NCBI RefSeq assembly: GCF_054482595.1
Contig: NZ_CM137008.1
DNA: 64,000 bases
Direction: 5' to 3' (one strand)
Shown: positions 1-64,000 of the stretch, one piece after another
Numbering within the stretch: the first letter of the stretch is position 1
Layout of the letters: each line of letters begins with the position of its first letter
The notes under the pieces: model-generated
Seen by the model: the letters and a program-made list of their open reading frames with translations, nothing else
Told to the model about the DNA's origin: nothing
Databases searched by the model: none
Position numbers and translations under genes: made by a program

Positions 1-1099
1 TGGTGGCACGAAATACACGGCGCGAATTGCTAAAGTTGGCTTCTTCGCCGGTATCCTGTTACCTGCATTTATTTTGATTGCATTAGCGGCTATTTATCTG
101 CACTCCGGTGCCCCCGTTGCTATCGAAATGGATTCGAAGACCTTCTTCCCTGACTTCTCTAAAGTGGGCACCCTGGTTGTATTTGTTGCCTTCATTTTGA
201 GTTATATGGGCGTAGAAGCTTCCGCAACCCACGTCAATGAAATGAGTAACCCAGGGCGCGACTATCCACTGGCTATGTTACTGCTGATGGTGGCGGCAAT
301 CTGCTTAAGCTCTGTTGGCGGTTTGTCTATTGCGATGGTCATTCCGGGTAATGAAATCAACCTCTCCGCAGGGGTAATGCAAACCTTTACCGTTCTGATG
401 TCCCATGTGGCACCGGAAATTGAGTGGACGGTTCGCGTGATCTCCGCACTGCTGTTGCTGGGTGTTCTGGCGGAAATCGCCTCCTGGATTGTTGGTCCTT
501 CTCGCGGGATGTATGTCACAGCGCAGAAAAACCTGCTGCCAGCGGCATTCGCTAAAATGAACAAAAATGGCGTACCGGTAACGCTGGTCATTTCACAGCT
601 GGTGATTACTTCTATCGCGTTGATCATCCTCACCAATACCGGTGGCGGTAACAACATGTCCTTCCTGATCGCACTGGCGCTGACGGTGGTGATTTATCTG
701 TGTGCTTATTTCATGCTGTTTATTGGCTACATTGTGTTGGTTCTTAAACATCCTGACTTAAAACGCACATTTAATATCCCTGGTGGTAAAGGTGTGAAAC
801 TGGTCGTGGCTATTGTCGGTCTGCTGACTTCAATTATGGCGTTTATTGTTTCCTTCCTGCCGCCGGATAATATCCAGGGTGACTCTACCGATATGTATGT
901 TGAATTACTGGTCGTTAGTTTCCTGGTGGTACTTGCCCTGCCCTTTATTCTCTATGCTGTTCATGATCGTAAAGGCAAAGCGAATACCGGCGTCACTCTG
1001 GAGCCAATCAACAGTCAGAACGCACCAAAAGGTCACTTCTTCCTGCACCCGCGTGCACGTTCACCACACTATATTGTGATGAATGACAAGAAACACTAA
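1..1099 (+). CDS. gadC: Glutamate/GABA antiporter GadC, C-terminal ~365 codons; gene starts upstream of the window
   Basis: Frame 2 is open from position 2 to the stop at 1097-1099; multi-TM amino-acid permease sequence; synteny with yddW/dosCP as in K-12. Confidence 0.85.
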
Positions 1100-1123
1100 C
1101 CATGTCTGAATGGTTATAAGACA

Positions 1124-1153
1124 AGGGAGCGATAATTCATCGCTCCCTTTTTC
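1124..1153 (+). terminator. Rho-independent terminator after gadC
   Basis: Inverted repeat agggagcgat / atcgctccct with 5-nt loop followed by a T-run. Confidence 0.7.
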
Positions 1154-1229
1154 GTGCTTGCTGTCGTATTGACTTAACCGGGATAAGTACGAGAATGAGC
1201 GCACATCTGTTTACCGGAAACCAGCACAT

Positions 1230-2549
1230 ATGGATATCTGCTCCCGAAACAAGAAATTAACGATTAGAAGACCAGCGATACTGGTTGCACTGGCACTTTT
1301 ACTGTGTAGTTGTAAAAGCACGCCTCCAGAGTCCATGGTGACACCACCAGCGGGTTCAAAGCCACCAGCCACGACGCAACAATCGTCACAACCGATGCGT
1401 GGCATCTGGCTGGCCACGGTGTCTCGCCTCGACTGGCCACCGGTTTCCTCGGTTAACATTAGTAACCCCACCAGCCGGGCCCGTGTACAACAACAGGCGA
1501 TGATCGACAAATTGGATCATTTGCAACGTCTCGGTATAAACACGGTCTTTTTCCAGGTCAAGCCGGACGGTACCGCCCTGTGGCCTTCAAAAATTTTGCC
1601 ATGGTCCGATCTTATGACCGGTAAGATTGGTGAAAATCCGGGTTACGATCCGCTGCAATTTATGCTCGACGAAGCCCACAAGCGTGGGATGAAAGTACAC
1701 GCCTGGTTTAACCCCTATCGCGTATCGGTTAATACGAAGCCCGGTACTATCAGGGAACTGAATAGCACTCTGTCTCAACAACCGGCGAGCGTCTATGTGC
1801 AACACCGTGACTGGATCAGAACGTCTGGCGATCGCTTTGTCCTCGACCCGGGCATCCCTGAGGTTCAGGACTGGATCACATCAATAGTCGCAGAAGTGGT
1901 TTCCCGCTATCCGGTAGATGGCGTGCAGTTTGACGACTATTTCTATACTGAGTCACCGGGTTCACGGCTAAATGATAACGAAACGTACCGCAAATACGGA
2001 GGCGCATTTGCGTCAAAAGCAGACTGGCGGCGCAACAATACTCAGCAGTTAATTGCAAAAGTATCGCACACCATTAAAAGCATTAAGCCGGGAGTCGAAT
2101 TTGGTGTTAGCCCGGCAGGCGTGTGGCGTAACCGATCACACGATCCGCTCGGTTCCGATACCCGAGGCGCGGCAGCCTATGACGAATCCTACGCTGACAC
2201 CCGTCGATGGGTGGAACAAGGATTGCTGGATTACATTGCTCCCCAAATTTACTGGCCGTTCTCACGGAGTGCCGCGCGTTATGACGTGTTGGCAAAATGG
2301 TGGGCGGATGTCGTTAAACCGACCAGGACCCGCCTGTATATCGGTATCGCCTTCTATAAAGTGGGTGAACCTTCAAAGATAGAGCCAGACTGGATGATTA
2401 ACGGCGGCGTACCGGAACTGAAAAAGCAGCTCGATCTTAACGATGCGGTACCAGAAATTAGCGGCACCATCTTGTTCCGTGAGGACTATCTGAATAAACC
2501 GCAGACTCAACAAGCGGTCAGCTATCTGCAAAGTCGTTGGGGCAGTTAA
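1230..2549 (+). CDS. yddW: Lipoprotein YddW (glycosyl-hydrolase-like family)
   Basis: 439-aa ORF with signal peptide and lipobox-like LLCSC; position between gadC and dosC as in K-12. Confidence 0.8.
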   Translation: MDICSRNKKLTIRRPAILVALALLLCSCKSTPPESMVTPPAGSKPPATTQQSSQPMRGIWLATVSRLDWPPVSSVNISNPTSRARVQQQAMIDKLDHLQRLGINTVFFQVKPDGTALWPSKILPWSDLMTGKIGENPGYDPLQFMLDEAHKRGMKVHAWFNPYRVSVNTKPGTIRELNSTLSQQPASVYVQHRDWIRTSGDRFVLDPGIPEVQDWITSIVAEVVSRYPVDGVQFDDYFYTESPGSRLNDNETYRKYGGAFASKADWRRNNTQQLIAKVSHTIKSIKPGVEFGVSPAGVWRNRSHDPLGSDTRGAAAYDESYADTRRWVEQGLLDYIAPQIYWPFSRSAARYDVLAKWWADVVKPTRTRLYIGIAFYKVGEPSKIEPDWMINGGVPELKKQLDLNDAVPEISGTILFREDYLNKPQTQQAVSYLQSRWGS

Positions 2550-2920
2550 ACTCCCATTCTTACTTTGTAACAAGCCGGTACATTACCCACCGGCTTGTTA
2601 CCCTCTTGAACTATCCCACTACTAATCATGCTTACTAAAGTCAAATTAACCATGCAATTAACCACACTTAGTTAAACAGCCATAAATCCCCTAATACAAA
2701 TGTATGAATATGAAAAAACATACGATATTCGCTGTCACCGAAAAATAATTACGATGGGCTATACTCTTCTGAAGAACAGTAGCGTAGATTGAAACTGTCC
2801 TAAGTCGCTTATTTCTTTTCAGTATATCTTCATATTTCAGGAGAATATGGTGCAGTTAGTCGATCTCGCACGTTGCGTTTTGATTCCGTCTGATTTCCCA
2901 GCCTTATAAGGGTGTGAATT

Positions 2921-4303
2921 ATGGAGATGTATTTTAAAAGAATGAAAGATGAGTGGACCGGACTTGTCGAACAGGCAGATCCGCCCATTCGAGCTAAAGC
3001 CGCGGAAATTGCCGTTGCGCATGCTCATTATCTGAGTATTGAGTTTTATCGAATTGTCCGCATCGACCCGCATGCCGAAGAATTCTTGAGTAATGAACAA
3101 GTTGAGCGGCAGTTGAAAAGTGCGATGGAACGCTGGATTATTAACGTGCTTTCTGCCCAGGTTGACGATGTCGAAAGGCTAATACAAATCCAGCATACCG
3201 TCGCGGAAGTGCATGCCCGCATAGGAATTCCGGTAGAAATTGTCGAGATGGGGTTTCGGGTGCTGAAAAAGATCCTCTATCCGGTAATCTTCTCTTCGGA
3301 TTATTCTGCCGCAGAAAAACTTCAGGTCTACCATTTCTCGATTAACAGTATTGATATCGCTATGGAAGTGATGACCCGCGCGTTTACCTTTAGTGACAGT
3401 AGTGCCTCAAAAGAAGATGAAAACTATCGTATCTTCTCGTTACTGGAAAACGCCGAAGAAGAAAAAGAACGGCAAATAGCCTCAATACTTTCATGGGAAA
3501 TAGATATCATCTATAAAATCCTGCTGGATTCTGATTTAGGCAGTAGTTTGCCTTTAAGCCAGGCTGATTTTGGCCTGTGGTTTAACCATAAAGGTCGACA
3601 TTATTTCAGCGGCATTGCTGAAGTGGGCCATATCTCTCGTCTGATTCAGGATTTCGACGGTATTTTCAATCAAACCATGCGTAACACCAGGAATTTGAAT
3701 AACAGAAGTCTGCGGGTGAAATTTTTATTACAGATAAGAAATACCGTATCGCAAATTATTACCTTGCTGCGTGAATTGTTTGAAGAAGTATCGCGCCACG
3801 AAGTCGGTATGGATGTACTGACGAAATTACTTAACCGCCGTTTCCTGCCGACTATCTTCAAACGCGAAATTGCCCATGCCAACCGGACCGGTACACCGCT
3901 GTCAGTGCTGATTATTGACGTTGATAAATTCAAAGAGATCAACGATACGTGGGGCCATAACACTGGCGATGAAATTCTGCGTAAAGTCTCTCAGGCCTTT
4001 TATGACAACGTCCGCAGTAGTGATTATGTTTTCCGCTACGGGGGCGATGAATTTATCATTGTTTTGACTGAAGCTTCTGAAAACGAAACGTTACGTACCG
4101 CAGAACGTATTCGCAGTCGGGTGGAGAAAACCAAACTGAAAGCCGCAAACGGCGAAGATATTGCCCTCTCACTTTCCATCGGTGCCGCCATGTTTAATGG
4201 TCATCCTGACTATGAGCGCCTCATTCAAATAGCCGATGAAGCTCTGTATATCGCCAAAAGACGAGGTAGAAACCGTGTTGAACTCTGGAAAGCCAGTCTT
4301 TAG
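2921..4303 (+). CDS. dosC: Diguanylate cyclase DosC (globin-coupled sensor with GGDEF domain)
   Basis: 460-aa ORF; C-terminal GGDEF motif (RYGGDEF) seen in translation; immediately upstream of dosP. Confidence 0.9.
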   Translation: MEMYFKRMKDEWTGLVEQADPPIRAKAAEIAVAHAHYLSIEFYRIVRIDPHAEEFLSNEQVERQLKSAMERWIINVLSAQVDDVERLIQIQHTVAEVHARIGIPVEIVEMGFRVLKKILYPVIFSSDYSAAEKLQVYHFSINSIDIAMEVMTRAFTFSDSSASKEDENYRIFSLLENAEEEKERQIASILSWEIDIIYKILLDSDLGSSLPLSQADFGLWFNHKGRHYFSGIAEVGHISRLIQDFDGIFNQTMRNTRNLNNRSLRVKFLLQIRNTVSQIITLLRELFEEVSRHEVGMDVLTKLLNRRFLPTIFKREIAHANRTGTPLSVLIIDVDKFKEINDTWGHNTGDEILRKVSQAFYDNVRSSDYVFRYGGDEFIIVLTEASENETLRTAERIRSRVEKTKLKAANGEDIALSLSIGAAMFNGHPDYERLIQIADEALYIAKRRGRNRVELWKASL

Positions 4304-4327
4304 ATGCGCCAGGATGCAGAGGTAATC

Positions 4328-6727
4328 ATGAAGCTAACCGATGCGGATAATGCCGCCGATGGCATTTTTTTCCCCGCCCTTGAGCAAAATATGATGGGTG
4401 CGGTGTTAATTAACGAAAATGATGAAGTGATGTTTTTCAACCCCGCCGCAGAGAAGCTCTGGGGGTACAAACGTGAAGAAGTCATTGGCAATAACATTGA
4501 TATGCTGATTCCGCGGGATTTGCGTCCTGCGCATCCTGAATACATTCGTCATAACCGTGAAGGCGGTAAAGCGCGCGTCGAGGGGATGAGTCGGGAGCTG
4601 CAGCTGGAGAAAAAAGACGGCAGTAAAATCTGGACCCGTTTTGCGCTATCAAAAGTGAGCGCCGAGGGGAAAGTTTATTACCTGGCGCTGGTACGGGATG
4701 CCAGCGTAGAAATGGCGCAAAAAGAACAGACCAGGCAATTGATTATTGCCGTTGACCATCTCGACCGACCGGTGATTGTCCTCGATCCGGAACGCCATAT
4801 TGTGCAGTGCAATCGCGCATTTACCGAAATGTTTGGTTACTGCATTAGCGAAGCCAGCGGTATGCAGCCCGATACACTCCTGAACATTCCTGAATTCCCT
4901 GCCGATAACCGCATTCGTTTACAACAGTTGCTATGGAAAACCGCCCGCGATCAGGACGAATTTCTGCTGTTGACGCGCACCGGTGAAAAAATCTGGATTA
5001 AAGCTTCTATCAGCCCGGTTTATGACGTGCTCGCGCATCTGCAGAACCTGGTAATGACCTTCTCGGATATCACCGAAGAACGGCAAATCCGCCAGCTTGA
5101 AGGCAATATTCTCGCCGCCATGTGCAGCAGCCCGCCATTTCATGAAATGGGGGAAATCATTTGTCGTAATATCGAATCTGTTCTCAACGAATCGCATGTT
5201 TCGCTGTTCGCACTGCGCAACGGGATGCCGATACACTGGGCGTCATCTTCCCACGGTGCAGAAGTTCAAAATGCGCAAAGCTGGTCAGCGACCATTCGTC
5301 AGCGTGATGGCGCGCCTGCGGGGATCCTGCAAATTAAAACCTCGTCAGGAGCAGAAACCAGCGCCTTTATCGAACGCGTGGCAGATATCAGCCAGCATAT
5401 GGCCGCGCTGGCGCTGGAACAGGAAAAAAGCCGTCAGCATATTGAACAACTCATCCAATTTGATCCGATGACCGGTCTGCCAAATCGCAATAACCTGCAC
5501 AATTACCTCGATGACCTGGTCGACAAAGCCGTCTCTCCGGTGGTGTATCTCATCGGTGTTGACCATATTCAGGATGTGATTGATAGCCTTGGCTATGCGT
5601 GGGCCGATCAGGCATTGCTGGAAGTGGTCAATCGCTTTCGTGAAAAACTCAAACCGGATCAGTATCTCTGTCGTATCGAAGGTACGCAGTTTGTCCTCGT
5701 GAGCCTGGAAAACGACGTCAGTAACATTACCCAAATCGCCGATGAGCTACGGAATGTGGTCAGCAAGCCGATAATGATTGACGATAAACCCTTCCCGCTT
5801 ACCTTGAGTATTGGCATCAGCTACGACGTGGGTAAAAACCGCGATTACCTGCTCTCCACTGCTCACAATGCAATGGATTATATTCGCAAGAATGGCGGTA
5901 ACGGCTGGCAGTTCTTCAGCCCGGCGATGAACGAAATGGTAAAAGAGCGTTTGGTTTTAGGCGCAGCGCTGAAAGAGGCGATTAGCAATAACCAACTGAA
6001 ACTGGTTTACCAGCCGCAAATCTTCGCAGAAACGGGTGAACTGTACGGCATCGAAGCCCTTGCTCGCTGGCACGATCCCCAGCATGGTCATGTGCCCCCT
6101 TCACGGTTTATTCCTCTCGCAGAAGAGATTGGTGAAATCGAAAATATTGGGCGCTGGGTCATCGCGGAAGCTTGCCGTCAGTTAGCAGAATGGCGTAGCC
6201 AGAATATTCATATCCCGGCGTTATCCGTGAACTTGTCGGCGCTGCACTTTCGCAGTAATCAACTGCCTAATCAGGTGTCTGATGCAATGCAAGCCTGGGG
6301 TATTGACGGCCACCAGCTGACGGTGGAAATCACGGAAAGCATGATGATGGAACACGATACCGAAATCTTTAAGCGCATTCAGATCCTGCGTGATATGGGC
6401 GTGGGTTTATCGGTAGATGATTTTGGCACGGGCTTTTCCGGATTATCCCGCTTAGTCAGTCTTCCGGTAACGGAAATCAAAATTGACAAAAGTTTTGTCG
6501 ATCGTTGTCTGACGGAAAAACGCATCCTTGCCTTACTTGAAGCCATTACCAGCATTGGGCAAAGCCTCAATTTAACCGTCGTGGCGGAAGGCGTCGAAAC
6601 CAAAGAGCAATTTGAGATGCTACGTAAGATCCACTGTCGAGTTATTCAGGGATATTTCTTTTCCCGCCCCCTACCCGCCGAAGAAATTCCAGGCTGGATG
6701 AGCAGCGTGTTACCGCTGAAAATCTGA
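4328..6727 (+). CDS. dosP: c-di-GMP phosphodiesterase DosP (PAS heme sensor, GGDEF-like and EAL domains)
   Basis: ORF 4304-6727; start placed at MKLTDADN to give 799 aa; EAL-domain motifs in C-terminal half; an in-frame start at 4304 is also possible. Confidence 0.9.
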   Translation: MKLTDADNAADGIFFPALEQNMMGAVLINENDEVMFFNPAAEKLWGYKREEVIGNNIDMLIPRDLRPAHPEYIRHNREGGKARVEGMSRELQLEKKDGSKIWTRFALSKVSAEGKVYYLALVRDASVEMAQKEQTRQLIIAVDHLDRPVIVLDPERHIVQCNRAFTEMFGYCISEASGMQPDTLLNIPEFPADNRIRLQQLLWKTARDQDEFLLLTRTGEKIWIKASISPVYDVLAHLQNLVMTFSDITEERQIRQLEGNILAAMCSSPPFHEMGEIICRNIESVLNESHVSLFALRNGMPIHWASSSHGAEVQNAQSWSATIRQRDGAPAGILQIKTSSGAETSAFIERVADISQHMAALALEQEKSRQHIEQLIQFDPMTGLPNRNNLHNYLDDLVDKAVSPVVYLIGVDHIQDVIDSLGYAWADQALLEVVNRFREKLKPDQYLCRIEGTQFVLVSLENDVSNITQIADELRNVVSKPIMIDDKPFPLTLSIGISYDVGKNRDYLLSTAHNAMDYIRKNGGNGWQFFSPAMNEMVKERLVLGAALKEAISNNQLKLVYQPQIFAETGELYGIEALARWHDPQHGHVPPSRFIPLAEEIGEIENIGRWVIAEACRQLAEWRSQNIHIPALSVNLSALHFRSNQLPNQVSDAMQAWGIDGHQLTVEITESMMMEHDTEIFKRIQILRDMGVGLSVDDFGTGFSGLSRLVSLPVTEIKIDKSFVDRCLTEKRILALLEAITSIGQSLNLTVVAEGVETKEQFEMLRKIHCRVIQGYFFSRPLPAEEIPGWMSSVLPLKI

Positions 6728-6740
6728 CAAATTCCTCTCG

Positions 6741-6760
6741 CCCGCACTCGCGGGTTTTCA
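6741..6760 (+). terminator. Rho-independent terminator after dosP
   Basis: cccgcactcgcggg hairpin followed by ttttc. Confidence 0.65.
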
Positions 6761-6924
6761 TTTAACGTGACACTGTCACTTAAATACTGTGATTTCAGCT
6801 ACGATTCCGGGAGATTCCTTCCTTAACTTCCCCTCTTGCACCAAAACTGCACTACGCTGCACAAATGTTGATCAAAAGTTAAAAAATATAACTTTAAGCC
6901 AGCATTCTGGCGCTTATCCCGGCA

Positions 6925-6940
6925 TGGCATGAGATCTGCA
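6925..6940 (+). promoter_or_regulatory. Candidate sigma54 (-24/-12) promoter for the ddpX operon
   Basis: TGGCATG-N4-CTGCA matches the TGGCACG-N4-TTGCW consensus with GG/GC spacing of 12, about 45 bp upstream of the ddpX ATG; ddp is known to be nitrogen (NtrC) regulated. Confidence 0.55.
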
Positions 6941-6984
6941 TAAGCGGAAAGCGCAGCAATTTTTGTCTTATACAGGAACCGTTT

Positions 6985-7566
6985 ATGTCGGATACCACCG
7001 AACTGGTTGATTTAGCCGTGATCTTCCCTGATCTGGAGATCGAATTGAAATACGCCTGCGCTGATAACATCACAGGTAAAGCTATTTATCAGCAAGCGCG
7101 TTGTCTGTTACACAAGGATGCGATTACCGCGCTGGCGAAAAGTATCAGTATCGCCCAGCTCTCAGGCTTACAACTGGTGATTTACGATGCGTACCGCCCA
7201 CAACAAGCACAGGCGATGTTGTGGCAAGCCTGCCCAGACCCGCAATATGTTGTTGATGTGACGGTCGGTTCTAATCACAGCCGTGGCACGGCGATCGACC
7301 TGACGCTTCGTGATGAGCACGGGAACATCCTCGATATGGGCGCAGGGTTCGATGAAATGCACGAGCGCTCCCATGCCTATCACCCTTCCGTCCCGCCCGC
7401 CGCTCAGCGCAATCGCCTGTTGCTGAATGCGATAATGACTGGTGGCGGTTTTGTCGGTATCTCCAGCGAATGGTGGCACTTCGAATTACCCCAGGCAGCG
7501 AGTTACCCACTGCTCGCTGATCAATTCACCTGTTTTATATCCCCTGGCACACAGCACGTCAGTTAA
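6985..7566 (+). CDS. ddpX: D-Ala-D-Ala dipeptidase DdpX
   Basis: 193-aa ORF; first gene of the ddp cluster by synteny. Confidence 0.9.
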   Translation: MSDTTELVDLAVIFPDLEIELKYACADNITGKAIYQQARCLLHKDAITALAKSISIAQLSGLQLVIYDAYRPQQAQAMLWQACPDPQYVVDVTVGSNHSRGTAIDLTLRDEHGNILDMGAGFDEMHERSHAYHPSVPPAAQRNRLLLNAIMTGGGFVGISSEWWHFELPQAASYPLLADQFTCFISPGTQHVS

Positions 7567-7579
7567 TCAGGAAACTGTC

Positions 7580-9130
7580 ATGAAAAGATCGATATCGTTT
7601 CGTCCTACATTGCTCGCGCTCGTCCTTGCCACAACTTTCCCGGTTGCGCACGCCGCCGTACCGAAAGATATGCTGGTGATTGGTAAGGCCGCCGATCCAC
7701 AAACCCTCGACCCGGCGGTAACAATAGATAATAACGACTGGACGGTGACCTACCCGTCTTATCAGCGGCTGGTTCAGTACAAAACGGACGGTGATAAAGG
7801 CTCAACCGACGTTGAAGGCGATCTGGCGAGTGGCTGGAAAGCGTCTGACGATCAAAAAGAGTGGACGTTCACCCTGAAGGACAATGCTAAATTTGCCGAT
7901 GGCACACCCGTCACTGCCGAAGCAGTAAAACTCTCTTTTGAGCGGTTACTAAAAATCGGCCAGGGGCCAGCAGAAGCATTTCCCAAAGATTTAAAGATTG
8001 ATGCTCCCGACGAACATACGGTGAAGTTTACCCTTAGCCAGCCATTTGCACCGTTCCTCTACACGCTGGCGAATGACGGTGCATCCATTATCAATCCGGC
8101 GGTGTTAAAGGAACATGCGGCGGATGATGCCCGCGGCTTCCTCGCGCAAAATACCGCCGGTTCCGGACCATTTATGCTGAAAAGCTGGCAAAAAGGTCAG
8201 CAATTAGTTCTGGTGCCAAATCCGCATTACCCTGGCAATAAACCGAACTTTAAGCGAGTATCGGTAAAAATTATTGGTGAAAGTGCCTCCCGTCGCCTGC
8301 AGCTCTCCCGTGGCGACATTGACATTGCCGATGCGCTGCCGGTGGATCAACTCAACGCCCTGAAGCAGGAAAATAAAGTCAATGTGGCAGAGTATCCGTC
8401 ACTGCGCGTCACCTATCTGTATCTGAATAACAGCAAAGCGCCACTTAATCAGGCGGATCTGCGGCGGGCCATTTCCTGGTCTACCGATTATCAGGGCATG
8501 GTTAACGGCATTCTGAGTGGTAACGGAAAACAGATGCGCGGCCCGATTCCGGAAGGCATGTGGGGCTACGATGCGACGGCAATGCAATACAACCATGACG
8601 AAACGAAAGCCAAAGCTGAATGGGATAAAGTGACGAACAAACCCACCAGCCTGACGTTTCTCTATTCTGATAATGATCCGAACTGGGAGCCTATTGCTCT
8701 GGCGACACAATCCAGTCTCAACAAGCTGGGCATCAATGTGAAGCTGGAAAAGCTGGCGAACGCCACCATGCGCGACAGAGTGGGTAAAGGTGATTACGAC
8801 ATTGCGATTGGCAACTGGAGTCCGGATTTTGCCGACCCGTATATGTTTATGAATTACTGGTTTGAGTCAGACAAAAAAGGTCTGCCGGGTAACCGCTCGT
8901 TCTATGAAAACAGTGAGGTCGATAAGTTACTGCGCAATGCGCTCGCGACCACCGACCAGACGCAGCGTACCCGGAACTACCAGCAGGCACAGAAAATCGT
9001 CATTGATGACGCTGCTTATGTGTACCTGTTCCAGAAAAACTACCAACTGGCGATGAACAAAGAGGTGAAAGGCTTTGTGTTCAATCCCATGCTGGAACAG
9101 GTCTTCAATATCAATACCATGAGTAAATAA
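7580..9130 (+). CDS. ddpA: Periplasmic dipeptide-binding protein DdpA (ABC transporter)
   Basis: ORF 7442-9130; start placed at MKRSISF, which is followed by a signal peptide (…PVAHA); family 5 substrate-binding protein features. Confidence 0.85.
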   Translation: MKRSISFRPTLLALVLATTFPVAHAAVPKDMLVIGKAADPQTLDPAVTIDNNDWTVTYPSYQRLVQYKTDGDKGSTDVEGDLASGWKASDDQKEWTFTLKDNAKFADGTPVTAEAVKLSFERLLKIGQGPAEAFPKDLKIDAPDEHTVKFTLSQPFAPFLYTLANDGASIINPAVLKEHAADDARGFLAQNTAGSGPFMLKSWQKGQQLVLVPNPHYPGNKPNFKRVSVKIIGESASRRLQLSRGDIDIADALPVDQLNALKQENKVNVAEYPSLRVTYLYLNNSKAPLNQADLRRAISWSTDYQGMVNGILSGNGKQMRGPIPEGMWGYDATAMQYNHDETKAKAEWDKVTNKPTSLTFLYSDNDPNWEPIALATQSSLNKLGINVKLEKLANATMRDRVGKGDYDIAIGNWSPDFADPYMFMNYWFESDKKGLPGNRSFYENSEVDKLLRNALATTDQTQRTRNYQQAQKIVIDDAAYVYLFQKNYQLAMNKEVKGFVFNPMLEQVFNINTMSK

Positions 9131-9131
9131 C

Positions 9132-10154
9132 GTGACCTTCTGGAGTATTTTACGCCAACGCTGCTGGGGGCTGGTGCTCGTGGTGGCGGGCGTCTGCGTG
9201 ATTACGTTTATTATCTCGCATCTGATCCCCGGCGATCCGGCGCGGTTACTGGCGGGTGACCGCGCCAGCGATGCTATCGTGGAAAATATTCGCCAGCAAC
9301 TGGGACTGGACCAGCCACTGTATGTACAGTTTTACCGCTACGTCAGCGACCTGTTTCATGGTGACCTGGGAACATCCATTCGTACCGGGCGTCCGGTGCT
9401 GGAAGAGTTGCGTATATTTTTCCCGGCGACGCTGGAGCTGGCTTTTTGTGCCCTGCTGCTGGCACTCTTGATTGGCATCCCGCTGGGCATACTCTCTGCA
9501 GTCTGGCGAAATCGCTGGCTGGATCATCTGGTGCGAATAATGGCCATTACCGGAATCTCCACACCTGCGTTCTGGCTTGGACTGGGCGTCATTGTGCTGT
9601 TTTATGGTCATCTGCAAATTCTTCCCGGCGGCGGAAGGCTTGATGACTGGCTGGATCCACCAACGCACGTTACCGGCTTTTATCTGCTCGATGCGCTGCT
9701 TGAAGGCAACGGTGAAGTATTCTTCAATGCGTTGCAACATCTCATCTTACCGGCATTAACGCTGGCGTTCGTTCACCTGGGAATTGTCGCTCGCCAGATC
9801 CGCTCAGCGATGCTGGAACAATTGAGTGAAGACTACATTCGTACCGCCCGGGCCAGCGGCTTGCCCGGCTGGTATATCGTTTTATGTTATGCGCTACCCA
9901 ATGCGTTGATCCCATCGATTACCGTATTGGGTCTGGCGCTGGGCGATTTGTTGTATGGCGCAGTGCTCACCGAAACCGTTTTTGCCTGGCCCGGAATGGG
10001 GGCATGGGTAGTGACATCAATACAGGCGCTCGACTTCCCTGCGGTGATGGGATTTGCCGTCGTGGTTTCGTTTGCTTATGTGCTGGTCAACCTGGTAGTG
10101 GATTTGCTCTATTTGTGGATTGATCCGCGTATCGGACGTGGAGGTGATGAATGA
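9132..10154 (+). CDS. ddpB: ABC transporter permease DdpB
   Basis: 340-aa multi-TM ORF with GTG start; operon position. Confidence 0.85.
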   Translation: MTFWSILRQRCWGLVLVVAGVCVITFIISHLIPGDPARLLAGDRASDAIVENIRQQLGLDQPLYVQFYRYVSDLFHGDLGTSIRTGRPVLEELRIFFPATLELAFCALLLALLIGIPLGILSAVWRNRWLDHLVRIMAITGISTPAFWLGLGVIVLFYGHLQILPGGGRLDDWLDPPTHVTGFYLLDALLEGNGEVFFNALQHLILPALTLAFVHLGIVARQIRSAMLEQLSEDYIRTARASGLPGWYIVLCYALPNALIPSITVLGLALGDLLYGAVLTETVFAWPGMGAWVVTSIQALDFPAVMGFAVVVSFAYVLVNLVVDLLYLWIDPRIGRGGDE

Positions 10155-11047
10155 TGCTAAGCGAGGAAACGTCCGCCGTACGCCCAGCAAAACAAACGCG
10201 ATTTAACGGTGCAAAACTGGTATGGATGCTGAAAGGCAGTCCGCTCACCGTGACCGGCGCAGTCATCATTGTATTAATGCTATTGATGATGATTTTTTCA
10301 CCGTGGCTTGCGACGCATGATCCCAACGCCATTGATTTAACCGCCCGCCTTTTGCCGCCTTCTGCGGCGCACTGGTTTGGCACCGATGAAGTGGGACGCG
10401 ATCTGTTCAGCCGCGTACTGGTCGGCAGTCAGCAATCAATTCTCGCCGGATTAGTCGTGGTTGCCATTGCGGGTATGATTGGTTCGCTACTCGGATGTCT
10501 ATCCGGTGTGCTTGGCGGACGCGCAGACGCCATCATCATGCGCATCATGGACATTATGCTGTCGATTCCTTCGTTGGTACTGACAATGGCACTGGCTGCC
10601 GCTCTCGGGCCGAGTTTATTTAACGCCATGCTGGCGATTGCTATTGTGCGAATTCCCTTTTATGTGCGCCTGGCGCGGGGGCAAGCATTAGTTGTACGCC
10701 AGTATACCTATGTTCAGGCGGCGAAAACCTTTGGTGCGTCGCGTTGGCATCTGATCAGCTGGCATATTTTACGTAACTCCCTGCCGCCGCTGATCGTGCA
10801 GGCATCGCTGGATATCGGTAGCGCGATTTTAATGGCCGCCACGTTGGGATTTATTGGCCTGGGTGCTCAACAACCGAGTGCTGAATGGGGCGCGATGGTA
10901 GCAAATGGTCGCAACTATGTACTCGATCAGTGGTGGTATTGCGTATTTCCGGGGGCAGCGATTTTGCTTACCGCCGTCGGGTTTAATCTCTTTGGTGATG
11001 GTATTCGCGATCTGCTTGACCCGAAAGCAGGAGGAAAGCAGTCATGA
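10151..11047 (+). CDS. ddpC: ABC transporter permease DdpC
   Basis: 298-aa ORF; 4-nt overlap with ddpB; permease-type TM segments. Confidence 0.85.
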   Translation: MMLSEETSAVRPAKQTRFNGAKLVWMLKGSPLTVTGAVIIVLMLLMMIFSPWLATHDPNAIDLTARLLPPSAAHWFGTDEVGRDLFSRVLVGSQQSILAGLVVVAIAGMIGSLLGCLSGVLGGRADAIIMRIMDIMLSIPSLVLTMALAAALGPSLFNAMLAIAIVRIPFYVRLARGQALVVRQYTYVQAAKTFGASRWHLISWHILRNSLPPLIVQASLDIGSAILMAATLGFIGLGAQQPSAEWGAMVANGRNYVLDQWWYCVFPGAAILLTAVGFNLFGDGIRDLLDPKAGGKQS

Positions 11048-12030
11048 CCCAACCCGTTCTGGACATTCAACAGCTGCATTTGAGTTTCCCCGGTTTTAAC
11101 GGTGATGTTCACGCGCTCAACAATGTGTCCTTGCAGATTAACCGCGGTGAAATTGTCGGTCTGGTGGGAGAATCCGGCTCAGGTAAATCAGTCACCGCAA
11201 TGCTGATTATGCGTCTGCTACCGACGGGCAGTTATTGCGTACATCGGGGGCAGATTTCACTGCTGGGAGACGATGTTCTTAACGCTCGGGAAAAACAGCT
11301 TCGTCAGTGGCGCGGCGCACGAGTGGCGATGATCTTTCAGGAACCGATGACCGCCCTCAATCCGACACGTCGAATAGGTCTTCAGATGATGGACGTGATC
11401 CGCCATCATCAACCAATAAGCCGTCGGGAAGCCAGAGCTAAAGCGATTGACCTGCTGGAAGAGATGCAAATCCCGGATGCCGTGGAAGTTATGTCGCGCT
11501 ATCCGTTTGAGCTTTCAGGTGGTATGCGCCAGCGGGTAATGATTGCGCTGGCATTCTCCTGCGAGCCGCAATTGATTATTGCCGACGAACCGACTACGGC
11601 GCTGGACGTCACGGTACAGTTGCAGGTACTGCGTTTGCTTAAACATAAAGCCCGCGCCAGTGGAACTGCGGTACTGTTCATCAGCCATGATATGGCCGTG
11701 GTATCGCAACTGTGCGATAGCGTTTACGTGATGTATGCCGGAAGCGTAATTGAAAGCGGCGTGACGGCAGACGTTATCCATCATCCCCGGCATCCGTATA
11801 CCATTGGTTTGCTGCAATGCGCACCAGAACATGGAGTACCACGCCAGCCATTACCCGCCATTCCAGGGACGGTACCAAACCTCACCCATTTGCCTGACGG
11901 CTGCGCTTTTCGCGATCGTTGCTATGCGGCAGGTGCACAGTGTGAAAACGTCCCGGCGCTGACAGCGTGTGGTGACAACAACCAGCGCTGCGCCTGTTGG
12001 TATCCGCAGCAGGAGGTCATAAGTGTCTGA
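11044..12030 (+). CDS. ddpD: ABC transporter ATP-binding protein DdpD
   Basis: 328-aa ORF; Walker A GESGSGKS and signature LSGGMRQR seen. Confidence 0.9.
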   Translation: MTQPVLDIQQLHLSFPGFNGDVHALNNVSLQINRGEIVGLVGESGSGKSVTAMLIMRLLPTGSYCVHRGQISLLGDDVLNAREKQLRQWRGARVAMIFQEPMTALNPTRRIGLQMMDVIRHHQPISRREARAKAIDLLEEMQIPDAVEVMSRYPFELSGGMRQRVMIALAFSCEPQLIIADEPTTALDVTVQLQVLRLLKHKARASGTAVLFISHDMAVVSQLCDSVYVMYAGSVIESGVTADVIHHPRHPYTIGLLQCAPEHGVPRQPLPAIPGTVPNLTHLPDGCAFRDRCYAAGAQCENVPALTACGDNNQRCACWYPQQEVISV

Positions 12031-12949
12031 CACGTTATTAACGTTACGCGACGTCCATATCAATTTCCCGGCCCGTAAAAACTGGCTTGGTAAAACTACG
12101 GAACATGTTCATGCCATTAATGGTATTGATTTACAGATCCGCCGTGGTGAAACCTTAGGGATCGTCGGCGAGTCAGGCTGCGGCAAAAGCACCCTCGCAC
12201 AGCTTTTAATGGGTATGCTGCAACCGAGCCACGGGCAATACATCCGTTCTGGCTCACAACGCATTTTGCAGATGGTGTTTCAGGACCCGCTCTCTTCGCT
12301 CAATCCGCGCTTACCGGTGTGGCGCATCATCACAGAACCGCTCTGGATAGCTAAGCGTAGTAGTGAACAACAGCGGCGAGCGTTGGCAGAGGAGCTGGCT
12401 GTGCAGGTGGGTATTCGTCCGGAGTATCTCGACCGCCTGCCTCATGCGTTCTCCGGCGGGCAGCGGCAACGCATCGCCATTGCCAGAGCACTCTCTTCGC
12501 AGCCTGACGTGATTGTGCTTGATGAGCCAACCTCAGCGCTGGATATCTCCGTGCAGGCGCAGATCCTCAATTTACTGGTAACGCTACAGGAAAATCACGG
12601 GCTGACTTATGTGCTGATTTCACACAATGTCTCGGTGATACGTCATATGAGCGATCGGGTGGCGGTGATGTATCTCGGGCAGATTGTGGAATTAGGGGAA
12701 GCGCAACAGGTGCTAACGGCTCCGGCACATCCATACACCCGATTATTGCTGGATTCTCTCCCCGCCATTGATAAACCGCTGGAGGAAGAATGGGCATTAC
12801 GTAAAACGGATCTGCCGGGAAACCGCACGTTGCCGCAAGGCTGTTTTTTCTACGAACGTTGCCCTCTGGCAACCCACGGATGTGAAGTCCGGCAATCATT
12901 AGCAATAAGGGAGGACGGACGTGAGCTCCGGTGCTGGCGGGCGCTGTAG
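12023..12949 (+). CDS. ddpF: ABC transporter ATP-binding protein DdpF
   Basis: 308-aa ORF; Walker A GESGCGKST and signature FSGGQRQR seen. Confidence 0.9.
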   Translation: MSDTLLTLRDVHINFPARKNWLGKTTEHVHAINGIDLQIRRGETLGIVGESGCGKSTLAQLLMGMLQPSHGQYIRSGSQRILQMVFQDPLSSLNPRLPVWRIITEPLWIAKRSSEQQRRALAEELAVQVGIRPEYLDRLPHAFSGGQRQRIAIARALSSQPDVIVLDEPTSALDISVQAQILNLLVTLQENHGLTYVLISHNVSVIRHMSDRVAVMYLGQIVELGEAQQVLTAPAHPYTRLLLDSLPAIDKPLEEEWALRKTDLPGNRTLPQGCFFYERCPLATHGCEVRQSLAIREDGRELRCWRAL

Positions 12950-13004
12950 AGATGCTAACAACGCATCAGGCATTCACGCGCCTGACGCGTCATCCGGCAA
13001 TGCT

Positions 13005-13436
13005 TTACGATTTCAACTGGTAATCCAGCGTAATTTCCGCTTTCAGTACCTGAGAGACCGGGCATCCTGCTTTTGCTTTCTGGATGATGCCGTCAAAGGT
13101 AGAGGCATCAATACCCGGCACCGCAACTTCACTCTTCAGTGCGATTTTCGTAATCGCAAAACCGGCATCCACTTTATCCAGCGACACATCGGCGGTGGTA
13201 TCAATCGATGTTGGCGTAAATCCCGCTTCCCCCAGCATTAATGAAAGCGCCATTGAGAAACATGCGGCATGCGCTGCGCCAATCAGTTCTTCAGGGTTAG
13301 TTCCTTTTTCGCCTTCAAAACGCGTGTTAAATCCATACGGCTGTTGGTTCAGCACACCACTCTCGGTGGATACTGTTCCCTTCCCGCGTTTGATATCGCC
13401 TTCCCAGTGTGCCTGACCTTTCTTATGGATTGTCAT
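13005..13436 (-). CDS. osmC: Osmotically inducible peroxiredoxin OsmC
   Basis: 143-aa ORF beginning MTIHKKGQAHWEGDIKRGKG; OsmC/Ohr family. Confidence 0.95.
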   Translation of the reverse strand: MTIHKKGQAHWEGDIKRGKGTVSTESGVLNQQPYGFNTRFEGEKGTNPEELIGAAHAACFSMALSLMLGEAGFTPTSIDTTADVSLDKVDAGFAITKIALKSEVAVPGIDASTFDGIIQKAKAGCPVSQVLKAEITLDYQLKS

Positions 13437-13781
13437 TGTTGCTCTCCTGTGGGCTTAAAAAGGAAATTATAGACTACGTGAGAAACAGCACGAGGATAAG
13501 CAGGATATTCCGAATAAAAATCCGGCAGAAATATTACTTCTGCACTTAAATTAAATTTCCACAATAGATAACCGGGAATATATAACCCAAGAGATATTGC
13601 ATTAATATTAATCAACTCACCACAATAATAATACCTATCAATATCATGAGGTTAAAATATAAAAATCATCAACCAGGACTAATCTTAACAACGAAGCGGC
13701 AAATATTTGCCATGCTGAATGTGCTTTATAAATCTGCGATCCGTAGCAGACACCATAAATACACAGACACGGAGAATCACT

Positions 13782-13997
13782 ATGTTTACTTATTATCAGG
13801 CAGAAAATTCAACAGCAGAACCCGCTCTGGTTAATGCCATTGAGCAAGGCCTTCGGGCAGAGCACGGTGTTGTCACTGAAGATGACATTCTCATGGAGCT
13901 GACCAAATGGGTGGAAGCTTCTGATAACGACATCCTCAGTGATATCTACCAGCAAACGATCAATTATGTGGTCAGTGGCCAGCACCCTACGCTTTAA
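13782..13997 (+). CDS. bdm: Biofilm-dependent modulation protein Bdm
   Basis: 71-aa product MFTYYQAENS… within ORF 13719-13997; divergent from osmC as in K-12. Confidence 0.85.
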   Translation: MFTYYQAENSTAEPALVNAIEQGLRAEHGVVTEDDILMELTKWVEASDNDILSDIYQQTINYVVSGQHPTL

Positions 13998-14098
13998 GGT
14001 GCTATGCTTGATCGGCAACCTAATTTAGGGGTTTAGCACGTGTTTCTTCGCTACGGCGATGTTGTCCTTAAAACTAGCAACAGGATTGAGGAGTTAAA

Positions 14099-14236
14099 AT
14101 GAAATCGAACCGTCAGGCACGTCATATTCTTGGACTGGACCATAAAATTTCTAACCAGCGCAAAATAGTTACCGAAGGTGACAAATCCAGCGTGGTAAAT
14201 AATCCAACCGGCAGAAAACGCCCCGCTGAAAAGTAA
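14099..14236 (+). CDS. sra: Stationary-phase ribosome-associated protein Sra (45 aa)
   Basis: Hand-translated small [48 protein letters not shown], preceded by a GGAG Shine-Dalgarno; below the ORF-track length cutoff. Confidence 0.85.
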
Positions 14237-14392
14237 TTCATAACCATCAGTCCTCAATGACGATTAAACACCATTGCCTGCGCAATGGTGTTTTTGTTTT
14301 TATCTGCTTTATACTTGGGGCCGACGCCCTGGTGGTAAAGCAAAGACGATAAAAGCGTGCCAGGGATGGATATTCAAAAAAGAGTGAGTGAC

Positions 14393-16090
14393 ATGGAACC
14401 AAAAACAAAAAAACAGCGTTCGCTTTATATCCCTTACGCTGGCCCTGTACTGCTGGAATTTCCGTTGTTGAATAAAGGCAGTGCCTTCAGCATGGAAGAA
14501 CGCCGTAACTTCAACCTGCTGGGGTTACTGCCGGAAGTGGTCGAAACCATCGAAGAACAAGCGGAACGAGCATGGATCCAGTATCAGGGATTCAAAACCG
14601 AAATCGACAAACACATCTACCTGCGTAACATCCAGGACACTAACGAAACCCTCTTCTACCGTCTGGTAAACAATCATCTTGATGAGATGATGCCTGTTAT
14701 TTATACCCCAACCGTCGGCGCAGCCTGTGAGCGTTTTTCTGAGATCTACCGCCGTTCACGCGGCGTGTTTATCTCTTACCAGAACCGGCACAATATGGAC
14801 GATATTCTGCAAAACGTGCCGAACCATAATATTAAAGTGATTGTGGTGACTGACGGTGAACGTATTCTGGGGCTTGGTGACCAGGGCATCGGTGGGATGG
14901 GCATTCCAATCGGTAAACTGTCGCTCTATACCGCCTGTGGCGGCATCAGCCCGGCGTATACCCTTCCGGTGGTGCTGGATGTCGGGACCAACAACCAGCA
15001 GCTGCTTAACGATCCGCTGTATATGGGCTGGCGTAATCCACGTATCACTGACGATGAATACTATGAATTCGTTGATGAATTTATCCAGGCTGTGAAACAA
15101 CGCTGGCCGGACGTGCTGTTGCAGTTTGAAGACTTTGCTCAAAAAAATGCGATGCCGTTACTTAACCGCTATCGCAATGAAATTTGTTCTTTTAACGATG
15201 ACATTCAGGGCACTGCGGCGGTAACAGTCGGCACACTGATCGCAGCCAGCCGCGCGGCAGGTGGTCAGTTAAGCGAGAAAAAAATCGTCTTCCTTGGCGC
15301 AGGTTCAGCGGGATGCGGCATTGCCGAAATGATCATTTCCCAGACCCAGCGCGAAGGATTAAGCGAGGAAGCGGCGCGGCAGAAAGTCTTTATGGTCGAT
15401 CGCTTTGGCTTGCTGACCGACAAGATGCCGAACCTGCTGCCTTTCCAGACCAAACTGGTGCAGAAGCGCGAAAACCTCAGTGACTGGGATACCGACAGCG
15501 ATGTGTTGTCACTGCTGGATGTGGTGCGCAATGTAAAACCAGATATTCTGATTGGCGTCTCAGGACAGACCGGGCTGTTTACGGAAGAGATCATTCGTGA
15601 GATGCATAAACACTGTCCGCGTCCGATCGTGATGCCGCTGTCTAACCCGACGTCACGCGTGGAAGCCACACCGCAGGACATTATCGCCTGGACCGAAGGT
15701 AACGCGCTGGTCGCCACTGGCAGCCCGTTTAATCCAGTGGTATGGAAAGATAAAATCTACCCTATCGCCCAGTGTAACAACGCCTTTATTTTCCCGGGCA
15801 TCGGCCTGGGGGTTATTGCTTCCGGCGCGTCACGTATCACCGATGAGATGCTGATGTCGGCAAGTGAAACGCTTGCTCAGTATTCGCCGCTGGTCCTGAA
15901 CGGCGAAGGTCTGGTACTACCGGAACTGAAAGATATTCAGAAAGTCTCCCGCGCAATTGCGTTTGCGGTTGGCAAAATGGCGCAGCAGCAAGGCGTGGCG
16001 GTGAAAACGTCTGCCGAAGCTCTGCAACAGGCCATTGATGATAATTTCTGGCAAGCCGAATACCGCGACTACCGCCGTACCTCCATCTAA
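14393..16090 (+). CDS. maeA: NAD-dependent malic enzyme MaeA
   Basis: ORF 14357-16090; start placed at [10 protein letters not shown] to give 565 aa; malic enzyme family sequence. Confidence 0.9.
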
Positions 16091-16096
16091 GCCTGC

Positions 16097-16128
16097 GCCC
16101 GGTAGTGAAGGCTACCGGGCAATTTTCC
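16097..16128 (+). terminator. Rho-independent terminator after maeA
   Basis: gcccggtagtgaaggctaccgggc hairpin followed by aattttcc. Confidence 0.7.
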
Positions 16129-16223
16129 TCTCCCTTTTTCAGATCTCATCCATACTGGGTAGTGGCGAATAAATCTCATTTGCCTCACCTGCTATGCAGA
16201 ACATCATCCGAAAAGGAGGAACT

Positions 16224-17234
16224 ATGAAGGCTGCAGTTGTTACGAAGGATCATCATGTTGACGTTACGGATAAAACACTGCGCTCACTGAAACATGGCGA
16301 AGCCCTGCTGAAAATGGAGTGTTGTGGTGTATGTCATACCGATCTTCATGTTAAGAATGGCGATTTTGGTGACAAAACCGGCGTAATTCTGGGCCATGAA
16401 GGCATCGGTGTGGTGGCAGAAGTGGGTCCAGGTGTCACCTCATTAAAACCAGGCGATCGTGCCAGCGTGGCGTGGTTTTACGAAGGATGCGGTCATTGCG
16501 AATACTGTAACAGTGGTAACGAAACGCTCTGCCGTTCAGTTAAAAATGCCGGATACAGCGTTGATGGCGGGATGGCGGAAGAGTGCATCGTGGTCGCCGA
16601 TTACGCGGTAAAAGTGCCAGATGGTCTGGACTCGGCGGCGGCCAGCAGCATTACCTGTGCGGGGGTCACCACCTACAAAGCCGTTAAGCTGTCAAAAATT
16701 CGTCCCGGGCAGTGGATTGCTATCTACGGTCTTGGCGGTCTGGGTAACCTTGCCCTGCAATACGCGAAGAATGTCTTTAACGCGAAAGTGATCGCCATTG
16801 ATGTCAATGATGAGCAGTTAAAACTGGCAACCGAAATGGGTGCAGATTTAGCGATTAACTCACGCACCGAAGACGCCGCCAAAATTGTGCAGGAGAAAAC
16901 CGGTGGCGCTCACGCTGCGGTGGTAACAGCGGTAGCTAAAGCTGCGTTTAACTCGGCAGTTGATGCTGTCCGTGCAGGTGGGCGTGTTGTGGCAGTCGGT
17001 CTGCCGCCGGAGTCTATGAGCCTGGATATCCCACGCCTTGTGCTGGATGGCATTGAAGTGGTCGGTTCGCTGGTCGGCACGCGCCAGGATCTAACCGAAG
17101 CCTTCCAGTTTGCCGCCGAAGGCAAAGTGGTGCCGAAAGTCGCCCTGCGTCCGTTAGCGGACATCAACACCATCTTTACCGAGATGGAAGAAGGCAAAAT
17201 CCGTGGCCGAATGGTGATTGATTTCCGCCGCTAA
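16224..17234 (+). CDS. adhP: Alcohol dehydrogenase AdhP (zinc-dependent, propanol-preferring)
   Basis: ORF 16194-17234; start placed at [11 protein letters not shown] to give 336 aa; GHEGIG zinc-ADH signature. Confidence 0.9.
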
Positions 17235-17380
17235 GAGGCCTTTGCTGCGACTGCCAGTCCTGGTGTCGCAGCATCGCACACTCTCCAACATGAAATGGCT
17301 AAATGGATTATTGTTGCGTAGGAAGGAACAATAATGATAGTGTTCCCAGAGAAGGAACGCTACTGAGAGTAAAGACACTA

Positions 17381-17665
17381 ATGAAAATGGCCAATCATCC
17401 CCGCCCGGGGGACATTATTCAGGAATCACTGGACGAACTTAATGTCAGCCTGCGCGAGTTTGCCAGAGCAATGGAAATTGCGCCCTCAACGGCAAGCCGA
17501 TTGCTGACCGGAAAAGCAGCTTTGACGCCAGAAATGGCAATTAAACTTTCCGTGGTGATCGGCAGTTCGCCGCAAATGTGGCTGAATCTGCAAAACGCCT
17601 GGAGTCTGGCAGAGGCTGAAAAAACGGTGGATGTGTCACGATTACGCCGTCTGGTTACGCAATAA
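17381..17665 (+). CDS. yddM: XRE-family HTH protein YddM (HigA-like antitoxin homolog)
   Basis: 94-aa product [31 protein letters not shown]… within ORF 17303-17665; HTH pattern. Confidence 0.75.
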
Positions 17666-17718
17666 AAAAATGGCACCTTATAAAGCGCCATTTGAAACTG
17701 ATGACAAACGCAACATTG

Positions 17719-17830
17719 CCTGATGCGCTACGCTTATCAGGCCTACACGTTCACTGCAATCTATTGGATTTGAACGGTTTGTAGGCCGGATAAGGCGTTC
17801 ACGCCGCATCCGGCATGAACAAAGCCTACG
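17719..17830. repeat. BIME with two REP palindromic units
   Basis: gcctgatgcgctacgcttatcaggcctac and gtaggccggataaggcgttcacgccgcatccggca, typical E. coli REP sequences. Confidence 0.85.
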
Positions 17831-17844
17831 TTGTCTACAATATG

Positions 17845-17873
17845 AAAATGGCGCTTCTTATAGCGCCATTTTC
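17845..17873. terminator. Bidirectional hairpin terminator between yddM and fdnI
   Basis: aaaatggcgct…agcgccatttt inverted repeat flanked by A/T runs on both sides. Confidence 0.6.
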
Positions 17874-17893
17874 AGCTTAAAGTTCAAAAGAGA

Positions 17894-18547
17894 TTATATC
17901 CCTTCTTCACTCTCTTTTTTCGCTTCTGCCTTCTCGATTTCACGATACCAGCGTGGATGGTGTTTCTTCGCCCAGCGACGGCTCACCTTCCCTTCGATCA
18001 TCCCTTTAATCGATCCTTTCACCCAAAATGCCATATACATATGGATCAGGATGGCGTGGATCAGGATGATACCCGCAGCCGCGTGGATCAGCAGGCTATA
18101 ACGGACAACCTGCATCGGGAAGTACTGCGCAAAGTACGGACGCCAGATAATCACCCCGGTCACCAACAGCACGAAAATCATGCTCATGATCGACCAGAAC
18201 ATCATCTTTTGCCCGGCGTTGTACTTACCGACATCCGCCACTTTGTGCTCATTGCCTTTTAATACTTCGACAATGTTCAACAGCCACGGAATATCTTTCT
18301 TATCCGGGATGTTGTGATGCACAAAACGCACAAACATAAACATCAGTGCGACGAAAATCGCAATGCCGAAGAATGGGTGCAAAATACGTCCCATCTGCGG
18401 CGTACCGAAGGTTTGCGTCAGCCATTGCAGCGTCGGGAAGAAGAACGAAATCCCGGACAGCGCCACCAGGAAGAAGCAAATCACCACGGTCCAGTGACAG
18501 GCGCGATCAATAAATTTGGTGCGCACAATCATTTTCGACTTACTCAT
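17894..18547 (-). CDS. fdnI: Formate dehydrogenase-N gamma subunit (cytochrome b556) FdnI
   Basis: 217-aa product from [10 protein letters not shown] within ORF 17894-18589; multi-TM; 8-nt overlap with fdnH stop. Confidence 0.9.
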
Positions 18548-19424
18548 GATGATCCTCCTCGTCATCGTCCACTTCCTTATTCGGGCCAATACCGATGTAG
18601 TGGAAAATCAACCCGGCAAAAGTGGCAATAAAGCCAGCCGCTGCCAGCGGTTTCAACGCGCCTTTCCACAGGCTTACCGAGGTGTCGATCTTCGGATCTT
18701 TCGGCAGACCGTGATACAGCTCCGGCTGATCGGCGTGATGCAGCACGTACATAACGTGCGTACCACCGACCCCTTCCGGGTTGTAGACGCCAGCATGTTC
18801 GTAACCACGCGCTTTCAGTTTCGCCACGCGCTGTTCCGCCAGCTCCAGCATCTCCTTCTTGGTGCCGAAGTGGATAGCCCCGGTCGGACAGGTTTTCACA
18901 CAAGCCGGTTCCTGGCCGACGCTGACGCGATCGACGCAGAGCGTGCATTTATATACCCGGTTATCCTCTTTGTTGAGGCGCGGAATATTAAACGGACACC
19001 CGGCAATGCAGTAACCACAGCCGATGCAGTTTTCCGACTGGAAATCGACAATCCCGTTAGCGTACTGAATGATTGCACCAGCAGACGGGCACGCCTTCAG
19101 GCAGCCGGGATCTTCACAGTGCATACAGCCGTCTTTACGGATCAGCCACTCCAGCTTGCCGTTCTGTTCGGTTTCGCTAAAGCGCATCACCGTCCAGGAC
19201 TTGGCGCTCAGATCGGCGGGGTTATCGTAAACCCCGACGCAGTGCCCCACTTCATCACGGATGTCGTTCCACTCCGAACACGCCACCTGACAGGCTTTAC
19301 AGCCGATACAGGTGGAAACGTCGATAAGTTTTGCGACTTCTGCTTTGTAATCACGCACCTGAGAAGGCGGCGTGATGGAGTTAGTTGCGGACCTTTTGAT
19401 AATGTCCTGCGTTTCCATAGCCAT
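18540..19424 (-). CDS. fdnH: Formate dehydrogenase-N iron-sulfur beta subunit FdnH
   Basis: 294-aa ORF with several CxxCxxCxxxCP ferredoxin motifs. Confidence 0.95.
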
Positions 19425-19436
19425 CTGTTCGCCCCC

Positions 19437-22400
19437 TTACGCCTTCTCGATGTTGACTAAGAACGCTTTATATTCCGGCGTTTGCGAGTTTGCATCACCG
19501 ACATTCGGCGTCAGAGTGTTAGCGATATAACCTTTACGCGCGACACCCTCAAAGCCCCAGTGGATTGGAATACCCACCGTTTCAACCTGCTGACCATTTA
19601 CATTCAGTGGTTTCAGACGACGCGTTACCACAGCCACCGCGCGGATAAAGCCACGCTTGCTTGAGACAGTGACACGATCGCCATTATTAATGCCTTTCGC
19701 CGCCGCCAGCGTTTCGCTGATTTCCACAAACTGTTCCGGCTGAGCAATTGCGTTGAGCAATGCGTGCTTGGTCCAGGTGTGGAAGTGCTCGGTCAGACGA
19801 TAGGTCGTACCCACATACGGGAACTGCTCTTTTTTACCCATCCGCAGTGCGTCTTGTTCATACAGACGAACAACCGGGTTAGACACCACGTTCGGATGCA
19901 GCGGGTTAGTGCCCAGCGGCGTTTCAATCGGCTCGTAGTGTTCCGGGAACGGACCTTCCGCCATTTTGTTGATGGCAAACAGGCGTCCCATCCCTTCCGG
20001 CTGCATGATAAACGGCCCGGTTGGCGTACCCGGTGCGGCATTGCCGAAGTCAGGAATATCGTTACCCGTCCACTTGCTGCCGTTCCACTGGATCAGCATC
20101 CGTTTCGGATCCCACGGTTTACCGTTGATATCCGCCGAAGCACGGTTGTACAGCACGCGACGGTTGAGCGGCCACGCCCAGGCCCATCCCAGCGTATTCC
20201 CCAGACCGGACGGGTCGGAGTTATCGCGGTTAGCCATCTGGTTGCCCTGCTCTGTCCAGCTACCGGTGTAGATCCAGCAAGAAGATGCGGTTGTACCGTC
20301 ATCACGCAGATGCGCAAAGCTACTCAGCAACTGACCTTTCTTCGCAATCAGCACGCCATTAGCATCATAGAGATCTTCCAGCGCATAGCCGTTGTTCTCT
20401 TTAGCTACTTCGTCAGATTGCGGTTCGTGCGGCTGCTTGTAGTTCCAGCTCATCTTCATCAGCGGTTCTACGCCTTTACCACCTTCGGCCTGGTACAGCT
20501 CGCGCAGGTGATGGTAGATACCCGCCAGAATTTCACCGTCGTTACGCGCTTCGCCCGGCGCATCCTGACCTTTCCAGTGCCACTGCAGCCAGCGACCGGA
20601 GTTAGCAATAGAACCATCTTCTTCAGCAAAGCAGGTCGAAGGCAGACGGAATACTTCAGTCTGAATAGACGCCGGATCGACATCGTTCGACTCGCCGTGG
20701 TTCTGCCAGAAGGTTGAGGTTTCAGTCACCAGCGGATCGATAACCACCATGTACTTCAGCTTGCTTAGGCAGCTCACCACTTTGTTTTTGTCCGGGAAGG
20801 ACGCAACCGGGTTAAAGCCCTGGCAGAAATAACCGGTGACTTTGCCTTCATCCATCATGTTGAAATACTTGATGACGTCGTAGGTCTGGTCCCACTTCGG
20901 CAGCCAGTCATAGCCCCAGTTGTTCTCTTTCTGCGCGGCATCGCCATAGAAAGATTTCATCAGGCTAACGAAGAACTTCGGATAGTTGCTCCAGTAGTTC
21001 ACCTGACCAGCCAGCGTCGCTTTCGGCGTGTTCGCTTCCAGATACGACTGCAAATCAACCTGTTTTTCTGACGGCAGCGTCAGATAACCTGGCAGGCTGG
21101 TAGAGAGCAGACCTAAGTCAGTCAGACCCTGAATGTTGGAGTGACCACGCAATGCATTCACGCCGCCACCGGCCATACCCATGTTACCGAGCAGCAACTG
21201 GATCATCGCCATAGTACGGATGTTCTGCGCACCCACGGTGTGCTGCGTCCAGCCCAGCGCGTACAGGAAGGTGGTTGTGCGATTCGGTGCGCTGGTGGAG
21301 GCCAGCACTTCACACACTTTCAGGAAGTCGGCTTTTGGCGTACCACAGATGTTTTCAACAACGTCCGGCGTGTAGCGGGAAACGTGCGCTTTCAGCAGGT
21401 TCCACACACAGCGCGGATGAGTCAGTGTTTCATCGCGTTTCGCATAGCCGTTTTCATCGAACTGATAGTTCCAGGACGATTTATCGTATTGCCGTTTTTC
21501 AGCGTCGTAGCCGCTGAACAGACCGTCTTCGAAAGCAAAATCATCACGCACCAGCAGGCTGGCGTTGGTGTAATGCTTAACGTATTCGGCGTTGATTTTG
21601 TCGTTTTCGATCAGGTAGCGCAAAACGCCAGACAGGAACGTAATGTCCGTACCGGAACGAATAGGTGCGTAAATATCCGCCACAGAAGCGGTACGCGTAA
21701 AACGAGGATCGACAACGATCAAGGTTGCATCGTTGTTGTTTTTCGCTTCCATCGCCCAGCGGAAACCGACGGGATGCGCTTCAGCAGCGTTACCGCCCAT
21801 TACCATTACGACGTTAGCGTTTTTGATATCCACCCAGTGGTTGGTCATCGCACCGCGACCAAATGTTGGAGCAAGACTTGCTACCGTTGGTCCGTGTCAG
21901 ACGCGCGCCTGGTTGTCTACCGCCAGCATCCCGAGGGAGCGGGCAAATTTCTGTGTCAGCATCCCGGTTTCGTTGCTGGCACCGGAGGCACACAGCATAC
22001 CGGTAGAAAGCCAACGGTTTACCGTTACGCCCTGCTCGTTCTTTTCAATAAAGTTAGCGTCACGGTCAGCTTTCATCAGCTTTGCAATACGGGAGAATGC
22101 TTCTTCCCAGCTAATGCGCTGCCATTTGTCAGAACCTGGCGCACGATATTCCGGGTAGCGCAGACGGTTTTCGCTGTTGACGTAATCCAGCAAACCGGCC
22201 CCTTTTGGGCACAGCGCACCACGGCTTACCGGATGATCCGGGTCACCTTCAATGTGATAAATCGCTTCTCTGGCGTTTTTCGCGCCATCACCCAGGCTAT
22301 ACATCAATAGCCCGCAACCTACGGAACAGTATGTGCAGGTGTTACGGATCTCTTTAGCGCGTAATAATTTGTAGTTTCGCGCCTGAGCCAGTGCTTGCTT

Positions 22401-22484
22401 CGGGGCAAAGCCCAATGCCGCTACCGTTGTTCCAGCCATACCGCCCGCGCAGATTTTAAAAAATTGTCTGCGACTGACGTCCAT
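19437..22484 (-). CDS. fdnG: Formate dehydrogenase-N alpha subunit FdnG (selenoprotein; in-frame UGA at 21897-21899 read as Sec, codon 196)
   Basis: Track ORFs 21897-22484 (Tat signal RRQFFK, stops at TGA) and 19437-21848 are in the same frame and together give 1015 aa; molybdopterin oxidoreductase family. Confidence 0.9.
21855..21899 (-). other. Selenocysteine UGA codon and adjacent SECIS-like hairpin in fdnG
   Basis: TGA (plus-strand tca at 21897-21899) followed on the mRNA by a stem ggtagcaagtcttgctcc; FdnG is a known Sec enzyme. Confidence 0.7.
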
Positions 22485-22548
22485 TGCTTTCCTCTTTTTT
22501 CAGGGGTATTACTGCGCGAGGAAACTAACAGTAAAATTCTGAATCTTT

Positions 22549-22562
22549 TTGCGCGAAATCAA
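22549..22562 (-). promoter_or_regulatory. Candidate FNR half-site pair in the fdnG promoter region
   Basis: TTGCG-N4-ATCAA resembles TTGAT-N4-ATCAA, about 65-80 bp upstream of the fdnG start; fdnGHI is known to be anaerobically induced. Confidence 0.4.
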
Positions 22563-22715
22563 AAAGAACACGTGTTTGCCACAAAATAATCCGCCTGCGC
22601 AAATTGACCTACCTCAATAGCGGTAGAAAAACGCACCACTGCCTGACAGGCCAGTTAAAAAAATGCTATAAAATTCAGCTTAATTTTTAACGGCAAGAGA
22701 GACAAAACAGCGAGC

Positions 22716-34040: not shown

Positions 34041-34934
34041 ATGAAACCGCAGATTTACCACGTCGATGCTTTTACCTCTCAACCATTTCGCGGCAATTCT
34101 GCCGGTGTTGTTTTCCCCGCCGATAATCTTAGCGAAGCGCAAATGCAGCTTATCGCCCGCGAATTAGGTCATTCGGAAACTGCTTTTCTGCTGCACAGCG
34201 ACGACAGCGATGTGCGCATCCGCTACTTTACGCCAACGGTTGAAGTTCCGATTTGTGGTCACGCGACAGTAGCTGCGCACTATGTACGTGCGAAGGTGTT
34301 AGGTTTAGGAAATTGCACGGTCTGGCAAACATCGCTGGCAGGAAAACATCGCGTGACTATCGAAAAGCACCACGATGATTATCGTATTTCGCTGGAACAA
34401 GGTACGCCGGGCTTTGAGCCACCGCTGGAAGATGAAACACGTGCGGCGATTATCAACGCGCTTCATCTCACTGAGGACGATATTCTGCCAGGCTTGCCAA
34501 TTCAGGTGGCAACAACAGGACACTCAAAAGTGATGATCCCGTTGAAACCAGAAGTGGATATCGACGCCCTTTCGCCTGATCTTGCTGCGCTGAGCGCTAT
34601 CAGCAAACAGATTGGCTGCAATGGTTTCTTCCCGTTCCAGATCCGCCCAGGCAAAAACGAAACCGATGGTCGCATGTTCTCGCCTGCGATTGGTATTGTG
34701 GAAGATCCGGTGACTGGCAATGCCAATGGCCCGATGGGTGCATGGTTGGTACATCACAACGTATTGCCCCACGATGGCAAGGTGCTGCGTGTTAAAGGCC
34801 ATCAGGGGCGCGCATTGGGGCGTGACGGCGTGATTGAAGTGACGGTGACAATTCGTGATAACCAACCGGAAAAAGTCACCATTTCTGGCGCGGCGGTGAT
34901 TTTGTTTCATGCCGAATGGGCAATTAAACTCTGA
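34041..34934 (+). CDS. yddE: PhzF-family isomerase-like protein YddE
   Basis: 297-aa ORF; synteny between narV and nhoA. Confidence 0.85.
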   Translation: MKPQIYHVDAFTSQPFRGNSAGVVFPADNLSEAQMQLIARELGHSETAFLLHSDDSDVRIRYFTPTVEVPICGHATVAAHYVRAKVLGLGNCTVWQTSLAGKHRVTIEKHHDDYRISLEQGTPGFEPPLEDETRAAIINALHLTEDDILPGLPIQVATTGHSKVMIPLKPEVDIDALSPDLAALSAISKQIGCNGFFPFQIRPGKNETDGRMFSPAIGIVEDPVTGNANGPMGAWLVHHNVLPHDGKVLRVKGHQGRALGRDGVIEVTVTIRDNQPEKVTISGAAVILFHAEWAIKL

Positions 34935-34941
34935 AACCGTT

Positions 34942-35017
34942 GCCTGATGCGCTTCGCTTATCAGGTCTACAACCGAGCTAATGTATGCCGGATAAGGCGT
35001 TTACGCCGCATCCGGCA
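34942..35017. repeat. REP elements (two palindromic units) between yddE and nhoA
   Basis: gcctgatgcgcttcgcttatcaggtctac and gccggataaggcgtttacgccgcatccggca. Confidence 0.85.
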
Positions 35018-35029
35018 ACCTGACATAAA

Positions 35030-35875
35030 TTATTTTCCCGCCTCCGGGTGCGTATCAAACGCCGCCATCACCAGCGCTAACTCATCCACGGTTAAGCCAT
35101 GTTTCGCATCATCCACGCCCAGACCAAACTGTTCTTGCATCACAGCATATAATGACGCCACATCCGGTAGATTTCGCTGCTCCACCGCGTGCCCATTTTC
35201 ATAATGGGTAAAATGAAAATTGGTCAGTGTCAGCTTGCCGCCGTCCGGCAAATGGCGGCACATCAGCAAATGATGGCGAAAATGCGACTGCGGCCAGTGC
35301 GCCGACCAGAAATTGCCCATCACATAATCGCTTTGTTGCTGCTCGCAGAGATCAAAACGGTACATCGACTGCCAATGCTGATGATGATTAAACTGCAACA
35401 CCCAATCATCACCCTCCTGCAACAACCGATACTCTCCGTGTGGCGTGGTCTGCACGAGATCGGGAACTAAACGAATCGGCGCGGTTAGCGTCTGCCCACC
35501 GAAACCGACATCAGCAATCCATTTTTCCCCTTCCAGTTCCACCAACAGCAAACGATGGGTGCGCGGCGGTAATGCTGGCGGATTTGATAACACTACCCGC
35601 CCTAACAAGCTGCGAACGTTAAACCCCAGCTCGCGTAACACCCGCTCAAACACGCCATTCTGCTCAAAACAGTAACCGCCACGACGGGCTATCACCAGTT
35701 TCTCTTCCAGCGATTGATCATCAAGCTGTATTTCCCTCGGCAGCAAAACGTCGAGGTTTTCAAACGGAATGGTGCAATTGTGTTTCAGGTGCAATGCACG
35801 AAGCGTATCAATATTGACCGCAGCAGCTCCCGACCAGTTAATACGGGCAAAATAGTGATTCAGAATGGGCGTCAT
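35030..35875 (-). CDS. nhoA: Arylamine N-acetyltransferase NhoA
   Basis: 281-aa ORF MTPILNHYFARINWSG…; NAT family. Confidence 0.9.
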   Translation of the reverse strand: MTPILNHYFARINWSGAAAVNIDTLRALHLKHNCTIPFENLDVLLPREIQLDDQSLEEKLVIARRGGYCFEQNGVFERVLRELGFNVRSLLGRVVLSNPPALPPRTHRLLLVELEGEKWIADVGFGGQTLTAPIRLVPDLVQTTPHGEYRLLQEGDDWVLQFNHHQHWQSMYRFDLCEQQQSDYVMGNFWSAHWPQSHFRHHLLMCRHLPDGGKLTLTNFHFTHYENGHAVEQRNLPDVASLYAVMQEQFGLGVDDAKHGLTVDELALVMAAFDTHPEAGK

Positions 35876-36047
35876 CAGGCGTTTCCCTTAGTGGTTTTCT
35901 CAACTTATAACCTGGAATAGACGCCGCACCGGCTATTTTGTGCGATCGCGGACATGCATCACGTTCGCAAATCGCCAATCCCGTTAATTTCGTTACTTAT
36001 TGCGTTACGGACTACGCTTAAAAAAACCTTCTTCGCGAGGCGATACC

Positions 36048-36617
36048 ATGAGCCGATTCATCCCCATAGAATTACACCATGCCAGCCGTCTGTTAAATCA
36101 TGGCCCAACTGTCTTGATCACCAGTTTCGATGAGCAATCCCAGCGGCGTAACATTATGGCTGCAGCCTGGTCAATGCCGGTGGAGTTTGAACCTCCACGC
36201 GTGGCGATTGTGGTAGATAAATCGACATGGACCAGGGAGTTGATTGAACATAACGGTAAATTTGGCATCGTTATCCCGGGCGTTGCAGCAACTAACTGGA
36301 CGTGGGCAGTGGGAAGTGTATCTGGGCGTGAAGAAGATAAATTTAATTGCTACGGCATTCCGGTGGTGAAAGGTCCGGTGCTTGGTTTGCCACTTGTTGA
36401 AGAGAAATGCCTGGCGTGGATGGAGTGCCGCCTGCTACCTGCGACTTCTGCGCAACAAAAATACGACACGCTGTTTGGCGAGGTGGTATCAGCAGCGGCA
36501 GACGCACGGGTATTTGTCGAAGGCCGCTGGCAGTTTGATGATGATAAGCTCAATACGTTGCATCATTTAGGTGCTGGCACGTTTGTTACCAGCGGCAAGC
36601 GAGTTACGGCGGGTTAA
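36048..36617 (+). CDS. yddH: Flavin reductase-like protein YddH
   Basis: ORF 36000-36617; start placed at MSRFIPIELHH to give 189 aa. Confidence 0.8.
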   Translation: MSRFIPIELHHASRLLNHGPTVLITSFDEQSQRRNIMAAAWSMPVEFEPPRVAIVVDKSTWTRELIEHNGKFGIVIPGVAATNWTWAVGSVSGREEDKFNCYGIPVVKGPVLGLPLVEEKCLAWMECRLLPATSAQQKYDTLFGEVVSAAADARVFVEGRWQFDDDKLNTLHHLGAGTFVTSGKRVTAG

Positions 36618-36620
36618 GCA

Positions 36621-36848
36621 TTACATGCTGTAACCGGGTTTCTTTATCAAAGCCTCCATTTGGGGCGCGATTTCGGCATCCCAGATAGCTTGCCATGATT
36701 CTGGTTGAATCTGCTGTAGAGAAATGCTTATCGAGCTATCTTTACTGTTCAGATGGCGAATAATAACGTCGGTAATATCTGCAGCAAGTGCTGCTTTTTG
36801 TTGTTCGTCCAGTTCACGCGGAAAACATTTAATGTCGATGTGCGGCAT
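36621..36848 (-). CDS. pptA: Tautomerase PptA (4-oxalocrotonate tautomerase family)
   Basis: 75-aa product [12 protein letters not shown]… with the N-terminal Pro characteristic of tautomerases; within ORF 36621-36962. Confidence 0.85.
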
Positions 36849-37289
36849 GATTACGCTCCTTTTGAAAGATGTCAGTAAAATTAACACACATTGTGAATGT
36901 CGTATGTCCGGTGATGCGTTTTTACGACAATAATGCCTGCTTGAAATTGTAGATATTTGCACTACACCCTTTTAAATAAAGCACCAACAAATCGTCAACT
37001 TGCAGAACATATTCTTCTGCCTACATACCATTAAGAAAACATCAAGTTCCCGACTTGCCAATTTATTAACGCCCATTATAGACGCTGAAACAAGCTACGG
37101 ACAAAGGAGATGCCAAAATTACCGGCAATGCAGAAAAACTCAACGAACCATGGCTCTTTACCACAGCAGCCGGGGTTGTTTGGGACCGACTTCCGACAGC
37201 AGATCCCGGTGGGCCTGCCACCATCTCTTCACAAGTTTATGCTTATTACATGCAAAACGTCCCGTTTTGCATCTTTGTGCCTACGGCAC

Positions 37290-37400
37290 ACCGTGATCTT
37301 TCCCTGGTCCCTGTCCCGGATTGTAGTACCGGTGCCAGTTGTAGTGCAGTTCGGATTCGTCGTCATACTGCTAGCCCGGATGGCGGAGCAGTTGCTCTAG
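37290..37400 (-). pseudogene. Degenerate orphan Rhs core-end remnant
   Basis: Minus-strand translation QYDDESELHYNWHRYYNPGQG… parallels [22 protein letters not shown] at the end of the intact Rhs core, then hits a stop; DNA similarity to 38400-38480. Confidence 0.5.
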
Positions 37401-37442
37401 TCACTCAGAATATTGTAATAGTGATAGAGTGCAGTGCCGGTT

Positions 37443-37856
37443 TCAATATCCTAACGCTGGTCTTTTGCCTGTATTAACTGATTTAGCTGGTTTGCTACAT
37501 ATTAATGCCTTCAGATTTTCCCTTTCCTTGTCTGTGATACTGTCACAAACCCTACTAGCCCATTCTACTTCACTCTTCTCCAGGCATTCTATTTTCTTAT
37601 TGCTCATTGTTCTAATGTTTGGTGTTGCATCTCCATTTAATAACATCCATGTTTCATTTTTCTTCATAAAACATCTTCCATTATGTTCAAAGATATTAGG
37701 TGTGAATATATTATCAGAATCCCATGTTACGACTTGCTCGAGGGCTATATTATCTTGATAGTCCATGCCAGCATTATAATAATCACAAGATATAATTATC
37801 ATGGAAATAATTATCATGGAAATAATTATCACTAATATCTTCCCAAGCATTTCCAT
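37443..37856 (-). CDS. Putative Rhs immunity protein; predicted inner-membrane lipoprotein (137 aa)
   Basis: Start ATG directly abuts the rhs stop (…GTAAAGTAAATGGAAATG); signal peptide with lipobox IISC and Asp at +2; AT-rich like the Rhs C-terminal domain. Confidence 0.7.
   Translation of the reverse strand: MEMLGKILVIIISMIIISMIIISCDYYNAGMDYQDNIALEQVVTWDSDNIFTPNIFEHNGRCFMKKNETWMLLNGDATPNIRTMSNKKIECLEKSEVEWASRVCDSITDKERENLKALICSKPAKSVNTGKRPALGY
37792..37832. repeat. 15-bp tandem repeat (2.7 copies of ataattatcatggaa) inside the putative immunity gene signal peptide
   Basis: Seen directly; encodes the repeated SMIII segment of the hydrophobic core. Confidence 0.9.
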
Positions 37857-40800
37857 TTACTTTACCTCTTGAAATTCAAATGGGAATCCAGTGAAAGGAC
37901 CTTTAGGCATAATATATCTTTGATATCCATAAAGCTCACCGAGCACTTGTAGGCTTATAGGCGCATTTGTATTCATAGAGGGGTTGTTAAACCCGCACGC
38001 CTCAAAAATCATGTTCGTTCGGCTAAAACAATTATTTAAAACAGGAAGAGGCCCGAGGTTAATAGTTTTTAGTTTTTTATTAAGGTCTATTGCCTTATTC
38101 ATCATACATTGTTCTTCTTCATCTGTTGTATCTATTATCCAAATCCAGGTATCTCTGCGGGATTGTATCTTTTTAAAATAATCAGAGACAGAGGCTCCCA
38201 TCTCATCCCCAGTTCCCGAACTCATTAATCCATATCGATTTGCCGCCGCAGCATGCCCAAAAGGATTATCAGGAACGGGGCCGTTACCTATTATCATAGT
38301 ACTAAGCCCTAATGGATCAACGTGTTGCACTGGATTCAGCGGATATTGGTACAGATTCCATCCCCCCTTCAGCCCTATCGGGTCCTGAGTGATATACCGC
38401 CCCTGCAACGGATCGTAGTACCGGTTCCGGTTGTAGTACAGCCCCGACTCCTTATCATACTGCTGCCCCGGCAGCCGGTACGGCTGGTGCAGGTGATGCG
38501 GGTTCTCCTCATTAAGCTGGTTGCCCCATTCATCATACTCCGCGCTCCACGCCGTATTGCCGTCTTCACTGATAAGCGCCAGCGGCAGGCCCCGGTGGTC
38601 GCAGTGGTAAAGATGAACTTTTCTCGCCGGTGTGTATTCCGGCTCCATCTGTCTGGCCAGTTGCTCCACCGTCAGCCCGCACTGCGCAAGCCACGCCCGG
38701 CTTTCACTGCTCACGCGGTCTGCCCGGATTTCTTCCTCCAGTCTGTCCAGCAGCCGCACCAGTTCAGCCGGAAATACCACGCCGTGCCCGTCCTCGCTCC
38801 CTTCCTGCTGCATCTTCTCCGCCAGGCTGCGGCGCTGCGCTTTCTCCCGCTCGCCGTTCTCTGTCTCGCCCCGGATGAGCGGCGTGAAGCTTCCCGGCTC
38901 GTATACCGTCTGGATACGTGTGGTGTCAGTCTGCACCGTCGTCAGCCTGTCGCCGTCCCACCCGTACCATGTCTCCTCCGGTTTACGCGACAGCGACATC
39001 CATCCCGTCAGGTCACGCCCGCGACGCCACACCCGTTTCGCCATTCGCCGTCCCAGCGGGTCGTAGAGGTAGCAGCTCTCGACCAGTGGCTCGCCATGCT
39101 GTATCCGCGTGTAGAACACCAGGCGGTGCTGGCTGTCGTAGTGATAGTGGTGGGTGCGCTCGTCGTGCATCCGGATAACCCCTTCCGGGATACGGTCCGT
39201 CTTCTCCGCCAGCCTGCCGTATTCATCGTAGCGGTAGACATAGTGCGCATCTTCCGCGATGCGGTTATCCGGCCACGCCGTGAAGGTGCTGTCCGGGTGC
39301 AGTTCCGGGTCCGGCAGCCGGTTTCCTGCCGGGTCCGTCGCATACGGGATATCGATATCCAGGTTCGCTGCCGTGGTGTGGACGCCCGTCAGCCTTCCCG
39401 TGCCGCTGTAACGGTACTCCCGGCTCTCCTGCGGGCCGCTGATGCGGATTAGCTGTCCGTTGTCGTTCCAGTCGTAGTCATGGTCAAGCTGCGGAAGGTT
39501 CAGGTGCCTGCTCCGGAGCTGGCCGCTGGTATTCCAGGCGGTGGCAAGTTCATATGCCTCCCCGCCGAAGCTGCGGGCCGTCTCACGGTGCAGCCGGTCC
39601 CGCGTGTACTCGACCAGCGGCGTTCCGCCCAGCTTCATCCCCGCAAGATAACCGCTGCCATACGTCAGCCACTCCACCCGCGGCAGGCTGTCCGGCGTGA
39701 CGCGGTTTGCCAGACCCTGTTCGTTGTATGCGTGCTCTGTCTCATGCTGCCACAGCAGTTCCCCCGTCTCCGGGTTATGCACCGTCTGGCGTTCGCCGGC
39801 CAGGCGACCCTTATCATCATAACCGTAATGCACCGCCACCTGATGGCCTTCGCTCAGGTGGCTGATGTCTGTCAGCCAGCCGTGGCCGTCATACTGCCAC
39901 TGCTCTGCCGGTTCACCGTTCACCGTGCGGTGAGTGATACGGTCCGATTCGTCGTAGTGCCAGAGGGTGACAAGTCCCTCATCCTCACTCTGTGTGAGTT
40001 TTCCGGTCAGGTCATAATGATAACGCTGCGTCCGCCCGTCAAAGCCGCCCTGCTGTACCAGGCGGTCCAGCGCATCGTAGCTGAAGTCGCTGTGACTGCC
40101 GTTCTCGTTGGTCAGGCTGATGACACGTCCGGCAGCATCGTACTCCATACTGCGCGTCAGCCCGCCCTGCGTGGTGCTGACCGCCTTTCCCCACGCATCG
40201 TACTGTGTCTCGCTCCGGTTGCCGTCCGGGGTGATAACGGCAGTCAGGTCGCCTGCGGCGTTGTATTCATACCGCGTTTCACGGCCCTGTGCGTCTTTCA
40301 CCGAGGTTAACCGGCCACGGTTGTCATAGCGGCGGTAAAGGCTGATGCCTTCCTCGCGGTGGACCGCCGTCATCTGGCCGAAGCGGTCGTATTCATAGCG
40401 GGTCTGGTAGCCCGAGCAGTCGGTGAACGCCAGCAACTGACCGTAGCGGCTCCACGTCATCTGCCGGGTGCTGCCCGTCGCATCTGTTGTCGTGGCCGGT
40501 AATTCACTGTGCGCATCATCATAGCGGTAGCGTACTGTCTCCCCGCTGCGCGATGTCTCCGTTACCAGCCTGTCCAGTTCATCATATGCCCGGCGGCTCT
40601 CCAGCCCGTCCGGGGACACCACCGCCGTCAGCTGGTTCCCGTCGTTATAGTAAAATTTCGTCTCCCGCCCGTCCGGTGTGGTGATGTCCGTGATATCGCC
40701 GGACACCACATTCAGACCGTACTCTGTCCGCCGTCCCGCCGCGTCCGTCTGCGCCGTGAGCCTTCCTGCCGCGTCATACCCGCTGTGCGTGACGCTGCCA

Positions 40801-42062
40801 TCCGCCAGTTCTTTTTTCACCACCCGTTTCAGCCCGCCTTCACCTTCTGTATGCAGCACCTCACGCCGGTTCAGGCTGTCGGTGACGGTGATGCGGTCCT
40901 GCTCATACTGGTAGCGGTAACTCAGGCCTGCCGGGTTAAGCTGCTCCACCACCCGCCCGGTATCGTCGTAGCGGTAGCGCATCTCCGGCCTTCCCGCATA
41001 ACGGTGCCCCACCATCCGGCCCGGGTGCTGCGCGTCATACGTGAAAGCGCGCACCTGTGTCCCGCTGCGGTCATATACCGCCAGCAGTTCACCGGCTTCC
41101 GTATACGTGTACCGCGCCAGTGGCGCTCCGGGCAGGCTCTCCGGGTATGCCGGGTCGTGCATCAGCCACACCGCCAAAAGGCGGATACCCCTGTCGGGGC
41201 CGTATTCGGTACCGGGCAGTGTGTCGGGGAACGCTGAGGCTGAGAGAGGGCGGGAACGGTCAGAAGAAGATAGCGAAGAGGTGCGGGCCTCTTCCGCACG
41301 CTGCGCCTGCGTGGTCAGCACCAGACGGAACTCCCGCCCGGCACCGTCCGTCACGCCGGTGATTTCCCCGGCCAGGTCACCGGCGGCCTCACGCCGGTAC
41401 GTCAGCGTCCGCCCGAAGCGGTCCGCCATCCCGGTAAGCACCCGGTACGGCGGCAGCGGCGCTGGCAGTACGTCCTCAGCACCCGGCACCCGCTCAGACC
41501 ACCCCAGTATCCACCACGGCCCCTGTGCGCTGTTGGTCGCCAGGTAAAGATGCGGGCTTAACCGGATATCCGGCGGCAGCGACGCCCACAGCCGTGCCAG
41601 CGTATGGCCGTCCGGCTGCGTTGCCTTACCGCCACGCACCAGCCACAGGGACTCGCTGCGGCTGTACACCGCCTCACCCGGCAGCAGCGGCTCAAAGTGA
41701 ATGCTCCGTCCGCCGTTGTCGTTGAGTACCAGTGCATCATCGCGTAGCTGTAAGCGGATATCAGAAGGCGCTTTCCAGCCGGGGCCAAAAATCCCCACCG
41801 GTGCAGGCGTCTTCGTCCGGTAGCTGCTGTAGGTGCGGGAGAGAATGAACGGCAGCGGGCCGGGCAGCGCAAGGTCCGTCTCGCCGGGCAGCACCTTCGC
41901 CCCCAGTAGCGGGTTTACCGGGTTAGAATAGGTGATACCGCCCGGACACACCGAGCACGCCACACCGGTCGGCGCGCCTATCAGTACCCCCGCTGACCCC
42001 TGGACTATCGGACCGCCGTACTGGGTCATATCTCCCTGGCGTGCCGCTGGTTTTCCGCTCAT
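37857..42062 (-). CDS. rhs: PAAR-domain Rhs protein (1401 aa): N-terminal PAAR-like region, YD/RHS repeat core, DPLGL boundary, 148-aa C-terminal domain of unknown function (putative toxin)
   Basis: N-terminus [11 protein letters not shown]…; numerous YD repeats; core ends …[32 protein letters not shown] at 38304-38318; downstream CT (37860-38303) is AT-rich. Confidence 0.9.
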
Positions 42063-42129
42063 GATTCAAATTCCTTCTTCTGTTTATTTTTAATGCTGGT
42101 TTGTTACTGAATACCGAACAGGTACGGGA

Positions 42130-44238
42130 TCAGTACTCTCTCATATCCGGCGTATCCTGCTTTTCATCAGGTGTCTTCGGTGGGGATTTCGAGGCTGCAC
42201 AGTTCAAGTTAATCAACAGTGAGTCACCATTAACCTGCTCCTTACCCTGCAAATGAATTTTTGTGCCGTTGAGAAAAATTTGTCCGTCCTTCGTCAGCAC
42301 CAGCCTTGCCTTACCACAGCAGAGCTCCAGATGCTCCCCGGCAGAGTAAATCGCTGTCTGTCCGGTATCATCCTTCTTCGTTTTACCCACGGTGAAGGTG
42401 ACGTTATTTCCGACTTTAACGTCATATCCTTTCCCCACAAGCAGCGATTTATTTACCCCCACCTGCGAGGACTGCATCAGCGCCACCGAGGTGTTCATAA
42501 TGCCACCTACCGTCGTCTGATACGCCACGCCCACGGTCAGCGCACGAACAAGTCCAATCGTTTCCACCTGAACAGAACCCACTTTAATTATCTGGTTACT
42601 GCCCACCGTCTCTATCTGGTTAACACCCACCGTCTGTATCTGATTGTTGGTAACCGCAATCATCTGATTGTTGCCAATGGTTTCAGCATGGTTGTTTATC
42701 ACATCCGTGGTGCGGTTATTCAGCACCTCGGTGTTCATGTTCTTCTGCGCGTGGATGTAGACCTGTTCTTTCCCTGTCGCATCGTCAAACTTCAGTTCAT
42801 TAAACCCGCTGCCCTTATAGGTTTTCGAACGAATGGTCATCTGCGTCTTCGTCCCCGGCAGGCTGCCGGGGGTGCGGTTTTCCTGGTGGTAGGTACGCCC
42901 CATAATAATCGGCTGGTCCGGATCGCCGTTGAGGAAGTCCACAATCACCTCCTGACCCACACGCGGTATCGCCAGGTTGCCAAAGCCGGTGCCTGCCCAC
43001 GCCTGTGCCACACGGATCCAGCATGAACTGTCCTGGTTTGACGGGTTATAGCGGTCCCAGTTAAATTTCACCCGCACGCGGCCATGTTCATCACAGAAGA
43101 TTTCCTCGCCTGCCGGTCCCGTCACGACGGCGCTCTGCGGGCCGTCCACCATCGGTTTCAGCAACGGCTGTGGCCGCCATGTCCGGTCTGCCGGGATTAC
43201 CGCAAAGTGGTTATTCAGCGTGGTACCTGAACCACTGCGTCCCGGCACCGCCTGCGGCTGCTCGCCGTGCAGTTCACTTGCCACCACCTGCCATTCCCGG
43301 TTCAGGTTCGCCTGCGGATGCCCCGTCAGCGCAATTCGCCGTCCCGGCCATATCTCCGGAGAACGGCTTGTTCCGCGCGCCACTTCTGCGTTGTTTCGCC
43401 AGCCATCCATCTGCCAGCGGGCAAAGTTCTGCCCGTGGGCACCCTTGAAACGTCCGGGGTAGTCATACACTTCATACTGTGTGCGCTGGTAATCCTGGTA
43501 CTGGCCTTCCTGATCAAAACGCCCTGCCCAGCCGGGTCGTTTAAAGGTGTAGTCTTTGGTCACCACGGAAGAAGGGCGGATTTGTGCGCTGTAGCGAAAC
43601 TGGCTGATGCATAGGGTGCTCACCTCGGTACGGGTGTTCGGGTTCCAGGGGATCTCAAAGGACTCCGGCAGATAACGCACGGTGTCGCACAGGACCAGGC
43701 TCTGGTCGATACTTTTTTGCGCGTGCTCCTCATAAAAGAAGATGCCTTCCTCCGCCGCCATCCGGCACAGGAAATCGTAATCGGTTTCGCCGTACTGGAC
43801 ACAAAACTCACGGGAAGGATGTGGCTCGCTGAACAGCGGGCTCCACTCGGTAACCCCGTTTTCCTGCAATATCGTGCCGAGGATGCTTTCGATGTCCTCA
43901 TTCTGGAAGATACGGAAGTTCTGGCGCAGCCCTGTGCGCCACAGCGGTGGGCACACCTTCATGCTGTACAGCATCTGGTTTTTGTCGTTCTCCCCCAGTT
44001 CAAACCAGGTCACCATACCTTTCACCCGGCGCTGTACGTCATCGCCCTGCCATACCGTCAGGTAGGCCATTTTGTCCAGCACCTGCGCAAATTCAAGGGA
44101 AAGAAACTGCTGACTGACCAGAGAAAGGTCGAGGGAAAAAAGTGAAGAGAGTGACTGGGAGAGGTGAAAGGAAACCACCGCAAAAGCATCCGGTGGCAGG
44201 CCGTCCACTTCAAGTGTGAAACGTAATCCGGTTGACAT
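42130..44238 (-). CDS. vgrG: Type VI secretion spike protein VgrG
   Basis: Start placed at MSTGLRFTLEVDGLP within ORF 42130-44274; VgrG gp27/gp5-like sequence; 67 bp upstream of rhs. Confidence 0.85.
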   Translation of the reverse strand: MSTGLRFTLEVDGLPPDAFAVVSFHLSQSLSSLFSLDLSLVSQQFLSLEFAQVLDKMAYLTVWQGDDVQRRVKGMVTWFELGENDKNQMLYSMKVCPPLWRTGLRQNFRIFQNEDIESILGTILQENGVTEWSPLFSEPHPSREFCVQYGETDYDFLCRMAAEEGIFFYEEHAQKSIDQSLVLCDTVRYLPESFEIPWNPNTRTEVSTLCISQFRYSAQIRPSSVVTKDYTFKRPGWAGRFDQEGQYQDYQRTQYEVYDYPGRFKGAHGQNFARWQMDGWRNNAEVARGTSRSPEIWPGRRIALTGHPQANLNREWQVVASELHGEQPQAVPGRSGSGTTLNNHFAVIPADRTWRPQPLLKPMVDGPQSAVVTGPAGEEIFCDEHGRVRVKFNWDRYNPSNQDSSCWIRVAQAWAGTGFGNLAIPRVGQEVIVDFLNGDPDQPIIMGRTYHQENRTPGSLPGTKTQMTIRSKTYKGSGFNELKFDDATGKEQVYIHAQKNMNTEVLNNRTTDVINNHAETIGNNQMIAVTNNQIQTVGVNQIETVGSNQIIKVGSVQVETIGLVRALTVGVAYQTTVGGIMNTSVALMQSSQVGVNKSLLVGKGYDVKVGNNVTFTVGKTKKDDTGQTAIYSAGEHLELCCGKARLVLTKDGQIFLNGTKIHLQGKEQVNGDSLLINLNCAASKSPPKTPDEKQDTPDMREY

Positions 44239-45346
44239 AGCAACCTCCGTGAAAATGAATAATAATCCGCACATATTGCATGTACAACATGTCGGGCGGA
44301 TGAGATAAGCGAGTCGACATCTGGCGTTACCGGGGAATATCAGAAAAATGTCATGGTTATGTGATGATTTAGTCTGGGATTTTACTTCAGAGAAACGGGT
44401 GTCTGTTTAGTCAACAAAATAATCACAAACGCAACGGATGGGTTCTCGACGTTATTCACGACAGGCTCGTACATTACAGCGAGTAATAAAAAACCCGATA
44501 TGCAAAGTCAAACCAATATTCATAATGTCTTTTTATTCACAACAATAAATAATTTAATAACAATCATTGAAATGAATGATGATTTGTATAAGGAATATAC
44601 GCTACCGCCCCACCCTGATAACATGATCTGCACATTGCCATCTTAACGTCGTTAAACACTGGCTTAATAGTGGATATTTCAAATTAGGAATTTATTAAAT
44701 TCACCTGATGAATATCATAAGCAAATAGCATAGAAAATAATGACAACTCCCCCGAGGGGACCATTTCCAAAGCACTGCACCACCACCTGGTGCCCGGATG
44801 ATCTTGCTTCAGTGGTAAGAGTACCTGATTCATTGTTCCCAAAATGGTGTTTTCCCCTGCCCCTCCAATAATGTGCAGCTCTCACGTGATAATCTATTGA
44901 TTAGGTTATATTAAGAATCAATATTTAAAATACATCCATTTTCTTGAATAAATCAACATGTTTATTAATCAATTGCTGTTTTAGCTCTGACTCATCAAGC
45001 TCTCCATATTTGTCCTACAGATAATTGCGAATAAATACAGAGAACGCCATTTATCCTTTTAGCATACCTGCCGGATATTTTTATTTGTATTAATATTAAT
45101 TGCATCTCCAACTCCGAGCATATCCATCATTAAAAAAATTTTGAGATTATAGAATACCTGTGATAACAAGTGAAACATCTGCACAATGTGAATAGTTAGT
45201 TTCTTTTCAGAGGAAATGAAATAGACACGCTGAATGAAAGGGAGAGTGATATAAATTAAAAAACATAACGTGAATTTAATTAATTACGCCCATCATTGTG
45301 GATAAAGTTACTGAATAATAAATAACATAATCTTCTGGTATCCCAC

Positions 45347-45964
45347 TCAAATAATTTCATTCCTTTTTAGTATTTCTTGTAACGTTGGTAACTGACATAC
45401 AGCATCAGCAATCGCACTGATATTCGTGGCATTATCCTGAAACCATTCATGCCCAGGCCCCCATGTGCGCATAGTGCAAAGATAACAGTCCACCAGCGTT
45501 AGTTGCTCACCAAACGCATAAGGTTCAGCGGTCAATTGTGAATTCAGCCAGATATAAAGCGATTTACGATATTCAATAACATTCTTCTTTAACTGTTCGG
45601 GTGCGTCAGGAGCCCAACGCTCAGGGTAATCGGCGAAAGTGAATGTTGGATAGACATTAGCAACCAGCCAGACCAATAGCCGTTGAAACTGCTGACGTTC
45701 GGCGCGCCCAACCGGTGGCGCAAGGTCCGGGCGACGATCGAGAACCATCAATGCAATCGCCGCTGTCTCCGTCATAATCTCGTCATTTTCCAATGCCAGT
45801 GTCGGAACCTGACACAACGGGTTCAGGGTTTTCAATAACTCGCGTGAAGCTCCCTCGTGGTCAAAACCACTGACATCAACGAACTGATAAGGAATATCAG
45901 CCAGTGTTAGCATCAGCTCACTGATTGTAGAGCCCCATCCGGGTACGCCATACACCTTAATCAT
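45347..45964 (-). CDS. yncG: Glutathione S-transferase homolog YncG
   Basis: 205-aa ORF; GST-like N-terminal region; synteny next to ansP. Confidence 0.8.
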   Translation of the reverse strand: MIKVYGVPGWGSTISELMLTLADIPYQFVDVSGFDHEGASRELLKTLNPLCQVPTLALENDEIMTETAAIALMVLDRRPDLAPPVGRAERQQFQRLLVWLVANVYPTFTFADYPERWAPDAPEQLKKNVIEYRKSLYIWLNSQLTAEPYAFGEQLTLVDCYLCTMRTWGPGHEWFQDNATNISAIADAVCQLPTLQEILKRNEII

Positions 45965-46230
45965 ATGCCCCTCACAATCTTTTAAAGATTAAGTGTAGGA
46001 CAGTACACAGGTTAACCAGCAAAAGGATTTGTCATTTTTTCGTCAGTTGTATTAATCCCCTTCAGGATTGTAAGGGGATGTTTTGCATCGTTTATCGATA
46101 ACGGGTAGGATGCTGCGCCGATAGTTTTATACCCATAAAGAATAATGGTGATAACTATCATCGCCAGGATGAATAAACATTGTTCATGGCAACTTATATG
46201 ACTTTTTCATTAAAGCAATCAGGGAGAGCA

Positions 46231-47730
46231 ATGAGTAAACACGACACCGACACTTCAGATCAACACGCCGCGAAACGCCGCTGGCTTAATGCCCACGAAG
46301 AGGGGTATCACAAAGCGATGGGCAATCGCCAGGTACAGATGATCGCCATTGGCGGCGCGATTGGCACCGGCTTGTTTTTAGGTGCAGGAGCCCGACTGCA
46401 AATGGCGGGTCCAGCACTGGCACTGGTTTATTTAATTTGTGGCTTGTTTTCGTTTTTTATTCTGCGTGCATTGGGTGAGCTGGTGCTACACCGCCCTTCC
46501 AGTGGCAGTTTTGTCTCTTATGCCCGTGAGTTTTTGGGTGAGAAAGCCGCTTATGTTGCTGGCTGGATGTACTTCATCAACTGGGCGATGACGGGGATTG
46601 TTGATATTACCGCCGTCGCTCTGTATATGCATTACTGGGGTGCGTTTGGCGGCGTGCCGCAGTGGGTCTTTGCGCTCGCTGCACTTACCATCGTTGGCAC
46701 CATGAATATGATCGGTGTGAAATGGTTTGCGGAGATGGAGTTCTGGTTTGCGCTTATTAAAGTGCTCGCCATTGTGACCTTTTTGGTCGTGGGTACAGTG
46801 TTCCTCGGTAGTGGTCAGCCGCTGGATGGCAACACCACTGGCTTTCATTTAATCACCGATAATGGCGGCTTCTTCCCCCACGGTTTGCTGCCTGCGCTGG
46901 TGTTGATTCAGGGCGTAGTGTTTGCTTTTGCCTCCATTGAAATGGTGGGTACAGCTGCCGGAGAATGTAAAGATCCGCAGACCATGGTGCCTAAAGCGAT
47001 TAACAGTGTGATTTGGCGTATTGGCCTGTTTTACGTCGGCTCCGTGGTGTTGCTGGTTATGTTATTGCCGTGGAGCGCGTATCAGGCGGGGCAAAGTCCG
47101 TTCGTGACGTTTTTCTCTAAACTGGGTGTGCCATATATCGGCAGCATTATGAACATTGTGGTGCTGACCGCTGCCCTCTCCAGCCTGAATTCAGGTCTGT
47201 ACTGCACCGGACGTATTCTGCGCTCAATGGCGATGGGCGGTTCCGCACCGAGTTTTATGGCGAAAATGAGTCGTCAGCATGTACCGTATGCCGGGATTCT
47301 GGCGACACTGGTTGTGTATGTCGTCGGCGTATTCCTCAACTATCTGGTGCCGTCGCGCGTATTTGAGATTGTGTTGAACTTCGCGTCGCTGGGAATCATC
47401 GCTTCATGGGCGTTTATCATCGTGTGCCAGATGCGCCTGCGTAAAGCGATTAAAGAAGGCAAAGCAGCGGATGTCAGTTTTAAACTGCCTGGCGCGCCCT
47501 TCACTTCCTGGCTGACATTACTGTTTTTACTGAGTGTCCTTGTGCTGATGGCGTTCGATTACCCGAACGGGACTTATACTATCGCGGCGCTGCCGATTAT
47601 CGGTATTCTGCTGGTTATAGGCTGGTTTGGTGTGCGCAAACGCGTTGCCGAAATTCACAGCACTGCGCCAGTCGTCGAGGAAGATGAAGAAAAACAGGAA
47701 ATTGTGTTTAAGCCTGAAACGGCGAGTTAA
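46231..47730 (+). CDS. ansP: L-asparagine permease AnsP
   Basis: ORF 46180-47730; start placed at MSKHDTDTSD to give 499 aa; APC-family permease. Confidence 0.9.
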   Translation: MSKHDTDTSDQHAAKRRWLNAHEEGYHKAMGNRQVQMIAIGGAIGTGLFLGAGARLQMAGPALALVYLICGLFSFFILRALGELVLHRPSSGSFVSYAREFLGEKAAYVAGWMYFINWAMTGIVDITAVALYMHYWGAFGGVPQWVFALAALTIVGTMNMIGVKWFAEMEFWFALIKVLAIVTFLVVGTVFLGSGQPLDGNTTGFHLITDNGGFFPHGLLPALVLIQGVVFAFASIEMVGTAAGECKDPQTMVPKAINSVIWRIGLFYVGSVVLLVMLLPWSAYQAGQSPFVTFFSKLGVPYIGSIMNIVVLTAALSSLNSGLYCTGRILRSMAMGGSAPSFMAKMSRQHVPYAGILATLVVYVVGVFLNYLVPSRVFEIVLNFASLGIIASWAFIIVCQMRLRKAIKEGKAADVSFKLPGAPFTSWLTLLFLLSVLVLMAFDYPNGTYTIAALPIIGILLVIGWFGVRKRVAEIHSTAPVVEEDEEKQEIVFKPETAS

Positions 47731-47736
47731 TTGCAA

Positions 47737-47763
47737 AGTTGCCCGGCTACGTGCCGGGCAACT
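47737..47763. terminator. Bidirectional hairpin terminator between convergent ansP and yncE
   Basis: agttgcccggctacgtgccgggcaact inverted repeat. Confidence 0.65.
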
Positions 47764-47842
47764 TCAAATTACTGACGAAGGTGCCGGATACGGCGTGATC
47801 AAAGTCAGGCAAGTCTCTCCGTTATCACCCTCGCCATGTCTA

Positions 47843-48904
47843 TTACAGCGCAATACGAATCACATCGTCTGGCTGGGTAGCTTCCTGCTGTTTAGTGGAT
47901 TTTTGTTTCACACTGACATACAGCGTTTTGCCATCGGCAGACAGCGCCAGGCTGTTTGGATGAGTCGGCGTATCGAACGTTTTCACCACTTTATAGCTTT
48001 TCGCGTCAATCACACTGACTTTACCTGCCTGACGATGCGTTACGTAGGCTTCATTACGCGCTGAGTTAAACAGTACAGCCAGTGATTCCGGTGCCGCAAC
48101 CTTCGCCAGAATATTGCCATTACGGGTATCGACCACTAACACTTCTGCGGCTTTAGAATCGGTGATAAATGCACGCTGCCTGGCGGTATCAAGGCTAATG
48201 TTGATAAAGAAGTGCTCTTTGCCGTCATCCAGCAGCTTTTTACGGCTGAGGATTTTATTGTCGGCGGTGTCGATGGTAATCAATTCGCCGTCAGCGTTAG
48301 TGGTGTAAAGACGTTTGCCTTTGCTATCCAGCGCCAGACCGGTACTCATTTTACCGGTGTTCTGGATGGCGGTTTTCAGTTTGATATTCTCGCCATCAAC
48401 GACCCAAATCACGCTCTCTTTACCAATACCACTGATGTAAACGGTGTTCGTGGCATCATCAGCTACCAGCTCACGCGGTTGCAGCGGGCGCACCTCTTCC
48501 GTGCGCTTACGATCATCCAGCACCAGACGGCCTTTCACTTCGCCCGTTTTGGCATCTATCGCCGTGACCGCGCTGTTTACGGTGTTACCAAACCACAACG
48601 TCTGAGTCGTGTTATTGATGGTGGCACCAAACGGCTTGAGATCGTTATGGATCGCCTGCGTCACTTCCAGAGTGACCGGATCAAGACGATAAACCACGCC
48701 ACCTTTATCCAGTTTGCGGCTTTGCGAAGTGGCGAGCCACAGCGCGTTTTCTTGCTGGCTATAAGCCATTTCGTAGGCACCTTTACCTACCGCTTTACGC
48801 AGCATTTCTTCTGCGGCCTGCGTACTGAATGATGAAGCAACAAGCAATGAACCTAACAGTAATGAACCACGCAGGCGCAATGAAAACAGATGACGTAAAT
48901 GCAT
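47843..48904 (-). CDS. yncE: PQQ-like beta-propeller protein YncE (signal peptide)
   Basis: 353-aa ORF with N-terminal signal sequence. Confidence 0.85.
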   Translation of the reverse strand: MHLRHLFSLRLRGSLLLGSLLVASSFSTQAAEEMLRKAVGKGAYEMAYSQQENALWLATSQSRKLDKGGVVYRLDPVTLEVTQAIHNDLKPFGATINNTTQTLWFGNTVNSAVTAIDAKTGEVKGRLVLDDRKRTEEVRPLQPRELVADDATNTVYISGIGKESVIWVVDGENIKLKTAIQNTGKMSTGLALDSKGKRLYTTNADGELITIDTADNKILSRKKLLDDGKEHFFINISLDTARQRAFITDSKAAEVLVVDTRNGNILAKVAAPESLAVLFNSARNEAYVTHRQAGKVSVIDAKSYKVVKTFDTPTHPNSLALSADGKTLYVSVKQKSTKQQEATQPDDVIRIAL

Positions 48905-48985
48905 GACGACTCCCTTTGATGAACCGATATTTTTGCTGCTTCACAATGCTTCGCTAAGCGTAATCATCGTTACGCTCTTGTTATA

Positions 48986-49008
48986 AATGGGAATGGTAAT
49001 CATTATTT
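48986..49008. promoter_or_regulatory. Candidate Fur box in the yncE-yncD divergent region
   Basis: aatgggaatggtaatcattattt; the core tggtaatcattatt matches the Fur consensus tgataatcattatc at 12 of 14 positions. Confidence 0.5.
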
Positions 49009-49145
49009 TCTCAAATGTGGAGCATTTCTTGCCGTTACGACTACAATTTTCTCAATTACTTAACGTATTGTGCCGTTTCATTTTCCATAAATTTACAATT
49101 TCATTACCATGACGGCGTTTTCCCATTCTTAACCTGGCTTTTTTC

Positions 49146-51248
49146 ATGAAGATTTTTTCCGTCCGACAGACCGTTTTGCCCGCACTGCTTGTCCTTTCCC
49201 CCGTTGTTTTTGCCGCTGATGAACAGACCATGATTGTCAGTGCCGCGCCGCAGGTGGTTTCAGAACTGGATACCCCTGCAGCAGTAAGCGTGGTGGATGG
49301 CGAGGAGATGCGCCTGGCAACACCGCGCATTAACTTGTCCGAATCACTGACCGGCGTGCCTGGTTTGCAGGTACAAAACCGGCAGAACTATGCGCAAGAT
49401 TTACAGCTGTCGATTCGCGGATTTGGCTCCCGTTCCACTTACGGAATTCGCGGTATTCGCCTGTATGTGGACGGTATTCCCGCCACCATGCCCGACGGGC
49501 AAGGGCAAACATCCAACATCGATTTAAGCAGTGTGCAAAATGTGGAAGTGCTGCGTGGCCCCTTCTCTGCCCTGTATGGCAACGCGTCTGGCGGTGTAAT
49601 GAATGTCACCACCCAGACCGGACAACAGCCACCAACCATTGAAGCCAGTAGTTACTACGGCAGTTTTGGCAGCTGGCGCTATGGGCTGAAAGCAACGGGC
49701 GCAACGGGAGACGGCACACAGCCCGGCGATGTCGATTACACCGTCTCAACCACGCGTTTTACGACCCACGGCTATCGTGACCATAGTGGCGCACAGAAAA
49801 ATTTAGCCAATGCCAAACTGGGCGTACGCATTGATGAAGCCAGCAAATTAAGCCTGATTTTCAATAGTGTGGATATCAAAGCAGATGACCCTGGTGGGCT
49901 AACCAAAGCAGAATGGAAGGCGAATCCACAACAAGCGCCTCGTGCAGAACAGTACGACACGCGAAAAACCATCAAGCAAACTCAGGCTGGGTTGCGCTAT
50001 GAACGTAGCCTGAGTTCGCGGGATGATATGAGTGTGATGATGTATGCCGGAGAGCGAGAAACGACCCAGTATCAGTCAATACCCATGGCACCACAACTTA
50101 ACCCGTCACATGCGGGCGGCGTGATTACCCTGCAACGCCATTACCAGGGAATAGACAGCCGCTGGACACACCGTGGTGAACTGGGCGTTCCGGTCACGTT
50201 CACTACCGGCCTGAACTACGAAAACATGAGTGAAAACCGCAAGGGCTACAATAACTTCCGCCTGAATAGCGGCATGCCGGAGTACGGGCAAAAAGGTGAG
50301 TTGCGTCGCGACGAACGCAATCTGATGTGGAACATCGATCCCTATTTACAGACGCAGTGGCAGCTGAGCGAAAAACTGTCGCTGGATGCTGGCGTGCGCT
50401 ACAGCTCCGTGTGGTTTGATTCCAACGACCATTACGTTACTCCGGGTAACGGCGATGACAGCGGTGATGCCAGTTATCACAAATGGCTACCTGCCGGATC
50501 GCTAAAATATGCAATGACCGATGCCTGGAATATCTATCTGGCAGCCGGGCGTGGTTTTGAAACGCCGACGGTTAATGAGCTGTCTTATCGTGCTGATGGG
50601 CAAAGCGGTATGAACTTTGGTTTAAAACCATCCACCAACGATACAATTGAGATCGGCAGTAAAACGCGTATTGGTGATGGGCTGCTTAGTCTCGCATTGT
50701 TCCAGACCGACACCGATGATGAAATTGTTGTCGATAGCAGTAGCGGTGGGCGTACGACTTACAAAAATGCCGGAAAGACCCGTCGTCAAGGCGTTGAACT
50801 GGCATGGGATCAACGTTTCGCGGGAGATTTTCGCGTAAACGCGTCCTGGACCTGGCTTGATGCGACCTATCGCAGCAATGTTTGCAACGAACAGGATTGT
50901 AACGGTAATCGGATGCCAGGGATCGCCCGTAATATGGGCTTTGCGTCGATAGGTTATGTACCGGAAGATGGTTGGTATGCAGGCACGGAAGCGCGTTATA
51001 TGGGCGATATTATGGCAGATGATGAAAATACGGCAAAAGCGCCGTCTTATACTCTCGTCGGCTTATTCACCGGGTATAAATACAATTACCACAATTTAAC
51101 TGTGGATTTATTTGGTCGTGTCGATAATTTATTCGATAAAGAATACGTTGGTTCTGTCATTGTCAATGAGTCAAACGGGCGATATTACGAACCTGCGCCC
51201 GGACGAAATTATGGTGTCGGCGTGAATATTGCGTTGAGATTTGAGTAA
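49146..51248 (+). CDS. yncD: TonB-dependent outer membrane receptor YncD
   Basis: 700-aa ORF with signal peptide, plug/barrel composition and C-terminal aromatic residue. Confidence 0.9.
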   Translation: MKIFSVRQTVLPALLVLSPVVFAADEQTMIVSAAPQVVSELDTPAAVSVVDGEEMRLATPRINLSESLTGVPGLQVQNRQNYAQDLQLSIRGFGSRSTYGIRGIRLYVDGIPATMPDGQGQTSNIDLSSVQNVEVLRGPFSALYGNASGGVMNVTTQTGQQPPTIEASSYYGSFGSWRYGLKATGATGDGTQPGDVDYTVSTTRFTTHGYRDHSGAQKNLANAKLGVRIDEASKLSLIFNSVDIKADDPGGLTKAEWKANPQQAPRAEQYDTRKTIKQTQAGLRYERSLSSRDDMSVMMYAGERETTQYQSIPMAPQLNPSHAGGVITLQRHYQGIDSRWTHRGELGVPVTFTTGLNYENMSENRKGYNNFRLNSGMPEYGQKGELRRDERNLMWNIDPYLQTQWQLSEKLSLDAGVRYSSVWFDSNDHYVTPGNGDDSGDASYHKWLPAGSLKYAMTDAWNIYLAAGRGFETPTVNELSYRADGQSGMNFGLKPSTNDTIEIGSKTRIGDGLLSLALFQTDTDDEIVVDSSSGGRTTYKNAGKTRRQGVELAWDQRFAGDFRVNASWTWLDATYRSNVCNEQDCNGNRMPGIARNMGFASIGYVPEDGWYAGTEARYMGDIMADDENTAKAPSYTLVGLFTGYKYNYHNLTVDLFGRVDNLFDKEYVGSVIVNESNGRYYEPAPGRNYGVGVNIALRFE

Positions 51249-51256
51249 TTACCTTG

Positions 51257-51278
51257 ATGCCCGGTATTTTCCGGGCAT
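51257..51278 (+). terminator. Rho-independent terminator after yncD
   Basis: atgcccggtattttccgggcat hairpin. Confidence 0.65.
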
Positions 51279-51283
51279 TTACT

Positions 51284-51949
51284 TTAACGATTGTATTGCT
51301 GGTATAAAATAGCAATATTTTGTTGCATAATTTCAGCAAGACAATGTTTGCATCCCTCTTTGTCTTTTGCTTTTAACGCGGCGAGTAATAGACGATAGTT
51401 TTCTATACGCTCCCGTAATTCCGCTGGATTAATCTCTTCATAGAGATAATGTAAACCAGGTCCCATCCTGACCCACAGTTGTTCAATCATCTCACACAGG
51501 ATGGGCATATTTGAGCGATGATAAATCGCTAAGCGAAATAGCCTGTTTACATTAATGATTTGTTCCATGTCGCCCTTTTCTTGCGCCTGCTGTAATTTCT
51601 CGAGCAATTCCTGGAGTTCCGCCAGGTCTTGGGGGGTGAGGTGTTCAACAGCCAGAGCAACTGCCATTAATTCCAGTTCGTAGCGGATCCGATTGATTTC
51701 GTCTAATTGACGTTTCCCCACTTCCGGAACTGTAAATGCTTGCGCTGGTGCGACAGAAAGCGCATTCACCGAAACCAGACGTAATAATGCTTCACGCACA
51801 GGTGTAATACTCATACCTAATTGCTCCGCCAGATTTTTAGTAATCAGGCGTGCGCCAGGTTTTAGTGCGCCAATACTAAGCTGATGTTTCAGGTCGTTCT
51901 CAACCTGCAGAGTCAAACTGACATGTTTCATTTTTCCCGTTCCAGGCAT
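51284..51949 (-). CDS. mcbR: GntR-family transcriptional regulator McbR (YncC)
   Basis: 221-aa product from MPGTGKMKHVSL within ORF 51284-52006; N-terminal GntR HTH. Confidence 0.85.
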   Translation of the reverse strand: MPGTGKMKHVSLTLQVENDLKHQLSIGALKPGARLITKNLAEQLGMSITPVREALLRLVSVNALSVAPAQAFTVPEVGKRQLDEINRIRYELELMAVALAVEHLTPQDLAELQELLEKLQQAQEKGDMEQIINVNRLFRLAIYHRSNMPILCEMIEQLWVRMGPGLHYLYEEINPAELRERIENYRLLLAALKAKDKEGCKHCLAEIMQQNIAILYQQYNR

Positions 51950-52146
51950 TTTAATTCCTTCGCGTGTTTTCTGTCCAACCCTGCCTGCATGGCAGAAGGA
52001 GTTCACCTAGTGTATTAAAGTGAATAATCATAAACCACTCACCTTTGTTGTTATTAGCAGCAGAACAATGATGTGGTTAGTTAATTAAAGCTGAAAATAA
52101 GCTTTTTGCCTGGATTTTTATGGCGGCTTACGCCGCCGTTGAAACT

Positions 52147-53184
52147 TTAATCATCACCCGCCACGCGGATCACCACTTTGCCGAAGTTTTTACCCTTCAG
52201 CAGGCCGATAAACGTCTGTGGCGCATTCTCTAAACCGTCAGTAATTTCTTCGCGGTAGTGGATTTTATCCTCTTTCACCCATTGCCCCATCTCCCTCTGA
52301 AACTCATGGATGCGGTGACTATAATCCTGAGCGATAATAAAACCTTGCAAGCGAATACGTTTTTTCAGCACTGTAGCCATCAACAGAGGTAAACGATCCG
52401 GACCGGGTGGTAGCTCTGTAGCGTTATAGCTGCTCACTAATCCGCAGACGGGAATGCGCGCAGATGTATTAAGTAACGGTAGCACCGCATCGAATACCTT
52501 ACCGCCCACGTTTTCATAATAGATATCAATACCTTTTGGGCACGCTTTCGCCAGTTGTTCGGCAAAATCATCCGCGTGGTGATCAAGACAAACATCGAAG
52601 CCTAACACCTCGGTAGCATGGCGGCATTTTTCCGCGCCACCGGCTACCCCCACCACTCTGCAACCTTTAAGTTTGCCGATTTGCCCCACCGTCGCCCCCA
52701 CTGGTCCTGTCGCCGCAGCTACCACCAACGTTTCGCCCTCTTTAGGCTGACCGATATCCAGTAGGCCCATATAAGCGGTAAAGCCTGGCATCCCTAGCAC
52801 ACCCAGCGACCACGATGGATTTTGCGGATGATCGCCAAGTTTCACCAGATCATCACCACTGGATATGTCATAGTCTTGCCATCCACTGTAGCCCAGCACC
52901 CAGTCGCCAGACTGATAATCAGGATGATTCGACTCCACGACACGGCTCACCGTACCGCCGACCATCACGCCGCCAATATCAACCGGCGGTGAATAAGATG
53001 GCTCATCGCTCATACGTCCACGCATATACGGGTCCAGGGACAAATAAACTGTGCGCAGTAACACCTGTCCTTCACCCGGTGTGGCGACATCATCTTCTTC
53101 AAGACGGAAATTCTCCGGAACCGGTACGCCATGTGGACGCGAGGCCAGAACCCAACGTCGATTACGCTGCTTTTGTTGCCCCAT
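52147..53184 (-). CDS. curA: NADPH-dependent curcumin/dihydrocurcumin reductase CurA (YncB)
   Basis: 345-aa product from MGQQKQRNRRWVL within ORF 52147-53277; MDR-family oxidoreductase. Confidence 0.85.
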   Translation of the reverse strand: MGQQKQRNRRWVLASRPHGVPVPENFRLEEDDVATPGEGQVLLRTVYLSLDPYMRGRMSDEPSYSPPVDIGGVMVGGTVSRVVESNHPDYQSGDWVLGYSGWQDYDISSGDDLVKLGDHPQNPSWSLGVLGMPGFTAYMGLLDIGQPKEGETLVVAAATGPVGATVGQIGKLKGCRVVGVAGGAEKCRHATEVLGFDVCLDHHADDFAEQLAKACPKGIDIYYENVGGKVFDAVLPLLNTSARIPVCGLVSSYNATELPPGPDRLPLLMATVLKKRIRLQGFIIAQDYSHRIHEFQREMGQWVKEDKIHYREEITDGLENAPQTFIGLLKGKNFGKVVIRVAGDD

Positions 53185-53364
53185 AATGCTCTCCTGTGCT
53201 TTTGGCATGAATCCATCAATAGTAGCAGGCTCGCAGGATTGGTTTTGTTTGCAGCCGTCACACCCCCTCTGCAACACGCAATAATTTCATCGAGGAATCC
53301 GTTGCTTCGGGCTGTTTTCGATAGTATTGATAACATCATCATCATTATTTTATTGAGGCCAGAC

Positions 53365-53883
53365 ATGTCCATCCGTTTTGCCCGCAAAGCCGACTGTGCT
53401 GCCATTGCGGAAATTTATAACCACGCCGTGTTGTATACGGCGGCTATCTGGAATGACCAAACGGTGGATGCAGATAACCGCATTGCCTGGTTTGAAGCGC
53501 GGACCATAGCAGGTTATCCGGTGCTGGTAAGTGAAGAAGATGGCGTAGTGACGGGATATGCCTCATTTGGCGACTGGCGTAGTTTCGATGGTTTTCGCCA
53601 TACCGTGGAACATTCGGTTTATGTCCATCCCGATCATCAGGGCAAAGGTCTGGGGCGTAAATTGTTAAGCCGATTGATTGATGAAGCGCGAGATTGCGGG
53701 AAGCATGTCATGGTCGCCGGGATCGAATCGCAAAATCAGGCCTCGCTGCATCTGCACCAGTCGCTGGGATTTGTCGTCACCGCACAAATGCCGCAGGTGG
53801 GCACTAAATTTGGGCGCTGGCTGGATCTGACATTTATGCAGTTGCAACTCGACGAACGCACTGAACCGGACGCGATTGGATGA
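53365..53883 (+). CDS. mnaT: GNAT-family L-amino acid N-acyltransferase MnaT (YncA)
   Basis: 172-aa product from MSIRFARKADCAAIAEIYNH within ORF 53131-53883. Confidence 0.85.
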   Translation: MSIRFARKADCAAIAEIYNHAVLYTAAIWNDQTVDADNRIAWFEARTIAGYPVLVSEEDGVVTGYASFGDWRSFDGFRHTVEHSVYVHPDHQGKGLGRKLLSRLIDEARDCGKHVMVAGIESQNQASLHLHQSLGFVVTAQMPQVGTKFGRWLDLTFMQLQLDERTEPDAIG

Positions 53884-54329
53884 ATCAGTCGCTCACCCTT
53901 GCCTTTTTGATTGCCGCCGGAATTGGTCTGGTAGTCCAGAACACGCTGATGGTGCGCATCACCCAGACCTCCTCTACCATTCTCATCGCCATGTTGCTGA
54001 ACTCACTGGTGGGGATTGTGCTCTTTGTTTCTATTTTATGGTTTAAACAAGGTATGGCGGGGTTTGGCGAACTGGTGTCCAGCGTGCGCTGGTGGACACT
54101 TATACCCGGCTTGCTGGGATCGTTTTTTGTCTTTGCCAGTATCAGCGGATATCAGAATGTGGGAGCGGCGACAACTATTGCAGTACTGGTCGCCAGCCAG
54201 CTGATTGGCGGTCTGGTGCTGGATATCTTCCGCAGTCATGGCGTACCACTACGGACATTGTTCGGCCCAATTTGTGGCGCAATTTTACTTGTGGTTGGCG
54301 CCTGGTTGGTAGCCAGACGCTCATTTTAA
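53880..54329 (+). CDS. ydcZ: Inner membrane protein YdcZ
   Basis: 149-aa multi-TM ORF overlapping the mnaT stop. Confidence 0.85.
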   Translation: MNQSLTLAFLIAAGIGLVVQNTLMVRITQTSSTILIAMLLNSLVGIVLFVSILWFKQGMAGFGELVSSVRWWTLIPGLLGSFFVFASISGYQNVGAATTIAVLVASQLIGGLVLDIFRSHGVPLRTLFGPICGAILLVVGAWLVARRSF

Positions 54330-54563
54330 TCACAGGATGGTGCCGCCTTTGGTTAACTGTTCATGGCGCGCTTCCATATCTTCTTTATGCTTGCGACCGT
54401 GATGAGCAATAGCGGTGCGCAAACGCTGCTGCTGGGTGTAGCGATCTTCCCGACTTAACTCCGCGTCATCGCTCAGAGCGATTAATAATTCGTTCATATG
54501 GGCAATGACGCTCTCTTCAATCGCGGCATCCACGCGCGCGATGACTTCATCCAGATGCGACAT
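54330..54563 (-). CDS. ydcY: Uncharacterized protein YdcY
   Basis: 77-aa ORF; synteny. Confidence 0.75.
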   Translation of the reverse strand: MSHLDEVIARVDAAIEESVIAHMNELLIALSDDAELSREDRYTQQQRLRTAIAHHGRKHKEDMEARHEQLTKGGTIL

Positions 54564-54648
54564 ACTTTCTCCTTAGCCACTTGTGAAATTTATCGATTCA
54601 TCCAAATGATATAAGTCTGCGTGGTGCCGTCAAGCCAGTGAGTAAGAT

Positions 54649-64000: not shown

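Follow-up and report, generated by a model that had tools for sequence, protein, structure and literature searches.

Positions 48905-49145 of the 64-kb window (the whole stretch of DNA that was analysed) form an intergenic spacer of 241 bp between two divergently transcribed genes. A first-pass annotation made from the sequence alone had named a beta-propeller gene and a TonB-dependent receptor gene as the neighbors of this spacer, and both assignments are right, the genes being located as follows.

47843-48904, minus strand: yncE, encoding a periplasmic seven-bladed beta-propeller protein (open reading frame, annotation and literature).
49146-51248, plus strand: pqqU (formerly yncD), encoding a TonB-dependent importer of PQQ (annotation and literature).

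These gene coordinates agree with those of E. coli strain RM9872. The window is E. coli DNA. Several strains, of O145, O157:H16 and other types, match a 901-bp query around the site discussed below at 100% identity, and the query region was found in 5,411 of 5,426 complete genomes. The head-to-head layout of yncE and pqqU is retained in most Enterobacteriaceae. As the spacer is identical to that of K-12 MG1655 at 241 of 241 positions, published K-12 results can be transferred to the window.

A Fur box upstream of yncE

The 23-mer aatgggaatggtaatcattattt, located at 48986-49008, had been put forward as a close match to the Fur consensus, and this was confirmed. Its core is a 19-mer that agrees with the Fur consensus GATAATGATAATCATTATC at 15 of 19 positions, making it the best consensus match in the window and the only one with at least 15 of 19 matching positions. 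The site itself carries four mismatches, and a search of the whole window with the consensus and up to three mismatches returned no match. Moving the register by 6 bp (48983-49001) gives a second 19-mer of 13.3 bits with the position weight matrix (PWM) described below, and the two overlapping 19-mers together make up an extended site in which at least three adjacent NATWAT-like hexamers are present (four counted).

48989-49007, plus strand reading: core Fur box GGGAATGGTAATCATTATT, which reads AATAATGATTACCATTCCC toward yncE (15 of 19 consensus positions; 15.86 bits).
48983-49007: extended Fur site of four hexamers, ATAAAT GGGAAT GGTAAT CATTAT, formed by two overlapping 19-mers 6 bp apart.

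A PWM scan had been suggested as a check and was run here. The matrix was derived by iterating from the consensus on 15 MG1655 promoter regions (fepA-fes, fepD-entS, fepB-entC, fhuA, fiu, cirA, tonB, exbB, fecA, fecI, ryhB, fhuE, fhuF-yjjZ, feoA and sufA), which we chose as classical Fur targets, with the yncE box left out of training. With a score of 15.86 bits, the yncE box ranks second in the 64 kb and lies within the range of known boxes, at about the median for real boxes and above 7 of the 15 training boxes when these are scored by leave-one-out (range 9.5-20.9 bits). It is a middling match, with a G-rich left half (GGGAATGG). In dinucleotide shuffles of the 241-bp spacer, an equal or better match arose with P = 0.009 for the PWM and P = 0.001 for the consensus count. 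No further Fur-like match above 8.1 bits is present in the spacer or in the first 180 bp of either gene.

Conservation of the box was assessed in a scan of one genome per species, which covered 80 YncE-encoding loci across the Enterobacteriaceae, with usable upstream sequence in 78 species. A Fur-like 19-mer scoring 14.5-23.3 bits is the top match at 74-88 nt 5' of the yncE ATG in about 73 of the 78 species, and five more species (Kluyvera, Pseudocitrobacter) have a weaker box of 11.7 bits at an unchanged distance from yncE. In three species the box lies only 33-37 nt from yncE because their leader is shorter. Many species carry stronger boxes than that of E. coli, for example GATAATGAGAATAATAATC, with scores reaching 23.3 bits. 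When 27 genera and species are aligned and read toward yncE, TAATGATTA..ATTC.CA is invariant and its flanks are divergent. The match to the consensus, the conservation of the box and its position relative to yncE are thus direct observations of the present analysis.

Published measurements place Fur at this site. A Fur ChIP site has been reported upstream of yncE in MG1655, together with an increase of yncE RNA by RyhB (PMC4676285), and another study counts yncE among the direct Fur targets in CFT073 as well as in MG1655, the sites being conserved (PMC7157518), with the CFT073 Fur ChIP peak being assigned to yncE/yncD_1 (PMC7157518 supplement). ChIP-exo detected Fur peaks at the site in both MG1655 and W3110 (PMC10164565 supplement). 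The MG1655 peak, at 1521238-1521250 in older K-12 coordinates, falls at about 48984-48996, on the box, when converted with an estimated offset of 1,977 bp between K-12 genome versions (PMC10164565 supplement); the gene columns of that MG1655 peak table are displaced by one row and, read with this correction, the peak belongs to yncE. Fur ChIP data, which the first-pass annotation had proposed to consult, show peaks at this place in MG1655, CFT073 and W3110. A Fur box upstream of yncE was also called with a PRODORIC matrix in an ExPEC strain (PMC4145685), and a supplement note to a 2025/26 Reg-Seq preprint, self-described as AI-assisted, states that the Fur box is present and that the RegulonDB annotation is absent.

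The expression data in the literature agree with this occupancy as far as yncE is concerned. The log2 fold change of yncE in fur deletions of eight strains ranges from 3.1 to 8.1 (PMC10164565 supplement), a fur mutant overproduces the YncE protein (PMC5120174), and yncE mRNA rises 16-fold on treatment with dipyridyl, of which about 3-fold was attributed to RyhB (PMC8896160). In addition, yncE has been reported to belong to Fur iModulons. Altered expression in a fur mutant or under iron limitation had been named as a check for both genes; these published values bear it out for yncE, and for yncD they differ between strains (log2 0.12, not significant, in MG1655, but 2.95 in W3110 and 2.02 in 042). 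The literature yielded no footprint of Fur on a yncE fragment.

The 19-25 bp sequence at 48983-49007 is, very probably, the Fur operator of the yncE promoter. Were it instead a chance AT-rich match without function, with the iron regulation of yncE being indirect, one might point to the better PWM match at 16165-16183 (16.0 bits, the top match in the window), which lies within the maeA coding region, and to the mean of 0.42 matches as strong as the yncE box in each whole-window shuffle. Against this, matches of such quality are rare within the spacer itself (P = 0.001-0.009), about 25 genera share an unchanged core at a constant distance from yncE between diverging flanks, several strains gave independent ChIP and ChIP-exo peaks, and fur mutants show strong derepression, leaving a chance match as an explanation that is scarcely credible. 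The Fur site of yncE was already known, and the present result is mainly a correct re-identification of it: yncE belongs to the core of the E. coli Fur regulon, and published ChIP peaks coincide with the site.

The yncE promoter and the question of shared control with pqqU

By convention, pXG10 fusions begin at the 5' end of the mRNA, and we assume that this holds for yncE and take base 48988 as its start. The forward primer of the pXG10-yncE reporter begins at this base (PMC8896160 supplement), which would give a leader of 84 nt. The likely promoter elements were placed relative to this start by alignment and spacing. A block reading CTCCACATT is conserved just upstream of the Fur box in the 27 species aligned, and the hexamer TCCACA within it is followed at a spacing of 17 bp by a -10-like hexamer, TACCAT, which reads TACTAT in most other genera.

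49016-49021, minus strand: putative yncE -35, TCCACA, inside the conserved block and 17 bp from the -10-like hexamer.
48993-48998, minus strand: putative yncE -10, TACCAT, within the Fur box (alignment, spacing to TCCACA and to the presumed start).
48988, minus strand: presumed yncE start (84-nt leader; pXG10-yncE primer).

With the start at 48988, both hexamers sit 2 nt nearer to it than is canonical. Relative to the same start, the 19-mer covers -19 to -1, including the -10-like TACCAT, and the extended site reaches to +6. As the box lies over the likely -10 and start of yncE, a placement typical of repression by occlusion, it would act by blocking the promoter, the exact hexamers and the start being what we infer from the alignment and the reporter primer.

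Several other candidate elements were considered and set aside. The hexamer TATAAC (48985-48980) is AT-rich and is not conserved as a hexamer, and it was kept only as an alternative -10; if it were the true one, the box would lie over the -35 and the spacer of the promoter, and the conclusion of occlusion would be unchanged. TTGAGA (49014-49009) has the wrong spacing to any -10 to serve as the -35, a position for which TCCACA is conserved and fits with its 17-bp spacer. RegulonDB lists just one weak site for yncE, a MarA site at -41.5; a hand search gave only weak marbox matches, there is no Reg-Seq footprint, and the authors of the Reg-Seq preprint did not recover the MarA site. Small open reading frames on the plus strand of the spacer (48987-49112 and 49015-49149) were likewise set aside; the spacer alignment is full of gaps.

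In the pqqU-proximal half of the spacer, the alignment shows an invariant TAnCAT (49105-49110) with TTTTC(C/A) 18 bp upstream. These conserved columns suggest a core promoter for pqqU.

49081-49110, plus strand: candidate pqqU core promoter, TTTTCC (49081-49086), 18 bp, TACCAT (49105-49110), from conserved columns.

This TTTTCC-18-TACCAT arrangement is likely to be the pqqU promoter, which would place the Fur box at about -110 to -130 relative to pqqU.

From the position of the box between the two genes, the first-pass annotation had proposed joint iron-responsive control. That proposal stands for yncE; for pqqU it does not hold in MG1655, and a modest rise is seen in W3110 and 042. If the box were a shared operator of yncE and pqqU, in the manner of fepA-fes, fepD-entS and fepB-entC, the arrangement of the genes would suit it, as they are divergent, 241 bp apart and kept in this arrangement in most Enterobacteriaceae. 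It would also account for the rise of pqqU in fur deletions of W3110 (log2 2.95, p = 2.7e-51) and 042 (log2 2.02; PMC10164565 supplement) and for the assignment of the W3110 ChIP-exo peak to both yncE and pqqU. Yet the change of pqqU in the MG1655 fur deletion is not significant (log2 0.12), the gene belongs to the Fur regulon in just 2 of the 9 strains (PMC10164565 supplement), and two groups report that yncD/pqqU is not Fur- or iron-regulated (PMC7193533; bioRxiv 10.1101/2022.06.07.495086). The geometry argues in the same direction. A bidirectional operator would have to overlap or abut both promoters, and the box does neither with respect to the putative pqqU promoter: 139-157 bp separate it from the pqqU ATG, and it is upstream of that promoter by about 110-130 bp, with no Fur-like site near the promoter. 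The box also survives in eight Citrobacter species without pqqU, which retain the -35 block, the hairpin and the RyhB block 5' of yncE as well.

A more distal pqqU start would bring the box into reach, and a sigma-70-like TTCACA-16-AATCAT on the pqqU strand (48940-48967) would leave the box downstream of such a start, where Fur could form a roadblock; but promoter-like matches of this kind are no more frequent than chance predicts (1 found against 1.1 expected), and in genera other than Escherichia its -10 is poor. According to a review, yncD is recovered along with yncE in RyhB MAPS, for which overlapping UTRs may be the reason. Weighing these points, we regard a shared operator as unlikely. 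pqqU is not clearly under control of the Fur box, which is probably not shared between the two genes, and we conclude that the box is the yncE operator and that any effect on pqqU is secondary and strain-dependent. More speculatively, the strain-specific effect on pqqU could be explained by strong divergent transcription from the derepressed yncE promoter or by a distal pqqU start whose transcripts run across the Fur box. The function of the neighbor fits this reading of the box as a yncE operator, in that YncD/PqqU imports PQQ and does not support iron uptake (Grinter and Lithgow; Hantke and Friz). Adjacency to a Fur box is accordingly not the same as a shared iron function; here, the TonB-dependent neighbor imports PQQ and is not reliably iron-regulated.

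A stem-loop and a RyhB-complementary block in the yncE leader

A perfect inverted repeat close to the Fur box had been noted at about 48953-48975 and proposed as another operator. The repeat exists, with different limits: its two 7-nt arms are AGCGTAA (48957-48963) and TTACGCT (48970-48976), separated by 6 nt. Among shuffles, 9% contain a perfect 7-bp repeat around a short loop, so that the repeat is, on its own, not beyond chance (P about 0.09). The case that the hairpin is real rests on covariation across species and not on the repeat in a single sequence.

48957-48976, minus strand: yncE leader stem-loop AGCGUAA-CGAUGA-UUACGCU, about +13 to +32 (exact arms, covariation).

For the hairpin analysis, 72 distinct yncE leaders were aligned. 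From these 72 species, RNAalifold predicts a single helix, which corresponds to the seven pairs of this repeat. The two arms can pair in 95.0% of cells in the alignment, compared with 73.0% in column shuffles, none of the 500 being as high as the alignment itself, and with 29-68% when the 3' partners are slid along the alignment, a control that preserves the relatedness of the sequences; the leaders being related, the shuffle counts are not to be read as probabilities. Double-sided changes were found in 119 cells against 38.8 expected, and all seven of the seven pairs covary. From genus to genus the arms change together, reading GCGTAA/TTACGC in Escherichia, GCAAAG/CTTTGC in Enterobacter, GCGGTG/CGCCGC in Kluyvera and GGCCGGG/CCCTGCC in Phytobacter. 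Read on the yncE-sense strand, the alignment holds 62 G-U cells against 5 A-C cells, and as G-U pairs are tolerated on this strand, only this strand needs the pairing. Both the covariation and its strand are observed directly in these alignments. The loop motif A-N-G-A is conserved. A search of 48700-49350 against Rfam 15 (E <= 1) gave no match.

These observations indicate that the inverted repeat is an RNA stem-loop in the yncE 5' leader and not an operator. The contrary idea, in which a second, dimeric transcription factor would bind AGCGTAA-N6-TTACGCT as a DNA operator and regulate yncE and/or pqqU, draws on the geometry of the site, since a perfect 7-bp palindrome with a 6-bp center suits a dimeric regulator, on its position a short distance 3' of the yncE start, from which a repressor can work, and on the conserved loop motif A-N-G-A. 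However, the half-site varies by genus (GCGTAA, GCAAAG, GCGGTG, GCCGGG) while complementarity is kept at 95%, so that the pairing is conserved and the arms are not, and the excess of G-U over A-C cells (62 against 5) reflects a constraint on one strand that is not expected from recognition of duplex DNA. With the repeat itself being within chance in the single sequence (P about 0.09), the second operator proposed in the first-pass annotation finds no footing in the alignment, and we consider a DNA operator at this position very unlikely. The covarying leader hairpin seems to be undescribed and to be a small addition to what is known of yncE.

Two further roles for the hairpin region were rejected. 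As an intrinsic terminator, the stem would have only 3 G-C pairs and no real T-run, the tail being CTTGTTATAA on the plus strand and TAGCGAAGC on the yncE strand; a terminator scan of the plus strand flags the hairpin, within what chance would give (1 found, 0.4 expected). An upstream open reading frame of 8 codons starting at an ATG in the loop (48967-48941) was discarded, as this ATG is AAG, AGG or ACG in several species.

Immediately 3' of the hairpin, the leader carries a second conserved block, which reads GGAAGCGAUGU... in most genera and is complementary to the seed of the small RNA RyhB.

48935-48953, minus strand: leader block CGAAGCAUUGUGAAGCAGC, complementary to the RyhB seed (about RyhB nt 42-57).

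The complementarity is a plain feature of the leader. For duplex predictions, the single-stranded core of RyhB was used, full-length folding having given an unrealistic end-to-end duplex. The predicted duplex reaches -23.1 kcal/mol, compared with -14.8 +/- 3.1 kcal/mol for shuffled leaders (P = 0.013; accessibility ignored), and the identical alignment position was chosen in 57 of 72 species. The conserved complementary block is in keeping with publications in which RyhB activates yncE: a yncE-lacZ translational fusion responds positively to RyhB (PMC4666370), and yncE is listed as a RyhB-activated target (PMC4666370, PMC8896160). In a CopraRNA/IntaRNA analysis, RyhB and yncE were given about -5 kcal/mol and rank 834 (PMC7154689). 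Once accessibility is counted, the predicted pairing is not energetically compelling, and the exact pairing proposed here should be read as putative.

Hairpin and RyhB block are absent together in three species, whose leader is about 47 nt shorter. It is possible, though we hold this only tentatively, that the stem-loop (48957-48976) and the RyhB block (48935-48953) form one conserved post-transcriptional module that sets the boost by RyhB, perhaps with Hfq or RNase E. The role of the hairpin in such a module, be it in mRNA stability, in Hfq positioning or in RNase E access, is conjectural. A hairpin beside a likely RyhB site offers a concrete starting point for the mechanism by which RyhB activates yncE.

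A model for yncE and its relation to known systems

Taken with the published data, the features of the spacer suggest the following course of regulation. When iron is plentiful, Fe2+-Fur dimers would occupy the four-hexamer array, which would cover the promoter spacer, the putative -10 (TACCAT, 48998-48993) and the presumed start (about 48988), and RNA polymerase would be excluded. When iron is scarce, Fur would depart and yncE would be transcribed into an mRNA with a predicted 84-nt leader that would carry the stem-loop (about +13 to +32) and then the RyhB-complementary stretch. RyhB, itself a Fur-repressed small RNA, is described in the publications cited above as raising yncE mRNA and translation further. 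Iron limitation would in this way act twice on yncE, as Fur repression is lost and RyhB activation is gained. A separate promoter, about 130 bp away, most likely serves pqqU, and Fur would not occlude it directly.

The transcriptional part of this model resembles what is described for classical Fur boxes such as those of fhuF, ryhB, fecI, cirA, fiu and sufA. The yncE site is likewise a 19-bp near-palindrome of NATWAT hexamers with a score within their range, and it shares with them, according to the literature, occupancy in vivo and derepression in fur mutants. If the putative -10 and the presumed start are right, it would also overlap both of these, as the classical boxes do. The E. coli copy differs in being of medium strength, with a G-rich left half. 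In contrast to the genes classically controlled by Fur, the regulated product, YncE, is not known to take part in iron uptake.

The spacers of the enterobactin cluster (fepA-fes, fepD-entS, fepB-entC) are similar in layout, with divergent genes, a short AT-rich spacer, a Fur box and a TonB-dependent outer-membrane receptor as one partner. In these spacers, iron and Fur repress the transcription units on either side, and the boxes extend over each of the two promoters. Unlike them, only yncE responds consistently at the present locus, pqqU being flat in MG1655; moreover, the yncE box is far from the likely pqqU promoter, and pqqU imports PQQ and no siderophore.

For the post-transcriptional part, the closest parallels are genes under both Fur and positive RyhB control (cirA; shiA). 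As in these, Fur represses yncE and RyhB raises its expression via the 5' leader, and the conserved block of the yncE leader is complementary to the RyhB seed. The yncE case departs from them in two respects, namely that the pairing energy is weak with accessibility included, and that the yncE hairpin excludes the ribosome-binding site, for which reason an anti-antisense opening of the shiA type is not obvious. The hairpin can also be compared with the stabilizing stem-loops of enterobacterial mRNAs, of the ompA-leader type, with which it shares its short, 5'-proximal form, its place in the mRNA of an exported protein and its compensatory changes. It differs from them in its conserved A-N-G-A loop, in its lack of an Rfam match and in beginning about 12 nt from the presumed 5' end. 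A distance of about 12 nt exceeds the range usually regarded as effective for shielding the 5' end.

Finally, YncE is a vaccine and diagnostic antigen (E. coli, Salmonella; PMC5120174), and the timing of its expression is therefore of some practical value.

Leader variation among yncE loci

The leader of yncE is not of uniform length among the fetched Enterobacteriaceae loci, which represent one genome per species. In Pseudescherichia vulneris, Escherichia sp. ESNIH1 and Enterobacteriaceae bacterium UBA7338 (L042, L050 and L052), the leader is shorter by ~47 nt, leaving 33-37 nt between the Fur box and the yncE ATG. The two short leaders that were aligned (L042 and L050) have neither the hairpin nor the RyhB-complementary block, which suggests that this pair of elements comes and goes as a single module.

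Eight Citrobacter species (L021, L022, L024, L025, L029, L031, L033 and L037), in which pqqU is wholly absent from the fetched locus, keep the Fur box, the CTCCAC block, the hairpin and the RyhB-complementary block. Direct inspection of four of these loci showed that unrelated sequence begins ~140-150 bp upstream of yncE.

In E. coli, the ATG in the hairpin loop opens an 8-codon frame, MITLSEAL plus a stop (48941-48967, minus strand), with the stop falling within the RyhB-complementary block. This ATG is replaced by AAG, AGG or ACG in several species, and the frame was therefore rejected as a conserved feature. The A-N-G-A motif of the loop is conserved.

The pqqU-proximal half of the spacer

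A second, separate conserved block occupies the pqqU-proximal half of the spacer (49059-49131, plus strand) and contains the following elements.

Elements of the conserved block 49059-49131
49105-49110, plus strand: TAnCAT, invariant
49092-49097, plus strand: TTTACA
49081-49085, plus strand: TTTTC
within 49059-49131, plus strand: TTAAC...GTTAA

A palindrome, AACATGT...ACATGTT, is present in this block in most other genera, and E. coli lacks the palindrome together with ~20 nt. The block may comprise the pqqU promoter and an operator for a putative regulator.

A second Fur peak in the published ChIP-exo data for MG1655 falls within the 5' portion of the yncD/pqqU gene and is labelled there as having no associated expression change (PMC10164565 supplement). 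Conversion of the K-12 coordinates places this peak at approximately 49254-49290, where no Fur-like sequence was found, the best match being one of 8.1 bits at 49226-49244.

Other Fur-like matches and a region that differs from K-12

The top match to the Fur matrix in the whole window, GCAAATGAGATTTATTCGC (16.0 bits; 16165-16183, minus strand), lies inside the maeA coding region and is probably a chance occurrence, as shuffled sequence yields 0.42 matches of this strength per window. Two copies of TATCATGGAAATAAT, each Fur box-like (13.6 bits), form an exact 15-bp tandem duplication at 37797-37830, close to the 3' end of yddE. A further Fur-like 19-mer, AATAATGGTGATAACTATC (46141-46159; 14/19 on both strands, 12.8 bits), is located 72-90 nt upstream of ansP, a gene that in published tables is 2.6-fold down in a fur deletion of MG1655 and unchanged in one of W3110.

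Between pptA and yncG (39934-44807), this strain has part of an ISAs1 transposase gene, followed in the annotation by small hypothetical and peptidase genes and by VgrG and PAAR genes of type VI secretion in truncated form, whereas in K-12 yncG is adjoined by yncH and the rhsE pseudogene.
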